DNA of 64,000 nucleotides, taken from the sequence record MT446416.1; one strand, given 5' to 3'. Within the stretch, counting starts at the first letter, position 1; the number at the start of each line of letters is the position of its first letter. Of this stretch, positions 1 to 64,000 are shown piece by piece. This DNA comes from Escherichia virus TH47. The notes under the pieces were generated by a model. It was not told the DNA's origin. It saw only the letters and a program-made list of their open reading frames with translations, and did not search any database. The translations under genes were made by a program, and so were the position numbers.

Positions 1-31
1 TGATGACTTACCTCTTGATAGAAATAACCCA

Positions 32-1501
32 ATGTACAGTGATTATCAGCACATCCTAGATAGCATCACCAATGCTAAGTACTACGATGATATGAATGCA
101 TTTGATAACCTAGCACTTGAATCACAAACTTCCGAGTTAAAATGGGAAGTTGAAGGTGACGAAGTAGATCCGTACATAATCGACATTTCTGATATTAACC
201 CATCAGGAAGAAAGATTGGTCAGATTCGCTTCACAGTTGATGGTTATGGATTCAATAGTGTTTCACGAGTTCAATTGAGAGACAATAGTAGATATAAAAC
301 TGAAGGTATGGTTATTATCAACCCTTATAAAACAACAGAAGCAATTGTTAGTATTCCTTCTTACGCTAAGATTGAAAATGATATTAGTAAATCATACAGT
401 AAGTATGATGAAAAATACTTCTATAAAATTAAATCAATTGTTAGTGATACAGAAGCTGAAGTAATTGACAATACCCTATCTGATGGTGATAAGGTTATGA
501 TATTCACAACTGATGGTGAAGATTATGTGAGATACCAAAACAATGCATGGGAAACCATCTTGAGTGTATCAAAAATCAAAACTGACACCACACCAACCTT
601 GTACACAGTAAGAAACACTGCGAACGGAACTGTAGAACTACTAGATAGTACTGGAGTTGTACTTCGTTATGATAACATCACTAAACAACAGAATGAACCA
701 GCAATACCTCTAGCATTGAACATCGTTCGTATTAGAACCTTTGCTGATCCAGAATTCTTGGTTGATGGTGTTAAGTTGTATGAAACAAATAGAAATTATG
801 CTATCGACGCAATGAACTATGAAGTATTCTACGACACAACACTATACGGTGGTTCTTATAATGATGGAATTACACCAGATGACGTTGATGTTTGGGTAGT
901 GTCTAACGAGATATTTGAAGTTGATGGTGTTACCATTGATAACGGATATAACTTACCAATTACTGGTGCAGGTGTTCTTAGTGAGTTAGTGAGAACAAAA
1001 ATGACTGATAGTGTGGAAATTAACGTGTTCGAGTATGATGTTGGTATTATTCAACCTGTACTGAATGCTGAAGGGGTATGGGAATATGCATATCCACTAG
1101 TTAGTGATACATATATTGGTGTAGTTGGTGGAACAGTAACTAACATTACTGCTATCAGTGAAGAAAATGCTACTTATGTTTCACAACCAGATTCAGTTAG
1201 TCCATATAGTGTTACTAATAATGTTCTATCTGGTGCTGGTGCAAGTATGAATGATATTATTTCTCTTGGTTTTGAAAAAGTTGAAGTACGATTTGCAAAT
1301 AACTTACTCCGTGGGGTAATGTATAGTGCAGAACACGACTTTAAAGAGAATGTGACATATTCATTTAATGGATTGAACTTAGGTAAAGTTAATTTACTAA
1401 AACGTTATAGTGTTAACAGTTATCCAATCGAACTATCGGTTTACTCCGATAGTTTGCAAATAAGTGGTAATGACATTAAAAATCTATTAGAAGTTAAATA
1501 A
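32..1501 (+). CDS. hypothetical protein, probable virion (tail/baseplate module) protein
   Basis: 489-aa ORF with ATG start, followed directly by a hairpin terminator; no catalytic motif recognised; lies in the structural/fibre cluster. Confidence 0.55.
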   Translation: MYSDYQHILDSITNAKYYDDMNAFDNLALESQTSELKWEVEGDEVDPYIIDISDINPSGRKIGQIRFTVDGYGFNSVSRVQLRDNSRYKTEGMVIINPYKTTEAIVSIPSYAKIENDISKSYSKYDEKYFYKIKSIVSDTEAEVIDNTLSDGDKVMIFTTDGEDYVRYQNNAWETILSVSKIKTDTTPTLYTVRNTANGTVELLDSTGVVLRYDNITKQQNEPAIPLALNIVRIRTFADPEFLVDGVKLYETNRNYAIDAMNYEVFYDTTLYGGSYNDGITPDDVDVWVVSNEIFEVDGVTIDNGYNLPITGAGVLSELVRTKMTDSVEINVFEYDVGIIQPVLNAEGVWEYAYPLVSDTYIGVVGGTVTNITAISEENATYVSQPDSVSPYSVTNNVLSGAGASMNDIISLGFEKVEVRFANNLLRGVMYSAEHDFKENVTYSFNGLNLGKVNLLKRYSVNSYPIELSVYSDSLQISGNDIKNLLEVK

Positions 1502-1507
1502 CAAAAA

Positions 1508-1536
1508 GGAGAGCAAATGCTCTCCTTTTCTTTTTT
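1508..1536. terminator. bidirectional rho-independent terminator
   Basis: perfect stem GGAGAGCA/GCTCTCC with A-run upstream and T-run downstream, between convergent genes. Confidence 0.65.
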
Positions 1537-3823
1537 ACGCAATAACTTTTTCTACTGCTTTAGTTCGTTTAGGTTTGATTGCCAATTTACCATCAATCAC
1601 ATCAAACGTTACGTTACCACCATTAACCAGAGAACCACACAACATCTCTTTAGCTAGTGGGACACGGATGTTTTGCTCAATAGTGCGTTTCATTGGACGT
1701 GCACCCATTCCAACTTTAACACCATTTGTTGCCAACCACTCACGAGCCGCTTTGGTCAGTGAAACTTTAACTTTGCGGTCTTTGATTTGTTCATTCAAAC
1801 TTCCCATGAACTTATCAATGATGCTGTCAATCGCTTCGCTGCTTAGGTCTTTGAATGTCACAATACTATCGATACGGTTGATGAATTCAGGTGGCAAGAA
1901 TGCTTTAATCGCTTTATCTTGTGCTGTATCACTACCGCTCATCCCAATACTACGCTTGGTTGAATCTGCTGCACCAAGGTTAGTCGTCATAATAACAGTT
2001 ACGTTATTGAAGTAAACAGTTTTACCTTGTGAACCAGTCAAACGTCCTTCGTCCAGAACCTGTAGGAAGGTTAGTAGTACTTTACGATCAGCTTTTTCGA
2101 TTTCATCGAGCAACAGTACTGCATTCGGGAACTGCTCAATCTTGTCGAGTAGCAGACCGTTACCAGAATCGTGACCAACATAGCCTGGAGGTGAACCAAT
2201 CAGTTTAGCAACAGTATGTTCCTGTGAAAACTCGGACATATCGAAACGAATCAGTTCAGAACCAGTTGCATCAGCCAGTGCTTTGGTAATTTCAGTTTTA
2301 CCAGTACCAGATGGCCCAACAAACATGAATGCACCTTGAACACTTGATTTATCACGCAGACCAGCACGAGCTACCATCACGTTATCAACCAGTTTCTGTA
2401 CTGCTTCTTCTTGACCGTATACACGAGAACGGAGTGCATCTGGTAGATTACGCATACGTTCACTTTCAGTGCAAGCAACCACGTTAATATCTAGGTTTGC
2501 GATACCTGCAACAACTTCTTGAATCAGTGCAACAGTGATGATGTTATCATCAGTTTCACGAGAACGTACTTTCGCTGCCGCCGCATCCATTAGGTCGATT
2601 GCTTTGTCAGGGAAGTGTTTGTTCTTCAGGAACTTATCACTTAGTGTAATAACTGCATCCATTGCTTCAGTACTGAACTCTACGTTATGGAAAGTTTCAT
2701 AAGTAGATTTCAAACCATTCACAATCGCACGGGTTTCATCAATTGATGGCTCAACTACATCAATTTTCATGAAACGACGAGTTAGTGCACTATCTTTTTC
2801 GATGTTTTTACGATATTCATCGTAAGTTGTTGCACCGATTACACGAATCTCACCACGAGATAGTGCAGGTTTGAGCATGTTGCTCATATCCATAGAACCG
2901 TTGCTTGCTGAACCAGCACCAACCATAATATGGATTTCATCGATGAACACAATAGTGTTTTCACGTTTCTTCAGTTCTTTTAGTAGGTTATCGATACGTT
3001 CTTCGAACTCACCACGGTACTTAGTACCAGCAGTCAGTGCACCTACGTTCAGAGACAGAATTTCAACATCTTTAAGATGCTCTGGTACTTCACCATCAGC
3101 GATTGCCTGTGCTAGACCATCAATGATTTGAGTTTTACCAACACCAGCTTCACCAGTCAGGATGGCATTCTTCTTAGTCTTACGGGCCAGAGTTTCAATC
3201 AGTGCAGAAAGCTCTTTCTGGCGACCAATCATTGGGTCAAGTTTACCTTCTTTTGCAAGTGCTGTTAGGTTAGTGGTGTAATCTTCTAAACCTTTTTGTT
3301 TGGACGATGGTTGCTGTTGTGCCACTTTTTTCTCCCCAGTTGGCTCATCACTAATGCTTTGAAGGTTGATTCCGTTGTCGATTGCTTCTACGTGCTTCTG
3401 TAGAGTTCGTGCTGCTTCAGTACAAGTGATACCCTCTTCACGCAATGCTGCTTCTAGTGCAGTATTTGGGAAGGACAAACACTCAAACAGTACAAAATAA
3501 GCATCAATTGAGAAATCATCACGTTTAAGTTGCTCAATTACTGATTTCTTAGAAAGTTCCTGAACTACACGGTTCACGAGAAGTGATGTGCGGTTCGCTT
3601 CATCACCATCAGCACTTTTAGGTGCATGTGGGAATGTTGTATTCTTCAGATATGCAATCAAACGACCGTGTAGGTTGTCTGCATCGATGTTCATATCTTC
3701 AAATACTGCTTTGATGCTATCGATTGTCAGTACTGTAGCACTTAGATGGTCAATAGTCAAGAAGGTATGACCCAGAGAAGTTGCCAGTTCGTCGCTTTTT
3801 TTGAATAATTGGGTAAGATTCAT
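1535..3823 (-). CDS. ClpA-like two-domain AAA+ unfoldase (Clp ATPase family)
   Basis: Clp N-domain-like N-terminus; two Walker A motifs (GEAGVGKT, GPSGTGKT) and Walker B motifs (VFIDEIH, LLLDEIEKA); start placed at ATG with AGGAGA RBS (ORF track starts at upstream GTG 3847). Confidence 0.9.
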   Translation of the reverse strand: MNLTQLFKKSDELATSLGHTFLTIDHLSATVLTIDSIKAVFEDMNIDADNLHGRLIAYLKNTTFPHAPKSADGDEANRTSLLVNRVVQELSKKSVIEQLKRDDFSIDAYFVLFECLSFPNTALEAALREEGITCTEAARTLQKHVEAIDNGINLQSISDEPTGEKKVAQQQPSSKQKGLEDYTTNLTALAKEGKLDPMIGRQKELSALIETLARKTKKNAILTGEAGVGKTQIIDGLAQAIADGEVPEHLKDVEILSLNVGALTAGTKYRGEFEERIDNLLKELKKRENTIVFIDEIHIMVGAGSASNGSMDMSNMLKPALSRGEIRVIGATTYDEYRKNIEKDSALTRRFMKIDVVEPSIDETRAIVNGLKSTYETFHNVEFSTEAMDAVITLSDKFLKNKHFPDKAIDLMDAAAAKVRSRETDDNIITVALIQEVVAGIANLDINVVACTESERMRNLPDALRSRVYGQEEAVQKLVDNVMVARAGLRDKSSVQGAFMFVGPSGTGKTEITKALADATGSELIRFDMSEFSQEHTVAKLIGSPPGYVGHDSGNGLLLDKIEQFPNAVLLLDEIEKADRKVLLTFLQVLDEGRLTGSQGKTVYFNNVTVIMTTNLGAADSTKRSIGMSGSDTAQDKAIKAFLPPEFINRIDSIVTFKDLSSEAIDSIIDKFMGSLNEQIKDRKVKVSLTKAAREWLATNGVKVGMGARPMKRTIEQNIRVPLAKEMLCGSLVNGGNVTFDVIDGKLAIKPKRTKAVEKVIA

Positions 3824-3861
3824 GTATTCTCCTAAATGAGTAGTCACTCTAATTAATAAAC

Positions 3862-3889
3862 ATTATATCACATTCTTTGCGTTTGTCAA
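3862..3889 (-). promoter_or_regulatory. sigma70 consensus promoter (TTGACA-N16-TGaTATAAT) driving the ClpA-like gene
   Basis: minus-strand reading gives TTGACA, 16-nt spacer, extended -10 TGATATAAT, about 35 nt upstream of the ATG; same 13-nt -10 block as the two copies at 27336-27457. Confidence 0.65.
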
Positions 3890-3931
3890 CAAGGTAAATA
3901 AAGATATACCCGATTTATTTTGGAGACAAAC

Positions 3932-5428
3932 ATGACATACAGAATGTGGAAAAAAGGTAGAACCAATGATTACAAGTTCATTGACTCTGCCATAGCAGAA
4001 CAATACAACATCGGTGGTGTTGACATGTGGCTTTATGCCTATGTCGGACCAAAACAAGTCGCTGATAACACTGATTTATCATATGGCGGTGATTATTATG
4101 GTTCAGATAGTACCGTTGTGTCAAGCATTGGTGATTTAATTTTTGGTGACACTCCAAGTCGTAACTATAATCTCGAAGCTATCACCTTAAGTTGCGTCTA
4201 CCAAGTCCAAGAAGCAACTCCTGACTTGAAAATCCCAGGATTGTTCTTCAACTTTAACACTATGGACATCACAATTCATTATAACACAATGATTCAGCGT
4301 TTGGGAAGAAAAATTATGCCAGGTGACGTAATCGAACTCCCTAACTTACGTGATTTTGATGTACTTGGTAAAGATTCTGGTTTAAATCGCTTCTATGTAG
4401 TACAAGATGGGTTTAGAACATCAGAAGGTTACTCAGTTACATGGCAACATCACATTTACAAACTCCGTGTTAAACCTCTTACTGATTCACCAGAGTATTC
4501 AGACCTTCTAGGTAACAATAACTACCCTGATGACCCAGATGAACCAAACAACGGCAATGGTAATACTGATGATGGCTCTTCAGAGAACAGCAGCTATGGT
4601 AATGAAATGGACATTATGAACCGTATCATTATGCAAGCTGATGATGAAGTACCATACATTCATTTTACTAACGAACACTTGTTCGATGACAGACCAGATA
4701 CCGTTGATTTGTCTAAGTATATGCTAAATGGATACGAATTACCAGAGGAACCAGCAAATAAAATGTATTTCCTCAAGAAAACTTACCCAGTACTGAAAGA
4801 ACTATCTAATGATACATGGATTTCTGTAGAAGTCAAGCGTGGAACAATCTTTCCTCGCAAACCGATGGATGGTGACTTCTTCTTTAAAGAAAACGAGGCT
4901 GATGTCACTGGCTTCTCATTGTATCAATACGATAAATCTGCCAAAAAGTGGCTAAATTGTGATGTTGAGTATACTACAGAAAGCACACCACCACAAGGGG
5001 TTGATGATTTTTATATTGAATACAAAGAACCACACATTTATCAGTACTTAAATGGTAAATGGGGAGAACCAGAAGTAACTTACGTTAATGACCCATTCAC
5101 TTCTAATAGTGTTTATGGAAATATCGATTCACAACAAGATTATCGTCCTAAGATTCCTCCAGCACGAGGTACAGTTCCTGAAGGTAATATGTTCCCAAGT
5201 GATGCAGTTGATGGTGATTACTACTATCGTACCGATTATACACCAGTAACCCTATGGGAATACAGTGCATCCAAGAATTCTTGGGTGATTTTCGATTACG
5301 GTGGTAGAAAACCGTGGGAAGGTGCAGATCTTGCTCTAACAGAATTTGTTAATAGCCCGAACCGTGTACCATTACATGATGCAGTTAAACCTAATACAGC
5401 GTATCGTATACATAAGGATTCAGAATGA
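3932..5428 (+). CDS. hypothetical protein, possible virion (neck/tail completion) protein
   Basis: ORF with GGAGA RBS 6 nt before ATG 3932 (track starts at TTG 3920); stop overlaps next start (ATGA); no motif recognised. Confidence 0.6.
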   Translation: MTYRMWKKGRTNDYKFIDSAIAEQYNIGGVDMWLYAYVGPKQVADNTDLSYGGDYYGSDSTVVSSIGDLIFGDTPSRNYNLEAITLSCVYQVQEATPDLKIPGLFFNFNTMDITIHYNTMIQRLGRKIMPGDVIELPNLRDFDVLGKDSGLNRFYVVQDGFRTSEGYSVTWQHHIYKLRVKPLTDSPEYSDLLGNNNYPDDPDEPNNGNGNTDDGSSENSSYGNEMDIMNRIIMQADDEVPYIHFTNEHLFDDRPDTVDLSKYMLNGYELPEEPANKMYFLKKTYPVLKELSNDTWISVEVKRGTIFPRKPMDGDFFFKENEADVTGFSLYQYDKSAKKWLNCDVEYTTESTPPQGVDDFYIEYKEPHIYQYLNGKWGEPEVTYVNDPFTSNSVYGNIDSQQDYRPKIPPARGTVPEGNMFPSDAVDGDYYYRTDYTPVTLWEYSASKNSWVIFDYGGRKPWEGADLALTEFVNSPNRVPLHDAVKPNTAYRIHKDSE

Positions 5429-6768
5429 AAATAGATTATTATTATGATGGTCAATTTCGTCGAGTACTGAAACATCTTATCAGAGTGTTTGGTGAATTTC
5501 AAGTACAAAATGGTGTTGATGCTGACGGAAAACCAAAATATAAGAAAGTTCCTTGCCGCTATGCAGATATTTCACGTATGGCAGCAGCAATTATTAATGG
5601 TAACAGTGAGAACGTGCTTCCAACAGCACCAATCATGACCATTAGTGTAAACCAACTTAAACTAGATCGCAAGTCAGTTCGTTCAAACGCAAATGAAACA
5701 TTAGTTATGGGGACTAACAAGTCCCCTGGAATTAACGAATATACTAAAGACTTAGATAAACAGTATAAAGTAACTCGTCATAACCCAGTACCTTGGACAT
5801 TTACGTTTGATGTTAATATTTGGGTTACACAAACACAAACTAAAATGGAACTATTTGAGCAAATTTCAACATTGTTTGCTCCTAGTATTCAATTACAACT
5901 CTCCGAGAACCCACTGGATTGGACATCATTGAGTGATGTGGAGTTGATTGACTGTCAATTTACTACTCGTGGTTTCCCACAAGGAACCGATAGTGATTTG
6001 GATATAATGGTATTGACATTTGAAACCACAATTTGGTTCTCTTTGCCAGCTATTGTTGAGAAACCAAAACTTATCCAACAAATCACCACCAATATTAAAG
6101 GTGCTCGTGATGAACTTGATTTTGAAATTGGTAATTACTCGGATATCATTACTGATGTATTCACACCAAAGAACTTATGTATTAAAGTTGATGAAATAAC
6201 AAACTCTGAACTTAATATCCCAGATACTTACCAACTCACTCTTGTTAGTCAATCACTATCAGAAACATCACCAAATGGTGGGATTTATTCATGGGAAAAA
6301 TACCTTAAGTACTTGGACCCAGAATATGAAGACAAGACTGTAGGTATTAAATTCCAACAAGCTATAGAAGAGGATAACCCACTAAAAGGACATATCTCTT
6401 CATTTGGGGAAGGGGCTGATTCTAACAAGATTGTAGTTCAGCTTGATAATAGTAATTATACTGTTGATTATACAATACATGGATTCATTAGTAAAGACTC
6501 TTTGTTATATAACGCACTACCTGAACAATATTATGTAAATAATAGCATACATAACATCATTTACAAAGAGACTGAAATCCCAGCGAACTATTTGTTTAAA
6601 ATTACCAATGATGGAGCAGAACTTATTGAGCCATCGCGAGTACACCACTATGTTTATAATATGGAAGATAGTGGATATTATAGATATAATGACAAATTCA
6701 AATGGCATAAGAGTATTATGTCAGTATATCGTCAGGGATATTGGAAAATAACTTTCACTGACAAATAA
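5425..6768 (+). CDS. hypothetical protein, possible virion (neck/tail completion) protein
   Basis: 447-aa ORF translationally coupled to the upstream gene; AAGGA RBS; no catalytic motif. Confidence 0.6.
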   Translation: MKIDYYYDGQFRRVLKHLIRVFGEFQVQNGVDADGKPKYKKVPCRYADISRMAAAIINGNSENVLPTAPIMTISVNQLKLDRKSVRSNANETLVMGTNKSPGINEYTKDLDKQYKVTRHNPVPWTFTFDVNIWVTQTQTKMELFEQISTLFAPSIQLQLSENPLDWTSLSDVELIDCQFTTRGFPQGTDSDLDIMVLTFETTIWFSLPAIVEKPKLIQQITTNIKGARDELDFEIGNYSDIITDVFTPKNLCIKVDEITNSELNIPDTYQLTLVSQSLSETSPNGGIYSWEKYLKYLDPEYEDKTVGIKFQQAIEEDNPLKGHISSFGEGADSNKIVVQLDNSNYTVDYTIHGFISKDSLLYNALPEQYYVNNSIHNIIYKETEIPANYLFKITNDGAELIEPSRVHHYVYNMEDSGYYRYNDKFKWHKSIMSVYRQGYWKITFTDK

Positions 6769-6780
6769 GGAGGTGTTGTT

Positions 6781-7245
6781 ATGAATGAAGCAGTAGGTGC
6801 TATATTTTTATCTAAAAGTACTGGACACATGATGTTAAACTTGAGATCAGAAAGAAGTACGTATTCTAACAACTGGGCATTTGTTGGTGGGAAGCTTGAG
6901 TATAATGAAACTCCGTTACAGGGTCTTATGCGTGAGATTAAAGAAGAGCTAGGTGATTCTATTCCAACGATAATAGATATTATACCATTTGATGTATTTT
7001 GTACGAAGAATGGTAAATTTAAATATTATTCATTTGTCATTGTAGTTGAAAATGAATTCGTACCTACTTTAAATCATGAGAGTTCTGGTTATGCATGGGT
7101 TAAGATTGGCTCATGGCCCAAACCATTACATCCTGGTGCAAAAAACACATTACTTAACACAAATTTAATGAAGGATTTCTATTCATTGTGGGAAAGTATA
7201 CGACAAGGTACACAGTTTGTCAACAGCTTACCATATCGATATTAA
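6781..7245 (+). CDS. Nudix hydrolase
   Basis: Nudix box GGKLEYNETPLQGLMREIKEELG (G-x5-E-x7-REUxEExGU); strong RBS AAGGAGG. Confidence 0.85.
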   Translation: MNEAVGAIFLSKSTGHMMLNLRSERSTYSNNWAFVGGKLEYNETPLQGLMREIKEELGDSIPTIIDIIPFDVFCTKNGKFKYYSFVIVVENEFVPTLNHESSGYAWVKIGSWPKPLHPGAKNTLLNTNLMKDFYSLWESIRQGTQFVNSLPYRY

Positions 7246-7251
7246 TAAAAA

Positions 7252-7280
7252 AAGGAGCCAATGGCTCCTTTTTTCTTTTT
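7252..7280. terminator. bidirectional rho-independent terminator
   Basis: stem GGAGCCA/TGGCTCC flanked by A-run and T-run, between convergent genes. Confidence 0.65.
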
Positions 7281-8379
7281 ATACCCCAATTAGTGGGATA
7301 CCTGTTATATTAAGTAGAACAGATACTTGAAGCTTAACTGACTCACCTGCCGAAAGGTTGTTTACTATACCATCTACGCGGAACCCTAAGTTTTTATTAG
7401 AGTTAAGAGAGTTAATCACCCAGTTTTCGTAATCCGCTTTTGTAATACCATTCGGATTTGGGAGAGTTGGGTCAACACCATTAATTACCATAGATACATC
7501 CCAATTAGGGCGACTACTTGTAATTACATCCTTGATTGATTCTAGTTGTGTAATGCGACGTGGGTCTGGAATCTGACTTGCACCAATTGAACCAGGAACA
7601 AATTTACCTTGGTTATCAACATAGAACTGACCTTTAATGAAAAATGTTTTTGAATTATACGGAAGAGAAACAATTTCACCTGATGAATCACTAACTTCAC
7701 GAATCATAATTTTCAATTCATAAAAATAGTTACTACCAAATTCAAACACACCAGTACCATTTGTGAATGTTGTCCAGTTATTTGAATCAACCTGTGAAGT
7801 ACCACCCATATTGAAGTAAGCTAATGGCTTAGTACTGTTACTTTGTGTAAATTCAATATATTTCTTACCTGTATCATAGTTGATATCAAGTAGTGTGGAG
7901 TACTCTTTATTTTCTGGACGAGATGTTTGAATTTCACGCCATTCTTTATTTTTCATTAGGACACGAAGGGAATCACCATTACTGGTAAGAACCATACGAC
8001 CCATAATACTATTTTCACCATCTGGTACGGTGTTGAAAATTGAAATCATTGGGATAGATGCCCAGTCAGCTTCAGATGCAGTATCTACTGGCTGACGAGC
8101 ATTATCAACTAATGCAAGAAGTAGTTCGCCAGTGTTGCCAGTATTTCTGTACCAAATCTGACCATTAACGTTACCACGAGGTGCAGTTGCTCCACTGAAG
8201 TTCTCAACCAAGTGGAGGAAGTTTTCGTTCCATGCTTGACCGTAACCAACTTTATTTCGACCTGCAAAGTTTAACGGTACTGGGTTACTACCAGGTTGGT
8301 TTGGTCCTAATATTACGTTATTTGGAATGGTAGCATAAACGCTACCATTACTTCTATAAATTGTATAACTTACACTCAT
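7279..8379 (-). CDS. putative tail fibre / baseplate-associated protein
   Basis: 366-aa ORF, RBS AAGGTGA; Gly/Asn/Thr-rich beta-type composition typical of fibre proteins; no enzymatic motif. Confidence 0.5.
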   Translation of the reverse strand: MSVSYTIYRSNGSVYATIPNNVILGPNQPGSNPVPLNFAGRNKVGYGQAWNENFLHLVENFSGATAPRGNVNGQIWYRNTGNTGELLLALVDNARQPVDTASEADWASIPMISIFNTVPDGENSIMGRMVLTSNGDSLRVLMKNKEWREIQTSRPENKEYSTLLDINYDTGKKYIEFTQSNSTKPLAYFNMGGTSQVDSNNWTTFTNGTGVFEFGSNYFYELKIMIREVSDSSGEIVSLPYNSKTFFIKGQFYVDNQGKFVPGSIGASQIPDPRRITQLESIKDVITSSRPNWDVSMVINGVDPTLPNPNGITKADYENWVINSLNSNKNLGFRVDGIVNNLSAGESVKLQVSVLLNITGIPLIGV

Positions 8380-8391
8380 ATCATCACCTTA

Positions 8392-9000
8392 TTATTGTAG
8401 TTGGACACGAACTGTGTATTTGATTTGCAAAACACGGTTAGCACTTTTCTCAACTGGGTGAAAAATAATATGGGTAAGTGGAATACCGCTATCACCATTT
8501 GTATATAAACCCAATTCGTCAAATACATATGTCCCATCCATGCTAGTACCAGAGCTAACACCTTGGTCAGATGGCTCACCTAAACCTAATGTACAAATAC
8601 AGACGATATCAGTGTAAGCTTGGCCTGGAATGTGAACAGTTGTAATGTTGTTATATTGTGAATCAATACCAGCAGAGATACGTGGGTTGATTTTTTTCAG
8701 ATAAGTCTGAGAATATAGACCACCGAAAGAAGTAACGCGTGGTTTCTTGTATGTGATACGACCAGTACTCAAAACTACTGTTCCACCATTACCAAAACGC
8801 ATCTCACTAATAGATCCAATAGGAATACCAGTACTATCTTGATTATAAGCCAACGCATTAGCAATAGCAGTACTCATATTTTCAGGGTGAATTGCGTTTG
8901 ATTTATCCAAAACGATTTTTTGGTTAGATGGATCAGTAACGTCAGTAATTAGTACATGACCCTTAACAAATAGTTTTGGTTGTTCTGTTTCTAATTTCAT
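8392..9000 (-). CDS. hypothetical virion protein (fibre-attachment-like)
   Basis: 202-aa ORF with AAGGA RBS; C-terminal ELGLYTNGDSG motif resembles phage tail-collar/fibre N-domains. Confidence 0.45.
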   Translation of the reverse strand: MKLETEQPKLFVKGHVLITDVTDPSNQKIVLDKSNAIHPENMSTAIANALAYNQDSTGIPIGSISEMRFGNGGTVVLSTGRITYKKPRVTSFGGLYSQTYLKKINPRISAGIDSQYNNITTVHIPGQAYTDIVCICTLGLGEPSDQGVSSGTSMDGTYVFDELGLYTNGDSGIPLTHIIFHPVEKSANRVLQIKYTVRVQLQ

Positions 9001-9009
9001 TTCTAATCC

Positions 9010-9507
9010 TTAGTAGTTAATTAAAATTTGTTCTAACTTACCAGCTAAACTTTTTTGTACATCAGATGGATACTTGCTAATGTAATCACGGTCAATACCA
9101 ACTTTCAGATAGGTAAAGTTTCCGGTTAAGGTTTCAGCGAATGTACCAGTTGTACCTTGTTCTCTAATAAGGTCACCACCATTTGGGTTAAGAATGACAT
9201 TATCAGTAAATTCAAGATAGAAGTTGCAGCTTTCGGTAAATTTAATTGGGAACCAATCATCGTCCGATGGATTACTTGCCAGTGTAGCGAGTACGTAAAT
9301 TCTACCAATGAAGTTACGTAGGGTAAAGGATATTGTATGTAATCCTGTAGTACTACCATAATAGCCGCCACTAGCTAATGATAATGTTTGTTCGTTCCAA
9401 TGATAATCTAAGTTAGCAGGATACCAGCTATCTGATTCAGGAAATTCTTGCCATGAACCATCTTTAGTTTTTCTTTTGAAGAGGAAGTCTTTTGATCTTA
9501 ATGCCAT
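9010..9507 (-). CDS. hypothetical virion protein
   Basis: 165-aa ORF, RBS AAGGG; first gene of a 3-gene minus-strand operon divergent from the fibre genes. Confidence 0.5.
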   Translation of the reverse strand: MALRSKDFLFKRKTKDGSWQEFPESDSWYPANLDYHWNEQTLSLASGGYYGSTTGLHTISFTLRNFIGRIYVLATLASNPSDDDWFPIKFTESCNFYLEFTDNVILNPNGGDLIREQGTTGTFAETLTGNFTYLKVGIDRDYISKYPSDVQKSLAGKLEQILINY

Positions 9508-9616
9508 TGTTAAGCCCTTTTAGTAGTGAACTTTCATTTATTTATTAATGGCAACGAAATGTATTTTGTACTGATAAATATTGGTATATGACATTAACTC
9601 ATACAAGGGAAATATT

Positions 9617-10744
9617 ATGACAATTTCATTCAACAATGGGTCAGGTGGTTCATGTAATAATTCTGGCATCAAAAGTTTAGTTATTAACGCTGCTGGACAT
9701 TTAATTGTAACCTATTCCGACAATACAATCCAAGACCTAGGTCTAGTGGTTGGACAAAATGGTGCTAACGGTAGAAACTTTTATCCAAATGAGATAGGTT
9801 TTGAAGTTCCTAATGAACTCTTCCGTGTTGGTGAAGAACTAGGGTGGTGTTATCTTAGTCTTGCAAATGGCACTAGTACTTTATATTTTAAATCAAACGA
9901 TGCACAAGAAGAAATTAGTACTTGGAACCGTGTAGAGTTTGGTAAAGGTGATACTGGCGAAACTGGTAAACCATTCCACATTGACAGTTCTGGTACGGTG
10001 TTTCCAACAACTGGTCTTTTCAATAATTACACATTCTATAATACTGAAGATGGTAAATTATATTTCTATCAAAGCGTAACTGCAACATGGAGTGATGGTA
10101 TTCCTTTCCGTGGTGAACAAGGTCTACGTGGTCGTTTCCATATTGATAGTACTGGTAGTCAATTCCCAAGTATTGATAATCTACCACAAGATTATTGCTT
10201 CTATAACACTACTGATGGTAATTTGTATTATGTTGATATCGTAACTACATCATCAACCCCAACTAAAGAGTGGAGTGCTGGAATCTTATTCCGTGGTAAA
10301 GACGGTGAAGAAGGTAAGCAAGGTGAGCAAGGTGTTCAGGGTGAACCTGGTAAAGACACAGTTGTTATCATCAACACTATTGATCATTCATGGACTAACG
10401 CATTGTTAGTTATTGGTACATGCCCTGCTGGATACCTAGTAACTAATATCGAAGTTGACATTAATCAAGCATATGATGAACCAGTAAATGAAATGTTTGT
10501 ACGTTTCGGTGGTGAAGCACAAGAAGATATTGGTGGTACTGTAATTGCACCTGTTGATTATTTCGATATCAACCGCAAAATGCGTTACATTGTTAACGAA
10601 ACCAACCACGAAGTATCAAGTAAAGATGAAATCATTTCTTGTGTATTCAATGATTCCGTAAACAACAGTTCATTTGGTGAAATGAAGATCGTTTGTACTT
10701 TATCATGGCAAGCACCTATTCAGCCTATTCAAGATAACATTTAA
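9617..10744 (+). CDS. tail fibre protein with collagen-like G-X-Y repeats
   Basis: start at ATG 9617 with AAGGGAAA RBS (track starts at TTG 9581); three Gly-X-Y runs (e.g. GKDGEEGKQGEQGVQGEPGKD), each followed by an FHIDSxG-type repeat. Confidence 0.65.
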   Translation: MTISFNNGSGGSCNNSGIKSLVINAAGHLIVTYSDNTIQDLGLVVGQNGANGRNFYPNEIGFEVPNELFRVGEELGWCYLSLANGTSTLYFKSNDAQEEISTWNRVEFGKGDTGETGKPFHIDSSGTVFPTTGLFNNYTFYNTEDGKLYFYQSVTATWSDGIPFRGEQGLRGRFHIDSTGSQFPSIDNLPQDYCFYNTTDGNLYYVDIVTTSSTPTKEWSAGILFRGKDGEEGKQGEQGVQGEPGKDTVVIINTIDHSWTNALLVIGTCPAGYLVTNIEVDINQAYDEPVNEMFVRFGGEAQEDIGGTVIAPVDYFDINRKMRYIVNETNHEVSSKDEIISCVFNDSVNNSSFGEMKIVCTLSWQAPIQPIQDNI

Positions 10745-10758
10745 AAGAGGGTTGATAC

Positions 10759-10825
10759 ATGGCAGTTTTTTCCAATTTAGAAGGGACCATGATGCCAACA
10801 TTCAAGTTGGGTAAACGTGGTGCTT
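10759..10825 (+). repeat. shared N-terminal module, copy 1 (MAVFSNLEGTM...)
   Basis: about 65 nt near-identical to 12915-12981 at the 5' ends of two adjacent fibre genes. Confidence 0.7.
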
Positions 10826-12900
10826 CTATTAATTTTGTAAACGATTCTGTCGCAATCAAAGACTTTTTAGGTGAAACGTTCCTACCTGTTAAGGTGGGAA
10901 CTCCTAATGACGATGATTCCGCAGTAAACGTTATGTATCTTGAAGATAACCCAAATGCTTTATTTGGCGTACTTCCACCAACAAATGACATTGGTAAAAA
11001 TAACAACACTTATTTTCAAGTTGATTCTGAGGGTATTGTTGATATCTTTGCAAAAACAAATGATGTTTGGGTAAAATCATTATACATTAATAAAAATGTC
11101 CTTTCCAGTGTTAACGGTGCTGATTATATCGGACTTATTACTGGAGGAACACTCCAACAGGCACAGTTTTACATAACTCCAGAAGAGTTTGGTGCAAAAG
11201 GTGATGGCATCACTGATGACACGGCAGCGGTTAACGCATGTGCAGTTTATGCAAAAGAACACCAAATCCAAATTCAAGCTGGTGGTAATTATCGTATCAG
11301 AACTGCTGTTTATTTGAATGATATTCAATGGTTTGGTGGAACAATCACTGGCAACGGTGGCACAATGGTATCAGTACTGAATAGTACAATCCAACAAGCA
11401 ACATTAACAGGATGTTATTTAAAATTCTTTGGTGGTGATGGTAAATTTTATTTTAATAAATTTATTAATATTACAAGTACTGCTACATTTCTAATGCAAG
11501 GTATGACTGAATCAGGTACTATCGACTTTTGCTTTAATGAAATGACACAATGTAAGTACGGTGTTCTTCAGCAAGGCACTGGTGAGAAAATGACAGTTGG
11601 GCGTTATTCATACAACCACATCCATGATATATATGGTGATGCAATTGAATTGAACGTAGTCAACTCACATTACCCAGACGGTTTTGTAATAGAAGGTAAC
11701 TTGATTGAAAACGTAGATGGTACAGATGCACCAATTCCTCTTTCAAACTGGGGTATTGGTATCGGCGTTGCTGGTTCTGGTCCTTATGATGTGAATGCTG
11801 ATGATTCACAATATGTAAAAAAATTCGTTATAAAAAATAACCGCTTGTACAATGTCCGTCAATGTATTCACGTTGAGTTGGGTAAAGACTTTAAAATTCT
11901 CAATAATGAAGTTTATCCATCAACGTTGGTATCAATTGGTACTGGTTTGACAACCGCTGGTGTAATTACTTATGGTTCTGTTGATTTTATTATTGATGGC
12001 CTATCTGGGCATCTATTAAATGATCCATCAGTAACTAACCGTATGGTTTCTATTAACTGGGGTGTAACATCTGGTAAATTTGCTGGTCCTCCACGTAACT
12101 TTAAATTATGTAATCTCCACATTCCTGAGTCGTCTATTATTGTGTATACTTCAGGCTCTGATAATTGGCTAAATACTACTGAACTTTCTAATATTACATG
12201 TAGTAGAATTCAATGGCGTGGATTGCCGTCATCTTCCAAGTTTAATAATATCAGTACTAAAGAACTTGATGTTATTGGACAACACCTTGCAACTGAAGGT
12301 GAAGGAGGGGGCTTATATACTCGCTCTAAATATACATATACCAACTGGACTAATTGTGTTGTTCAAGATGATTGTAACATATCAAAATATAGTTTCTCAA
12401 GAATGTATGTTGACCGTATTGACCAATCATCTAATAACTTTAAAGTAACCACTGCAATTGATGGAACTGGACATCGTGGACCTGTAGTAATACCTGTAGT
12501 TGAACAGTATTACGTGCCTTATGATGTTTTTCCTGGTGGGAGATATTTCCCAGAAGGAACAATTATCCATAAACAATCAGGTGGAAAATTTATTGTTACA
12601 GTAGGTGGTTCTTTCTTTGGTCGATATGACACAATTAGACAAACAGTTGCAGGACAAACTTATATCGAAGCATTGGGTGTATCATGGGGTGATAATCAAT
12701 ATGCTAAAGCTGCTGGAACCGAAATCCTAATCACAGGAGCAGGGGAAAACGGCGAAGATTTAAAAACATATATCACTAGAGCAGTTTATGTTGTTAATAA
12801 TGCGTATCGTATCGATATTGCCGATCCGATTGTTACTGCTACCGCAGCAGGGGCATTATTGAAAGCTGCTCAACCAATAACATATATCACCCTATCTTAA
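10759..12900 (+). CDS. tail spike/fibre with pectate-lyase-like beta-helix domain (candidate depolymerase)
   Basis: motif EEFGAKGDGITDDTAAVNA typical of pectate-lyase-superfamily tailspikes; N-terminal MAVFSNLEGTM module shared with the next gene. Confidence 0.65.
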   Translation: MAVFSNLEGTMMPTFKLGKRGASINFVNDSVAIKDFLGETFLPVKVGTPNDDDSAVNVMYLEDNPNALFGVLPPTNDIGKNNNTYFQVDSEGIVDIFAKTNDVWVKSLYINKNVLSSVNGADYIGLITGGTLQQAQFYITPEEFGAKGDGITDDTAAVNACAVYAKEHQIQIQAGGNYRIRTAVYLNDIQWFGGTITGNGGTMVSVLNSTIQQATLTGCYLKFFGGDGKFYFNKFINITSTATFLMQGMTESGTIDFCFNEMTQCKYGVLQQGTGEKMTVGRYSYNHIHDIYGDAIELNVVNSHYPDGFVIEGNLIENVDGTDAPIPLSNWGIGIGVAGSGPYDVNADDSQYVKKFVIKNNRLYNVRQCIHVELGKDFKILNNEVYPSTLVSIGTGLTTAGVITYGSVDFIIDGLSGHLLNDPSVTNRMVSINWGVTSGKFAGPPRNFKLCNLHIPESSIIVYTSGSDNWLNTTELSNITCSRIQWRGLPSSSKFNNISTKELDVIGQHLATEGEGGGLYTRSKYTYTNWTNCVVQDDCNISKYSFSRMYVDRIDQSSNNFKVTTAIDGTGHRGPVVIPVVEQYYVPYDVFPGGRYFPEGTIIHKQSGGKFIVTVGGSFFGRYDTIRQTVAGQTYIEALGVSWGDNQYAKAAGTEILITGAGENGEDLKTYITRAVYVVNNAYRIDIADPIVTATAAGALLKAAQPITYITLS

Positions 12901-12914
12901 AGGAGATTATAAAA

Positions 12915-12981
12915 ATGGCAGTTTTTTCTAATTTAGAAGGAACCATGAAGAAGACCTTCATACTTGGTAAAAATGGTGCAC
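12915..12981 (+). repeat. shared N-terminal module, copy 2
   Basis: near-identical to 10759-10825. Confidence 0.7.
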
Positions 12982-13814
12982 AAATTGCCACTAATGGTAA
13001 TGTTGTTCAAATCCAGAACTACACGGGTACACAACTTCTTCCTGTTTCAGCAGGTGACCCAACCGCAAATACACACTTGGTTACATTGGGTTATTTGAAT
13101 ACACATAGCGGTGGTGGTGGCGGTTCCGGTATTTTACGTGGAACTATTGCACCATCTGAATCAATTGGTGTAGATGGTGACGCTTACTTCTTAGTTGACA
13201 GTACTAATATTATTCAGATCTATATTAAAGACCTTGGTGTTTGGAAACCTCTCCAAAGCACAACTCCAGGTACTGATAGTTCTTACGTTACTACTGAAAT
13301 CGTTCCTGTATCGGCATTTACATTAGTTCCTGGAACAACAGATCAATATACTTATTCTTTACCTGAATCAGTACATGGTCGTGGTCCAGATATTATGGTT
13401 CAGCTACAGGGTGACCCTGGTAACATCCCACTTGACACTGTATTCCAAACTAACGTCACTGTGAGTGGTATTGGTGACATTACGATTGATGTTATTGGTC
13501 AAATCACTGATTATACAAGTGTCAAAGTCAACATCATAGGAGCAACAACAATGACAGTACCTTATAGTAAATTAATTAACCAAGCGGATTGGGTAGTATC
13601 TAGTGATGAATACACCATTACTATCCCAGCGTCTGAACATAACCAAACACCTGATAATTTGTATATTTCAATTTATTCAAATAAAACTCCAGGTAGCACA
13701 GCAGCATCACCATTTGAACTGGTAATAACCGAAACTCAAATTGATGCAAGTGGTAATGTTACATTCACTTCTGACGAAGCGTTTAGTGGTAAAATAGTAA
13801 TTTCTGGTAAATAA
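12915..13814 (+). CDS. tail fibre protein (paralogous N-terminus, distinct C-terminal domain)
   Basis: N-terminus MAVFSNLEGTMKKTF matches 10759 gene; AGGAGA RBS; poly-Gly linker GGGGGSG. Confidence 0.6.
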   Translation: MAVFSNLEGTMKKTFILGKNGAQIATNGNVVQIQNYTGTQLLPVSAGDPTANTHLVTLGYLNTHSGGGGGSGILRGTIAPSESIGVDGDAYFLVDSTNIIQIYIKDLGVWKPLQSTTPGTDSSYVTTEIVPVSAFTLVPGTTDQYTYSLPESVHGRGPDIMVQLQGDPGNIPLDTVFQTNVTVSGIGDITIDVIGQITDYTSVKVNIIGATTMTVPYSKLINQADWVVSSDEYTITIPASEHNQTPDNLYISIYSNKTPGSTAASPFELVITETQIDASGNVTFTSDEAFSGKIVISGK

Positions 13815-13822
13815 AAAAAATA

Positions 13823-13857
13823 GTCCAGACTACGATTCATCGAGTCTGGATTTTTTA
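13823..13857 (+). terminator. rho-independent terminator
   Basis: stem TCCAGACT/AGTCTGGA followed by TTTTTT. Confidence 0.6.
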
Positions 13858-13932
13858 TATCAATAACTAAATATATGTATATTAACAAGGTCAAATGTAT
13901 TTTATGCTTTTTGCCTATTTGGAGGGAACTAA

Positions 13933-16900
13933 ATGTACTCGATTAAAACAGATCTCGATATAACTGGTGGTGCAACGGTTGGTAAAGATCTTCTTGTGAA
14001 AGGCGATGCAGTATTCAATAAAAATCTAACAGTTAATGGAACCGTAACTTTTGCTGACGCTGTATTCACTGCGATTGAAGCAGGAACTGTAGACATTTCA
14101 TCTACACTAGATGTTGCTGGTAAAGCATCATTGAATGGTGGGATTGAAGTTCATGGTAATTCCGTAATTGGTAATTTACCAGTTGGCTCTGATACTGCAA
14201 CGATTAATTCTAATGCACAATTCCAAAGCCCAGTATCAATGGCAGGTAACCTAACACAAACGGCTGGCACTGCTGTACTAAAAGATACCCAAGTGGCATC
14301 AATGGATGTTCTTGGAACTTCTTCATTTAAAGGTAATATTACTGCTGAAACTGGCACTACCGCAGCATTTGACAAAATAACTGCAACTGATGCAACATTC
14401 ACAAACACTGCAACTACTGATATCACATCAACTGGAACTGCAAACTTTAAAGATGTGAATATTTCCGGTACACTAGGTGGAACATTTAGTCTATCTGATG
14501 TTAATGCAACAACTCTAACTGTTTCTGGTTTAACCAGTCTACAAGGTGGTGTTACATTAGGTTCCAACATTACTGGTGTGAATAGTAGTGCAAACTTCCG
14601 TGATATTAAAATTGGTTCCAATGCTGCAAACACTAACTACCGTTTGAGCTTTAACTATTCTGCTCCAAGTCTTCGTCCAACTGTAATTCTACAGAACGAA
14701 ATCCAATCAGAATTGATGTCTCCAGCTACCCTAAGTGTATTGAAAACTGCATCTTTTGGTGATTCGTCATTATCCACTTTTGGTATTACTGGTAATGGTC
14801 TAAACAAACTAGATTACCTAACAGTATCTGGTAACTCTGTTCAAGATCCAACAACTCCACTATTACAAGTAACTTCAGGTAAAACTAAAGTTCATGATTT
14901 CGAAGTAACAGGAACTGCAACTATTCCTAACATTGAAAGTACTGGAACTGCTAATTTTAATAACATCAACGTATCTGGTACACTCGGCGGTACTTTCAGT
15001 CTTGATGATATTGAAGCAAACACTCTAACTGTTTCTGGATTAACTAGCCTTGTTGGTGGTGTAACTTTGGGTGCTGATATTTCCGGTGCTAATAGTACTG
15101 CTAATTTTAAAGCAGTAAGTTTAGGACAAAACGCAGCCGATGCTAACGTTAAGTATGGTTTTGCTTATTCTGCCCCTGGTGCACGTCCAACTGTAATTCT
15201 ACAAAATGAAATTCAGTCTGAACTAGTATCTCCAGCAGTACTAAATGTACAAAAAACTGCTACCTTCGGTGATGCATCTCTTGCAACCTATGGTATCACA
15301 GGTAACGGTCTAAACAAACTAGATTATCTATCTATTACTGGTAATGGTACACAAAGTCCAGCAACGCCACAACTACAAGTAGCTGGTAAATCAGTACTAA
15401 ATGATGTTGAATTCACTGGTACTGTAACTGGCCTAACAGTTGATGTAAGTGGTCAAGACCTAACTCCTAAATCTGTTGTTGCTGCTGAAGCAATCAAAGG
15501 ACAAACCCTTGAATCTGTTGGTCAAACCACCGTAGGAACTAACCTACAAGTTGGTGGAACAGCTAATGTTGTTGGTGCACTAACTGGTACTGCTGCAACC
15601 TTTACTGGTGACGTAAGTGCTGCTAAAGGTACTTTCAGTGGTGATGTTAGCGTTACTGGGCAAACTGTAACTGTACGTGATTTAGTAGTAACTGGCACAA
15701 CTACTGGTGTAACTGCCCAAGCTGACGTTGATGGTCTTGATATCGCCCCAAATAAAGTTGATGTTACAACAACACTATCTGTTGCTGGGGACACTACTTT
15801 AGCTGGTCTAACTGCTAGTTCAGTAACAAGTACTGGTGATGTTACTGGTGCGTCTGTATCTGGTAATACAGTAACTGCGGCTGGTGCACTATCTGGTGGT
15901 TCTCTTGCAGTAACTGGTGCTGGTTCTATGGCTTCACTAACTGTTCCAAGTATTACTGGGGACACTACTTTTGCTAATAACGTAACTATTACTGGAACAC
16001 TAACTCCGAGTAGTATAGATTTAAGCACTACTGATGTAAGTGCTGCTTCTTTAACAACTACTGGTAACGTAACTGTTGGTGGTTCTCTTGCAGTAACTGG
16101 TGCTATTGATTTGTCTGCTGCTGATGTAGTAACAAAATCAGTTAGTGCAACTAACCCAAGTACATTTGGTGTAATTAATGCATCTTCTGTTGCCGCAACT
16201 GGTGACGTTTCAGGTGGCACTCTAACTACTACTGGTGCAGCGAAAGTAGGAACACTAACTAGTACTGGTGTAGTATCTGGTTCGCGTTTGTCTTCTGGTA
16301 CTGCAACAATCTCAACTTCTGTAACAGTTCCAACTTTACAAGCTGAAGCTGCTGGTGCTGGTACACTAAATCTAGCAAGTAATGTTGTCGCGGCAAAAGA
16401 TCTAACTGTCACTGGTGTATTCAAACCTGAAGGTGGTCTTGACCTAACAACTGTTGATATTACTGCAAACTCACTAACTACTACTGCTGATGTTAATGTT
16501 GGTGGAAACTTAGTAGTTGATGGTACTTTTGACCTAAGTGCTGCTGATGTATCAGTTAAATCTCTTGTAAGTGCAGAGGCAATTACTAGTGGTGGTGTGA
16601 TTACCGTTACCGATTCAACCAATACTAGTTCGTTCCCTAAAATTACTTCAACTGATGCAACACTCTTTACAGTAAATGCAGGTACTATTAATGCAACTGG
16701 CAACAGTGTACTACAAAGTGTATCAGCTACTCAAGTAACTGCTACTAGTGCTGAATTTTCTGGTAGTGGCCTTGGTCTTCAAGTTGATAATGATGCAAAC
16801 GTTGGTGGTGCATTATCTGTTGGTGGCATTGCAACTGTTGGTTCTTTAACAACAACTGCTGCTTCTCTTAATATTGCAAAAAATACTGCAATCAATGGTG

Positions 16901-18891
16901 ATTTAGCTGTATCTGGTACACTAACTGCTGGTTCAATCGACCTAAGCAATACTGATGTAACCGTTAAATCTCTTGATTCACTAGGTAACGCACACATTGC
17001 TGGTAACCTAACTGTTGATGGTGCATTCGACTTAAGTGCAACTAACCTTGTAGCTGCAAGTCTAGCAAGTACTGGTTCTACTACTGTTGGAACTGATCTA
17101 GTACTAACAACTGGTGTTGTGACTGGTAGCCCAGCTATCTCTGGTAATACAACAATCGGTGGAACTCTTGGTGTAACTGGTGCTGTTAACCTAACTGATA
17201 TTGTTAATATCGGTAAGAAAGTAACAGTGAGTACTGGTGGTATTCAGGTAGTTGATGGTGGTATCAATACTAACACAATTAACGTTTCTGGTGCTACTAC
17301 TCTAGCAGGAACTTCCATTACTGGAACTTTAGGTGTAACTGGTGCTTCTACTCTAGCAGGTGTATCTGCAACATCACTAACAGTTTCTGGTGACAGTACT
17401 GTTCAGAAACTAACTGTCCAAGGTGAATTGATCCCACAAGGTGGTCTTGACCTAAGCGGTGCAGACATTACTGCTAATAGTCTAACTACTGCAACAACTA
17501 TCAATGCAACTGGCCTAAGTACTCTAAGTGGTGGTGTTAGTACTTCTACTGTGACTGCATCTGGTCTAGCAACTGTTGGAAGTTTAACTTCTACTGCAAA
17601 CGCATCAGTTGGTGGTAATTTGGGTGTAACTGGAACTCTAGGTGTTACTGGTGCAACTACTGTATCTTCACTAACAGCTACTGGTGCAGTGAAAACTGGT
17701 ACAACCCTAACTGTTGGTACTCCAGTTGGTGAACAACCTGAAACTGTACAGATCATTCCAGATACTTATATTGCTGGTAAATTGCGTGTAATCGGCGGTA
17801 TTAACGCTGATATTGATGTTAGTGGTCAAACACTAGAACCATATGCAATTGAAGCTGCTGCAACACTATCTGCTGTTGGTAACATTACTTCTGGTGCAAC
17901 CATCGTTTCTAAAGCTGCAACAATTGGTGATGTTGGTTCACAAAACAACAACCTAACTGTTAATGGTAACGTAGTAACTAATGGTGACTTCACAGTTACT
18001 GGGGTACTAAATGCACAATTGAACCAAGCAGATTCCGATGTAGCTGTTAAATCTTTAACTGCAACTAATAACGTTGCGGCTGGTACTTCAATCACTGCTG
18101 GTACTTCCATCACTGCAACTGGATTACTTAAAGGTAATACTTTAGAAGTTACTACTACTGGTTCATTTGGTGGTGCAGTAACTATGTCAAGTGGTGCAAA
18201 CATCACTGGTACAGTGGGTATTACTGCTGGTGACCTAACAGTAGGTGGTAATATCTCTGCAACTGGCACTGCTGGATTCGGTGCAACAACCGTTTCTACA
18301 ATTACAACATCAGGTTTGGCTACACTTGCAAGTACATCCGTTACTGGTAACGCAACAGTAGGTGGAACACTAGCAGTAACAGGAGCACTAACTGCGAATG
18401 GTAACGTAACATTAGGTGACGCAGCGGCTGACGTTCTAACCGTTAATGCAACTTCATCATTTAAAGAAAATGCTGTGTTTGATAAGGCAGTAACAGTAAC
18501 TGGTGAACTAACCACTACTAATGCTAACTTAACTACTACAACAGTAACTACCAAAAAGTATGATGTAATCCCAACTCAAGTTACATCATCAGTAATTGCT
18601 CCAACCGGAACATGGACTCCAGATGGTACAAGTAACGTGTACTTCATCACTCTAGACCAAGATACCACGTTGGCTCCAATTACTGGCCTAATTGGTGGCG
18701 GTAAAGCTGCATCAGTATACATCTATGTTAAACAAGATACAACTGGTAACAGAAACTTTACAACTGATGGTACTTATGCTGTTGTTGATGGTGAACTAAA
18801 CAAAACTGCTGGTAGCGTGACCATTTACCAAGTAATTTATGATGGTGTAAGTCCAGTTACTGATTTGTTCATTGCACAACGTACTGCTTAA
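13933..18891 (+). CDS. giant fibrous protein (1652 aa), probable long tail fibre
   Basis: GGAGGG RBS; Thr/Gly/Ser/Val/Ala-rich repetitive sequence with recurring LTVSG, VTGT and GNxT motifs; internal tandem duplication. Confidence 0.7.
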   Translation: MYSIKTDLDITGGATVGKDLLVKGDAVFNKNLTVNGTVTFADAVFTAIEAGTVDISSTLDVAGKASLNGGIEVHGNSVIGNLPVGSDTATINSNAQFQSPVSMAGNLTQTAGTAVLKDTQVASMDVLGTSSFKGNITAETGTTAAFDKITATDATFTNTATTDITSTGTANFKDVNISGTLGGTFSLSDVNATTLTVSGLTSLQGGVTLGSNITGVNSSANFRDIKIGSNAANTNYRLSFNYSAPSLRPTVILQNEIQSELMSPATLSVLKTASFGDSSLSTFGITGNGLNKLDYLTVSGNSVQDPTTPLLQVTSGKTKVHDFEVTGTATIPNIESTGTANFNNINVSGTLGGTFSLDDIEANTLTVSGLTSLVGGVTLGADISGANSTANFKAVSLGQNAADANVKYGFAYSAPGARPTVILQNEIQSELVSPAVLNVQKTATFGDASLATYGITGNGLNKLDYLSITGNGTQSPATPQLQVAGKSVLNDVEFTGTVTGLTVDVSGQDLTPKSVVAAEAIKGQTLESVGQTTVGTNLQVGGTANVVGALTGTAATFTGDVSAAKGTFSGDVSVTGQTVTVRDLVVTGTTTGVTAQADVDGLDIAPNKVDVTTTLSVAGDTTLAGLTASSVTSTGDVTGASVSGNTVTAAGALSGGSLAVTGAGSMASLTVPSITGDTTFANNVTITGTLTPSSIDLSTTDVSAASLTTTGNVTVGGSLAVTGAIDLSAADVVTKSVSATNPSTFGVINASSVAATGDVSGGTLTTTGAAKVGTLTSTGVVSGSRLSSGTATISTSVTVPTLQAEAAGAGTLNLASNVVAAKDLTVTGVFKPEGGLDLTTVDITANSLTTTADVNVGGNLVVDGTFDLSAADVSVKSLVSAEAITSGGVITVTDSTNTSSFPKITSTDATLFTVNAGTINATGNSVLQSVSATQVTATSAEFSGSGLGLQVDNDANVGGALSVGGIATVGSLTTTAASLNIAKNTAINGDLAVSGTLTAGSIDLSNTDVTVKSLDSLGNAHIAGNLTVDGAFDLSATNLVAASLASTGSTTVGTDLVLTTGVVTGSPAISGNTTIGGTLGVTGAVNLTDIVNIGKKVTVSTGGIQVVDGGINTNTINVSGATTLAGTSITGTLGVTGASTLAGVSATSLTVSGDSTVQKLTVQGELIPQGGLDLSGADITANSLTTATTINATGLSTLSGGVSTSTVTASGLATVGSLTSTANASVGGNLGVTGTLGVTGATTVSSLTATGAVKTGTTLTVGTPVGEQPETVQIIPDTYIAGKLRVIGGINADIDVSGQTLEPYAIEAAATLSAVGNITSGATIVSKAATIGDVGSQNNNLTVNGNVVTNGDFTVTGVLNAQLNQADSDVAVKSLTATNNVAAGTSITAGTSITATGLLKGNTLEVTTTGSFGGAVTMSSGANITGTVGITAGDLTVGGNISATGTAGFGATTVSTITTSGLATLASTSVTGNATVGGTLAVTGALTANGNVTLGDAAADVLTVNATSSFKENAVFDKAVTVTGELTTTNANLTTTTVTTKKYDVIPTQVTSSVIAPTGTWTPDGTSNVYFITLDQDTTLAPITGLIGGGKAASVYIYVKQDTTGNRNFTTDGTYAVVDGELNKTAGSVTIYQVIYDGVSPVTDLFIAQRTA
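14422..15453 (+). repeat. tandem duplication of a ~516-nt (~172-aa) unit inside the giant fibre gene
   Basis: two consecutive diverged copies (STGTANF..NxSGTLGGTFSL..TLTVSGLTSL..RPTVILQNEIQSEL..GITGNGLNKLDYL..). Confidence 0.6.
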
Positions 18892-18910
18892 TAATTATAA
18901 TAAAAAAAAC

Positions 18911-18934
18911 GGTGTCATCAATTATGGTGACACC
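18911..18934. terminator. hairpin between fibre genes (A-run upstream, no T-run downstream on + strand)
   Basis: stem GGTGTCA/TGACACC; orientation best suits a minus-strand terminator or an RNA-processing structure. Confidence 0.3.
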
Positions 18935-18957
18935 ATCTTAACAAGTGAGGTAGTTAT

Positions 18958-19737
18958 ATGTTTACATATGTAAAAGGTAGTTCTAAAGAAAATTATGAAT
19001 TGGGTAACATCATCTCCAACCCAGTTGGTGTTAAGGGTTTAAAAGAACGCCCTGGGGCAACTCCAGATGATGAACAAACATATCGTTATTTGTACAGTGA
19101 TATTCGTGCACTTTATGGTATTTCAAGTAAAGATGGTTCTGAAATTGAACCTAATAACGCTGTTCGCAAAGAAGAGGGTTTCTGGTGGTTGGAATATAAG
19201 AATGTTGGTAATGTGAACGCAATTAATGAGAATTTGGAATATATTAAACTACAAGATAGTAATCAACCAGTCATCACATTCTTAGAAGAAGCAGAAGGTG
19301 AATATAAAGAGTTAACAGTACTGAAAACTTATAATTATGTTGATATGGACATTGCAGCAGTTAAATCTGATCTGAAAGCACGCACAGTATCATCTCGTAG
19401 TGATCGTATTAATGCTGGTTATATGTTTAACGGTCATCGTTATAGTACTGATCTAGCTGGTCGTCAAATGCTTCTTAATTATTATACACAAGTAACTTCC
19501 GGTTCTGATAGCGTTTCGATTTTCCTTGATGACGCAATTGTAAAACTATCTGCTGCTGAAATGACTCAACTATACACTGAAGCATTTGCTATGGTTGAAT
19601 CCCTATTTGCAGAGTGTAATAAGCAATGTGCTGACATTGATGCAGTTCCTGATGCTGATGAAGATGCAATTTATAAAGCACAACAGGCGGCTGTATGGGT
19701 ATATGAAGGTATTGATATTCCTGAGCGTACTCGTTAA
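18958..19737 (+). CDS. hypothetical protein, possible tail-fibre assembly/chaperone
   Basis: 259-aa ORF with GTGAGG RBS immediately after the giant fibre gene; assignment by position only. Confidence 0.45.
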   Translation: MFTYVKGSSKENYELGNIISNPVGVKGLKERPGATPDDEQTYRYLYSDIRALYGISSKDGSEIEPNNAVRKEEGFWWLEYKNVGNVNAINENLEYIKLQDSNQPVITFLEEAEGEYKELTVLKTYNYVDMDIAAVKSDLKARTVSSRSDRINAGYMFNGHRYSTDLAGRQMLLNYYTQVTSGSDSVSIFLDDAIVKLSAAEMTQLYTEAFAMVESLFAECNKQCADIDAVPDADEDAIYKAQQAAVWVYEGIDIPERTR

Positions 19738-19751
19738 TTTATATTTTTTTT

Positions 19752-19784
19752 AAAGGTCAACTATGGTTGGCCTTTTCTTTTATC
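19752..19784 (+). terminator. rho-independent terminator
   Basis: stem AAGGTCAAC/GTTGGCCTT (one mismatch) followed by T-rich run. Confidence 0.5.
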
Positions 19785-19829
19785 TAAAATAAATACTTAA
19801 TATATAATCTATTCTGAGGAAATATTTAA

Positions 19830-21794
19830 ATGAGTATAAATCGAATTAGAGGTGATGGTGGTGTAATTATAGATAGTCAGGCATTTCTAGAATTACCTAA
19901 AGCACCGACTAAAGAAACCGCTGATGTGGTTAGATCAGGGATGATTAGATACAATAAAGGATGGAAAGCATTTGAAGGTGTACTAGACTTTGAAGATGGT
20001 TCAATGGCATATCGACGTTTTGCAAACCTAGATGCGAACGGTAAACTTCTTACTTCCCAATTACCAGATTCAGTAACTAGTGGTTTACAATTTGTTGGTA
20101 CATATAATCCCATCCCAGATGATATCGATCCACCTTTAGCACAAACTCCACTACCAGCACCATCACCATCGCTTAATGGTGATTATTATGTCGTTCGTGG
20201 TATAATGGATGCCGCACAAGCACATTATGAAGCAAATAATCCACAAACAAGTCCTGTTACATTTACACCTACAAATCCAACTGGACAAGGTAATTGGATT
20301 GAAATTTTATATTATGTTGACTCTAATCCAAATATATCTGGTGCTAAACTAGTAACATACGCTTTTGCTAGAATTATTACTGCATCTATTCCCAGTACTG
20401 GACATGATGGCCTTGAAAATTTAGCAACAGATACTGACTTGACCAAACCATTTGCATCTGGTGTTCCAATGAACCAAACTGCACTTTCAGATGGCGATTG
20501 GATTATTATAACTGAAGATAAGAATATACGTCTTCGTCAGTCAAGAACAAGCATTTCCGCTGCTTCAGTATTATATGACAATACTGTAATGATTGCAAAT
20601 CATCGTCAATTTAGAACAAACGCAGGGACCGTTCAAACATCCATAGATAACGTTGTGATTGAGTGTTTACGTAGAACTGGCGATTCCATGTATAATGATG
20701 GAACAGACGGCTCTGGGCGTTTTGGGGTGGTGTATGGCAGTGCAGCAGCACCAGCATTGACATTTAATAATAATCCGTTTGACCCAACGAATAACCCAGG
20801 TAATGACCCAACTAAGTGGTCCGATGCTAATACTGGTATATTTCATCCATCCGATGACGCAATTGGGTTCAGCACTGCTGGCACAGAACGTGTTCGAATT
20901 AATAATGGAACACTAACATTATTCCAAACTACCGCTACACCAGCAGCTACGCCAGTAATACGTTTTGATAATGCATCAAACACAAACGTAGGGATAAGTG
21001 CAAGTAGTAATATTATTTCTTTAAGTTCAATGAATAAAGTTCAAGTTGAATTTAAAAATGGTGAATCACATTTTCATGGAAATATTATTGTAGATGGTTC
21101 AACATCACTAACTGGTGATTTAGACGCAGGTAACATCAATGCCAGCGGGAATTTAGTTGTTAAAGGTAATACAACACTAGGTGACACTACTGGTGACACT
21201 ATTACAGTTAATGGTGTTAGTACTTATAATGCAAATACTAATTTCAATGGAACTAATAACAAATTCAAAAACATAAACTTACTAGAGAATGGTGTATTCA
21301 CATTAGAAAGTACTACAAACCAAAGTGATATAAAACTACTTGGTGCAGACTTACGTTTCACTATGGGAAGTTATGCTGATGTAAGTATATATGATAACGG
21401 TGTTATTCGTACTCGTTTCAACCGATATGGTATTCAATTACCAGTACTGGCTACAATTGATAACTCGGTTGGTGTTGATGGTATGATTGCATACTCAAAT
21501 ACCGAACGTACATCGATGCAGAAGGTTCAAGGACAATGGGTTCCAATTGGTTCTGGTTCTGTTCGTACTGACCCGTTTGTTGCGTCAGCGTGGGTTTTAA
21601 ACGGCTCATATTACACATTAACAGTAACTGCTAGTAACATAGTAACTGCTGAAATTCAAGAACTCGTAAGTACTGGTGTTTACACTCGTGTTGAAGTTGA
21701 TAGTGTTACATTCAATGGAACAAGCGTAGTGTTCAGTATCCCTGCAACTCCTGATGTGAGATTTGCCGGACGTACACTGGTTACATTAAGATAA
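19830..21794 (+). CDS. tail fibre protein
   Basis: 654-aa ORF, GAGGAAA RBS; Asn/Thr/Gly-rich with fibre-type repeats; ends at bidirectional terminator. Confidence 0.55.
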   Translation: MSINRIRGDGGVIIDSQAFLELPKAPTKETADVVRSGMIRYNKGWKAFEGVLDFEDGSMAYRRFANLDANGKLLTSQLPDSVTSGLQFVGTYNPIPDDIDPPLAQTPLPAPSPSLNGDYYVVRGIMDAAQAHYEANNPQTSPVTFTPTNPTGQGNWIEILYYVDSNPNISGAKLVTYAFARIITASIPSTGHDGLENLATDTDLTKPFASGVPMNQTALSDGDWIIITEDKNIRLRQSRTSISAASVLYDNTVMIANHRQFRTNAGTVQTSIDNVVIECLRRTGDSMYNDGTDGSGRFGVVYGSAAAPALTFNNNPFDPTNNPGNDPTKWSDANTGIFHPSDDAIGFSTAGTERVRINNGTLTLFQTTATPAATPVIRFDNASNTNVGISASSNIISLSSMNKVQVEFKNGESHFHGNIIVDGSTSLTGDLDAGNINASGNLVVKGNTTLGDTTGDTITVNGVSTYNANTNFNGTNNKFKNINLLENGVFTLESTTNQSDIKLLGADLRFTMGSYADVSIYDNGVIRTRFNRYGIQLPVLATIDNSVGVDGMIAYSNTERTSMQKVQGQWVPIGSGSVRTDPFVASAWVLNGSYYTLTVTASNIVTAEIQELVSTGVYTRVEVDSVTFNGTSVVFSIPATPDVRFAGRTLVTLR

Positions 21795-21801
21795 TAAAAA
21801 A

Positions 21802-21828
21802 GGGAGACATAAGTCTCCCTTTTCTTTT
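21802..21828. terminator. bidirectional rho-independent terminator
   Basis: stem GGGAGAC/GTCTCCC flanked by A-run and T-run between convergent fibre and thymidylate synthase genes. Confidence 0.65.
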
Positions 21829-22756
21829 ATACAGCCATTGGTGCTTTGATTGTTGGCATTGGATCGTAATTAACTAATTTGAAAGAATCCATAGTGAAAT
21901 CTTCAATATCAGTAATAGTAGGATCTAACCATAATTCTGGTAATGTACGTGGTTCACGTTGGAGTTGCTCTTTTACTTGTTCAATATGGTTTTGATAGAT
22001 ATGGCAGTCGCCACCATTCCAAATAAATTCACCAACATCTAACCCAGTAATTTGTGCAATCATATGAGTTAGTAGTGAGTAACTACTAATGTTAAATGGT
22101 ACACCAAGGAATAAATCAGCACTGCGTTGATGAAGAATACAACTTAGTTTACCCTGTACAACACAAAACTGCACAAAGCTATGACAGGGTGGCAAAGTCA
22201 TAGCATCAAGCTCACCAACGTTCCATGCACTTAGAATGTGACGACGACCGTATGGATCAGTATTGATACCTTCAATAACTTGTTTTAGCTGGTCAGTTAC
22301 ACGACGCATAATAACACCATGTGAACCAGTATAATCAATAACTTTATACCCTTTATCTTTTAGTTCTTGAATTTCTTCAGTACTGGAACTGAATTTATAA
22401 TCTTCCCATTCACGCCATTGTTTACCATAAACTGGGCCAAGCTCACCATCAGAATACCCAAGGCTTACACCTTGATTAAGGTAGTTGTCTGTCCAAATTG
22501 TTTTCTTTTCTACATCACGTGTCCCGTGTAAAATTTCACACAGACGACGCTCATCGTGAGAACCTTCAATAAACCATAACAATTCTGAAGTCATTGCTTT
22601 CCAAGCCAAACGTTTAGTAGTTACTGCTGGGAAACCTTCTTTTAGGTCAAAACGCATTTGTTGTCCGATTAGCTTGATAGTGCCAACACCAGTACGATCA
22701 ACGCTTTCGACACCTTGATCCAGAATTCTTTGATATAGTTCTTGTAGTTGTTTCAT
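21827..22756 (-). CDS. thyA: thymidylate synthase (ThyA/T4 td type)
   Basis: motifs RTGVGT, FPAVTTKRLAWK, ELGPVYGKQWR, ILSAWN, LPPCH, SADLFLGVPFNISSY and C-terminal PMAV; no intron interruption. Confidence 0.9.
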   Translation of the reverse strand: MKQLQELYQRILDQGVESVDRTGVGTIKLIGQQMRFDLKEGFPAVTTKRLAWKAMTSELLWFIEGSHDERRLCEILHGTRDVEKKTIWTDNYLNQGVSLGYSDGELGPVYGKQWREWEDYKFSSSTEEIQELKDKGYKVIDYTGSHGVIMRRVTDQLKQVIEGINTDPYGRRHILSAWNVGELDAMTLPPCHSFVQFCVVQGKLSCILHQRSADLFLGVPFNISSYSLLTHMIAQITGLDVGEFIWNGGDCHIYQNHIEQVKEQLQREPRTLPELWLDPTITDIEDFTMDSFKLVNYDPMPTIKAPMAV

Positions 22757-23349
22757 TTTACGTCCTTGAAAAATGTAATAAAGTGTTCCATGTGTTTTTG
22801 TGTAGCATTACGTGAACCAATCCCAGTCCAGTTACCGTGTGGTGCTGGTATTGAGAATGTTTCAGTAAACTCTTTCAGTACTGTATCATAATAAAATACA
22901 GAGCGAGTGTTCATATCATAACAATATATTTCTGGATTATCAACTGAATCCATATACATCTGTACTGCCCATGCAGTTCCACCTGAAACTTGCGTAGGTG
23001 ATGTAATATTTGCAATACAATATACTCTTTTAGTATTAAGTATCTGATAACTATTTCTTGCAAGTAATTTATATACATACGAACCGGGCTTCGGAACTGT
23101 TCGGCGTAAAGAGTAACATGCAATGTTTAATTGTTTTAATATTGAACTATCACAAAGGATATTGGATGGAATTTCTAATATAGTATTTTCATCTACGCTG
23201 CTTTGGTGACCCTTGAATGAAAAATTTATTACTTCAAATCCATTGTCTTTTGCATAGATAGAAAAAAGGCGGTCAGCACCTGCTGCCCCGCCACTGAAAC
23301 ATACATTAGATAAACCATTGATTGCTTCATCTAATTCTATTTTATTCAT
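22753..23349 (-). CDS. Rossmann-like SLOG/DprA- or nucleoside deoxyribosyltransferase-like protein
   Basis: N-terminal glycine-rich loop CFSGGAAGADRL; translationally coupled to thymidylate synthase (ATGA overlap); family assignment tentative. Confidence 0.4.
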   Translation of the reverse strand: MNKIELDEAINGLSNVCFSGGAAGADRLFSIYAKDNGFEVINFSFKGHQSSVDENTILEIPSNILCDSSILKQLNIACYSLRRTVPKPGSYVYKLLARNSYQILNTKRVYCIANITSPTQVSGGTAWAVQMYMDSVDNPEIYCYDMNTRSVFYYDTVLKEFTETFSIPAPHGNWTGIGSRNATQKHMEHFITFFKDVK

Positions 23350-23354
23350 TTATA

Positions 23355-24008
23355 TTATTTTGCTTTACGTTCTGCAAATGCCTGTTTAACTTTCTCAATT
23401 GCTTTGGTTTGTGAAATTCCTTCTGGGATTTCAATATAGAAAGTTTTGCTATCAGGTGCTACAGGTGTTGCTTGAACTTGTGGACGTAGAGATGGTTCTA
23501 AGTTGTAAGCACGTTCAAAGTGCTCTTTAGCCAACTGCTCATAACGTTGTGCATCTTTAAGTAGTTGCTCAACAATGGTAGCTTCTTCAACAGAAGTATC
23601 AACTTCTTGTGGCTTGAATGGGTTGTATTCTTTAACTTTACCATCTTCATGTTTTTTAGTATCATTATCATTGATTGCGTTGTTTAGAACATCAAGAGAA
23701 ATCTTACTGTTTCCGCCAACATGCATATCAATATCACAAGTACGTGCACGACGCAAATGTTGTAGATTATGAAGAACATCTAGCATTTTGCGACCGTCTA
23801 GATGACCAATCTTATGCATAACTTCCCACAAATCTACATTCGATTGACCTTGATTCATTACTAAATCTGCAACAGATTGAGCATATGCTTCAGGAAGTGA
23901 GTCGCGATAAACAATGAGACAATGTTCTGGATCATCAGGGAGTGAACGCCATACCACAAATACTCGTGAACCCGTATTACGTACTACACCAACGTGACGA
24001 ATAGCCAT
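23355..24008 (-). CDS. hypothetical protein
   Basis: 217-aa ORF with strong RBS AAAGGAGAA; no motif recognised. Confidence 0.55.
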   Translation of the reverse strand: MAIRHVGVVRNTGSRVFVVWRSLPDDPEHCLIVYRDSLPEAYAQSVADLVMNQGQSNVDLWEVMHKIGHLDGRKMLDVLHNLQHLRRARTCDIDMHVGGNSKISLDVLNNAINDNDTKKHEDGKVKEYNPFKPQEVDTSVEEATIVEQLLKDAQRYEQLAKEHFERAYNLEPSLRPQVQATPVAPDSKTFYIEIPEGISQTKAIEKVKQAFAERKAK

Positions 24009-24010
24009 TA

Positions 24011-24241
24011 TTATTCTCCTTTATTTTGTTCAGCAGCAGCTTGTGCAGCATCAGCTTCTTCTTGTGCTTTGATATCTTCGAGTGCAGAGTTAGCAAACTC
24101 AACAAACTTAGATACGACTGGAGCAACATCAACAAGTTCTTCGACTTTAAATGAATTACGAGCAACAGCAGCTTCCATGATTTTAGCAGCGTTGATTAGG
24201 TCGATTAGGGTTAGTTGAATTTTTTCTGGTTCTTGTTCCAT
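24011..24241 (-). CDS. small acidic hypothetical protein
   Basis: start chosen at ATG with GGAGAG RBS (track ORF extends to 24340 across an extended -10 element at about 24272). Confidence 0.45.
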   Translation of the reverse strand: MEQEPEKIQLTLIDLINAAKIMEAAVARNSFKVEELVDVAPVVSKFVEFANSALEDIKAQEEADAAQAAAEQNKGE

Positions 24242-24350
24242 TTTAATACTCTCCATGTATGTTGTTACAAATATAATTATATCACCTTTTTCCAAGCTGT
24301 CCCGCTGAAAAAAGTAGAGAACGGAATTTTCCGTTCTCATTATTTAGTAC

Positions 24351-25760
24351 TTAGCTACGTTGACGCTTTTTGTCAGCTTCATATTCGTAGTGTACAGTTT
24401 CGCCAAATGGTGCTTGTTTGTTAGGATTACTGTGGATAACAAACAGTGTCTTACAGTAATCAGGATCACCCCATGACTGCCACGGCTCACCATCGGTAAA
24501 CATAATAAGCTGTTTAGGCTTATAGTTGTCATGCTTCATATGAACCCATACTGCTTCAAAGTCAGTACCACCACCACCTTTCACTGGATATTCGAGAATC
24601 TTACTCTCTTCACCAGTTTTGTAATCTTTAACAGTATAAACTTCAGTATCGAACGTCATGATACGGATTTTAAATTGTTTAAACTGCTTAGTGATACCCA
24701 GTACTTCACTGATGAAATCACGGAGCATATCTTCAGAGATAGAACCGGATGCATCTAGTGCAATTGCAATATCAATATCATCATCTGGTTTCATGCCTGG
24801 GAAGATTGGATTCCCGTAGAATGAACCAGTACTACCAAAACCAGCACCCCATGAACGACGATTAGGACTTTGATAAGTTGCGTCAGACTTCAACCAGCTA
24901 CGCAGTGTGCGGTGAAGTTTGGAACGCCAGTCAATCTTAGGTTCTTTGAAGTTGTTAATCATACGTGCGATTTCAGCAGGAGTACCACCTGCACGAGCAG
25001 CATTCATCATTGCTGTTTTGAAATCATCCATATAATCACGTTTTTGTTTATCACTTGAACCACCTTCTTGACCTTCTTGTGGAACGTCATGCTGGTCGAT
25101 TGTTGTACCTTTGCCTTTACCATCTTTGATATCACCAAAAGTACCGCGTGATTTACCTTCACCCTCACCACTACCAGCCTGTGGATTTCCTTCACCTTCC
25201 CCGTCTTGATCCTGTTTATCTTCTTCTTCGAGAATGTTATAAATCTCTTCAGCAGTCATACCATCGTACTTTTTATCGTACAGCCATTGGCTTTGGATTT
25301 TACCAATTTTATCACGAACAAGAATCTGGTTAATTGCATAGTCAGCAGCACGGTTATAACGCTGCGGGTCACGCATACCACGACGCAAGAAGTGGTCATA
25401 TGCACAGTGAAGAATCTCATGACAGATAACTGCAATCAGGTTTTCATCAGTCAAACCTTCTGTCATTTCTTTAAGTTGTTCTTCAGTTACTTCAGGATGT
25501 TTCTCACGAATTGCTTCTTCGTATGCGGACTTTTTGGATTGGTCCTGAATACCCATGATGAATTCTACGTTGTAGAATAAATGCTTACCATCTACTGCCA
25601 AAGTACGACACCATGTATTGTTTGCAACTGGACGCAGACGAGAAGCCAGTACACCAAAGAATGGGAATGTTAGCATTAAAGATGTGCGAGCTAAGATCAG
25701 ACGATCTTGACATTCTTTCTGGAGAGCCGGAGTAACATCACTGAAACGTTTATCTGACAT
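24351..25760 (-). CDS. vWA-domain protein with N-terminal HExxH metallopeptidase-like domain (CobT-like)
   Basis: HEILHCAYDH (HExxH) plus MIDAS DASGS in DIDIAIALDASGSISEDM; GAGGAAA RBS; directly downstream of the AAA5 ATPase. Confidence 0.75.
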   Translation of the reverse strand: MSDKRFSDVTPALQKECQDRLILARTSLMLTFPFFGVLASRLRPVANNTWCRTLAVDGKHLFYNVEFIMGIQDQSKKSAYEEAIREKHPEVTEEQLKEMTEGLTDENLIAVICHEILHCAYDHFLRRGMRDPQRYNRAADYAINQILVRDKIGKIQSQWLYDKKYDGMTAEEIYNILEEEDKQDQDGEGEGNPQAGSGEGEGKSRGTFGDIKDGKGKGTTIDQHDVPQEGQEGGSSDKQKRDYMDDFKTAMMNAARAGGTPAEIARMINNFKEPKIDWRSKLHRTLRSWLKSDATYQSPNRRSWGAGFGSTGSFYGNPIFPGMKPDDDIDIAIALDASGSISEDMLRDFISEVLGITKQFKQFKIRIMTFDTEVYTVKDYKTGEESKILEYPVKGGGGTDFEAVWVHMKHDNYKPKQLIMFTDGEPWQSWGDPDYCKTLFVIHSNPNKQAPFGETVHYEYEADKKRQRS

Positions 25761-25835
25761 TTGTATTTCCTCGTTTAGTTAAGATAAAAGAAGGATACCA
25801 TGTGGTATCCTCCTTGTCAACACTCTTTTTAATTA

Positions 25836-27164
25836 TTAACCAAGAGAGCGTGCTTTACGTACTAGGTCAGAGTACTTCATAACGAAGTCTTTAAACGCTG
25901 GTACATCTTTAATCGTAATCGCTACTTTATGAAGCGTGATGGTACGAATCGCCAGTACTGCCAGTTCTGCTTGAGTTGCAGAGAAGTTATGGTCTAGGAA
26001 GGTGATGAAGTTGTTGCACAGCTTACCCCAATCTTCCACTGGTAGACGTTGTTCTTGCTTCTCATTGTAGAGGTCGATAATTTTGTAAACCAGATTCAGA
26101 GTGATGAAGTAGTTCGCGGAAATATCAAGCGAAGCATCAATCTCTTTAATCTCACCCTGTAGGATGGACATGGTATCTGGTAGTTTAGCTACGTTATCAA
26201 CATACTCGATGTATTCAGTTGCTACGCCTTCACCAACACGACCTGCAATCATCGCACGGAACACTTCTTTATCAATGTTCTTAACTTTCTTCAGATCTTC
26301 GTAGCGTGCTACTGCTTCCCATGAACGTGGAGAAGTACCACCACAGTGAGAAGGATCTTGTGGGCTAAGGGTGTTGAAGTGTTTAGCACCAGTGTTGTTG
26401 ATGAACGCAACAGTTGCTGGGTTCAAACGCTTGCCAATCGCATAATCGTTAATCCAATCTTGATGATAAGGAATCATTTCGATGTGGGTCATACGGTCAC
26501 GCAGTGGTGTAGCTAGAGAGAACGTTACACCGCCATCAGTTTCACGGTTACCTGCTGCGAGAATCAGTGCAGTCTTAGGTAGCTTCATCTCACCAACACA
26601 ACGGTCGAGGATTAGCTGGTAAGACGCTGCCTGTACAATCGGCATTGCAGAGTTGATTTCGTCAAACAGGATAACACCTTTCCAATCATCGGGCAATTTC
26701 AGTACTTTTGGTGCTGCCCACACAACTGCTGTTTCAGCGATGTAATCTTGTGCACTAGCCAGTTCAGATTCAATCAGTTGCTTACCATCCATATCAAGGA
26801 ACACTTTCTCTGGAACTGGAATACCACGAAGGTCACTTGGTTCAATCTGAGACAAACGGAAATCGATAAAGTTAGTGTCTTGGTCGATTAGTTTGGCTTC
26901 AAACGCTGCCAGTTCACGGCGAAGTTGATCGGCATTTTCAGTATCAGCTTCGATTTGTTGTTTCATGAACTCAATTTTTGCCACGTTATCTTTACGCAGT
27001 GGGTAGTTCTCATCAGCGTATTGACGTGCGATAGCAGATTTACCGATACCAGGGCTACCCCAAATCATCAGGCTATCTTGAATCATGTCAGCCAGTGCCA
27101 TTGCTTCTTTAGCTTTCTTAGGAGTCAGTTTTACGTTCAGGATATCGTTGTTTTGAGTAGACAT
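25836..27164 (-). CDS. MoxR/CobS-type AAA+ ATPase (AAA_5 family)
   Basis: Walker A GSPGIGKS, Walker B ILFDEINSA; AAGGAAA RBS. Confidence 0.8.
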   Translation of the reverse strand: MSTQNNDILNVKLTPKKAKEAMALADMIQDSLMIWGSPGIGKSAIARQYADENYPLRKDNVAKIEFMKQQIEADTENADQLRRELAAFEAKLIDQDTNFIDFRLSQIEPSDLRGIPVPEKVFLDMDGKQLIESELASAQDYIAETAVVWAAPKVLKLPDDWKGVILFDEINSAMPIVQAASYQLILDRCVGEMKLPKTALILAAGNRETDGGVTFSLATPLRDRMTHIEMIPYHQDWINDYAIGKRLNPATVAFINNTGAKHFNTLSPQDPSHCGGTSPRSWEAVARYEDLKKVKNIDKEVFRAMIAGRVGEGVATEYIEYVDNVAKLPDTMSILQGEIKEIDASLDISANYFITLNLVYKIIDLYNEKQEQRLPVEDWGKLCNNFITFLDHNFSATQAELAVLAIRTITLHKVAITIKDVPAFKDFVMKYSDLVRKARSLG

Positions 27165-27230
27165 GTATATTTTCCTTTTGTTGGATAAAATCGTTTAGGT
27201 TTCTATTATAGCCAATCCGTGGGCAAAAGT

Positions 27231-27273
27231 AAAGGAACTGTGTTAAAAGAATTTTTAACTTATCAGTTCCTTT
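27231..27273 (-). promoter_or_regulatory. extended palindromic hairpin in the 5' leader of the AAA5 ATPase operon
   Basis: perfect 10-bp stem AAAGGAACTG/CAGTTCCTTT enclosing an inner 7-bp palindrome GTTAAAA/TTTTAAC; lies between the promoters and the start codon. Confidence 0.5.
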
Positions 27274-27335
27274 GTTACTTCATGAATCATCCGTGTATTT
27301 AAAAAGGCATTTCTCTTTGCCGTCTTGATGTGGTC

Positions 27336-27363
27336 ATTATATCACATCGTTCAGGCTTGTCAA
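27336..27363 (-). promoter_or_regulatory. sigma70 consensus promoter, proximal copy (TTGACA-N16-TGaTATAAT)
   Basis: exact -35 and extended -10 with 16-nt spacer and A-rich UP-like tract upstream on the minus strand. Confidence 0.65.
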
Positions 27364-27429
27364 CAACTTTTTTTTATTTCTTTTTCAATCTCACATCTTG
27401 TGATTTTGAAAACTTGCTTCGTGGTGGTC

Positions 27430-27457
27430 ATTATATCACATCATTCGGCGTTGTCAA
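27430..27457 (-). promoter_or_regulatory. sigma70 consensus promoter, distal tandem copy
   Basis: second copy of the same CATTATATCACAT-N8-TTGTCAACA module 94 nt upstream of the first. Confidence 0.65.
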
Positions 27458-27484
27458 CATCTTTTTTTTTCTTTATTTTCGAAG

Positions 27485-27862
27485 CTACATGTGCATCGAA
27501 ATTAACATTCTAAAATCATCACCACACAATGTTAACTCTGTAACTATCATTGCGTCAGAGAGGTATATGTACTGCCCTTCAACATAGTAGGGTGAAGTAC
27601 ATATCCTATCAAGCGATGTAAAGATTATAGAACTTTTGAACTCTCTTTGCAAGGGGATTTTTGTAAATTCGTAAAGAATGTTTTCTTTACAAATTGTATA
27701 TCCAAACTTGCTAAGTCTTAAACCACCGCCAGTTCTGAAATTTTCAAAAATTGACATCAGAAGCATACGGTCTGTTAATTCAGCGTCTGATCCATGTACT
27801 TCTCTAACTTTTAAAAGTACATCGTTTTGAAATTCAGTACTGTTGTGTGGTTCAGGGATCAT
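27485..27862 (-). CDS. hypothetical protein
   Basis: 125-aa ORF, ATG start overlapping upstream stop. Confidence 0.5.
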   Translation of the reverse strand: MIPEPHNSTEFQNDVLLKVREVHGSDAELTDRMLLMSIFENFRTGGGLRLSKFGYTICKENILYEFTKIPLQREFKSSIIFTSLDRICTSPYYVEGQYIYLSDAMIVTELTLCGDDFRMLISMHM

Positions 27863-27865
27863 ATA

Positions 27866-28258
27866 TTACATCCCCACAAAACCCTGTCTTGCTGCATATG
27901 AAGGAGCATCTTTAACTTTATAGTCTTGGACACCATCTTTACCAATTTTCGGACCCATATCTTTGGTTCCGAAGCAGCAATCAGTGGATTCATCAACTTC
28001 TTCAGTACTTTCATCATTATATCGAACATCCGATAAAATGTCACACGCTTTTTGAAGCTTTTCTACGATTTCTTTTTGATCTTCACCTGATTTAACCTTA
28101 TCCACAATGTGGATAAGGCATTCGGTGATATCTTTAAGTAAATCGGTGGCTACAGCATCAGAAGGAGTCTCAACTGCAAAACTTTCTTCTTCAGTAGATT
28201 CTTCACTAGAAGTGATTTCATCTAATGCTTCAACCAATTCACGATAATTATATCCCAT
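27866..28258 (-). CDS. hypothetical acidic protein
   Basis: 130-aa ORF in tight operon packing. Confidence 0.5.
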   Translation of the reverse strand: MGYNYRELVEALDEITSSEESTEEESFAVETPSDAVATDLLKDITECLIHIVDKVKSGEDQKEIVEKLQKACDILSDVRYNDESTEEVDESTDCCFGTKDMGPKIGKDGVQDYKVKDAPSYAARQGFVGM

Positions 28259-28259
28259 C

Positions 28260-29249
28260 TTATTTGTCCCCTAGAAATTGTTGATATTTCTTCTGGAGAC
28301 TTTCGAAAATGTCTTCGACTTCTTCATCGCTTTCATCTTCTAGTTCTTCGTTACCTTCCACGGACTCATCACTCTCATTAACATTGAGTGGGTTGTCACC
28401 TAGAGCAGTACCTGGAAACTTAGGTTCAAATTTGTGAACACGGTTCTCGTTACCGTCATTGTCATAGTACTCTGGTTCAGGACGATTGTCAACATCTTCA
28501 TCAACGACACGTCTCCAGTAGAACTTGTTACCCTTGGTAATAACAACAAAGTGGTCACCTTCTACACCATTAGTTTTAGCTTGACCGTCACGAACGGCAT
28601 CAGCTTCAGTGTTGTAAGGTCCAAAATCAGTACTGTCACCTTGTTCTTCATCTTCAGAGATGGTTAGGTCTGGTAGGAAAGTGTTTTCTTCAACTTTAAC
28701 TTCAGTATCTGGGTTACCTTCTACTGAATATTCATCTTCTGGTTCGTCTTGAAGACCAGCTAGAGATAGCATACGACTGAAATCGAATTCTTCTTCGATG
28801 ATTTCTTCTTCTTCCTCTTCTTCAACTGATTCTAGTTGAGGTTGACCGGAAAGATCTAAAGAAAACTCTTCTTCATCTGCAACCCCAGGCTCTTCGAACT
28901 CTGCATCCATACTTACTTCTTCAGAATCACCACCAAAATCACCAGCTTCAGCAGATAGTGAGTCAGCAGCTACTTCCAATGGGTCTTCAACTGGTGCATC
29001 AATCGCACCATCCATTGCACCACCAACTTCTTCTTCAGCACCAGCACCAATGGAATCCATGTCGAGTGGAGCGATTGGTGGTAGAGAAGGGGTCATAGAC
29101 CCCATAGAAGGAACTGGAGCAGCAACAGGAGAAGCTTGACGCTCTGCTTGACCAGCTAATGCAAGCATACGAGATAGTGTTTCTAGATCTTCAGATTCTA
29201 GACCTGCGATATCGATTTTAACTTGTGCTTCATTAATTTTTTTAGCCAT
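28260..29249 (-). CDS. highly acidic low-complexity protein (scaffold/internal-protein-like)
   Basis: 329 aa with long Glu/Asp-rich tracts; AAGGA RBS; function inferred only from composition and position. Confidence 0.5.
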   Translation of the reverse strand: MAKKINEAQVKIDIAGLESEDLETLSRMLALAGQAERQASPVAAPVPSMGSMTPSLPPIAPLDMDSIGAGAEEEVGGAMDGAIDAPVEDPLEVAADSLSAEAGDFGGDSEEVSMDAEFEEPGVADEEEFSLDLSGQPQLESVEEEEEEEIIEEEFDFSRMLSLAGLQDEPEDEYSVEGNPDTEVKVEENTFLPDLTISEDEEQGDSTDFGPYNTEADAVRDGQAKTNGVEGDHFVVITKGNKFYWRRVVDEDVDNRPEPEYYDNDGNENRVHKFEPKFPGTALGDNPLNVNESDESVEGNEELEDESDEEVEDIFESLQKKYQQFLGDK

Positions 29250-29271
29250 TTTAAATAAATCCTTTTAGTTA

Positions 29272-39706: not shown

Positions 39707-41701
39707 TTAATATTTTTTTGTGTATTTTATATTACCAGAGTTGTAAATCTTATAATATCCCAATACATCACAGCAAATTTGTCTCTCAGTTAAGTTAATA
39801 TCATGACCTTTCTTGACCAATTTATGTTTTTGACATTTCTGACGTGAAATCCTCTCATGTGTTTGTGGGTCATAATAAAAATATCCGGGTTCTGTATAGC
39901 TATCAAACTCAAAGCCAAGAACTGTATAAAGATCACCACTACTCCAATCCATATCCGCATATGTCAATAATGATTGTGGATTATATACTGTTTCAAAATA
40001 TTTTAGTAATTTTGATGCACCACCAACAACTGTACCGGATGAACAGTATCTGATTAATTCATATTCATAGTTTTTATCAAACCTTGATTTACCAAAGGTC
40101 ATAACTGCAACTAAATCACTTCCATAGTAAAGTCCAATGTGAATACTTGCTTGTGCAACACCTTGAATATGGTGTGATTTAGTAAACATATTACTTACTT
40201 GTTTGTCTATATTTCTAACAGTACATTTTCTAGCATAAATTCTATTTGACACTAGAAGTTTATTCTTTAAACGTTCCTTGATAATTTTATTTGTTAATGG
40301 GTTATCCCATTCATCTTCATAAATGTGAATAAGATTCACCCCATGTTTTAAACAATCCAATACCTTATCTTGATGTTTAGTGGAATTTACATTTTCATCA
40401 TTATGCCAATACACACCATTAAATTCAATAGCTAGATTACGGTCTGGGATATACACATCCAACTCTTTAGGTTTCAGCACTGAACGGTCGTTTTCTATAA
40501 TTTGCATATTTTGTATTAATGATTTTATATAATCAACTAAATCTTTCTCTTTCAATGAATGACCATTATTTTTCTGACACTTACATTTCACTTTATGATT
40601 TTTATACTTACTATAAAACAATTCATCACAATACTCACACCAAAATGGGTATTCGTCTGTATTAACTTTCATCATTAGGTCGGTGTTTTCAAATAATGGA
40701 ATATAGTTTTTATCAATATTTGCAACAATGATATTATATCTTTCGTCTAGACGAGCAAGTGACATTTTCTCTTTATACTCATCAGTCTGTGAGTAGTGTT
40801 CTGAACCATATCTATTTTTTGTGGTTTCTTTCATTTTTTCAATGATAGAATTATTTTGGGCTGGGTGTTTTACACCATATCGCTCCACATTGGTATTATG
40901 AACTTTTTCCTGAACACTCATATTGCTCATTGGGTAAAATGAATTATACTTCAACGTGTTGGTGTTTTTTATTTTATCTTGGACAATTTTATTTGATAGT
41001 GGATTGCCACCATATCGTTCAAGATTTGTTTTATTGATTTTTTCACGAATCGTCGGTGATGATAAAGAATACTCAGCACCGTATCTTAATATATTTGTGT
41101 TTTTGGCTTTCTCTTTTACTTCATTTCTTTTGCTTTGGAATTCAACACCATACTTTTTTAAATTTGTTGCTTTTACTTTATTGAATATTTCAGAGTTTTG
41201 GTTTGGATATTCACAACCATATCGCTCTATATTAGTTTGTTTGATTTTATCTTTAGTTTCTGATGTTTGTAAATTAGATGAGACACCATAACGCTCAATG
41301 TTAGTTTTTTCTTTCTTTTGTTTTACTTCTTGTATTTGGGACACATTAGATACACCATACATATCCATTAATGTTGATTTTGTTTTATTAGTTCGATTTT
41401 TATAATACATTTCATGGCATACATTACATGTATTTTTCTTATTAATCACATAGTCATCACAAAATTTATAAAATCCTTTTTGGAAATTTTTGTATCTTGC
41501 TTTTTTTCCGCAATATGCAGTTGGAACGGTTGTTATATCATTCATGAACATATATAGAATTTTATATATTTCGAAATCAGTTTTTGGTTCTATTCCAAAA
41601 GTAGAAAGGAGAACCCTCACACGAGAGTCCCCTTTGTATAAATGTACCCATGAATTAATATGTTTTGACAACAAAAGTTTTTTTAATTCTTCATTGTTCA
41701 T
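39707..41701 (-). CDS. repeat-rich endonuclease-like protein with Vsr/DUF559-type PD-(D/E)xK domain (homing-endonuclease candidate)
   Basis: nine tandem ~29-aa repeats with core TN(I/L)ERYG; Cys cluster CEYCDELF...CKC; motif LDVYIPDRNLAIEFNGVYWH. Confidence 0.55.
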   Translation of the reverse strand: MNNEELKKLLLSKHINSWVHLYKGDSRVRVLLSTFGIEPKTDFEIYKILYMFMNDITTVPTAYCGKKARYKNFQKGFYKFCDDYVINKKNTCNVCHEMYYKNRTNKTKSTLMDMYGVSNVSQIQEVKQKKEKTNIERYGVSSNLQTSETKDKIKQTNIERYGCEYPNQNSEIFNKVKATNLKKYGVEFQSKRNEVKEKAKNTNILRYGAEYSLSSPTIREKINKTNLERYGGNPLSNKIVQDKIKNTNTLKYNSFYPMSNMSVQEKVHNTNVERYGVKHPAQNNSIIEKMKETTKNRYGSEHYSQTDEYKEKMSLARLDERYNIIVANIDKNYIPLFENTDLMMKVNTDEYPFWCEYCDELFYSKYKNHKVKCKCQKNNGHSLKEKDLVDYIKSLIQNMQIIENDRSVLKPKELDVYIPDRNLAIEFNGVYWHNDENVNSTKHQDKVLDCLKHGVNLIHIYEDEWDNPLTNKIIKERLKNKLLVSNRIYARKCTVRNIDKQVSNMFTKSHHIQGVAQASIHIGLYYGSDLVAVMTFGKSRFDKNYEYELIRYCSSGTVVGGASKLLKYFETVYNPQSLLTYADMDWSSGDLYTVLGFEFDSYTEPGYFYYDPQTHERISRQKCQKHKLVKKGHDINLTERQICCDVLGYYKIYNSGNIKYTKKY
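40624..41389 (-). repeat. nine tandem ~87-nt coding repeats (ERYG repeats)
   Basis: periodic K.K.TN.ERYG....Q motif in the translated product. Confidence 0.6.
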
Positions 41702-41727
41702 ATAGTTCTCTTTTTAAATGTTTAAAT

Positions 41728-42519
41728 TTATCCGATAATCATTCCAAGTGGTTCCCCACCATCTTTATATCGCTTCAACTGTTCTTTTAGTTGTTCTTGT
41801 AATTGGATACCTTCATTTCTTAATGTATCACCATCCATTGAAAATGTCCCTTGCGGTCCAGGCAATGAAGCAAACTTAGCACGGTTACGACCAAGCATAA
41901 TCATTGCTTCAGACAATGCCCAATCACGAAGCCACGGGTAACTTTGCTGACGTTGGAATAACAATGGTTCTGGGATGTTATGATATACATGTAATAATAC
42001 TTCTTCTGTACCACGAATATCACGATCAATAATAAGTTTCTTAGTCATTTGGTTGAATTGGAATATAATTTCACGTCCAAACATACGACCAACCAATTCT
42101 TGAAATTGAAAGCTGAAATCATATGTTGTTAGGTCATATCCACCTGCATTCCTAGCAGACGTCAATAGATATGTATTTGTGAATGCCAATGAGAATGGGT
42201 CTACGCTGTTACCTGACCCAGAACTTAAATAACCATTACCATAACGATAAATCTTTTTAACAATTTCTACTTCTGTTGGTAGCATATATACCGATTGTGA
42301 ATCATAAAATTTCATATTTAAAAATGCTTCTTCTTTAGAAGCAGAACTCCACGCTCTGTAATTTGATACAGCATTATCAATTGCAATTTCTAATTGACCA
42401 TCAGTAATTTCTACCTCAACTGCACCTGCTCCCAACATTTGAGTGATAACATCTTTCAGTTTTTCACGATGATCAAAATTAGGAGCATCTGGGTTTCCAC
42501 CCATATAATTGTAAGACAT
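41728..42519 (-). CDS. hypothetical protein, possible virion protein
   Basis: 263-aa ORF, GAGGTG RBS. Confidence 0.5.
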   Translation of the reverse strand: MSYNYMGGNPDAPNFDHREKLKDVITQMLGAGAVEVEITDGQLEIAIDNAVSNYRAWSSASKEEAFLNMKFYDSQSVYMLPTEVEIVKKIYRYGNGYLSSGSGNSVDPFSLAFTNTYLLTSARNAGGYDLTTYDFSFQFQELVGRMFGREIIFQFNQMTKKLIIDRDIRGTEEVLLHVYHNIPEPLLFQRQQSYPWLRDWALSEAMIMLGRNRAKFASLPGPQGTFSMDGDTLRNEGIQLQEQLKEQLKRYKDGGEPLGMIIG

Positions 42520-42572
42520 AAAAAAAGCACCTCATTAATGTTTATATATACATTATTTAGAGGTGCTAATAC

Positions 42573-42746
42573 TTATTTTGAATTATACAAGCAGTACAGG
42601 TATACCAACGGAGTAAAATGTTCTGAATCTATAGCATATATTAACTGTGTAACATATATTCCGTATAAATCTCGACTTTTATCTCGGTACATTAACAATG
42701 AATTATTAAAGTATGGGTCAACCCAGTACTTTATATTATTTAACAT
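42573..42746 (-). CDS. small hypothetical protein
   Basis: short ORF filling a 265-nt gap; start uncertain. Confidence 0.25.
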   Translation of the reverse strand: MLNNIKYWVDPYFNNSLLMYRDKSRDLYGIYVTQLIYAIDSEHFTPLVYLYCLYNSK

Positions 42747-42783
42747 CAATGTATTGTTTCTGTATCCTGATAATTTTAAGCAT

Positions 42784-43161
42784 TTAGCCAACTTTTTCAC
42801 AATTACTTAGTAAGTGTGTGATTACATCGGCAGTGAATGGTCCTAGAACTAAAACTTCTTCTCCATTACCGAAGATACTCAATGGTACAGATTGTTGTCC
42901 TGCTAGATATTCGATTTGTTCTAATTCGAAAATGTCATCAGCAGCATAAACAACCTGTTCCATTTCATTATCTTTAATCCATGACTGCCAATGTTCTTTA
43001 AACTGCTTCGCTTCGTATTCCAGCACATAGTTAGGTGATTCTGGATTGTACTGATGTAGCATTGTCATACCAGCCATGACCAGTTCTTTTGGTGATGGAG
43101 TAGAATCTTTCAGTACTACGATAGCTTGGATAGTTTTAACTTTAACGTTTTGAGCAGCCAT
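42784..43161 (-). CDS. hypothetical protein
   Basis: 125-aa ORF, AGAGGT RBS. Confidence 0.5.
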   Translation of the reverse strand: MAAQNVKVKTIQAIVVLKDSTPSPKELVMAGMTMLHQYNPESPNYVLEYEAKQFKEHWQSWIKDNEMEQVVYAADDIFELEQIEYLAGQQSVPLSIFGNGEEVLVLGPFTADVITHLLSNCEKVG

Positions 43162-43173
43162 TAGATACCTCTA

Positions 43174-43482
43174 TTATAGAATGATTTTGTTATCAGGAAC
43201 AATCAGTGCTGGTTTTTCTTCGATAGCCTTGATTGCTTCAACATAAGCTTCAACTAGTGCAGGGTTTGCATCACTGATGCTGATGATGTTGGATTTATAA
43301 AAAATAACGCCTTTTTCAGAACTAATGAATTCTAGGTAATCACGTAGAATGATTTCACCTTGTTCGTCAGTACCTAGCTGTGCTGGGTAGTTAACTACTA
43401 CTGCTTCAGGTGCATCATTTTGTAGAATTGCTAGTACTGGGCCAACGCTGTTGATGTTTAGTAGTTTAACGGTCATAGTCAT
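43174..43482 (-). CDS. hypothetical protein
   Basis: ORF with AAGGA RBS; start at first ATG (track begins at TTG 43491). Confidence 0.45.
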   Translation of the reverse strand: MTMTVKLLNINSVGPVLAILQNDAPEAVVVNYPAQLGTDEQGEIILRDYLEFISSEKGVIFYKSNIISISDANPALVEAYVEAIKAIEEKPALIVPDNKIIL

Positions 43483-43501
43483 TTTTGTCAAGTCCTTTTG
43501 T

Positions 43502-43978
43502 TTATTTTATAATGTATAAGTGTTTTTCTGCATTAACCAGTCTGTGGTCAATGATTTCTTTGATAACGTTCCAGTTACCACCGCCTAAATCGGCTCCAAT
43601 TTTCGGGAAGTGTACATGAACAGTGCGTTCAACGTTACATAAGTAATTGAGTTGTTTGAAAACATCATCGATTGCATCATAACTCACATACTTAGAACCG
43701 TCATTACCATAGTACTTTTGGGTAATGCAGTTTGCGATAAGCAAATCATCACTTATAGAAGAATATGAAATTTGTCCTGTTCTTAGAAATCCCATTTCCT
43801 TTTCATATGCTTTATAATCATCATATGCCATCGGGTAACGATTTCTTAGTTCTTTTGCAAAACCCGAACCCATCTTACCCTGTGCATTACAACCATGAGC
43901 GATTATATGCAACGCGGTTTGATCATCAGTAACAGTGTTGAACAATTCAAACAAATTACCTAGGTGTTCATGTATCAT
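43502..43978 (-). CDS. macrodomain protein, TARG1/OARD1-like (ADP-ribose processing)
   Basis: motifs GNLF, LHIIAHGCNAQGKMGSGFA and FPKIGADLGGGNW align with TARG1 LAHCISEDCRMGAGIA and MPRIGCGLDRLQW; GGAGAA RBS. Confidence 0.75.
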   Translation of the reverse strand: MIHEHLGNLFELFNTVTDDQTALHIIAHGCNAQGKMGSGFAKELRNRYPMAYDDYKAYEKEMGFLRTGQISYSSISDDLLIANCITQKYYGNDGSKYVSYDAIDDVFKQLNYLCNVERTVHVHFPKIGADLGGGNWNVIKEIIDHRLVNAEKHLYIIK

Positions 43979-44029
43979 TATATTCTCCGAAAAGAAAGGA
44001 CTCTGTAATCAGAGTCCTTAATTTATATT

Positions 44030-44272
44030 TTATTCTTCTTCACCGAATCGAATTTTTTTCAATTCTTTTCGTTGTTTGCGAGCAATGGTACTTTTGTGAA
44101 GTCTATTACCACGTTTTGTGTCTTTCGTGATGTACCATGAATCTTCTGGTGCATTATAATCACAATAACCATCTTCTGTAATCGTCCCTAAGAAAGCAGA
44201 CTTTTTAGGAATGGATGTTTGAGCTTTAGCAGCGAATTGGCCTTTTGCTAATTGTTCACGAAAACTGAGCAT
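44030..44272 (-). CDS. hypothetical basic protein
   Basis: start at ATG with GGGAGA RBS (track begins at TTG 44287). Confidence 0.45.
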   Translation of the reverse strand: MLSFREQLAKGQFAAKAQTSIPKKSAFLGTITEDGYCDYNAPEDSWYITKDTKRGNRLHKSTIARKQRKELKKIRFGEEE

Positions 44273-44317
44273 AATAGTATCTCCCAAATTGTTACGAAGA
44301 ACTTGTGTTCTTCATTA

Positions 44318-44560
44318 TTATTTAGGGTTGCTCGAAACCTCTACTGAAGCGATGAATGCCAAAATATCATCTTTACTGAAAGCTTCAATAATATAAGCAA
44401 CCGCTTTATCGTACTGTTCTTTCTTAGTAGTGTATTCTTTCATTTTGTGAATTTTACGTTGTGCTTTAACTTTTGCAGCTTCCATATCAGGCATTTTAAA
44501 TTCAACACCCAATGTGTCAGCTAAATGTTTTGCACGAGATGATACTTTATCAATATTCAT
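44318..44560 (-). CDS. hypothetical protein
   Basis: 80-aa ORF coupled to glutaredoxin gene. Confidence 0.45.
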   Translation of the reverse strand: MNIDKVSSRAKHLADTLGVEFKMPDMEAAKVKAQRKIHKMKEYTTKKEQYDKAVAYIIEAFSKDDILAFIASVEVSSNPK

Positions 44561-44808
44561 TAATTCCAGCGACCTTCTTTAAGACCTTCAACGAAACCAG
44601 TACAGCCACCTGGAACGTAAACATCGTTTACGAAAATTTGTGGAACCTGTCGTACTGGCTCGCCACATAGTTCAGATAGTTTAGCACCATCAATACCAGC
44701 GGTAACAATATCGATAAACTCCATATCAAATTTGTTATTTTCACATACTGCTTTTGCAGTGTCGCAGAATTTACAACCAGTAGTGCGACCATAAATTTTA
44801 ACTTTCAT
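44560..44808 (-). CDS. glutaredoxin/thioredoxin-like protein
   Basis: 82 aa with N-terminal CKFC redox motif and Grx-like length; AAGGGAAA RBS. Confidence 0.65.
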   Translation of the reverse strand: MKVKIYGRTTGCKFCDTAKAVCENNKFDMEFIDIVTAGIDGAKLSELCGEPVRQVPQIFVNDVYVPGGCTGFVEGLKEGRWN

Positions 44809-45208
44809 TTCTTTTCCCTTTATTTCGTTGAAACATCGTAACAGCCTTTATTATACTGTTACACATTCGTTCAGTCAAATACTTTTGACAATCTAGTACA
44901 TCAATGTACATGAACTTATCCAATTCTGGGTGACTTCTACCATATCGGTTTGTGTAAGTACTCTTACACTCTAACTCTTCTGGTATAGGCTTATCTTTGG
45001 CTGTATAGAAAAATAAAACTAAACGTTTCCCCTTTCTATACGATACATCACCAAGAAACAGAAGATCATCTTCATCGATTTCATATCCTGTCTCTTCGTA
45101 GCATTCGCGAACAGCAGCCTCTTTAAATGTTTCTGTACCTTCAGTTTTACCTTTAGGTAAGTCCCAGTGATTCTGTCCGTGTTGTATGCCCGATAAGTAT
45201 CTGACCAT
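44798..45208 (-). CDS. Nudix hydrolase (second copy)
   Basis: Nudix box GKTEGTETFKEAAVRECYEETG; short N-terminus, start uncertain (GTG/ATG at 45211/45208); extended -10 TGGTATAAT just upstream. Confidence 0.65.
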   Translation of the reverse strand: MVRYLSGIQHGQNHWDLPKGKTEGTETFKEAAVRECYEETGYEIDEDDLLFLGDVSYRKGKRLVLFFYTAKDKPIPEELECKSTYTNRYGRSHPELDKFMYIDVLDCQKYLTERMCNSIIKAVTMFQRNKGKRNES

Positions 45209-45317
45209 CACGATAAAATATTATACCACAACTATAACGCATAATCTTATCTCTTTATCATCAAGTGATGTTCAGATACTAGTAATTATATCAGAAGATG
45301 TTAACTTGTCCCAGCTT

Positions 45318-46433
45318 TTAGAACATTTGCTTGATTGCTTCAATACGCAATTCAGCAACAAAATCACGAATCTCTGATGTTTGGAGTTCACCATCTTTCA
45401 CTAACTGCTGAATATCAGGTAATTCAACATCAGTATAACGATCATAAACTTTAATAATCAAATCTTCAAGATCAGAATCAATTTCTTTGTTCAAAATGAA
45501 GTTTTCCAGTACTTTGTAAAGGAAATCTTCGCCACCATTGTTTTTGATATTCATCTCCAGTAAGATTTGTCCCATTTCAACGGGGGTCTTCTTACGGAAG
45601 GTTTTAATATCTTCACGGAAACGCTTGATGTAATTACTAAACTTCACGTACTTAACTGGAACCTTAATAGAACCATTAAGTACTGAATCATTATTTACTT
45701 CTTCATTTTCAAGAAGTACTGTCCATAAGAAATATGGTTTATATTCTTCTGTACAATTTGCAGCGATAGCATCAATTAATTCCAGACGTTTCTTGGTAAC
45801 TGGAACTGTAGTAAATGCCTTTTCGTAATAACCAAATTGTACCAGAGTTTTGATAAACTTGGAAGGGTTTTCTTCAGAAAGTGCTTTTTCGAATTCAACA
45901 AAAACACGATCTGGAACTAGATGGTCTAGTTCACCAGTACTAACCATATCTTTACACATTGTCATAGTATCATCATGGATTGTAAAGTCTGAGTAACGTG
46001 TAGCGAAACGTGCCAAACGTAGTACACGCAATGGATCTTCTTTAAAGTGTTCTGATACATGACGAAGTACTTTGTTCTTGATATCAGCTTTCCCGCCATA
46101 AGGGTCGATGTGAATCTGGAGTACTGGATCATACGCTATGCTATTTACCGTAATATCCCTTCTGTATAGATCTTGCTCTAGTGTCACGCCTTTAGTATTC
46201 ACTTCGAAGCCACCGTAGCCAGTACCAGTTTTACGTTCGGTACGTGCCAATGCGTGCTCATTACCCTCTGGACTTAGATACACTGGAAAATCCTTACCTA
46301 CTTGCTTATAGCCAATACTTTGTAAGTACTTAATATCGGATTCGGTAGCACCGACAATGACATAATCTTTGTCTTTTGCACGAATACCCATTAAACGGTC
46401 CCTCACATAGCCGCCCACCAAATACTTTTTCAT
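45318..46433 (-). CDS. tRNA nucleotidyltransferase (CCA-adding enzyme) / poly(A) polymerase head-domain protein
   Basis: N-terminal GGYVRDRLMG, DKDY and RRDITVNSIAYD motifs; GAGGAAGG RBS. Confidence 0.8.
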   Translation of the reverse strand: MKKYLVGGYVRDRLMGIRAKDKDYVIVGATESDIKYLQSIGYKQVGKDFPVYLSPEGNEHALARTERKTGTGYGGFEVNTKGVTLEQDLYRRDITVNSIAYDPVLQIHIDPYGGKADIKNKVLRHVSEHFKEDPLRVLRLARFATRYSDFTIHDDTMTMCKDMVSTGELDHLVPDRVFVEFEKALSEENPSKFIKTLVQFGYYEKAFTTVPVTKKRLELIDAIAANCTEEYKPYFLWTVLLENEEVNNDSVLNGSIKVPVKYVKFSNYIKRFREDIKTFRKKTPVEMGQILLEMNIKNNGGEDFLYKVLENFILNKEIDSDLEDLIIKVYDRYTDVELPDIQQLVKDGELQTSEIRDFVAELRIEAIKQMF

Positions 46434-47497
46434 AATATACCTTCCTCTGAAAGATGTTTTTTTAATACAGTTAAGTGGTCTTCATAATATGTTACACGTA
46501 TTAATTTAATAAAATTCTTTTCACAATATTGTGTCTTTATAGTATCGTTATCCTTGATGTTTTTCAATTTATCTTCTCCACCCCAATGAGGTGATTTCTC
46601 AAAATGTTGTTTACCATCATACTCAATACAAATATCATAATCAACCAAATAAAAATCAAATCTTAATAACATTTTATTTTTACAGTCACTAAATGTTTGT
46701 TCTTTATTAAATTTTATACCATTTTCAATTAAAAAACGTGTTATTTCTCTACTAGCTCTGGATTCAGTATGTTCAGATGAGCATATTGGGCAACCTTGTT
46801 TTTTATTTTTTGCTATATGAAAATTTGGAATGATATAAAAAGAATTATTATGTTTTTTACAAATTATTTCAACATGAGTGCTACTATTAATGTAGATGAC
46901 TTTTGAATAGTCATATACATTACCATGAATTTCTTTTGCTCGTTCAACAAATTCAGCGGTGGTGAATGCGTGTGCTAATCTGGTTTTTTCAAATCGACAA
47001 ATAGAGCAACCCTGACCACTTTGTATATTACTAATTTCCATTTCATCAACGTGACCACATTTTAAGCATTTATAAGTTAATTTGGTTCTTTTATCTTTAA
47101 TTATTGGTTGTTCTAAAAGTAATTCACATTCACCAGTCATTAGACTTTTTGAAGTCTTATAAAGATAATATCTATAATTTGCATTGTCATATTTCCCAAT
47201 GATATATTTCATACCTTTCGTTTTTATATCATTTATATTTCTTTTTGTATATATAATACCATCTTTTTCAACAACAGTTCTTGTAAAACTAGATTTCCAT
47301 TCATCACTTGATGTTATAGCAAATCCTAAAATATTATATCCTTTTTCTATTATTTCTTCAAAATGTTCTTTAGGTGTTTTTGATGTTTTAATTAATTTTG
47401 GTGATAAATCTTCGGGACGCATCCATTCGAAACGCATACCTAATTCTTCATGGAAATATACCTTCTCGTTATTTTCATTAAAATAAAATTTATACAT
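46430..47497 (-). CDS. Vsr/DUF559-type endonuclease-like protein with zinc ribbon (homing-endonuclease candidate)
   Basis: CLKCGH...CSIC and CPIC Cys pairs; C-terminal LLRFDFYLVDYDICIEYDGKQHFE resembles DUF559 endonuclease motif. Confidence 0.5.
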   Translation of the reverse strand: MYKFYFNENNEKVYFHEELGMRFEWMRPEDLSPKLIKTSKTPKEHFEEIIEKGYNILGFAITSSDEWKSSFTRTVVEKDGIIYTKRNINDIKTKGMKYIIGKYDNANYRYYLYKTSKSLMTGECELLLEQPIIKDKRTKLTYKCLKCGHVDEMEISNIQSGQGCSICRFEKTRLAHAFTTAEFVERAKEIHGNVYDYSKVIYINSSTHVEIICKKHNNSFYIIPNFHIAKNKKQGCPICSSEHTESRASREITRFLIENGIKFNKEQTFSDCKNKMLLRFDFYLVDYDICIEYDGKQHFEKSPHWGGEDKLKNIKDNDTIKTQYCEKNFIKLIRVTYYEDHLTVLKKHLSEEGIL

Positions 47498-47508
47498 TTT
47501 CTAATCTT

Positions 47509-47640
47509 ATTCCCCCATCAACCAATCAAGCAAATGTTCCCAGAATCCTTTAGGCTTATATTCTGGGTATTCATATTCATCAGTTCCTTGTTCGGAAACA
47601 CCCCAATCTTCTTCTAATACTGTAACCACAATGCCTCCAA
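47509..47640 (-). CDS. possible small protein (GTG start)
   Basis: 43-codon ORF with GGAGG RBS filling the gap between genes; not in ORF track. Confidence 0.2.
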
Positions 47641-48063
47641 TTAAATCAATCTGTCACGTAGACGGTCGTAATATTTTGCATGTATATCTAGTATACACTG
47701 AAATGATGGATAGTCAATACTAAATGTATCATCAATGAACATGTACTGATCAAGTGTTTCAGGACCATTATCAACAACTGGCAATGAACCTTCTTTTTTT
47801 GACAGTGTGTTCCACATCAACTCACATGTAGTATCGAAAATTGCGTATGTTAATTCTATCTTACTTTTTCTAAGTGTAATTAATAATTCATCATTCTCTT
47901 CTAACGAGTTTCGTATTTTTATACGTACAGTACCCTGAAATTTATTAGTGGTTAGTACTCTATATTGATTATACGAAATTATACCTCGTATTTCAGTACT
48001 GATTTCTTGTTCAGAAAAGAACCTTACTGTACTGTGGAAATTTGGTATTTTACGAATGTCCAT
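47641..48063 (-). CDS. hypothetical protein, paralogue A
   Basis: shares C-terminal motif YMFIDDTFSIDY with adjacent gene. Confidence 0.5.
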   Translation of the reverse strand: MDIRKIPNFHSTVRFFSEQEISTEIRGIISYNQYRVLTTNKFQGTVRIKIRNSLEENDELLITLRKSKIELTYAIFDTTCELMWNTLSKKEGSLPVVDNGPETLDQYMFIDDTFSIDYPSFQCILDIHAKYYDRLRDRLI

Positions 48064-48457
48064 TCAAATTCCTTTCGTATATATGGTATACGTTCATTAT
48101 ACTATTATATAGATCAAAGTCAAATCCAAATGTGTCATCAATGAACTGATATTGTAGATATTCTTCATATGAAGCATCAATTGGTAATGAGCCATTACGC
48201 ACATCATCTGATTTAAAATCGTCAATGTATCTTAATGTTATGTCTTCATCAACCGTGATATCTATCATCAACGTATCGTCACTGTACCATAGGTTGTGTA
48301 TACGGATGTAAAGTCTCTTAGCACGATTAAACCAAGATACATTGGTATAGCGATGAAGTTTGTCTAAATTGAAGAAAAAACCTGACTCGTTCTTACTTAT
48401 GTTTTTAATATGTTCTGCAATCGGTTCAATTATATGAACAATGTTGAATGTTTTCAT
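48050..48457 (-). CDS. hypothetical protein, paralogue B
   Basis: C-terminal motif YQFIDDTFGFDF; start at ATG coupled to upstream stop (TTATGA). Confidence 0.5.
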   Translation of the reverse strand: MKTFNIVHIIEPIAEHIKNISKNESGFFFNLDKLHRYTNVSWFNRAKRLYIRIHNLWYSDDTLMIDITVDEDITLRYIDDFKSDDVRNGSLPIDASYEEYLQYQFIDDTFGFDFDLYNSIMNVYHIYERNLNGHS

Positions 48458-48639
48458 AAACAAATCTCATAACGGTTTGTGTTTGGATTGTAGCAATAGG
48501 TATCATTAATTTTAACACCAGGTTTAAGTGTGATGGTTGTACCTACTTCAGTACTGGGTTCCGCATCACAGTAAATCATCACACCAACTCCTGCGAGTAA
48601 GGCTATGATACATACAATTACACATATGGTATATTCCAT
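48454..48639 (-). CDS. small single-pass membrane protein
   Basis: 61 aa with hydrophobic helix CVIVCIIALLAGVGVMIY; GAGGAA RBS. Confidence 0.5.
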   Translation of the reverse strand: MEYTICVIVCIIALLAGVGVMIYCDAEPSTEVGTTITLKPGVKINDTYCYNPNTNRYEICL

Positions 48640-48652
48640 TTCAATTCCTCGG

Positions 48653-49045
48653 TTATAAAAAGTAATTGTACATTTTATTGTACAATATAAAAAGGTCTTT
48701 CACATTATCATAAGTAATATTAGATACATCATGAATTAATGATAACTGAAAAAATGATGCTTCGTCTATATCTACTGGGATTATAACATCATCGTCTTCG
48801 TCCATTTTATTGGTGTAGTATTTTATGTGATCAGCATTCATCTCAATAGAGAACGCAAGGTTGGATTTTGTATAATCTTCAATTAATCCGATAAATTTAG
48901 ATTTTTCATTAATAAAAAATCCAATCCCAAAACAACGGTTATCTGAATATGGATAGTACCATCTATTAAAAACTAGGCTTTCAGGTAAATCATCATCATG
49001 TGTTGATACGAGAGATTTTACTACATCTACCCAAACATAATTCAT
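48653..49045 (-). CDS. hypothetical protein
   Basis: 130-aa ORF with GGAG RBS. Confidence 0.5.
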   Translation of the reverse strand: MNYVWVDVVKSLVSTHDDDLPESLVFNRWYYPYSDNRCFGIGFFINEKSKFIGLIEDYTKSNLAFSIEMNADHIKYYTNKMDEDDDVIIPVDIDEASFFQLSLIHDVSNITYDNVKDLFILYNKMYNYFL

Positions 49046-49098
49046 AATTAAAACTCCATAAGAAAAGGGACAGAATTAATCTGTCCCTTTATTATATC

Positions 49099-49431
49099 TT
49101 ACTCTTCGTCTTCAGTCAAGTCTTCTTGAACTGGATGTTCTGGGTGGTTACGGCGATGCAATTTGATGCTTTTGTCTTTACCTAAGACAGTTTCCATTTT
49201 TTCAAATGAATCACCAATTGCTTTGTATAAATCTGCATCATCGGCTGTAACACTCTTACCGCCTGATGTTAAAGTTACGGAATATTGGTTCTTATGCTCT
49301 TTCTTCACATGAACACCAATATGCAGTACTGAAGAATCACTAAACTTCGTTAGTGCATTTGCTTCAGCATGAATTGCGTCATTGATTGCTGGAGTAATAT
49401 CAACATTACCTTGGATAACTAAATCTAGCAT
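49099..49431 (-). CDS. hpf: ribosome hibernation promoting factor / RaiA-like protein
   Basis: aligns along its length with HPF/YfiA (IQGNVDIT.A, VHVKKE, TLTSGG, DLYKAIGD, KLHRRNH); AAGGTAGG RBS. Confidence 0.8.
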   Translation of the reverse strand: MLDLVIQGNVDITPAINDAIHAEANALTKFSDSSVLHIGVHVKKEHKNQYSVTLTSGGKSVTADDADLYKAIGDSFEKMETVLGKDKSIKLHRRNHPEHPVQEDLTEDEE

Positions 49432-49455
49432 AATTTACCTACCTTTTTTTTAGTT

Positions 49456-50382
49456 TTAAAGATTACTAACTAACAATTCTGCACGGTTTCCTACTTGACG
49501 ATACCATAGAGAATTCTTAATTTCTTTTTTGAACTTGTTATCATTTTGATTATCAACGCTTTTCCATAATTTATTGAAAGTATTTAACTTATCAACTCCT
49601 AATGTAAATGCCATCTCAAATAAAATTCGTTGTTGTTCAGCCGTAAGGTTTGTTGCATTTCTTTTCTTCAATAATAAAACTAAATCATTATTAGTTCGTT
49701 CCATGTCAGACAATAAAAGTTTATGTGCTTGTGACTTCGTAATACCATTACGATACTTACTTGCATCTGATTCTTTCTTTCCAAGATAATGTCCGTACCC
49801 AATAGTGAAGTTACCTTTTATATCACGATACGGATAAAATTTAGAATTTCGATATGGAACTCCAACTTTCCCACCAAGTAAACGTCGTTTGTTCTTGGAC
49901 TGAAATTCAATAGAACCTTCAGCTTCTTTGATGTGATTGACAATTTCTGGATCTTTATAATCAAACAGTACAGTCACATCTGGTAACAATACGTGCTTCA
50001 AATCCTCTTTTGTTGGGATAAAGATACCCTGAGAAGTATGAAGAGTTGCATTTAAGTTGATGTTCTTCAACAAAATGACATAATCTTCAATCTGTACATT
50101 TTTAGGTTTAAATTTCTGTGCAATAGAATAATAACTATCACCAGGTTGAACCGTATAATGTTTCTCGCTGCTTGGAACTGCTTTTGGTACTGATACCTTT
50201 GGTAGTTCCTGCTTTTGAATTTGAGTAAACTGTGGTTTTAAATTATGCACCTGACTTTCGTCTAATGATGGTACATGATCACTTTGAGAAAAACCATAAA
50301 ATCCAATAGCAGCGAATAGGGCTGATGAAACTAATACGCCTACGGCAATTTTAGTTTTCAGTGCTTTTTTCGCTTTTTTCAA
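49456..50382 (-). CDS. signal-anchored LysM + T4-lysozyme-like (GH24-type) protein, endolysin candidate
   Basis: TTG start after AAAGGAGG RBS; N-terminal basic stretch then helix IAVGVLVSSALFAAIGFYGF; LysM-like YTVQPGDSYYSIAQKF; C-terminal FTIGYGH...LWYRQVGNRAELL resembles T4 lysozyme. Confidence 0.65.
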   Translation of the reverse strand: MKKAKKALKTKIAVGVLVSSALFAAIGFYGFSQSDHVPSLDESQVHNLKPQFTQIQKQELPKVSVPKAVPSSEKHYTVQPGDSYYSIAQKFKPKNVQIEDYVILLKNINLNATLHTSQGIFIPTKEDLKHVLLPDVTVLFDYKDPEIVNHIKEAEGSIEFQSKNKRRLLGGKVGVPYRNSKFYPYRDIKGNFTIGYGHYLGKKESDASKYRNGITKSQAHKLLLSDMERTNNDLVLLLKKRNATNLTAEQQRILFEMAFTLGVDKLNTFNKLWKSVDNQNDNKFKKEIKNSLWYRQVGNRAELLVSNL

Positions 50383-50498
50383 AACGCCTCCTTTGTTGGT
50401 TGTTAACAATGAGCAATCACAAAGAGGGCAAAGAGGCCATTTGCAAAAGCCTCATTGGACTTTCTACAGTACTCAGTTGTTCTTTGGAACATTTAAGT

Positions 50499-50526
50499 AG
50501 TATAGCATACTTTTTAGTTATATCAA
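50499..50526 (-). promoter_or_regulatory. sigma70-like promoter upstream of the lysozyme gene
   Basis: minus strand TTGATA-N16-TATACT; about 110-nt leader containing hairpin GAGGC..GCCTC. Confidence 0.4.
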
Positions 50527-50549
50527 GACCTATTTACCAAATAACCACA

Positions 50550-50960
50550 TTAATCGTAATATGTTCTACCAATGGTGATGTGATATTTGAAATATTTAGA
50601 TGCTAAACCAAGTTCATCACGAATTTGTGCAATGAAATCATCTTCAAACTCTATGATAAAGAATGACCCAGGTTTCTTATTGTCTTTTACTTCTTCGATG
50701 AAAGGTTCGAACTTAATCTTAACTTTCATACCATCGTACTTTTTCCAGTACTCTGGATTTGGTGGCACTTCACCACGAACGATACTGACATGTGCTCCCC
50801 ATTGGGGGTCTTTAATATCAATATGTAAGTCAGTTCTGATGAAGTACTGGTAGTATCGAACCAACTGTAATGGAAGTTGCAGTACTAACCAGAAGTCCTT
50901 CTTCTTTTTCATAGTGCCACGATCTGGATCATACACCAGAGTTCCTTCCATTTCAATCAT
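50550..50960 (-). CDS. 2H phosphoesterase family protein (LigT/Acb1-like)
   Basis: two H-x-(S/T)-x motifs, GAHVSIV and YHITIG, about 70 aa apart in a 136-aa protein. Confidence 0.6.
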   Translation of the reverse strand: MIEMEGTLVYDPDRGTMKKKKDFWLVLQLPLQLVRYYQYFIRTDLHIDIKDPQWGAHVSIVRGEVPPNPEYWKKYDGMKVKIKFEPFIEEVKDNKKPGSFFIIEFEDDFIAQIRDELGLASKYFKYHITIGRTYYD

Positions 50961-50967
50961 ATTTTAC

Positions 50968-51171
50968 CTATAAATTTACATATATGTTTTTATTTTCAAT
51001 ACGAACATAAGTTTCTAAAACATCTTTCGGAATTTTATTACTTGTTTTGTACCATGTAGTATTATCTACTAAAACAAAAGTTTCACCTTCAGTTTCACCA
51101 AATGTACTTAGTGCATAAATGAAGTAGTTTGGTGATGCACTACAATAAACATCAGCATTAATTTCAATCAT
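50968..51171 (-). CDS. hypothetical protein
   Basis: 67-aa ORF. Confidence 0.4.
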   Translation of the reverse strand: MIEINADVYCSASPNYFIYALSTFGETEGETFVLVDNTTWYKTSNKIPKDVLETYVRIENKNIYVNL

Positions 51172-51317
51172 ATTTTACACCACAATAAAGCTTAATACAA
51201 CGAGTGTAATAAACACACCCACAATGGCGGTCATTTCAGGGTTAGCATCGTATGTATAACGGATGCACTTTAGAAAATCTTTACCAAACTTTTTTAGTCC
51301 ATTCATATATTTTCCTT

Positions 51318-51662
51318 TCATTTCTTGTGTAAAGGGTCGGCACTTTCATAATAGATTGTATCATTGTTTCGCTCAATAGTAAAACTCTTTTGACACAACT
51401 CTTCAGCTAAACCCTTAGCATAGTTTAATACATCTCGGTTGAGATATACTTCTTCTTTTGGAAAGCGTGGGTACTGAATAATACGAGCACACATTCCACT
51501 TTCAAGACCACCCGTGTAGATGTATTCACACGGAATCAATTGTACACAAAAACCAAGATTGAATGTGAACTTTCTTGTGTACTCTCTTGCTGTTTGGATA
51601 TCACCAGCAATATGAATATTCCAGTACTGCGTTTCAACTGTACCTTTGTCGATGTATTTCAT
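51318..51662 (-). CDS. hypothetical protein
   Basis: start at ATG with GGAGA RBS (track begins at TTG 51674). Confidence 0.45.
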   Translation of the reverse strand: MKYIDKGTVETQYWNIHIAGDIQTAREYTRKFTFNLGFCVQLIPCEYIYTGGLESGMCARIIQYPRFPKEEVYLNRDVLNYAKGLAEELCQKSFTIERNNDTIYYESADPLHKK

Positions 51663-51691
51663 ACTCATCTCCAATTATAGCATAAAAAATC

Positions 51692-52081
51692 CTACTTGCC
51701 CAAATCTTCTATAATTCTTTTTATGGTATCATTGTTTTCCAGACATAAAGTACTGAAATTTCTACCTGTTTTTTCATTTAGTTCGCTGATTTCAAGCATA
51801 AGATAACCATACGTGATATCTTGAATCCTACTTCGTTTTACCCTTGAGTACAGTTTTATGGGTACAGATACACGAGTATTCAAAAAGAATTCTGGTAAAT
51901 CATAACGATATACCAGGTATTCATTCTTGGAACGTCTACGACTGTACGATTCTAAACACTGTGGGAAACGTCTGTCAAAAATACTACTCCTTAACTTAAG
52001 GAACATTGGATCTATCTTATGTGAGTAATATGATTTGATTATTTCATCAAATCTTTTTGTATGTCGTTTACGCCATCTCAT
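51692..52081 (-). CDS. hypothetical basic protein
   Basis: start at ATG with AAGGT RBS. Confidence 0.45.
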   Translation of the reverse strand: MRWRKRHTKRFDEIIKSYYSHKIDPMFLKLRSSIFDRRFPQCLESYSRRRSKNEYLVYRYDLPEFFLNTRVSVPIKLYSRVKRSRIQDITYGYLMLEISELNEKTGRNFSTLCLENNDTIKRIIEDLGK

Positions 52082-52083
52082 AA

Positions 52084-52527
52084 TCAAACCTTAAAAAATA
52101 TAATAGGAAAGTATTTTGTTTCCGAATCTGAAATACTGTTACAGTAATCTTTCAATTCATCATGGATAACATTCAAATGAATAGTAGGATAGTTCATAGG
52201 TTTCTGTACTGGGCCAGTGGCATATACGCAATCTGTTCTATCCCAACTTACATATTGGGTTGGATAATTATCTTTAGTACGTTCTTCAATAATAATATTA
52301 TATTCTGGTGTATTCAATACATATATATCACATTGAGAAATGTACTGAACATTAAAATCACCGTCAGTGAGATGGATCATGTTCCCATCGCAATATAAGC
52401 ATGATGGTTCAGTGTATCCTAAAATTGAAGATAAAGTTCTGAAGTTTGCTCCTGGACCCAAATATACCAAATTCGTGTGTAAACAAATATCAATGAAACG
52501 TTTGAAGACTTCAGTTTCGTTATGCAT
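52084..52527 (-). CDS. hypothetical protein
   Basis: 147-aa ORF with AAGGT RBS. Confidence 0.5.
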   Translation of the reverse strand: MHNETEVFKRFIDICLHTNLVYLGPGANFRTLSSILGYTEPSCLYCDGNMIHLTDGDFNVQYISQCDIYVLNTPEYNIIIEERTKDNYPTQYVSWDRTDCVYATGPVQKPMNYPTIHLNVIHDELKDYCNSISDSETKYFPIIFFKV

Positions 52528-52570
52528 ATAGATACCTTAAAAAGACCCCACATAGTGAGGTCAAACACTT

Positions 52571-52795
52571 TTAAACGTTATCATCATCCAATATTTCACG
52601 GTAAACATAATAAACATGTGTACCTAGAAGAACAATGAGTACAATGAAGACTAACCAGAATGGTACAAAATGCAGTACAAGTGCAAATGCCATTACGGTA
52701 ATAATCATTACTACTGAACTGAAAATAAGACTGGTCGCTTTTTTAAATCCAGATAGTACATCATTCAAAACGCGTTTCATAAATGAATCAACCAT
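52571..52795 (-). CDS. small two-helix membrane protein (holin-like candidate)
   Basis: 74 aa with two hydrophobic segments and charged C-terminus; GAGGAAG RBS. Confidence 0.45.
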   Translation of the reverse strand: MVDSFMKRVLNDVLSGFKKATSLIFSSVVMIITVMAFALVLHFVPFWLVFIVLIVLLGTHVYYVYREILDDDNV

Positions 52796-53372
52796 TTTTC
52801 TTCCTCATATAATCCATATAGCAAGTTCTGCATAGACTCTTGTATGATTCATCACCACCAATAAAGACTTTATCAGTACTTTCAACTATACGGGCATTCA
52901 TAGTGGCTTCTTTGCCACACTTCTGATTCTCACACACGTTCTTAAGTTCATGTATGTCATCAGCTATTTCGAACAGTCTTTGTGAACCTTCAAAAAGATT
53001 GGATTCAAAATCTGTTCGGATTCCATAACAGGAAACATCAACACCATAATTATCTGCTATATCAGCTAAATGGTCAATTTGTTCTCTGTTTAAAAATTGA
53101 CATTCATCAACATAGATACTGTTAATGTCAACGTCATTTTTGAGTGTTTCTTTAACTTTAAGAAGAACACTAATGTCATTTTTTGGAATTACTTCAGCCT
53201 CAGCTTCGATGCCAATTCTCGAAGTAATCTTTCCTGTTCCATAACGATCATCAAGTGCACTGGTTAAGTAAATTACCTTCATTCCATTTTTCTTATGGTT
53301 ATATGCTTTTTGTAAAAGATGAGTACTTTTACCACTAGACATACTACCATAGTAATATACTAATTTACTCAT
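52788..53372 (-). CDS. tdk: thymidine kinase
   Basis: P-loop GSMSSGKST, Walker-B-like VDECQF, C-terminal Cys pairs CENQKC / CRTC; AAGGA RBS. Confidence 0.85.
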   Translation of the reverse strand: MSKLVYYYGSMSSGKSTHLLQKAYNHKKNGMKVIYLTSALDDRYGTGKITSRIGIEAEAEVIPKNDISVLLKVKETLKNDVDINSIYVDECQFLNREQIDHLADIADNYGVDVSCYGIRTDFESNLFEGSQRLFEIADDIHELKNVCENQKCGKEATMNARIVESTDKVFIGGDESYKSLCRTCYMDYMRKKNG

Positions 53373-53703
53373 TTTTAATCCTTAAGTACGTGTGCTTGCA
53401 TTTTAATCTATTACCATAGGATGAAATTGGGATATTGAACATTTCTATTTTACCCTCTTTTAAAAGACGTAAAATATCTGGATCGTTTTTGGTTTGTACA
53501 CAATGAAGACCATTGACTTGAATTTCTACACCATTATTCAGAAATTCATAAATCTTCTGTCTACGCTTCCCACCGAAACTTTCATTTCGGATAACATCTC
53601 TTAGGTCTTTATATTCTTGTTTTAATTTCCTGTCAAAAAGTGTTCCATCTTTCTTTCTGATTTCTTCAATACACTTATATTGAGTTTGTCCTCTAAGAGC
53701 CAT
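53365..53703 (-). CDS. hypothetical protein
   Basis: 112-aa ORF with GAGGT RBS. Confidence 0.5.
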   Translation of the reverse strand: MALRGQTQYKCIEEIRKKDGTLFDRKLKQEYKDLRDVIRNESFGGKRRQKIYEFLNNGVEIQVNGLHCVQTKNDPDILRLLKEGKIEMFNIPISSYGNRLKCKHTYLRIKNE

Positions 53704-54172
53704 ATTTGACCTCGTTGGGATATTTCTTCATTAACTCATGTAAACGTTGAATTTCCTGATTTTTCTTATGTTCTTCATCATACTTCTTAGAAAGATTCTT
53801 TCTTGTATTTGATTCTAATAATCTAAAATTAGTACAGAATCTATCATTTTTAGCAACGTTCTTACGTAACGCATCAAAAACAGTACTGAAATAGTTATCC
53901 AATGGAAAAGAAGTGTCAGTGTAATTATAAAAATCCATTACATTTGTCAGGTTCACATGTTCAATTACCGCACCATTGTGCGTTACAATAAACATTATAT
54001 CACCATAATTACAATTTGCATCAGTACGGTGCAGATATAAATGATCACGTAAATAATCTTTTAATTTATGTTCAATACCACTTTGTTCAGTACTTTGAAA
54101 TACCAAAACTTCACCATAGGTTGTATTACCGTCATATTCATTTGGTTCGCGGATAATTGTAAGGTTATACAT
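53693..54172 (-). CDS. hypothetical protein
   Basis: 159-aa ORF with AAGGAG RBS. Confidence 0.5.
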   Translation of the reverse strand: MYNLTIIREPNEYDGNTTYGEVLVFQSTEQSGIEHKLKDYLRDHLYLHRTDANCNYGDIMFIVTHNGAVIEHVNLTNVMDFYNYTDTSFPLDNYFSTVFDALRKNVAKNDRFCTNFRLLESNTRKNLSKKYDEEHKKNQEIQRLHELMKKYPNEVKYGS

Positions 54173-54180
54173 ATAACTCC

Positions 54181-54462
54181 TTATACCGGAGATACGGTAC
54201 TCAGCATTAGTAGAGCAGTGTTTTCATCAATTTCATGTTGATTGTCGCAAACTAGAGTTTCCAGCAGATCTGGATTGTAATAATAATGTTCATAATCTGT
54301 ATCATTTGGAATATGGTGATAGGTGAATACAATGTCAAATACATCATCATCATTTTCACTTTTGAAACGCTTTAATTCTTCTACACTTTCAACAAAGCCA
54401 TACTCTTCAAAAGCAGTAGTACCATCTTGTAGTTTCATCCATGCACTTGCGACAATTTTCAT
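54181..54462 (-). CDS. hypothetical protein
   Basis: start at ATG (track begins at TTG 54471). Confidence 0.45.
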   Translation of the reverse strand: MKIVASAWMKLQDGTTAFEEYGFVESVEELKRFKSENDDDVFDIVFTYHHIPNDTDYEHYYYNPDLLETLVCDNQHEIDENTALLMLSTVSPV

Positions 54463-54475
54463 AAATTTCAAATCC

Positions 54476-55063
54476 TTATTCTTTTGTAATGTTTAGTTTA
54501 GAAACGAAATGGTTTTTTGCTTCTTCAAATGTCATTGAAGTATATACTGGGTTCCAATTATCGTCAAGATCTGTAAGTACTTTAACTTCCATTACATCTT
54601 CAGGTGTGTAGAATTGCCATGTATTATGGTCTGGCTCATAATTAGGATCTAGTACAAAAACTGTTCCATTCTGACCATAAACTTCCCCATCATTTAATAG
54701 TTCACTGAAGAAATCTTCACCTGTTGTTGGGTCTTCGTATGCATTATAAAAACGAAAAACAACATTCTCAACATCAGTTCGGGTAGTACCATCGTCTTCA
54801 TCATATTCCACCAAACGGTCCTGATGAAATACTAGGTCAATAGCACCAATGCGAGGTTTATTATGTGGAGTTTTGATTTCTTGCTGGGAATTGTAATCCA
54901 TACGTTCAGTACTGATGAATACACCACTTGGTGTGATTTCAATACCAGACACATTTTCTGGTGAATAGTACGCTTCACACATATCATCAATATACATGTG
55001 CTCATGATACACTTCCATTTCAGGGTTCTGCATCAACAGTGCTGCTAGGTCTTTTGCTTTCAA
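54476..55063 (-). CDS. hypothetical protein
   Basis: TTG start 7 nt after GGAGA, overlapping upstream stop (TTGA coupling). Confidence 0.5.
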   Translation of the reverse strand: MKAKDLAALLMQNPEMEVYHEHMYIDDMCEAYYSPENVSGIEITPSGVFISTERMDYNSQQEIKTPHNKPRIGAIDLVFHQDRLVEYDEDDGTTRTDVENVVFRFYNAYEDPTTGEDFFSELLNDGEVYGQNGTVFVLDPNYEPDHNTWQFYTPEDVMEVKVLTDLDDNWNPVYTSMTFEEAKNHFVSKLNITKE

Positions 55064-55452
55064 TCTTCAATCTCCATAGAGTCATCACTTTCGTAATCAT
55101 CACTAGTGTACTTAGTTTTTACCTCAATACCATTCTCATGTAGGTATGTGATAAAACCATTACCATGAACGAATTGATTATAATATGTATTTTCTTCTAC
55201 ATGTGAGTCATAATCATCTTCGTAATATGTGGGCATTGTAACATCATGACCAGCACTTTGCAAGTACTGGAACAATTCTTTCAGTACTACTTCGATATCA
55301 CCTTCTTCTGTACCATAACAATATGCAGGTTCACCGTGAGTGAATTTGAATCCTTTACAGGAAACTGTATAAATGTCACTCATGTTCATACCACAATCAT
55401 CACATTCATGTATAGAACAATGCTGGTGGAATTTAATCTTTTTGATTTGCAT
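55060..55452 (-). CDS. hypothetical Cys/His-rich protein
   Basis: N-terminal HQHCSIHECDDCG cluster suggests metal binding. Confidence 0.45.
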   Translation of the reverse strand: MQIKKIKFHQHCSIHECDDCGMNMSDIYTVSCKGFKFTHGEPAYCYGTEEGDIEVVLKELFQYLQSAGHDVTMPTYYEDDYDSHVEENTYYNQFVHGNGFITYLHENGIEVKTKYTSDDYESDDSMEIED

Positions 55453-55801
55453 TTAGAAAATCCTGTAAAGATGTAGTAGACATTGGACTATCAGCACCAT
55501 CATACCACAGTGATGTATATGGCTGAACTGAACTAATATCAATACACAACCCTTCACGCTCACATTTTTGAGCGAATTCTTCAGTAGTTTGTTTGTTACC
55601 AAAAGAAATCTCAAATTCATAACTCTCAAATTCATAACTAGACATATCAATATCAGTACTGTAAATTAATGCACCATCATATGTAATATGGAGTTTAGAA
55701 TCTGCGTCAAAAAGACGATCTGAAATAGCTTCATAATCATCTTCAGGAACTGCTTCAATAAGACGGGCCATTAGTCCAGATGTTACGCGGTAATCACTCA
55801 T
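55433..55801 (-). CDS. hypothetical protein
   Basis: start at ATG with GGAGAA RBS directly after terminator hairpin (track begins at GTG 55831). Confidence 0.45.
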   Translation of the reverse strand: MSDYRVTSGLMARLIEAVPEDDYEAISDRLFDADSKLHITYDGALIYSTDIDMSSYEFESYEFEISFGNKQTTEEFAQKCEREGLCIDISSVQPYTSLWYDGADSPMSTTSLQDFLNANQKD

Positions 55802-55812
55802 ATATATTCTCC

Positions 55813-55842
55813 AAAAGAAAAGGAGAGTCACAATGACTCTCC
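55813..55842 (-). terminator. rho-independent terminator after Dps-like gene
   Basis: perfect stem GGAGAGTCA/TGACTCTCC with 3-nt loop, followed by T-run on the minus strand. Confidence 0.6.
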
Positions 55843-55849
55843 ATATATT

Positions 55850-56293
55850 TTATTGTAAAACTTTAAGTTTGTAAAGCATTCCTTCACAAAAACTCATAAT
55901 GTCTTCTAGTGTGTTAGTACTGCCATAGTCTTCAGCCTCTTCAAGCATAGCATGAATGGCTTTACATTGACTAACATATTCTTCAAGAATTGGTACACAA
56001 TCCTCGATAGGGGTAAAACGATAACTGTTACCAGTACCTACCTGTAATGCCCCGCGAGTGTTCATAATACCCTCTACAAATGCATCAACGTACTCAGGTA
56101 ACTCTTTGTATAGTTCATCCAATTGTAGATGCTTAGTGTAGAAATGGCTCTGTAAATGCCAGTTGTGAGCAGCAGCACTTAAAAATAAACTATTCTCAAT
56201 AAATGTAAGTAGTACTTCATCATAAGAACTATCTTCTTCAGTATCTCCAATAAAGTCCATAACGTGGCGAAGTGTTGATATATCTTCATTCAT
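55850..56293 (-). CDS. Dps/ferritin-like protein
   Basis: segment AAHNWHLQSHFYTKHLQLDELYKELPEYVDAFVEG aligns with Dps ferroxidase region (H, H, D, E conserved); start at ATG with AGAGGA RBS. Confidence 0.45.
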   Translation of the reverse strand: MNEDISTLRHVMDFIGDTEEDSSYDEVLLTFIENSLFLSAAAHNWHLQSHFYTKHLQLDELYKELPEYVDAFVEGIMNTRGALQVGTGNSYRFTPIEDCVPILEEYVSQCKAIHAMLEEAEDYGSTNTLEDIMSFCEGMLYKLKVLQ

Positions 56294-56322
56294 ATAATTA
56301 CATCCTCTATGTGTATTCATAT

Positions 56323-56964
56323 TCATATTTTATTTATAGTAATGGTGATATTAAAACTTTCTATATCATTCTTTAATATATCAACTCGTTTTCGTAAACC
56401 ATCTATAACTTCTGGTATTACATCATTTTTATACATCTCTATTAACTCTTCTATATATTTTTTCTTTTCTATCTGCCACGCACGATGTGCATCTTCTGGA
56501 GTTTCATAAACACCAATGTATGTTGTTTTATTATATATTGTTATTTTAGCACAATAAGGTTTGGTATATTCACTCACCATGTCTTTTGGACGTTTTCTGT
56601 ATATCACTCCCATTCCATATGGTGATGCATTTGCAGCACTGTCTAGTATACAGTAATTCAATTCTTTGGGAACAAATGCACATGTTTCAGGAGAATAGAT
56701 TTTCTTACTCCCACCAATAATATCTTTATCTAATTGATATCCTTCTTTATAATGTGATTTGTACCAAATTTTAAATTTTGAATAATACTTCCACTCATCA
56801 CATACAACAGTTCCAATATAAGAACCCTTAGCCTTATCGGAATAGCATCGGTCTAACATACGTTGCCATGCACAATATATTGCTCGATCTGGATTTGTTA
56901 TACTAGCATCACCTTTTATATCACAGATGCCATGACCATAAAACTTCTTCATTAATTTATCCAT
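56323..56964 (-). CDS. AP2-like DNA-binding domain protein (homing-endonuclease-associated family)
   Basis: C-terminal YIGVYETPEDAHRAWQ resembles AP2 domain; N-terminal W..M..RC...Y....C..W pattern. Confidence 0.4.
   Translation of the reverse strand: MDKLMKKFYGHGICDIKGDASITNPDRAIYCAWQRMLDRCYSDKAKGSYIGTVVCDEWKYYSKFKIWYKSHYKEGYQLDKDIIGGSKKIYSPETCAFVPKELNYCILDSAANASPYGMGVIYRKRPKDMVSEYTKPYCAKITIYNKTTYIGVYETPEDAHRAWQIEKKKYIEELIEMYKNDVIPEVIDGLRKRVDILKNDIESFNITITINKI
56331..56338 (-). promoter_or_regulatory. T4-late-promoter-like TATAAATA box
   Basis: exact TATAAATA on the minus strand about 38 nt upstream of the Dps-like start. Confidence 0.3.
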
Positions 56965-56974
56965 ATTTTTGTAA

Positions 56975-57403
56975 TTAGTTAATAATAAAGGTAACTTCAG
57001 GATTCATTTCTGAAACTGCATTTCTTTTACTTCTATTCCATAGTACTCTATTGTTATATAATGAAGAATCACAAATTATAAGTAAGCAATTCCTTAATCT
57101 ACTTACAGTACTTTGATTACTTAAATCAGTTTCTGTAACAAAAAATACATTATCAGGAACTTCTACAGGAATTGATTTATCAAAGAAGAAAACTACAATA
57201 GGTCTGTTTGTATGAACTAAATTAATAAAGTCTAAAATACTGTTATAAAATTCAGTTCCTTTGTTTAAACTTAATGGATCTTTGATCCTCTTCAAATATG
57301 TCTGAACCAATTTATGATCGTTTTTGATTTGATACTCAAAATATTCTTTGAATAACATTTGTGTTAATTCAGATGTATTGGATATTTTCGTTGTGTTACT
57401 CAT
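56975..57403 (-). CDS. hypothetical protein
   Basis: 142-aa ORF. Confidence 0.45.
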   Translation of the reverse strand: MSNTTKISNTSELTQMLFKEYFEYQIKNDHKLVQTYLKRIKDPLSLNKGTEFYNSILDFINLVHTNRPIVVFFFDKSIPVEVPDNVFFVTETDLSNQSTVSRLRNCLLIICDSSLYNNRVLWNRSKRNAVSEMNPEVTFIIN

Positions 57404-58093
57404 TCACTTCGTTCTCTCGTAACTCAAGAAGTCACTACGTTTACTTCGTAAACTAGTTCCTTCTGAAAATGATAATGTACTTTAAAAGCTTGACGGGATT
57501 TGTTGAGGACTATTTCATCCCCCCGCAGGGGAATGAAGGTAATAAAAAAGAGACAATTAAGTCTCTCTTGACGATGATGGCATCGGATATTATCGAATTG
57601 CGAATTTCTCAAATTTTGGACGGATCTTTCTTGTACCAAAATTTAGAGAGCGAAAGCGGGTTGCTCGGTTTCTCTCTATCGCAGTCATATGCAACGGTCG
57701 CTGGTCTTTTCATCAACAGCACTCAGTACTAAACTCTATTCGATCAAAGTAGTACCTGTTCTCAAATTTTGGACGCAACTTTCTTGTAAAATCGCGTCCA
57801 CAATCCTTGAACTCCCTTAGCAAATTCGTAAGGTGCGAACCTTATACATCTATCTAGGAACTCTCTGTGTGCTTATTGGAGTTCTTTATACAGCCGTGTC
57901 GCCGTGATTCGTGGTCTTATCTCGTGTTTGTTTGATTGCCAGTACTCTAACAGGTTTCTTTTGCTGTTCGCTACAACGGTAAAGCTCATCTATCCTTTAC
58001 ATTTTCAAGAGAAGTAGGTTCTCATTATCCATTTTTCAATGTCCGTTGTCATTTTACAATATACATTATATCACTAGGATGTATTATGTCCCG
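57404..58093. other. ~0.7-kb low-coding region with direct repeats, hairpins, a minus-strand terminator and an extended -10 element
   Basis: no ORF over 90 codons; TTCTCAAATTTTGGACG repeated at about 57608 and 57751; hairpin AGAGAC/GTCTCT plus T-run (minus) near 57540-57570; TGATATAATG near 58058-58070. Confidence 0.4.
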
Positions 58094-58492
58094 TTACATG
58101 TATACCTTTTTCAAATCCTTGGAACAACGGTCAAAAATTGTTTTGATGAATTCGACATCCTCTTTGATATTGGAGTCTATAGCATCATTCTCGTTTCTTG
58201 TCGTGTTCCTGTATTTGTGTTCAGGGTGATTGTATACCACCTTGACTACATTATTTAGGTCTACAAAAAATGACGATTTTTGCGTATAGGAAGCCTGAAG
58301 CTTAATGAGTTTACCATCGTTTTGTAGATTAGTCTTGTGAATTAGTTCTTCAATACCATCTAAATGGCTATAGCTATCCTGTTCTTTGACGAATGTAACA
58401 GTTACCAGTACTGACTTCTCATCTCCAAAGTCAGAGATATTTTTAACAGCACTGATGATTTCTAAGTTTGAAAAATCTAATTCTTTTAGCAT
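58094..58492 (-). CDS. hypothetical protein
   Basis: start at ATG overlapping upstream stop (TAATG). Confidence 0.45.
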   Translation of the reverse strand: MLKELDFSNLEIISAVKNISDFGDEKSVLVTVTFVKEQDSYSHLDGIEELIHKTNLQNDGKLIKLQASYTQKSSFFVDLNNVVKVVYNHPEHKYRNTTRNENDAIDSNIKEDVEFIKTIFDRCSKDLKKVYM

Positions 58493-58848
58493 TACAAGTA
58501 TTTCCATAAAGTTCGATAAGTGATAATTTCTTCTCTGGTAACAGAAACTTCATAGCACTTAACACCATCAGTTTCATTTCTGAATGGTTCTGCTGGTCTA
58601 TCTTCTGTTAAACCTCGTTCATACGTACAATGATAATATTTGTTCGTGTTCATGTCAAGAAAAACTAGATCAAATTCTTCTGTCCATCGTCTATGCCCTT
58701 TACTTTCATTACTAATGATTTTGTACTTAACATCTGGATTGAATGATTCAGTACTGTCATCCCATGTACCATAGTCAGTATATTCATCATCTTCATCTAA
58801 CTCTGCCAGATGCCACATTAACTGCGGTAAAAAGATTTTAGATTTCAT
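58492..58848 (-). CDS. hypothetical protein
   Basis: 118-aa ORF with GGAGAAA RBS. Confidence 0.5.
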   Translation of the reverse strand: MKSKIFLPQLMWHLAELDEDDEYTDYGTWDDSTESFNPDVKYKIISNESKGHRRWTEEFDLVFLDMNTNKYYHCTYERGLTEDRPAEPFRNETDGVKCYEVSVTREEIITYRTLWKYL

Positions 58849-58902
58849 TTATTTTCTCCAAAAAAATAGGGACTCGATTTCTCAAGTCCCTATCATAACA
58901 CA

Positions 58903-59514
58903 TTAATTGTGATTATTCAATTTCTTTTGTTCTTTTTTTAGAGCTTTCATATGTCGTCCAAAATCACGGACATGCCATATATGGTCGGTTTCCCATAGTT
59001 CTGTACGTAAACGGCGTTCTTCCAATTCTTCTGGAGTAGGAATTTTAGATTTCTTCTTATCTTTATTGAAAAAATCATTCATATGTTCTTCCAGTAGATT
59101 TCTACCCTTAACTTTTTCCAGGAATTCATCTACTGATTCAGTTTTATTAGAACGAAGACTGTTACAACGTGAACACATTGTGTTGTAATTTGACTCTAAA
59201 TCAGGTCCACCCTTAGATGCTAGTTGGTTATTATCTACTGTCATCAGTACTTCATATAGACCACAAACTGCATAGACATTTAAGTGAGGTTTACCATATA
59301 CCGGATCTGTGCTATGTGAACGCTCAATGCGAACTTCAGTAGCTTCAATGCCACACGCAACGCATTTGCAATTCTTAACGAATGTCAGTACTTTTTGTGG
59401 GAAGTATCGGAAAGTAACACCGTTATATGTATAGCGTTTCATCTGTGTACTTCTTTGATTTAACTCATTAAGAAGTGATAGTTTGGCAACATAGTAGACC
59501 TGATATTTTGACAT
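58903..59514 (-). CDS. HNH-type endonuclease-like protein
   Basis: CxxC...H...N...CxxC arrangement (CVACG, HLNVY, NN, CSRCN); GAGGA RBS. Confidence 0.45.
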   Translation of the reverse strand: MSKYQVYYVAKLSLLNELNQRSTQMKRYTYNGVTFRYFPQKVLTFVKNCKCVACGIEATEVRIERSHSTDPVYGKPHLNVYAVCGLYEVLMTVDNNQLASKGGPDLESNYNTMCSRCNSLRSNKTESVDEFLEKVKGRNLLEEHMNDFFNKDKKKSKIPTPEELEERRLRTELWETDHIWHVRDFGRHMKALKKEQKKLNNHN

Positions 59515-59516
59515 TT

Positions 59517-59831
59517 TTAATCCTCGGATTTAATTTTAACCTTAACATCTTGATTTTGTAAATCACGAATAGTTTTAATTAATGCATCATGTTTTAGTGC
59601 ACAGTCATTGTACATTGCATCCCATTTTGCAAGTACTGCAAGAATTTCAGCACCATCATATCCTCTGAACCCGTTTTTATCGACCATGATCTTACTTGGT
59701 AGTGGTGTGTTTTCATCACAACGTTCAAGTAAGATTTCTTGTTCTACAATTGGCTTAGGTTGATACTTAATTTCTTCAGCACAACCACTAATTAATAGAA
59801 AAGAAATTGCAAATACTAAAGCGTATTTCAT
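59517..59831 (-). CDS. o-spanin (outer-membrane lipoprotein lysis component)
   Basis: signal peptide with lipobox LISGC, short mature protein; start overlaps i-spanin stop. Confidence 0.65.
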   Translation of the reverse strand: MKYALVFAISFLLISGCAEEIKYQPKPIVEQEILLERCDENTPLPSKIMVDKNGFRGYDGAEILAVLAKWDAMYNDCALKHDALIKTIRDLQNQDVKVKIKSED

Positions 59832-60202
59832 TTGAATTTATTCCTCGCTGCAAGGGAATTCTGTTTAAGTTCATTCAGAAGTTTAACGCCATCTTCATCT
59901 AGACATACGTTTTTGTAAACTTCTCTTTCTACTATAATAGGCACTTGTGTCTCGATAACTTTAGCATTATCTTGCATTATCTTTTTGGTTTCGATATAGT
60001 TTTTTGCATTTTCTTGCTGCATCTTAGCGAGTGCAGAATCAACTTTCTTTTCTATTTTTTGGTCAATACTTTCTTTATAACCAGTATAATAAGTATTTGC
60101 TGACCATCCACCATAAACACAACCTGCCATTACTCCTACTACCAAAATTGGTTTCCAATATGGTATTAAAACTTTTGAAACAATAATTTCTAGTACACTC
60201 AT
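59828..60202 (-). CDS. i-spanin (inner-membrane lysis component)
   Basis: N-terminal TM helix ILVVGVMAGCVYGGW followed by coiled-coil-like charged region; AGGAGA RBS. Confidence 0.65.
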   Translation of the reverse strand: MSVLEIIVSKVLIPYWKPILVVGVMAGCVYGGWSANTYYTGYKESIDQKIEKKVDSALAKMQQENAKNYIETKKIMQDNAKVIETQVPIIVEREVYKNVCLDEDGVKLLNELKQNSLAARNKFK

Positions 60203-60255
60203 AATAACATCTCCTATAGTTGGTAATATTATTTAGAGTGTACTATATTATATGT

Positions 60256-60672
60256 TTACAACATTTTTTGAATATGATCTACGAGTTTACATAGCATTGT
60301 ATCATTATCTTCGTACTTTTGATCAACTTCAACTTTGAATTCTTCTTCAAGTTCCATGATCATTTCAATCCAGTCAAGCCAATCGAATTTAAATTTATCT
60401 TCAATTTCCCATTTCTTAAGATGGAAGTTCATTGATACATCTTTCTCTGATGCATTTTTGTCGCGACTTGTAATGAATTTGACAATTGCTTTTTCAACGT
60501 CAGTTAGTTCACGTGTGCGATATTCTGGATCAAGATACCATTCGCCATTATTGATAGCTTCCAACGAAAGTCTAAGTTCATGCATTAGTTTATAACGATC
60601 AGTACTTTTCTGGATGCGGTTAACTTCGCGATTCAGTACACGTAGTGCGTCTTTGATTTGTTCGTTTAGCAT
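60256..60672 (-). CDS. acyl-carrier-protein-like domain protein lacking the carrier serine
   Basis: C-terminus FDWLDWIEMIMELEEEFKVEV...LVDHI aligns with ACP [20 protein letters not shown]...AIDYI but has W in place of S; start at ATG with GAGGA RBS. Confidence 0.4.
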   Translation of the reverse strand: MLNEQIKDALRVLNREVNRIQKSTDRYKLMHELRLSLEAINNGEWYLDPEYRTRELTDVEKAIVKFITSRDKNASEKDVSMNFHLKKWEIEDKFKFDWLDWIEMIMELEEEFKVEVDQKYEDNDTMLCKLVDHIQKML

Positions 60673-60682
60673 AACAATCCTC

Positions 60683-62959
60683 TTATTTTTTACTGTACCA
60701 TTGCATTTCACGGATATCTAATAGTACCTTCGTAGCCAACTTTATGTTTGGTCGCTTCGGTAGATGGGTTTTATGATACGCCACATTTCGGATGTAGTCA
60801 ACCTTTTCGTTGAAATAATCCATAACTTCTTGATACAACCACTTCCCGTTACGAATGTCCATCAACATAGCAGCATCTGGTCGGTGAACTTGGATGATGC
60901 CAGTTTCAAGTGCTTCCTCGGCTGTATTCAGCAGCCTGATTGTATGCATAGCATGTTTGCAATTTCCATGTAATGCGGTTTTTCCATTTCTACGAGTAAT
61001 GAGTGTTCCGTTGGGAACAGAAAAACACACAGTTCTGTAATTAGTAACTGGAATTTTTTCAAGATTTTGTTTCATGTTCATTTTTTCGGTTTTGGGTTTC
61101 ATATTGATATGAATTTGATATATATCAACACTACCAAAATTGGTTTCGTTTGTGTATGGTCCCCATTTTGATGTTTCATAACCACATAGCAATGCTAGTT
61201 TTTGAACATCATCAGCTAATAATGAATTGGTAGTATAATATACAAATGTATCATTGTCATTAACTAAATTTCGTTTTGTTCCATCACCTTGTAACAAACC
61301 TTTCAGAAGGAAATCCATTTTACGTTTTGTTAAATCAAATACCCAATTTGGAATTCGTTTATTATATGAACCATGTCCACAATCATTATATAATGCTTCA
61401 GCTACTTCACTTGGGAATGTATATCTTGATTCGTCATTAGCTTGATAATCTTTCTTTTCTATAATGTATTCATTAAACATTAATTGACCAGATTTTTTGT
61501 ATTTTGATAAAGCACAACGCATACCTTGACTAGTTTTTGACTGGGAAATATATAAAGATTTTACTTTACCATCCCTGAAATTTATGCACCCATCTGAAAT
61601 AAACCATCCCATGAGTTGAAGATAAACTTTGATATCCATGTAGTCAATTGGACTTTTTTTATCTTTGTGTTCTTTAGTTATTGGGGATATTGTATTCAAA
61701 ATTTTATATGTTTCTTTTAATTGTGCTGCTTCTACAAATTTCCAATCAGACATATCTTTTTGTTGATTTCGTGCATAATCCTTAACATACATTCGGTGGT
61801 TAGCAGTCACTAAAGTATCTTGGTGATGACCAGTGAAATGGTATAGATTGCCATTATATAAATTATCAAAACGTTCAGTGTATTTCTGATATTCAACTTT
61901 GTGATTTTTGTCAAAAGTAGCTAATAGATCGTTTTCAGTAATATCATCAAATAACTTCCAACCATCTTTAGTTAAGAATTCAGTATCAAAACTATAACAG
62001 TCATAACCGTGGTGTGATTCAAGAATAGCACGTTTGGCATTACGGTTCTGCTTCCATTTGTGATAACTCTTACGGTTCTCACTATTTTCTTTGTATTCCT
62101 TTTCATTGAATTTTACAATGAGTTCAGGACGAACTTTTAATTCTTCCGAAGTACGTTCTTTATTGAAGTAACGTAGTGAACCATCAGCATTCACTGTACT
62201 TTCATTCGGGTTGATAATTACCCCAAAGATGTTTTCACCGTAATGGATTAGTTCATATCCAGAATTGTAATTCAATAAATTGAAATCACGATCTAATACT
62301 TTGTCAGTACTATAATTATGTACTAAACGTACAAAATGATATTGTTTCAATGCTTGTGTTGAAACTAATTGTAATGAAGTATCACGCATGTATTTTTCGA
62401 AATCAATTTTTGTAGCATTGAATGGGTGAAGATTGGATTTATTCAAACGGTCAACCAAATACTGCGGGAATGTATCATACATCCATGAAAGTACTTCGTC
62501 AACTGGATGTTCTTCTAAAATTTCATTTAGTTTACGTTCAGCAATTCGTTCCTTATCGAGCCATCCGTGGTGATTCGACATACGCTTAACCTGATTGTAT
62601 GCATAACCACTGTATGAATGAGCAATCTTTGAACTCAATAATTGCTGATTGAATGAGCGTAGATAGTCATAGATTTCAGTACTTTCTACGATGTGTTCCG
62701 GTTTAACCCATAGTGATTCAAGAATGTTTGGGTTAGCTTCTGTATAAAGACTTAAGTACTGATTGACTTCATAAAATTTAGTATCTTCTTCAGAAGGATC
62801 TGAAACTTCCTTAACATTAAAAAAAGGAGTTAGGATAAATTCTTTGTTTGCAAGGAAGATACCACGATAATCGGTATCACTTTCTGGTGTGCTTGTGCCA
62901 TACGCCTGTGAACCCGCTAAGTGTTTAACAATTGTTTGTTCTAGAAAATTGTTTTTCAT
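60683..62959 (-). CDS. Pol-beta-superfamily nucleotidyltransferase-fold protein interrupted by a probable intein
   Basis: N-terminal HLAGSQAYGTSTPESDTDYRGIF (GS...DxD NTase motif); in-frame 346-aa insert with Hint and LAGLIDADG blocks. Confidence 0.55.
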   Translation of the reverse strand: MKNNFLEQTIVKHLAGSQAYGTSTPESDTDYRGIFLANKEFILTPFFNVKEVSDPSEEDTKFYEVNQYLSLYTEANPNILESLWVKPEHIVESTEIYDYLRSFNQQLLSSKIAHSYSGYAYNQVKRMSNHHGWLDKERIAERKLNEILEEHPVDEVLSWMYDTFPQYLVDRLNKSNLHPFNATKIDFEKYMRDTSLQLVSTQALKQYHFVRLVHNYSTDKVLDRDFNLLNYNSGYELIHYGENIFGVIINPNESTVNADGSLRYFNKERTSEELKVRPELIVKFNEKEYKENSENRKSYHKWKQNRNAKRAILESHHGYDCYSFDTEFLTKDGWKLFDDITENDLLATFDKNHKVEYQKYTERFDNLYNGNLYHFTGHHQDTLVTANHRMYVKDYARNQQKDMSDWKFVEAAQLKETYKILNTISPITKEHKDKKSPIDYMDIKVYLQLMGWFISDGCINFRDGKVKSLYISQSKTSQGMRCALSKYKKSGQLMFNEYIIEKKDYQANDESRYTFPSEVAEALYNDCGHGSYNKRIPNWVFDLTKRKMDFLLKGLLQGDGTKRNLVNDNDTFVYYTTNSLLADDVQKLALLCGYETSKWGPYTNETNFGSVDIYQIHINMKPKTEKMNMKQNLEKIPVTNYRTVCFSVPNGTLITRRNGKTALHGNCKHAMHTIRLLNTAEEALETGIIQVHRPDAAMLMDIRNGKWLYQEVMDYFNEKVDYIRNVAYHKTHLPKRPNIKLATKVLLDIREMQWYSKK
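60962..61999 (-). mobile_element. probable intein with LAGLIDADG homing-endonuclease domain
   Basis: block A CYSFDTEFLTKDGWKLFDDI, block B LVTANHRMYV, two LAGLIDADG-like motifs LMGWFISDG and LLKGLLQGDG, C-terminal NGKTALHGN followed by Cys. Confidence 0.5.
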
Positions 62960-63357
62960 AAGTAAATCGTTAACTCCTTTAGAAAACCATTATAGTATCG
63001 TTTAAAATCATGATCCAGTACTTGGTAGTCATTGTAACTAAAACCTAGATTTATAATAGTATCTTCTTGGAAGAATTTCTCTTCATTCATTACTTCGATA
63101 GGTTCATATACTTTTCCACCTTTATATACTTTAGTAAAGAACATACCATCATTGTTAATTTCAACGTACATGAAATTATTTTCTGGATCTCGTGGACACA
63201 CAATGTTTAATGAACTGGTTCCGTTGTTATTATATTCGTATGAGATAATATCAAAAGAATCGATACCATAACACTTGGACTTTTCTTTGTCACCAAAGAC
63301 TTTTCTATCTGTACTCATATTGCGTATAGTACTATAGATATCATCAACTGTAGTCAT
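62956..63357 (-). CDS. hypothetical protein
   Basis: 133-aa ORF coupled to downstream gene. Confidence 0.5.
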   Translation of the reverse strand: MTTVDDIYSTIRNMSTDRKVFGDKEKSKCYGIDSFDIISYEYNNNGTSSLNIVCPRDPENNFMYVEINNDGMFFTKVYKGGKVYEPIEVMNEEKFFQEDTIINLGFSYNDYQVLDHDFKRYYNGFLKELTIYL

Positions 63358-63359
63358 AA

Positions 63360-63869
63360 TTAACCACCGTACTTTGACTTGTATGTTTCTAATGATAAAG
63401 AAATACGATTTTGCTTTTTAATTCTTTCATCAATATCCTTTGAATTCTTCACACTTCTGTATACATCAGCTAATAAATTATAATCTTCTTTATTTGAACT
63501 ATGCGGTGACCAACCTATATCTGTTTTGATTCGAACATATGCTTTATTTGATGTGAAATAAAAACTGAATCCGTTGGACCCATCAAAAATATCATAAGTA
63601 TCTACCCAATCGCCATAAGGGAAACTCATTGGTACTGACTCGTGATCAATAGTGATATCCGATAAATTTTTAGAACAGTACTTTGCAAAGTGATATACAA
63701 TCGGATCGCATTTTGATAATTCATATTTGTATTCAATGATAGATTTTCTATTAGTATCATTGATGGCATATTCTTTCATCAAAGGACTTTTTTTGATGAT
63801 AAGAGTCCACAGAAACGATTCTAATCCAGTTTCATCAACTTTTTCTTTCTTTTTGAAAAATGAAATCAT
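63360..63869 (-). CDS. hypothetical protein
   Basis: 169-aa ORF; start overlaps stop of an upstream partial gene. Confidence 0.5.
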   Translation of the reverse strand: MISFFKKKEKVDETGLESFLWTLIIKKSPLMKEYAINDTNRKSIIEYKYELSKCDPIVYHFAKYCSKNLSDITIDHESVPMSFPYGDWVDTYDIFDGSNGFSFYFTSNKAYVRIKTDIGWSPHSSNKEDYNLLADVYRSVKNSKDIDERIKKQNRISLSLETYKSKYGG

Positions 63870-64000
63870 TTATATAAACCCTTAATTTTCTGTCTATTAT
63901 GTATATCATTTTGCTGAATTTTCAAATTAGTAAGATTGTGTCTTACACCTTCAACACCACGCATTATTTGTAACATAATTAGTGATTCATCATAGGTTAG
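63866..64000 (-). CDS. partial CDS (3' end only), truncated by window edge
   Basis: open minus-strand frame from window end to TGA overlapping the next start (ATGA). Confidence 0.35.
   Translation of the reverse strand, partial: LTYDESLIMLQIMRGVEGVRHNLTNLKIQQNDIHNRQKIKGLYK

Follow-up and report, generated by a model that had tools for sequence, protein, structure and literature searches.

Locus and transcription signals

In the 64,000-nt stretch of Escherichia virus TH47 DNA analysed here (sequence record MT446416.1; hereafter the window), the minus strand between positions 57404 and 58093 carries, in this order, an extended -10 promoter, a body of around 515 nt, and an intrinsic terminator, behind which a second GC hairpin precedes a conserved tail. 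The neighbouring genes encode a DUF7325 protein and a protein of unknown function (Pfam and PHROGs scans). Genes for HNH homing endonucleases are situated near the element in the window.

The promoter (58065-58092, minus strand) consists of a -35-like GGGACA box (58092-58087), a spacer of 16 nt, and the extended -10 box TGATATAAT (58073-58065), in which TATAAT (58070-58065) is preceded by TG; including the TG, it scores 10 out of 12 in a promoter scan. The TGnTATAAT box is unchanged in 21 of 22 copies of the element and is also kept in the prophage and island copies described below, and the -35-like box is conserved among copies as TGrrAC. The extended -10 that the initial annotation had placed near 58060 is confirmed by the scan and by this conservation, and a putative transcription start lies near 58058. 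The promoter is of the same unusual class as reported for phage CBB, where this class is found mainly upstream of DNA-synthesis genes (PMC5259590).

The structured RNA body (57543-58058, minus strand) extends from the putative start to the U run of the terminator and agrees in length with the roughly 500 nt first noted between promoter and terminator; across the family, the RNA measures around 480-570 nt. Its GC content is 0.40-0.41 vs. 0.24-0.36 in the flanks. The intrinsic terminator (57543-57566, minus strand) is formed by AGAGAC-UUAAUU-GUCUCU (57566-57549) followed by a U run (57549-57544). It was not picked up by a generic terminator scan; its stem covaries, with four of five pairs changed on both sides in homologues (variants GUACAC/GUGUAC, GAUCC/GGGUC, and GUACU/AGUAC), and the hairpin with T-run proposed near 57545 is upheld, at 57566-57544. 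The terminator is present in the window and in most copies, is missing from the gp415-lineage and sigma-lineage copies of phage 121Q, and is represented in the RaK2 copy by just a small GCUUAGC hairpin and a U run.

On the 3' side of the terminator follows a second hairpin (57514-57537, minus strand; UUCAUUCCCC-UGC-GGGGGGAUGAA, with CCCC opposite GGGG), which is found nearly invariant in every copy (95% of cells pair) and in which U-G wobbles and C-G or U-A pairs take each other's place, a sign that it is the minus-strand RNA that pairs here. It passes into the conserved 3' tail (57488-57513, minus strand; AUAGUCCUCAACAAAUCCCGUCAAGC), kept in all copies, with the second of two CGUCAAG motifs, the first being situated at 57567-57573 (minus strand). 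Both motifs vary in parallel by lineage, as CGUCAAG, CGUCAG, or, in RaK2, CUUCAAG. From the tail up to where the next ORF begins (57404-57487, minus strand), the sequence is less conserved and possibly still part of the RNA. It contains the motif GAACGAAGUGA, which is common to other copies: related motifs come after the tail in further jumbo phages and, less strictly, in the Escherichia coli island and Citrobacter copies.

The strand assignment is based on the promoter, the terminator, and the asymmetry between G-U pairs and A-C mismatches; the former exceed the latter by 99 to 19, which establishes the minus strand as the RNA strand. Thermodynamic stability is no guide to the strand (z = -2.9 for minus, -3.35 for plus).

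Coding potential and searches of known RNA families

Concerning open reading frames on either strand, the region 57404-58093 is the second largest ORF-free gap of the window at a threshold of 90 amino acids, and at 60 amino acids the largest gap is 57733-58045. The initial description of the stretch as lacking a convincing ORF holds, and none is conserved, the longest ORFs of 22 homologous copies differing in both strand and position. A structured non-coding RNA on the minus strand, one of the possibilities raised initially, is borne out by conservation, compensatory changes, strand-specific G-U pairs, and this lack of a conserved ORF. A decayed gene, also considered there, does not agree with a region that is more conserved than its coding flanks, whose helices covary across genera, and of which four paralogues persist per genome.

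The covariance-model search and the tRNA finder that had been suggested as checks were both run and gave no match: none was found in the whole window at the gathering thresholds of Rfam 15, the models of which covered GOLLD, ROOL, OLE, HEARO, raiA, RNase P, tmRNA, 6S, group I/II introns, hammerhead and other small ribozymes, and riboswitches, and ARAGORN found no tRNA or tmRNA gene anywhere in the window. When Rfam was searched with positions 57200-58300 at E<=10, three weak unrelated matches appeared (HPnc0580, a fungal snoRNA, and mir-205), with 13-18 bits against thresholds of 37-55. A literature search yielded neither a description of this RNA nor expression data for any RaK2-like phage; we infer the transcript, its ends, and its abundance.

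Some short motifs resemble parts of RNase P (CGACC..UGCA..AGAGAG..AACC; AGAAACCCG), the hammerhead core (GAUGAG-stem-CGA), and the T4 td intron. This likeness was rejected as due to chance, as the motifs are differently ordered and the Rfam models give no match. The 16-mer GAGCAACCCGCTTTCG also matches 22 loci in viral contigs, which do not resemble the RNA family in any other respect and were rejected as members; 13 of them share one coding-like context, taken to be a putative integrase gene, and nine lie in scattered unrelated contexts. A two-block pattern search gave two further matches, both by chance.

Secondary structure and covariation

Alignments of 22 and of 33 distinct copies support around 19 helices, two pseudoknots included. 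In the manual 19-helix model on the 22-copy alignment, 88.8% of cells pair, vs. 36-45% with the partners slid, and 55 of 93 pairs have changed on both sides, vs. 20-24 when slid. None of 500 shuffles reached the observed values, a significance that is inflated by the shared descent of the copies, such that the slid-partner controls are the fairer comparison. In the 33-row core aligned by covariance model, 93.4% of cells pair (33-46% when slid), with compensatory changes in 29 of 39 pairs. Half of the 70 pairs in the RNAalifold prediction (35) have changed in a compensatory manner. The variable 5' leader is poorly aligned in the 22-copy alignment (A2), and pseudoknot 1 and P2 were checked sequence by sequence.

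All elements of the fold are given here on the minus strand, from 5' to 3'. The 5' strand of pseudoknot 1, ACAACGG (58043-58049), is complementary to CCGUUGU (57973-57979), the loop of the P4 hairpin (57970-57985; GCU...AGC). All copies that were inspected have an equivalent of this pseudoknot, built from at least 11 different complementary sequences; in P4 itself, 100% of cells pair and two of three pairs covary. The P5/P6 domain (57890-57967) comprises an outer stem ACAGC/GCUGU, an inner stem CUGU/ACGG, and a variable distal stem, and its conserved internal loops are AAAAGAAAC and CAAUGCGGC; 98% of cells pair in P5, with three of five pairs covarying, and 95.5% in P6. P8 (57858-57884; GAACUC...GAGUUC) has changed on both sides in all six pairs, with 94% of cells pairing. 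The single-stranded motif CUAAGGGAG (57812-57820) is invariant, with UAAGGGA in 22 of 22 copies and the last G in 21, and is followed by no conserved start codon or ORF in the 22 copies.

The 7-nt loop AUCGAAU (57738-57744) of the P11 hairpin (57726-57755) is the 5' strand of pseudoknot 2. Nine of ten pairs of P11 covary in the 33-row core alignment, where this helix was not imposed by the covariance model. The most conserved block, CGACCGUUGCAUAUGACUGCGAUAGAGAGAAACCGAGCAACCCGCUUUCG (57650-57700), in which P14 has its 5' strand and the whole P15 hairpin is situated, is nearly invariant in all copies, that of RaK2 included; P15 pairs in 100% of cells and shows in RaK2 a compensatory change from A-U to C-G. 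The 3' strands of P14 (UCGCA, 57599-57603) and of pseudoknot 2 (AUUCGAU, 57592-57598) together occupy 57592-57603. Each pairs in 99-100% of cells, P14 with four of five pairs covarying and pseudoknot 2 with both-side changes in four of seven pairs among the 22 copies and in seven of seven in the 33-row core. The matching sequence pair of pseudoknot 2 is particular to each paralogue lineage. Invariant purine-rich joining regions stand between the helices. A long-range helix of GAUG (J3/4) with a terminal CGUC, as predicted by RNAalifold, exhibits no covariation and is broken in several copies; it was not adopted.

Direct repeat and peripheral hairpins

The two repeat copies reported initially were recovered as 30-nt direct repeats at plus-strand positions 57606-57635 and 57759-57788, which are 153 nt apart and match at 28 of 30 positions. 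One copy is held by P10 (57758-57811, minus strand), a peripheral hairpin of variable length that is a 12-nt GNRA-capped hairpin in GAP32 and CBB and exceeds 50 nt in the TH47 window. The other copy is held by P16 (57607-57649, minus strand), a second peripheral hairpin of variable length, at the foot of which every base pair covaries and 100% of cells pair, and the inner part of which is missing in many copies. Both hairpins singled out at first inspection were found, CCCC..GGGG at 57514-57537 and GGACGC..GCGTCC within 57758-57811.

The repeats are not kept as a pair across the family; rather, the periphery offers two alternative insertion points, of which the repeated unit occupies one or both, depending on the family member. 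The 30-nt direct repeat represents a sub-module of the RNA periphery that has been duplicated. Iteron-like elements, as suggested at first, do not agree with two copies only, 153 nt apart, that constitute one RNA sub-module; of the features of iterons (at least three regular repeats of around 17-22 bp, an AT-rich side, and an initiator gene) none was found, the region being GC-richer than its flanks. The element equally contains no tandem repeat array, unlike the RNA antitoxin of type III toxin-antitoxin systems (ToxI-like), where tandem repeats of 34-36 nt precede a terminator and the gene for a toxin endoribonuclease.

Copies in RaK2-like jumbo phages

Around 70 records of RaK2-like jumbo phages contain the element with a DNA identity of 66-97%, far more than chance would give; across genera the identity is 66-71%, and the place is always an unannotated gap. 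The comparison with related phages that had been proposed as a check thus found both the region present and its structure conserved. Identity to the PBECO4 group is 96% for the 690-nt core, vs. 93.8% for core and flanks together, and the element is more conserved than the flanking genes. In these around 70 phage genomes the loci are either unannotated or mis-annotated as tiny hypothetical proteins.

Phage 121Q possesses four paralogous copies, near 90.3, 192.7, 247.4, and 326.6 kb (profile HMM and covariance model agree), which are spread round its 348-kb T4-like genome, all in the same orientation. Most related records have the four matching places (BLAST), and the paralogue positions are orthologous across genera. 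One paralogue follows the gene for an RNA polymerase sigma factor in both 121Q and RaK2. Another is situated between the genes for endonuclease VII and the baseplate hub in 121Q, Serratia phage BF, 7t3, EJP2, and Hallingskeid; in these five phages, from at least three genera, it is antiparallel to both of its neighbours. The genes that follow the element in the window have its orientation, as do those that follow three of the four 121Q copies. The paralogues differ from each other by 30-40%. No neighbouring protein gene that could supply a ribonucleoprotein partner is shared among copies, the downstream proteins of which are unrelated.

Copies in a prophage and in a genomic island

In a prophage of Citrobacter amalonaticus P55, a copy is found between the genes for a serine integrase and a CI-like repressor, and the same arrangement of integrase, RNA, and repressor is seen in a metagenome contig. 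Within the 8-kb Citrobacter locus, the RNA is the sole part with nucleotide similarity to any phage record. It would be transcribed toward the convergent repressor gene, and in prophages orf165 lies downstream on the same strand as the RNA. Two E. coli chromosomes carry a copy in a 10-kb island between ffs and ybaA, which is 80.6% identical to an Eneladusvirus copy. The island copy adjoins candidate defence genes. PADLOC found no toxin match for the prophage protein orf165 or for the neighbours of the E. coli island copy. The RNA has no endonuclease or reverse transcriptase as a constant companion, and no copy was found in a plasmid collection. These copies show that the family has been transferred horizontally, both to a temperate prophage and to a genomic island of E. 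coli. Neither this mobility and the multiple copies nor the conservation past the terminator could be seen at first inspection.

A probable self-contained RNA gene and alternative explanations

In our view the region probably constitutes a self-contained gene, the product of which is a large, highly structured non-coding RNA of an undescribed family that acts in trans and is carried by mobile elements. The host sigma-70 RNA polymerase would start at the extended -10 near 58058 on the minus strand and make around 515 nt up to the intrinsic terminator at 57543-57566, and some transcripts would probably continue past the second GC hairpin and the tail to around 57488. As the comparison among copies shows, the RNA folds into around 19 helices ordered by two long-range pseudoknots. 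Once folded, it probably acts in trans, and could do so as a protein- or RNA-binding scaffold, as an oligomeric assembly, or as a catalyst; host takeover or conflict between mobile elements is a candidate use. We infer that the region is neither a coding sequence nor a cis-regulatory leader nor a DNA site. Descriptively, it falls into the class of large ornate non-coding RNAs, with a length of more than 400 nt, invariant blocks, covarying helices and pseudoknots, and mobile carriers.

Among the alternatives, the one that fares best is a cis-acting leader: by modifying the polymerase that transcribes it, or by responding to a signal, the RNA would determine whether its own terminator is passed and the downstream genes are reached, much like the processive antitermination RNAs put (phage HK022) and EAR (Bacillus), an attenuator, or a riboswitch. 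We regard it as unlikely, even though several observations point in its direction. The strong terminator is followed by the conserved second hairpin, the tail, and the second CGUCAAG, and this conserved sequence beyond a good terminator would also fit a cis-acting or read-through mechanism; together with the copies that lack a recognisable terminator, it counts against the explanation preferred above. Co-oriented genes lie downstream in the window and for three of four 121Q copies, and orf165 follows on the same strand in prophages. The several copies per genome, each right behind a strong promoter, recall putL and putR of HK022, a phage with more than one put copy per genome, likewise at strong promoters. 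The put and EAR RNAs resemble the TH47 RNA in being structured, directly behind a strong promoter, and ahead of terminators. They are, however, RNAs of 70-120 nt that act in cis on the polymerase that made them, whereas the TH47 RNA, with its length of around 500 nt and its around 19 helices, is far above the size of any known antitermination RNA. The downstream genes are moreover unrelated among contexts, and the prophage copy points at a convergent repressor gene and not at the head of an early operon. Finally, the endonuclease VII-lineage copy has genes of the opposite strand on both sides and nothing to lead into; that one lineage lies antiparallel to both neighbours argues for a self-contained RNA gene and against a leader.

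An origin of replication, at which a transcript from a middle-type promoter forms an R-loop and primes the leading strand, such that four copies would equal four origins, appears improbable. The element shares with known origin primers (ColE1 RNA II; T4 oriE, oriF, and oriG) a non-coding nature and a defined promoter; T4 possesses several origins, and the folding of RNA II matters, as do interactions between G-run and C-run for hybrid formation in ColE1 RNA II. The distribution of four copies in a single orientation round the 348-kb T4-like genome would suit this explanation, as would the conserved G6/C4 hairpin just past the U run and the use of the promoter class in CBB mainly upstream of DNA-synthesis genes. 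Yet the element is GC-richer than its flanks instead of an easily unwound AT-rich region, ends in a terminator, and has no initiator gene or run of iterons beside it. Its single copies in the integrase-repressor interval (the immunity region) of a prophage and in a chromosomal island are unexpected for an origin, and two pseudoknots with around 19 covarying helices exceed the needs of a primer.

A selfish mobile RNA or the relic of one, e.g., a derivative of a self-splicing intron or of another ribozyme-based element, that spreads among intergenic sites of phages and islands to no benefit of the carrier, is very improbable. Several copies per genome, the occurrence in three unrelated kinds of mobile element, the HNH homing-endonuclease genes nearby in the window, and short stretches that loosely resemble the cores of phage group I introns and RNase P are what such an element might exhibit, and the 80.6% identity between the island copy and an Eneladusvirus copy suggests recent transfer. 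Within genomes, however, the stable and orthologous positions of paralogues that have diverged by 30-40% speak against recent transposition, and the element has its own promoter and terminator in place of flanking exons. The Rfam models of group I/II introns, RNase P, and small ribozymes found no match even at E<=10, and the consistently linked endonuclease or reverse transcriptase is missing.

A repeat element acting as DNA (as iterons or in packaging or partition), or else a coding gene that is very small or has decayed, as might be read from two 30-nt direct repeats, several palindromic stretches, and short ORFs on both strands that are in part annotated as hypothetical proteins, is largely refuted and hardly credible, as the repeats are two only, 153 nt apart, with one of them absent from many family members, variation keeps RNA pairing (99 G-U to 19 A-C), no ORF is fixed in strand or position among 22 copies, and the region is more conserved than the neighbouring genes.

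Comparison with other large phage RNAs

The RNA described here as a self-contained gene product is similar to GOLLD and ROOL (RF01998 and RF03087), which measure around 500-800 nt, possess invariant nucleotides between covarying helices as well as pseudoknots, and are stand-alone RNA genes of phages and prophages without known biochemical function. Both are reported from cryo-EM to form homo-oligomeric assemblies (PMC12286853). Despite this similarity, there are clear differences: the TH47 RNA has no match to either covariance model, it stems from phages of Enterobacterales, whereas GOLLD and ROOL come from Firmicutes or from lake and rumen metagenomes, and it occurs as four paralogues per genome, with no tRNA genes in the window (ARAGORN).

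Unannotated intergenic transcripts of 236-619 nt (ncRNA001-004) are also known from the jumbo myovirus PA5oct, which is a relative of the RaK2 group. Two of these account for around 5% of the phage reads in RNA-seq, which indicates that such phages do express abundant long non-coding RNAs (PMC7318152). Neither profile HMM (nhmmer) nor covariance model detected similarity between the TH47 RNA family and ncRNA002 or ncRNA004 of PA5oct.

Implications

The family is new in that it is absent from Rfam 15 and from the literature searched. To our knowledge, only few large and elaborate RNAs of bacteria and phages are known (rRNA, RNase P, tmRNA, group I/II introns, OLE, GOLLD, ROOL, raiA, and HEARO), and each earlier large structured RNA opened new biochemistry or structural biology. 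As the carrier phages infect E. coli K-12 and O157, Salmonella, and Klebsiella, the present family is open to genetics, RNA-seq, probing, and cryo-EM, an experimental convenience that GOLLD and ROOL lacked.

Concerning its function, we tentatively suggest, as a possibility that goes beyond the RNA gene itself, that the RNA forms an RNA-only higher-order assembly in the manner of the ROOL and GOLLD cages, or is a new ribozyme or RNA effector in conflict between phage and host or between phages, and that it represents a class traded among mobile elements of Enterobacterales. If true, this would explain why lytic giant phages keep four paralogues, each with a matched pseudoknot as its 'address', why a temperate phage has its copy at the moron position, flanked by integrase and repressor genes, and why the copy in the E. 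coli island adjoins candidate defence genes. The four ancient paralogues, the highest local nucleotide conservation, and the transfer as a cassette argue for a portable and dosage-sensitive function of this RNA.

Position, copy number and conservation

The RNA element (57404-58093, minus strand) runs in the coding direction of the surrounding genes, between a 137-aa DUF7325 ORF (58094-58507) and a 142-aa ORF (56975-57403). The window phage is an Asteriusvirus, a RaK2-like jumbo myovirus with a genome of about 350 kb; over the region and its flanks, identity amounts to 99.6% with Escherichia phages EC.P1, Ecwhy_1 and fEgEco12 and to 97% with phage 121Q (NC_025447.1). The region had been described in the initial annotation as the longest stretch without a convincing ORF, and it does contain the window's longest stretch without ORFs of at least 60 aa on either strand; for ORFs of at least 90 aa, 43979-44797 is longer. 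The latter is the sole ORF-poor stretch (no ORF of at least 90 aa, either strand) exceeding the RNA region in length, and is covered by ORFs of 60-90 aa.

Concerning the flanks, a 213-aa HNH homing-endonuclease ORF (56323-56964, minus strand; phrog_953, E = 6e-65) sits between the 142-aa ORF and a DUF5856 (Dps-like) gene, the homologues of which (gp517 and gp518) adjoin each other in 121Q; this looks like a homing-endonuclease insertion adjoining the RNA locus. A second HNH-type endonuclease ORF (203 aa; 58903-59514, minus strand), situated upstream of the RNA locus, exhibits weak Pfam HNH and HNH_5 matches and has its counterpart in 121Q gp513.

Sensitive BLAST found the region in 71 phage records, every one a RaK2-like jumbo phage of Enterobacterales (genera including Asteriusvirus, Mimasvirus, Eneladusvirus and Alcyoneusvirus), always in gaps that are unannotated or hold tiny hypothetical ORFs. 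Between genera, identity is 66-71% over about 470 nt. In comparison with the PBECO4 group, identity is 96% for the non-coding core and drops to 93.8% once 100 nt of coding sequence per side are included, such that the element is conserved better than its neighbours. The comparison with homologous regions proposed initially found the element present in relatives and conserved in structure (BLAST; compensatory changes), not absent.

Profile HMM and covariance model agree on exactly one copy in the window. In 121Q, whose genome is complete, both find four, at 90263-90797, 192730-193414, 247429-248113 (orthologous to the window copy) and 326576-327229, each of them on the majority-gene strand; by BLAST, most related phage records contain four matching places. 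The paralogues exhibit 58-73% pairwise identity, and their positions are orthologous between genera: one copy follows the gene for the RNA polymerase sigma factor in 121Q as well as in RaK2, another lies between the endonuclease VII and baseplate hub genes in 121Q, Serratia BF, 7t3, EJP2 and Hallingskeid. The four paralogues per jumbo phage are thus ancient, the duplications being older than these genera. A 2-kb stretch of 121Q without annotated gene (135194-137161), outside the window, matched neither profile HMM nor covariance model and was rejected as a further copy.

Secondary structure

The alignment A2 comprises 22 distinct copies and reaches from the predicted transcription start to the tail, which is conserved. 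RNAalifold predicted 70 pairs in it, 35 of them with compensatory changes. A manual fold model of 19 helices including two pseudoknots was compared with controls in which the 3' partners were slid by 1-3 columns: standard pairs occupy 88.8% of cells (36-45% slid), both-side changes occur in 55 of 93 pairs (20-24 slid), and the covariation score is 0.345 (0.055-0.092 slid). None of 500 shuffles attained the observed values, a statistic that overstates significance because the sequences share descent; the slid-partner controls and helix P11, which was not imposed, are the more trustworthy evidence. In R1, the covariance-model alignment of the 3' core (192 positions; 41 matches realigned, 33 distinct rows), 93.4% of cells are paired versus 33-46% slid, and covariation is seen at 29 of 39 pairs. 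P11 covaries at 9 of 10 pairs in R1 and lies outside the covariance model, so that this alignment was not fitted to it.

The helices that come out weak in the A2 count, namely P2, pseudoknot 1 and the outer portion of P11, are alignment casualties in segments of variable length. Inspection of the individual sequences shows pseudoknot 1 at the same place in every copy examined, its complementary strands occurring in at least 11 different versions (e.g., ACAACGG/CCGUUGU, CUGAUUGA/UCAAUCAG, GUGUGG/CCACAC and AUGUUGG/CCAACAU, or UCAUAAG/CUUAUGA against UCAUGGG/CCUAUGA). In pseudoknot 2, the 7-nt P11 loop pairs with a strand 140 nt downstream, beside P14, and the pairs are lineage-specific: AUCGAAU/AUUCGAU (window), AUUGUAU/AUACAAU (endonuclease VII), AUUGCAU/AUGCAAU (sigma) and CUUGAAU/AUUCAAG (RaK2).

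In well-aligned helices, 99 G-U/U-G cells stand against 19 A-C/C-A cells, which places the pairing constraint on the window minus strand, at the RNA level. GC content is 40-41% in the region and 24-36% in its neighbourhood. Folding energy of the single sequence is only modestly better than that of shuffles (z = -2.9) and did not tell the strands of the region apart; the case for an RNA is a comparative one, not one of thermodynamics. The longest ORFs of the 22 copies vary in strand and position, so there is no conserved coding sequence among them. Among the possibilities raised initially, a structured non-coding RNA is borne out by the compensatory changes, the strand-specific G-U pairs and this lack of a common ORF: the fold is conserved, strand-specific and pseudoknotted.

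Along the minus strand, the promoter (58092-58065) and a predicted transcription start at about 58058 are followed by pseudoknot 1, joining 58043-58049 with 57973-57979, the latter being the P4 hairpin loop. P2 carries a GAAA loop and P3 the invariant loop GAAAAYGUA. There follow the P5/P6 domain (57890-57967), P8 (57858-57884), P9, the invariant motif CUAAGGGAG (57812-57820), the variable hairpin P10 (57758-57811), P11 (57726-57755), P12, the nearly invariant block CGACCGUUGCA...GAGAGAAACCGAGCAACCCGCUUUCG (57650-57700), the variable hairpin P16 (57607-57649), the 3' strands of P14 and pseudoknot 2 (57592-57603), P17, the terminator (57543-57566), a second hairpin (57514-57537) and a tail (57488-57513) ending in ...CCCGUCAAGC. 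The CCCC/GGGG and GGACGC/GCGTCC hairpins noticed initially were both found.

The direct repeat, likewise noticed initially, consists of two 30-nt copies (57606-57635 and 57759-57788) identical at 28 of 30 positions, which sit in the length-variable peripheral hairpins P16 and P10. Family members differ in where they carry this sub-module, whose consensus is UACAA-nnAG-nUnnGUC-nAAAAUUYRGAGAA: GAP32, CBB and Munch-like copies have it solely at the P16 site, Serratia BF, 7t3-like copies and two 121Q paralogues solely at the P10 site, the window and E. coli island copies at both sites, and others at neither. It is a duplicated RNA module and not an iteron of the kind considered initially.

Promoter and 3' features

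The promoter scan confirmed the suspected promoter (GGGACA, 16-nt spacer, TG-n-TATAAT; 58092-58065, minus strand). In the promoters of all copies, including the prophage copy (e.g., window 58065-58092; L067, the Citrobacter amalonaticus P55 prophage locus, 3420-3520), TGnTATAAT is preceded at a distance of about 17 nt by a conserved TGrrAC(r) box. The element has its own conserved promoter, which matches the unusual 'divergent RpoD-like' class with TGAAACG at -35 described for phages CBB and GAP32 in the CBB paper (PMC5259590). The box may be a putative factor-binding site, more than a weak -35 element.

The terminator, too, is as initially described (AGAGAC-UUAAUU-GUCUCU, then a U run; 57566-57543, minus strand), and most often the element possesses one of its own. 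Conservation extends past it: the second hairpin (UUCAUUCCCC-UGC-GGGGGGAUGAA), in which wobble pairs alternate with Watson-Crick pairs on the minus strand, and the tail are kept in every copy, still so in two 121Q paralogues without recognisable terminator and in the RaK2 copy, where the terminator is reduced to a small GCUUAGC hairpin and U run. Elsewhere in the window, 37 nt (21785-21821) exhibit 81% identity to the terminator/second-hairpin part (query 130-166; E = 8.5e-4 within the window); this is probably no more than a terminator resembling it.

Terminator and second hairpin are bracketed by two CGUCAAG motifs, one just before the terminator (57567-57573) and one at the tail end (57490-57496, both minus strand), which vary in parallel by lineage (CGUCAAG, CGUCAG, and CUUCAAG in RaK2). 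A search for a complementary partner sequence of these motifs found none. Their parallel change suggests a shared recognition or processing factor, not mutual pairing.

After the tail, a semi-conserved stretch (57404-57487) with equivalents in several other copies (L002-L007, L067 and L092, an E. coli chromosome) holds GAACGAAGUGA-like motifs and, in jumbo-phage copies outside Asteriusvirus, a AAAATTCTTTGACATTCGAAGAATGGC hairpin; this stretch and the ribosome-binding region of the 142-aa ORF overlap in the window.

Comparison with known RNAs

The covariance-model and tRNA searches proposed initially yielded no Rfam 15 match at gathering thresholds in the whole window, nothing meaningful in the RNA region at E-values up to 10, and no gene by ARAGORN. 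For the related phage PA5oct, ncRNA002 and ncRNA004 were defined by RNA-seq (PMC7318152); homology to them was rejected, as neither profile HMM nor covariance model gave a match. Full-text literature searches, and the papers on these phages that were consulted, yielded no description of the element. Nearest by size, ornateness and carriage on phages or prophages are GOLLD and ROOL, alike in kind, not by descent.

Copies outside jumbo phages

Among 185,579 species-representative bacterial genomes, a 26-nt pattern matched only once, on a 620-kb contig of Citrobacter amalonaticus P55 (NZ_JBALIF010000001.1), where a temperate prophage holds a full copy (L067:3519-4113) preceded by two tandem TGAAAC-N17-TGGTATAAT promoters. 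This copy is flanked on one side by the gene for a large serine integrase (520 aa), beyond which a type II secretion ATPase gene of the host follows, and on the other by a gene for a CI/LexA-like repressor, accompanied by a divergent cro-like gene. The 165-aa ORF after the RNA (orf165) recurs in a 29-kb metagenome contig with the same order (integrase, RNA, orf165, cI). Nucleotide similarity of the 8-kb Citrobacter locus to phage records is confined to the RNA.

Of 5,426 complete E. coli genomes, two (LR-29-1 and EEC_W5) carry an unannotated copy (L092:9001-9583). It lies on a 10-kb island integrated in the ffs-ybaA interval, together with a resolvase gene, a tyrosine integrase gene interrupted by IS3 and, as defence candidates named by PADLOC, the PDC-M45 genes (DuOB, DUF488, mSLOG/DUF4326). 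The approximately 700 nt downstream of the RNA (L092:9585-10297) are also unannotated. Identity between the island copy and the endonuclease VII-lineage copy of Eneladusvirus is 80.6%, far above paralogue-to-paralogue identity, and thus reflects fairly recent horizontal transfer; the element has been transferred as a cassette into other mobile elements.

All 21 metagenome matches and the Citrobacter match are genuine family members. A core 16-mer also matched 22 viral-contig loci, which were rejected since they have no further similarity to the family; 13 of them have one coding-like context in common, which we took to be a putative integrase gene. The plasmid collection contained no plasmid with the element.

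Possible function

No partner gene is conserved among the contexts of the copies, and in five phages the endonuclease VII-lineage copy is antiparallel to both neighbouring genes and hence cannot lead a downstream gene. Antitermination in cis is a possible role, as is that of an origin primer; each explains fewer observations than a folded RNA acting in trans. The latter we infer because mobile elements are the only context common to the copies and because outside jumbo phages they occupy positions typical of cargo or morons, i.e., the integrase-repressor interval and the vicinity of candidate defence genes. The element would be transcribed by host sigma-70 polymerase, probably in the early or middle period, its transcript ending at or after the terminator, and would act in trans as a scaffold, as a catalyst or in the form of an oligomeric assembly, presumably serving host takeover or conflict among mobile elements.

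Follow-up and report, generated by a model that had tools for sequence, protein, structure and literature searches.

Introduction

Acyl carrier protein (ACP) is one of the most connected proteins of the bacterial cell; its attachment serine is normally its most conserved residue, and the acidic face of helix II is the surface by which all ACPs dock onto basic patches of their partners. Therisod and Kennedy are said to have found that apo-ACP supports the synthesis of membrane-derived oligosaccharides. Moonlighting of this kind, in which the ACP acts through its protein surface and not through its cargo, is also seen in the binding of E. coli AcpP to IscS (PMC13343975).

The closest precedent for an ACP that has given up its cargo altogether is the mitochondrial ACP (mACP) of Plasmodium falciparum, in which the ACP fold and the acidic helix II have been kept after loss of the carrier role and a phenylalanine (Phe113) stands in place of the serine (PMC8547962). 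This protein is an obligate binding subunit of Isd11-Nfs1; it binds Isd11 without cofactor, and the F113A substitution breaks the binding (PMC8547962). Among phages, ACPs have been annotated in Eneladusvirus, Serratia phage BF and Yersinia phage fHe-Yen9-03 (PMC7760394); they are two-domain proteins encoded beside spanin genes. Several Asteriusvirus entries in GenBank contain the orthologous gene under the name "acyl carrier protein", "acpP" or "D-alanyl carrier protein", and the paper describing phage fEgEco12 does not discuss its "D-alanyl carrier protein" annotation. Thus, it is already known that the gene is annotated as an ACP in some records and has been discussed for Eneladusvirus, and that cofactor-independent ACPs occur in malaria parasites. 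Our literature search found no report of a phage ACP lacking the serine, or of hypervariability at the serine site in a conserved phage family.

Here we analyze the version of this gene carried by the window, that is, the whole 64-kb stretch of DNA under study (Escherichia virus TH47, MT446416.1). Its product resembles AcpP (PF00550, TIGR00517) in the acidic recognition helix II (10 identities in 20 residues over D35-I54) and in the acidity of the domain (pI 4.67, compared to 4.05 for AcpP), and syntenic phage orthologues still match PF00550. It differs from AcpP in having Trp98 for the attachment serine, a loop I about 10 residues longer with extra short helices, a 55-residue N-terminal hairpin that is absent from free-standing ACPs, and no partner enzymes encoded nearby. 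The additional roles of moonlighting AcpP are those of a bona fide carrier, whereas the phage protein would lack any carrier capacity. With Plasmodium mACP it shares the acidic helix II and a bulky aromatic residue for the serine. In the parasite, however, that aromatic is fixed and needed, whereas the phage site is variable and the invariant aromatic is Trp101; the partner there has an LYR motif, and the N-terminal domain of the phage protein gave no Complex1_LYR match; the host of the phage retains AcpS and fatty-acid synthesis; and the phage protein carries an added domain. Orthologues of the Eneladusvirus type, in contrast, keep the DSLD sequence and match PF00550.

The gene and its product

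The gene lies on the minus strand, with the following coordinates in the window:

60256..60672, minus strand: coding sequence of the ACP-like protein, 138 aa, two domains, stop codon counted in (open reading frame read from the sequence)
60678..60684, minus strand: AAGAGGA, the ribosome-binding site, 5 nt ahead of the ATG; it overlaps the stop codon with which the preceding gene, for an RlaP-type nucleotidyltransferase, ends

The start codon ATG occupies positions 60670-60672 and the stop codon TAA positions 60256-60258. A mechanical list of open reading frames contained a longer version beginning at a GTG at 60711. The ATG was preferred as the start because of the AAGAGGA sequence at 60678-60684 and because every homologue begins with MLN; the 151-aa frame from the GTG was discarded, as it lacks a ribosome-binding site, overlaps the upstream gene and is not common to the homologues. 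The coordinates 60256-60672 given by an earlier note on this DNA, made from the sequence alone, were therefore correct.

The best matches to the 5 kb around the gene, at 98% identity, were WPEC5, vB_Ec-M-J, EC.P1 and fEgEco12, which belong to Asteriusvirus (121Q/PBECO4 type), a genus of jumbo phages of 350-385 kb that infect Escherichia. A protein 100% identical to the ACP-like protein (P0001) is encoded on an NCBI contig of 352,450 bp. The family to which the protein itself belongs is PHROG 18343, of unknown function (E=1.6e-42 over residues 2-138): in addition to this full-length match, the protein has the hairpin motif STDRY, of the form S/T-x-D/E-R-Y/F, a C-terminal ACP domain, and a spanin gene pair directly downstream of its gene.

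Predicted ACP fold

The resemblance of the protein to ACPs clearly exceeds what chance would give. Phmmer against PDB sequences gave 71 matches, and 59 of the 60 listed were ACPs (best E=0.0046). All 7 matches in NCBIfam were to ACP families, with a best E of 5e-5, and the best model scored 23 bits against curated cut-offs of 70-71. A Pfam search did not match PF00550; the sole PP-binding match, to PP-binding_2 (PF14573), was below threshold, at 14.3 bits against a cut-off of 32. PHROG 5934, annotated "acyl carrier protein", was matched at 2.3e-7. BLASTP against E. coli AcpP gave E=3e-7, and the family profile, aligned to AcpP with hhalign, matched its residues 5-74 at a probability of 92.9%. 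An AlphaFold2 model built with 13 homologues had a mean pLDDT of 85.5, and its structural matches included complexes of AcpP with FabH, FabD, FabZ, LpxD, AcpS and MukB (9gm6). By these matches and the model, residues 56-138 form an ACP fold, and the protein is divided as follows:

60508..60672, minus strand: N-terminal domain, aa 1-55, a hairpin made of two antiparallel helices (residues 2-19 and 25-41)
60259..60507, minus strand: domain with the ACP fold, aa 56-138, acidic, pI 4.67, defined by sequence matches and the AlphaFold2 model

Sequence profiles, model and structural matches thus agree with the four-helix ACP fold that the earlier note had proposed. That note had placed the resemblance in the C-terminal 45 residues; the resemblance stands, but the domain extends over approximately residues 56-138, taking in helix I and the long loop I of the AlphaFold2 model. 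Helix I spans residues 58-70 and is followed by the long loop I, helix II spans 98-112, helix III 118-121 and helix IV 127-137.

In the N-terminal hairpin, the family motif S-T-D-R-Y occupies residues 23-27. Neither Complex1_LYR nor any other Pfam family matched the hairpin at E<=1, and an LYR-like identity was rejected, given the absence of a Pfam match and a motif that reads D-R-Y and not L-Y-R.

Loss of the attachment serine

In every alignment, Trp98 was aligned with the modified serine of the DSL motif, equivalent to Ser36 of E. coli AcpP. The positions relevant to this site are:

60379..60381, minus strand: codon TGG for Trp98, at the phosphopantetheine-attachment serine position in the alignments
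60370..60372, minus strand: codon TGG for Trp101 (position of AcpP T39), invariant where the serine site has become variable

The alignments and the codon thus verify a tryptophan where the earlier note had seen one, and the attachment serine that characterizes acyl carrier proteins in PF00550 and TIGR00517 is missing from the protein. As a consequence of the replacement of serine by Trp98, neither phosphopantetheinylation nor acylation of this protein would be possible, in line with what that note had supposed.

Comparison with the relatives showed that the loss among motif-bearing members is confined to one part of the family. Members with the N-terminal family motif but without a tryptophan three residues after the serine site (P0036, the P0051/P0073 group and the fHe-Yen9-03 group) all have the serine, in the form LDSLD(I/T/E). 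All serine losses among motif-bearing members fell within the clade in which this +3 tryptophan is invariant (D-x-L-D-W). Within the 16 sequences of that clade, the serine site is filled by any of eight amino acids (S, W, D, T, N, R, E and K), with an entropy of 2.78 bits, the third highest among 138 positions, and is flanked by D97 and W101, both with zero entropy. Tryptophan is found in the clade of the window and in 121Q and SD-2_S15; serine in A4, ph0011 and P0008-P0011; threonine in P0007 and RaK2/Muenster; asparagine in JNE01 and arginine in P0013; P0015, P0019, P0020, P0023, P0027 and P0017 have E, D, D, K, D and S, respectively.

The orthologue of phage A4 is 71% identical to the ACP-like protein and keeps DSLD, as do those of ph0011, fHe-Yen9-03 and others. 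Retention of the serine in homologues was the observation that the earlier note had named as counting against its proposal, and it proved true of A4, ph0011 and fHe-Yen9-03 but not of P0007, RaK2, JNE01 and others, which lack the serine. Since the serine is present in some relatives and absent from others, the function of the family seems indifferent to loadability. Such indifference fits a protein that binds without cofactor, and does not single out a decoy that needs to escape acylation. The serine-bearing alleles of sister phages, with a full DSLD, may be loadable by the host AcpS, and may have a carrier role in those phages. Neutral drift at a surface site gives the same high variability, so the variability does not prove a role for Trp98.

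The docking surface of helix II

In contrast to the serine site, the surface by which ACPs are recognized has been kept:

60337..60384, minus strand: recognition helix II block, D97-F112, DWLDWIEMIMELEEEF, equivalent in the alignments to AcpP D35-F50

Residues D97, D100, E103, E109 and E110 correspond to AcpP D35, D38, E41, E47 and E48. Among 20 family representatives D97 was invariant, and D100, E103, M106, E109 and F112 were at least 90% conserved. In AcpP, D35, E41 and E47/E48 are the ion-pair residues required by E. coli AcpS, and mutation of D35, E41 or E47/E48 stops modification of AcpP by AcpS in vivo (bioRxiv 10.1101/2025.01.28.635281). Given the conservation of the acidic residues of helix II, docking of the ACP-like protein onto an ACP-type partner is plausible. 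The protein thus combines a non-modifiable residue in place of the serine with an ACP fold and an acidic helix II that are under selection.

The same residues bear on the proposal of the earlier note that the protein could be an ACP mimic interfering with host lipid or lipid A synthesis or with an ACP-dependent defence. In a more specific form, the protein would occupy, and so block, the place where ACP binds on a host enzyme or on one of the moonlighting clients of AcpP. The targets considered for such a mimic are AcpS, FabH/FabD and LpxA/LpxD, with IscS, MukB, SpoT and OpgH as moonlighting clients, and the effect would be a shutdown of host lipid or LPS synthesis or of another AcpP-dependent process. 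This is consistent with the conserved equivalents of AcpP D35, D38, E41, E47 and E48, with Trp98, which precludes loading, and with a host-type consensus promoter in relatives that suggests early expression (see below). The structural matches to AcpP complexes illustrate how many clients use this surface, and the interaction between AcpP and IscS is documented in E. coli (PMC13343975). The idea is weakened by close relatives (71% identical) that still carry a loadable serine, so that escape from acylation is not required. Moreover, PDB matches from many taxa have similar E-values, so that the ACP domain shows no particular closeness to the AcpP of enterobacteria; loop I is much longer than that of AcpP, and enzyme clefts could be obstructed by the added hairpin. 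We consider mimicry and inhibition plausible, yet on the whole unlikely.

Descent and selection

By tblastn, one copy of the gene was found in each of the 50 phage records matched, with an intact frame in all 50. The matches comprised all Asteriusvirus genomes of Escherichia and Salmonella (58-91% identity, and 38% in JNE01 and Turkey5), Alcyoneusvirus of Klebsiella (RaK2, K64-1 and Muenster, 29%) and six Caulobacter phages, matched in the ACP domain only. A profile search of 1.84 billion representatives, together with a word-indexed search, added more diverged two-domain relatives, among them the ACP of fHe-Yen9-03, which is recorded with a PF00550 hit; scans of IMG/VR with the single proteins P0017, P0036 and P0019 found no relatives.

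The fHe-Yen9-03 orthologue has both domains and the sequence LDSLDE, scores 55 bits on TIGR00517, and lies in a locus of the same order, with the RlaP gene followed further on by the ACP-like gene, a gene of ~120 aa and a gene of ~104 aa. Scores on the NCBIfam ACP models were 55 bits for fHe-Yen9-03 (Ser), 31 for the A4 type (Ser), 23 for the window protein (Trp) and 12 for RaK2 (Thr). From sequence and gene order, the ACP-like protein is judged to descend from a serine-bearing true carrier at the same locus in related jumbo phages.

The gene is under purifying selection. Pairwise dN/dS values against orthologues, calculated by the Nei-Gojobori method, ranged from 0.16 to 0.45; between the window and 121Q, two lineages that both bear the tryptophan, dN/dS was 0.20 at a dS of 0.82, and 0.19 in the segment from helix II to helix IV. 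These values bear directly on the reading of the gene as the decaying relic of a carrier, without function left in this phage, which could appeal to the loss of the defining serine and to scores under every curated ACP threshold. A dN/dS of ~0.2 between tryptophan-bearing lineages diverged to a dS of ~0.8 largely refutes a pseudogene, and the frame is unbroken in 50 of 50 matching phage records, with invariant motifs in both the N-terminal and the ACP domains; we regard a relic as highly improbable.

The two halves of the gene have different affinities. In its N-terminal half, the window gene has A4 as its nearest relative (dS 0.28, compared to 1.29 to 121Q), and in its C-terminal half 121Q (dS 0.65, compared to 1.88 to A4); 121Q itself groups with ph0011 in the N-terminal half only. 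Because of this phylogenetic incongruence, the tryptophan-bearing ACP module has probably moved between backgrounds by recombination, a conclusion drawn from 8-20 synonymous differences per segment.

Genomic neighborhood and transcription signals

Directly downstream of the ACP-like gene lie the following features:

59517..60202, minus strand: i-spanin and o-spanin gene pair, adjoining the ACP-like gene on its downstream side in all lineages examined
59828-60202, minus strand: i-spanin, with an N-terminal transmembrane helix
59517-59831, minus strand: o-spanin, with the lipobox LISGC
60226..60238, minus strand: conserved non-coding motif CTCTAAATAATAT, lying after the ACP-like stop codon and before the ribosome-binding site of the i-spanin gene

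The pair gave a LysC/Rz1-like match (E=0.011), and the corresponding genes of Muenster are annotated as i-spanin and o-spanin. In 16 of 16 loci (the window and 15 others, from ~9 lineages and down to ~20% identity), the ACP-like gene was immediately followed by this pair, in which the first gene (~120 aa) encodes an N-terminal transmembrane helix and the second, overlapping it, a lipoprotein of ~104 aa. The upstream neighbor, in contrast, was an RlaP-type nucleotidyltransferase, a tail fibre or small unknown genes, and an HNH gene downstream was missing from some of the loci. The adjacency of ACP and spanin genes has been remarked for Eneladusvirus phages (PMC7760394). However, the region further downstream (DUF7325, DUF5856 and thymidine kinase) is collinear as well, so the adjacency may be inherited gene order.

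The motif CTCTAAATAATAT is probably a phage promoter for the spanin genes, judging from its conservation: C(T/C)CTAAATA precedes the spanin ribosome-binding site in Asteriusvirus, in RaK2/Muenster and in the metagenomic loci L014-L016, even though the proteins share only ~30% identity, and the same 9-mer occurs 35 nt upstream of the open reading frame 41728-42519. The motif CTCTAAATA is a candidate start of a separate spanin transcript. Intrinsic terminators were found 3' of the ACP-like gene in L009, L013 and L016. With these terminators and a conserved promoter-like motif between them, the ACP-like and spanin genes look transcriptionally separate. The nearest lysozyme gene is ~10 kb away from the ACP-like gene.

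Acylation of lipoproteins by Lgt, Lsp and Lnt takes phospholipid donors and not acyl-ACP. This matters for the possibility that the protein is an accessory of the lysis module, serving together with the i-spanin/o-spanin pair in, for example, spanin timing or production or lipoprotein maturation. The constancy of the spanin pair in 16 of 16 loci while the upstream neighbor varies, and the adjacency already remarked on for Eneladusvirus (PMC7760394), are what one would cite for it. Nevertheless, the two units look transcriptionally separate, by the terminators of L009, L013 and L016 and the promoter-like motif; the ACP-like protein lacks a signal peptide and, by prediction, is a soluble protein of the cytoplasm, whereas spanins have their functional parts in the periplasm; lipoprotein acylation would not draw on acyl-ACP; and the collinear downstream region offers inherited gene order as the reason for the adjacency. 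A role in lysis is therefore improbable in our opinion.

Upstream of the gene, 121Q, JNE01 and SD-2_S15 have a perfect 12/12 sigma-70 promoter (TTGACA-N16/17-TATAAT) ~45 nt before the ATG, and near-consensus copies occupy the same spot in ph0011 and A4; perfect sigma-70 sites are rare, the whole 64-kb window containing 3. In the scan of 121Q, the promoter abuts the hairpin of an intrinsic terminator just downstream. The promoter suggests early expression by host RNA polymerase in these relatives. In the window phage, 10 nt separate the RlaP gene from the ACP-like gene, and no consensus sigma-70 promoter was found before the latter; the best site (10/12) lies inside the RlaP gene, does not exceed the shuffled expectation and was rejected. 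As no consensus promoter precedes the gene in the window phage, early timing there is extrapolated from the relatives.

These signals also concern the suggestion that the product is virion-associated or an assembly protein, either packaged and injected or a tail-fibre chaperone. LC-MS/MS of Erwinia Eneladusvirus particles identified 89 proteins, one of them an "acyl carrier protein" (PMC7760394), and genomes of the 121Q type place the gene directly after a tail-fibre gene. However, the 62 virion proteins tabulated for the Asteriusvirus phAPEC6 do not include the orthologue gp313c, although they include its neighbors gp314c and gp315c; the 121Q protein is annotated as hypothetical and not as structural; and a terminator separates the tail-fibre gene from the ACP-like gene, which has its own sigma-70-type promoter. 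On this evidence such a role appears quite improbable.

Enzymes that would load or use a carrier were sought as well. A tblastn search with E. coli AcpS (E<=1) over all phage records detected none in Asteriusvirus, Alcyoneusvirus or other Enterobacterales jumbo phages, at a sensitivity that could miss Sfp-type enzymes, and the ~60 kb of annotated neighborhood contained no lipid, adenylation or acyltransferase gene.

Discussion

The interpretation that we favor, with slightly better than even confidence, is that the protein is a cofactor-independent derivative of a serine-bearing carrier with an ACP fold, acting by protein binding through helix II, a tryptophan patch and the N-terminal hairpin. 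In the clade of this phage, an invariant tryptophan would have arisen one helical turn after the attachment site (D-x-L-D-W), after which selection on the attachment serine would have ceased, leaving Trp98 in this phage. Selection would have continued to keep the acidic face of helix II, secondly the aromatic patch at the start of that helix, and thirdly the N-terminal helical hairpin. The protein would then bind stoichiometrically, with helix II and the tryptophan patch docking onto a partner and the hairpin providing dimerization or a second contact. A precedent is the Plasmodium mACP, in which a phenylalanine replaces the serine (PMC8547962).

The partner would most likely be a host protein normally bound to AcpP, on which the phage protein would act as a competitor or modulator early in infection. 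Such a client is attractive because the docking residues are conserved and relatives have host-type promoters; a partner encoded by the phage itself would be nearly as likely. The data show the fold, a serine site that is lost and hypervariable, docking residues that are conserved, purifying selection, and orthology to ACPs that bear the serine; that the protein acts by binding, what it binds and when are points that we infer. A more specific version, in which a non-loadable ACP look-alike, expressed early in phages of the RaK2/121Q type, docks onto a host client of AcpP, which it rewires or blocks, with the variable serine site, central to that interface, as the record of an arms race or of host-specific tuning, is speculative and in our estimation rather unlikely. 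AcpS, LpxA/LpxD, IscS, MukB and SpoT are examples of the clients that it would concern.

Because the serine has been lost, the carrier annotations are misleading for the window protein and for most orthologues in Asteriusvirus and Alcyoneusvirus, and where an allele has Trp, Thr, Asn or Arg at the site, the labels "acyl carrier protein", "acpP" and "D-alanyl carrier protein" found in several Asteriusvirus records misstate its function. The family offers a natural experiment in which cargo is split from docking, the docking surface being held under purifying selection while the serine site has passed through eight residue types. If a host AcpP client proves to be the partner, the protein would represent a host-takeover factor of a new kind, and could provide a tool or lead against ACP-dependent pathways such as those of lipid A, fatty acids, Fe-S clusters and MukBEF; if the look-alike reading is true, it would be the first viral ACP mimic and would define a new class of host-takeover protein.

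An intein and a probable insertion around the ACP-like gene

The upstream neighbour of the ACP-like gene, which encodes an RlaP-type nucleotidyltransferase, is interrupted by an intein.

60962-61999, minus strand: intein of 346 aa, within ORF 60683-62959 (RlaP-type nucleotidyltransferase)

The intein begins with Cys (CYSFD...), ends in ...HGN followed by a +1 Cys, gives a LAGLIDADG_3 match (3e-5) and is inserted between D320 and C321. The flanking exteins match the vB_Ec-M-J phage protein, a 412-aa chain with no interruption, at 319/320 and 91/92 positions, and the insertion was absent from all eight phage genomes of 98% identity.

On the other side, the spanin pair is directly followed in most lineages by an HNH endonuclease gene.

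58903-59514, minus strand: HNH endonuclease gene, weak HNH_5/HNH matches

As metagenomic locus L013 has no such gene after its spanin pair, the HNH gene was probably inserted as a mobile or optional element into an otherwise collinear block.

Candidate transcription signals

A non-coding motif, CTCTAAATAATAT or C(T/C)CTAAATA, stands between the ACP-like and i-spanin genes in the related loci L002-L008 and L014-L016. It precedes the i-spanin start codon by about 25-30 nt and is kept among phages in which protein identity drops to about 30%. A further 9-mer copy precedes ORF 41728-42519 by 35 nt.

60226-60238, minus strand: CTCTAAATAATAT / C(T/C)CTAAATA, between the ACP-like and i-spanin genes
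about 42546-42554, minus strand: 9-mer copy of C(T/C)CTAAATA

The motif is probably a phage-specific, perhaps late, promoter element.

Perfect TTGACA-N16-TATAAT sites were found at only three positions in the 64-kb window, all sharing the extended form TGTGATATAAT, and are likely strong early promoters.

27363 and 27457, minus strand: tandem sites upstream of the 442-aa gene 25836-27164, whose counterpart in the relative vB_Ec-M-J is annotated as an ATPase
3889, minus strand: site upstream of gene 1535-3847

In phage 121Q (locus L002), a compact cassette precedes the ACP-like gene.

L002 2927-2990: terminator/promoter cassette, upstream of the ACP-like gene

Its sigma-70 promoter matches at 12/12 positions (TTGACA-17-TATAAT). 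Only 2 nt separate the end of this promoter from a 10-bp hairpin and T-run, at which transcription arriving from the upstream tail-fibre gene would terminate. Cassette sequences also occur at equivalent sites in other 121Q-type loci (L003, L005, L006 and L007), at the point where the upstream neighbour of the ACP-like gene changes from phage to phage; the arrangement is similar to the stem-loop cassettes with early promoters known from T4-type phages.

Naming and recombination of the ACP-like gene

GenBank names for this gene conflict from record to record: "acyl carrier protein" in vB_Ec-M-J and phAPEC6, "acpP" in Sharanji, "D-alanyl carrier protein 1" in fEgEco12, "carrier domain-containing protein" in ph0011; most records of relatives give "hypothetical protein". 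Where an allele lacks the Ser, a carrier name is not justified. At 432 aa, the BFVD entry A0A2Z5HFQ2 (89% identity across 137 columns) greatly exceeds every orthologue in length and is possibly a mis-called fused ORF.

Comparison of gene 60256-60672 with loci L002, L005 and L006 placed the N-terminal half of the window allele with that of phage A4 (dS 0.28) and that of 121Q with ph0011 (dS 0.28), whereas in the C-terminal ACP half the window grouped with 121Q (dS 0.65, versus 1.88 to A4). By these synonymous distances the gene has the appearance of a recombinant with an internal breakpoint and, because its two halves group with different phages, the Trp98 allele has probably been exchanged between lineages.

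Follow-up and report, generated by a model that had tools for sequence, protein, structure and literature searches.

The window, that is, the whole stretch of 64,000 nucleotides of Escherichia virus TH47 (MT446416.1) that was analyzed, contains an open reading frame on the minus strand (60683..62959, stop codon 60683-60685) encoding a precursor of 758 AA and 89.3 kDa, very probably a nucleotidyltransferase interrupted by an intein; all the features described below lie on this same strand. The N-extein (aa 1-320, 62000..62959) comprises the Pol-beta nucleotidyltransferase (NTase) core, a lineage-specific middle region and the motif W-K-x-N-R-N...H-G-Y-D. It is followed by the intein (precursor aa 321-666, 60962..61999), which spans 346 AA or 1038 nt with a mass of 40.5 kDa, and by the C-extein (aa 667-758 plus the stop codon, 60683..60961), opening with CKHAMHTIRLL (60929-60961), a motif headed by the predicted +1 nucleophile Cys667, in which K, the second H and R do not vary across the host family. 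The GC content of the intein is 30%, vs 35% for the N-extein and 41% for the C-extein, and the probability of finding 346 open codons by chance, computed from the base composition of the insert itself, is about 4e-14. No second intein was found in the window, local tblastn giving the self match only. RNA elements, group I introns among them, were rejected: no Rfam family reached its gathering score in this region, and the one sub-threshold match, to a snoRNA, is due to chance and lies outside the gene.

Judging from its sequence, the host protein is an RlaP/PF10127 nucleotidyltransferase of the Pol-beta superfamily. Pfam RlaP (PF10127) matched aa 14-131 of the precursor, inside the N-extein, with an E value of 1.2e-14 and 55.1 bits (gathering cut-off 23), and the G-S ... 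D-x-D signature GSQAYGTSTPESDTD (62870..62914) is present, its residues G16, S17, D28 and D30 being invariant in 27 homologues; the minimal Pol-beta NTase motif proposed in the preliminary description is thus borne out. A sequence search found no solved relative of the host enzyme, and a fold search returned the weak NTase neighbours HalB, ANT(4') and LinB, all with E > 0.01. In the 27 intein-free host homologues D320, K322, H326 and R329 are also invariant, and the insertion site sits between the Asp and the Lys of this set, within the most highly conserved motif of the gene, in agreement with the earlier expectation that the splice junction would fall in a conserved region; this site may be part of the active site. 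Given the invariance of those four residues, the host enzyme should need splicing to work.

The limits of the insert were defined by comparison with intein-free orthologues. Alignment of the flanks with the orthologue (412 AA) from Escherichia phage vB_Ec-M-J showed differences at just 2 of the 412 positions, and the single gap corresponded exactly to residues 321-666 (346 AA, 1038 nt), as had been predicted for an in-frame insert of that length; with the insert removed, the junction GYD|CKHAMH is continuous, as it is in the 412 AA orthologues of Asteriusvirus phages (vB_Ec-M-J, 121Q and others), which are about 96.5% identical in DNA. The insert is absent from every Asteriusvirus-type match examined in the phage collection, where no isolated Escherichia phage carrying this intein was found, and dozens of 412 AA proteins that are 98-100% identical lack it as well. 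It is therefore extremely improbable that the insert is an integral enzyme domain, or a Hint-like insertion of the BIL type that does not splice and is retained in the mature protein, since orthologues 99.5% identical in their exteins lack precisely those residues, and the insertion splits an invariant motif of the host. Moreover, all 42 intein-bearing relatives have C, S or T at +1, while some intein-free homologues have L or G at this position, and related inteins occur in unrelated host proteins such as ThyX, DNA methylases and PolA. All that speaks for such a retained domain is that Pfam Hint models do not match the insert, a result considered further below.

Cys1, TxxH, two LAGLIDADG motifs with their acidic residues, a terminal Asn and a +1 Cys are all present in the insert, and their conservation was counted in 42 members of the intein family. 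The N-terminal splicing (Hint) part (intein aa 1-104, 61688..61999, a boundary that is approximate and taken from the secondary structure of the model) starts with block A (CYSFDTEFLTKDG, 61961-61999), whose C1 is kept in 41 of the 42 members, and includes block B (QDTLVTANHRMYV, 61784-61822) with the stretch LVTANH, in which T65 is found in 37/42 and H68 in 42/42; both blocks had been recognized in the first reading of the sequence. The LAGLIDADG homing-endonuclease domain (intein aa about 105-305, 61085..61687) carries motif 1, LQLMGWFISDG (residues 127-137, 61589-61621), with the acidic D136, and motif 2, FLLKGLLQGDG (residues 230-240, 61280-61312), with D239; position 136 is D or E in all 42 members and D239 is present in 41. 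The spacing of about 100 residues suggested previously between the two motifs is in fact 103. As in other two-motif monomeric LAGLIDADG proteins, each of the two helices, about 100 residues apart, ends in an acidic residue, and the domain has the expected alpha-beta-beta-alpha-beta-beta-alpha type of fold in the model. The C-terminal splicing part (intein aa 306-346, 60962..61084) contains blocks F/G, TVCFSVPNGTLITRRNGKTALHGN (60962-61033), with C325, the invariant R336, the penultimate G345 and the terminal N346; the insert thus ends in HGN followed by Cys667, the Asn-Cys boundary that had been anticipated. Position 346 is N in 39 of 42 members and Q in the other 3.

An AlphaFold2 model of the insert (pLDDT 95, pTM 0.93) predicts with high confidence a Hint fold with a LAGLIDADG domain. 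In Foldseek it matched solved endonuclease-containing inteins with E values from 1.9e-15 (TliVMA) through 1.5e-13 (PI-SceI) to 1.7e-10 (PI-PkoII) and a TM of about 0.55-0.63, as well as the Hedgehog Hint domain (8.9e-5), I-DmoI (3.8e-6), I-SceI (4.9e-5) and mini-inteins. A profile of the intein family identified PI-PkoII (1.4e-21), VMA inteins, and the inteins AceL NrdHF and Mja KlbA. When the single intein sequence was used, Pfam and NCBIfam matches were limited to LAGLIDADG_3 (E 5e-6) and to models of whole intein-containing proteins, and no Hint or intein-terminus model matched the intein alone at E values up to 10. The HMM comparison proposed at the outset was hence positive for its LAGLIDADG half and negative for Pfam Hint models; nevertheless, the lack of a predicted Hint fold that would have argued against an intein is not observed, the model matching solved inteins. 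The solved inteins TliVMA/PhoVMA (7qsu, 7qss, 7qst), PI-SceI (1vde) and PI-PkoII (2cw7) share the arrangement of a Hint domain with an inserted LAGLIDADG endonuclease; they differ in having 10-12% sequence identity to the insert, in being archaeal or from yeast, in residing in V-ATPase or DNA polymerase and, according to the lengths listed, most of their chains are longer than 346 AA.

The C-terminal end departs from the usual pattern of inteins. A penultimate His and a His in block F usually assist the cyclisation of Asn, both being frequent though not obligatory. Neither the penultimate His nor the block F His/Asp pair was found here: block F was placed by local hhalign against Npu DnaE, with the endonuclease removed from the family, and in this weak alignment (E 0.014) position 4 is Cys (C325) rather than Asp and position 13 is Thr where His is usual. 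The atypical HGN pointed out in the preliminary description is real; however, Gly is penultimate in 41 of 42 family sequences, thus by sequence the HGN ending is the norm for this family and a known kind of variation, the loss of the penultimate His being already documented in phage inteins, whose non-His variants splice (PMC5050341). The Bethlehem gp51 RDF intein also has a Gly before its terminal Asn, although its host protein is another one; it splices efficiently with Gly, and a G-to-H change slowed its splicing (PMC5050341).

The presence of C325 in 38 of 42 members, aligned with block F position 4, together with the resemblance of the N-terminal part to the AceL NrdHF intein (a class 3 split intein according to the PDB) and the loss of both assisting histidines, could indicate a non-standard route related to class 3 splicing, in which C325 would carry the branched thioester or take over the roles of the missing histidines. 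Mycobacteriophage inteins have been assigned only to classes 1 and 3, the latter being defined by the lack of a nucleophile at position 1 and by the triplet Trp(B:12)-Cys(F:4)-Thr(G:5) (PMC5050341). Membership in class 3 is rejected, since the insert has Cys1, with Met at B:12 and His at G:5, leaving the F:4 Cys as the sole residue of the triplet; a route merely related to it also seems improbable to us, as Cys1 is kept in nearly the whole family, two triplet positions are changed and the block F alignment is weak. We hold equally doubtful that catalysis departs from textbook class 1 through an involvement of C325 or R336 in branching or in Asn cyclisation, or that a Cys1-Cys325 or Cys1-Cys+1 disulfide makes the maturation of the nucleotidyltransferase redox-dependent during infection. 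The traits of the family in question are Cys1, the F:4 Cys, the invariant Arg of TRRNGK, the penultimate Gly, the lack of an assisting His in blocks F and G and the terminal Gln seen in some members.

Inteins at the same site are found in very different phages. An intein in the nucleotidyltransferase (NT) has been reported in 23 mycobacteriophages of cluster C1 (Kelley et al. 2016, mBio, PMC5050341) and surveyed again recently (Gosselin et al. 2025, bioRxiv, doi 10.1101/2025.01.02.630785). The junctions are GWD|C...HGN|TKTGYH in gp3 of mycobacteriophage Cali and NYD|C...HGN|SKNMMH in the Lak-B9 megaphage, and metagenomic phage NTs with inteins at this position show 32-54% identity in the intein. 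The intein of the Bxz1-like cluster C1 phages (Cali, LRRHood and others) resides in the same host family (PF10127/IPR018775), is inserted between the invariant Asp of G-[YW]-D and the first residue of [CST]-K, and has the same Hint plus LAGLIDADG architecture, alignable across all 346 residues, with the blocks CY..DTEFLT, VT.NH, TRRNGK and HGN in common. On the other hand, the identity is about 33%, Cali has Thr at the +1 position occupied here by Cys, an extra region of ~170 AA lies before the insertion site in the protein of the E. coli phage, and the genomes are those of a 350-kb E. coli jumbo phage and a 155-kb mycobacteriophage. The terminase inteins of Rak2 and K64-1 (PMC5259590) also combine Hint and LAGLIDADG domains, in phages of the same broad enterobacterial jumbo group, but their host gene is the large terminase, and the paper that describes them reports none in a nucleotidyltransferase (PMC5259590).

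Among public sequences, at least 28 from ~350-kb E. coli-associated contigs form one cluster at 90% identity, and the labels of its named members are limited to "nucleotidyltransferase domain-containing protein" and "DNA polymerase beta superfamily protein", the intein being unmarked. In E. coli jumbo phages the extein lineages with intein-bearing alleles (756-759 AA, e.g. HEA3649797.1, MDI0804448.1 and EOR9074251.1) number at least three, and for each of them there is an intein-free counterpart 96-99.5% identical, a pattern expected for homing. The inteins of these alleles are 89.6-99.7% identical to one another, and, set against their exteins (74-89%), the inteins are more alike (89.6-92.5%). 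The DNA of the other intein-bearing E. coli phage alleles had no match in complete E. coli genomes and none in the IMG/VR scan. The P0174 allele is chimeric, with a crossover about 64 codons upstream of the intein (as seen in protein sequence only), and this chimera could stem from ordinary recombination.

At the DNA level the junction CACGGTTATGAC|TGCAAACATGCT is identical in vB_Ec-M-J, whose intein-free allele reads CACGGTTATGAC|TGCAAACATGCTATGCAT over this stretch, while WPEC3 and Turkey3 have synonymous changes, GAT|TGTAAACACGCA. Alignment of the spliced flanks of the window with five intein-free relatives revealed changes unique to the window only at -41/-42 and +46 nt, with no clear co-conversion tract adjoining the insertion. 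This last result would fit a decayed intein, one whose endonuclease no longer cuts while its splicing domain remains functional, the host enzyme being dependent on it, and which is inherited only vertically or by ordinary recombination; in the homing cycle, inactive endonucleases are common in persisting inteins. We nonetheless regard decay as unlikely, considering the almost complete conservation of the LAGLIDADG acidic residues, the full-length and confidently folded endonuclease domain of the model, the coexistence of intein-bearing and near-identical intein-free alleles in several lineages, and inteins that are more alike than their exteins.

Taking together the presence/absence polymorphism, the fold, the catalytic residues, the distant relatives at the same site and the sporadic distribution across extein lineages, we conclude with high confidence that the insert is an intein of class-1 type in which a LAGLIDADG homing endonuclease is embedded, carried by an Asteriusvirus-like E. 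coli jumbo phage in its nucleotidyltransferase gene of the RlaP family. Both protein splicing and DNA cleavage by the endonuclease probably occur, as the sequence and the model suggest. According to established intein chemistry, the 89-kDa precursor would be translated first, Cys1 would undergo an N-S acyl shift at the D320-C321 bond, and Cys+1 (C667) would attack the resulting thioester; cyclisation of Asn346 would then release the 40.5-kDa intein, and an S-N shift would form a normal peptide bond, restoring a 48.9-kDa enzyme with the sequence ...HGYD-CKHAMH... and the junction peptide AILESHHGYDCK. In a mixed infection the endonuclease of the free intein would be expected to cut intein-free alleles at CACGGTTATGAC|TGCAAACATGCT, and recombinational repair of the cut allele would copy the intein into it (homing).

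The finding is genuine but unremarkable, an instance of an intein that mycobacteriophages were already known to carry at this site, and it reveals no new kind of system. It corrects the annotation of public records, which give a nucleotidyltransferase only and no intein, and provides a 346 AA intein with a penultimate Gly that can be used in splicing studies, along with E. coli jumbo phages that form a natural intein-plus/intein-minus pair usable for homing crosses. Moreover, the known range of one intein allele, whose site and enzyme family stay the same, now reaches beyond mycobacteriophages to enterobacterial jumbo phages and to megaphages of Prevotella, which makes it a useful case for the movement of inteins between very distant large phages.

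The nucleotidyltransferase (NT) gene (60683..62959, minus strand) encodes a 758-amino acid precursor, and its alignment with the 412-amino acid orthologue EcMJ_241 showed one gap covering exactly residues 321-666 (window 60962-61999, minus strand, 1038 nt), with two substitutions in the flanks; the precise insertion of 346 residues proposed in the preliminary description was thus confirmed. The borders in the DNA are ...CACGGTTATGAC on one side and TGCAAACATGCT... on the other. Dozens of intein-free 412-amino acid proteins share 98-100% identity, which argues against an integral domain. Its GC content is 30%, those of the two exteins being 35% and 41%, and the chance of 346 open codons at its own base composition is ~4e-14. 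The surrounding 3.5 kb displayed ~96.5% DNA identity to phages vB_Ec-M-J, WPEC3, EC.P1, fEgEco12, CMSTMSU and Turkey3 and ~81% to 121Q/PBECO4-type phages, all these matches being interrupted at the insert, while the Asteriusvirus-type records listed by tblastn matched in two pieces (54-56% of the 758-amino acid protein, ~1.23 kb of DNA); the window is part of an Asteriusvirus-like E. coli jumbo phage. A search of the window revealed no second intein, and no Rfam-type RNA family reached gathering score in the NT region, the single sub-threshold snoRNA match, outside the gene, being a chance one.

Block A, block B, the two LAGLIDADG motifs and the Asn-Cys end were all found where first described. 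The intein sequence alone matched Pfam LAGLIDADG_3 (E 5e-6), the AceL NrdHF intein (E 0.003, confined to blocks A-B) and, weakly, PI-PkoII, as well as NCBIfam models of intein-containing PolII, DnaB, GyrA and RpoA'' and PHROG families of intein-containing ThyX and PhoH; this single-sequence evidence suggests the identity of the insert to a modest degree. A search of 5.8 billion proteins yielded 50 relatives, and the profile of a 42-sequence alignment drawn from them matched PI-PkoII at 1.4e-21, together with two VMA inteins, the AceL NrdHF intein and the Mja KlbA intein. The AlphaFold2 model built from this alignment (pLDDT 95, pTM 0.93) was compared with the PDB using Foldseek; the top matches were the endonuclease-bearing inteins TliVMA (1.9e-15), PI-SceI (1.5e-13), PhoVMA and PI-PkoII, followed by the free LAGLIDADG enzymes I-DmoI (3.8e-6), I-SceI and I-AniI, with Hint domains of Hedgehog (8.9e-5), mini-inteins and BIL domains also detected. 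The profile and Foldseek matches bear out the proposed Hint and LAGLIDADG nature of the insert, a genuine intein with a LAGLIDADG homing endonuclease that looks intact; splicing and homing are predicted from its conserved chemistry and distribution.

Among the 42 family members, H68, R336 and the LAGLIDADG acidic residue 136 (D or E) are kept in all, C1, D239 and G345 in 41, T65 in 37 and N346 in 39 (the other three have Gln), and the +1 residue is always C, S or T. The HGN ending had been called atypical; it is real, but not unusual within its own family, as G345 is kept in 41 of 42. Immediately before this Gly the family has H, Q, C, S, I or other residues, and the His of HGN is therefore not a displaced penultimate His. 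In mycobacteriophage class 1 inteins the penultimate His is often replaced by Gly, Lys or Ser, and a penultimate-Gly intein spliced efficiently, a G-to-H change slowing the reaction (Kelley et al., PMC5050341).

We also observed a Cys at intein residue 325 (window 61025-61027) in 38 of the 42 members, aligned with block F:4, where Asp is usual, and a Thr at block F:13, where His is usual; the block F assignment comes from a weak hhalign match (E 0.014) to Npu DnaE. A class 3 intein was considered and rejected, Cys1 being present and positions B:12 and G:5 being Met and His. C325, the retained Cys1 and the invariant Arg336 form an unusual set for a class 1 intein; with Cys at F:4, no assisting His and an invariant Arg, a variant mechanism keeps a low probability.

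The host protein matches Pfam RlaP (PF10127; 55 bits, cut-off 23). In 27 diverse intein-free homologues the NTase signature (G16, S17, D28, D30) is invariant, and likewise W302, K303, R306, N307, R310, E314, D320, K322, H326 and R329. The intein lies between D320 and residue 321, hence in a highly conserved motif, as had been expected for the junction; that this motif forms part of a putative active site is plausible. Intein-free proteins have C, T, L or G at residue 321, those with an intein always C, S or T. An AlphaFold model of the intein-free enzyme (pLDDT 90.9) places the site in a short loop (318-320) ahead of helix 321-340; its fold neighbours are weak NTase matches (Hailong HalB, ANT(4') and LinB, all E > 0.01), and a sequence search found no solved structure among its relatives.

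The 758-amino acid protein is present exactly in the public collection, within a 28-member cluster at 90% identity whose full-length members have 756-759 residues. Its named members, several of them on 320-360 kb contigs, derive from assemblies of E. coli; their labels are nucleotidyltransferase, DNA polymerase beta or "hypothetical protein", and an intein is mentioned in none of the names shown. Compared with the window protein, window-type alleles are 99-100%, 99.7% and 98-100% identical in N-extein, intein and C-extein respectively, the type of homologue P0173 85%, 89.6% and 74%, and homologue P0179 89%, 92.5% and 83%. Every extein type has a close intein-free partner (P0051, 99.5%; P0085, 96.3%; P0084, 96.9%), and this sporadic presence over extein lineages is what a homing cycle predicts. 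Homologue P0174, judged by its protein sequence, is a chimera: residues 1-256 are of the P0173 type (249/256 identical, versus 221/256 to the window), and residues 257-758 are of the window type with one difference. This is compatible with co-conversion during homing, and also with ordinary recombination. The 40 nt on either side of the insert are the same in the window, vB_Ec-M-J and CMSTMSU, and no cluster of window-specific changes adjoins the insert when its flanks are compared with intein-free relatives. Downstream of the point of insertion (GAT/TGTAAACACGCAATGCATACAGTC), the first 24 nt of the intein-free loci of WPEC3, fEgEco12 and Turkey3 contain 3-6 substitutions, synonymous save one Ile-to-Val, and vB_Ec-M-J equals the window there; these substitutions could reflect drift or escape from endonuclease recognition.

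Compared with vB_Ec-M-J, the window carries three other insertions. The first (2 kb, 39709-41726), between a head-tail adaptor gene and its neighbor, has the lowest GC content in the window (0.305); its single 664-amino acid ORF (39707..41701, minus strand) matches Pfam DUF7487 (E 4e-38), contains repeats of a K..N..RYG motif and ends in a segment that we take to resemble Vsr/PD-(D/E)xK nucleases, and is probably a free-standing gene of homing-endonuclease type. The second (1.06 kb, 46435-47491) lies immediately upstream of the gene for tRNA nucleotidyltransferase (45318..46433); its single 355-amino acid ORF (46430..47497, minus strand) combines a treble-clef zinc finger (DUF4379, E 2e-7) with a nuclease-like segment at the C terminus and is probably a further mobile endonuclease gene of the free-standing kind. 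The third (0.7 kb, 56270-56970) holds one 213-amino acid ORF (56323..56964, minus strand) with no Pfam match, presumably reminiscent of the AP2-type DNA-binding domains of homing endonucleases. In addition, a divergent patch (60290-60448) lies within the acyl-carrier-protein-like gene that closely follows the NT gene; it has 24 window-unique substitutions in ~160 nt, the adjoining DNA being ~97-98% identical to five relatives, which suggests a short mosaic or recombinant tract.

In a distant phage, read from metagenomic contigs of 84 and 237 kb, the NT gene is split (3346-5800) into a separate 177-amino acid ORF (RlaP N-terminal domain), a 41-amino acid ORF and a 599-amino acid ORF with a same-site intein (48% identical). 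This protein's longest recorded contig has 351,809 nt. Upstream of the intein there may be a second interruption (intron, frameshift or other mobile element). Another same-site intein (39% identical) was seen in JBSWQT010000001.1 (557 kb), labeled Promethearchaeota archaeon, in an NT gene neighboring NAPRTase, PRPP synthetase, nucleoside deoxyribosyltransferase and GIY-YIG genes; the contig resembles the genome of a huge phage that was assigned to an Asgard archaeon in binning.

Among isolated phages, the closest matches came from 92 records of cluster C1 mycobacteriophages, in whose gp3 nucleotidyltransferases the inteins are 33% identical across all 346 residues (E about 1e-49); in Cali gp3 (...AYGWD/CYLDDTEFLT...RRNGKVAMHGN/TKTGYHALRL) the site is the same as in TH47. 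The 765-amino acid NT of the Prevotella megaphage Lak-B9 reads ...NYD/CYLNNETEFLT...FHGN/SKNMMHSFRL, and the metagenomic NTs P0002-P0022 share the insertion site with inteins 32-54% identical. Remoter family members reside in ThyX, DNA methylases, PolA, the RNR small subunit, terminase, portal and NAMPT. The NT intein was recorded in 23 cluster C1 examples (Kelley 2016, PMC5050341) and revisited in Gosselin 2025 (doi 10.1101/2025.01.02.630785), inteins of Rak2-like jumbo phages have been described in terminase only (PMC5259590), and the literature found reports none in an Asteriusvirus NT. The TH47 intein belongs to an allele already described from mycobacteriophages, inserted at this very position in this enzyme family; newly seen is its occurrence in Lak megaphages and in jumbo phages of E. 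coli, whose public records do not annotate it.
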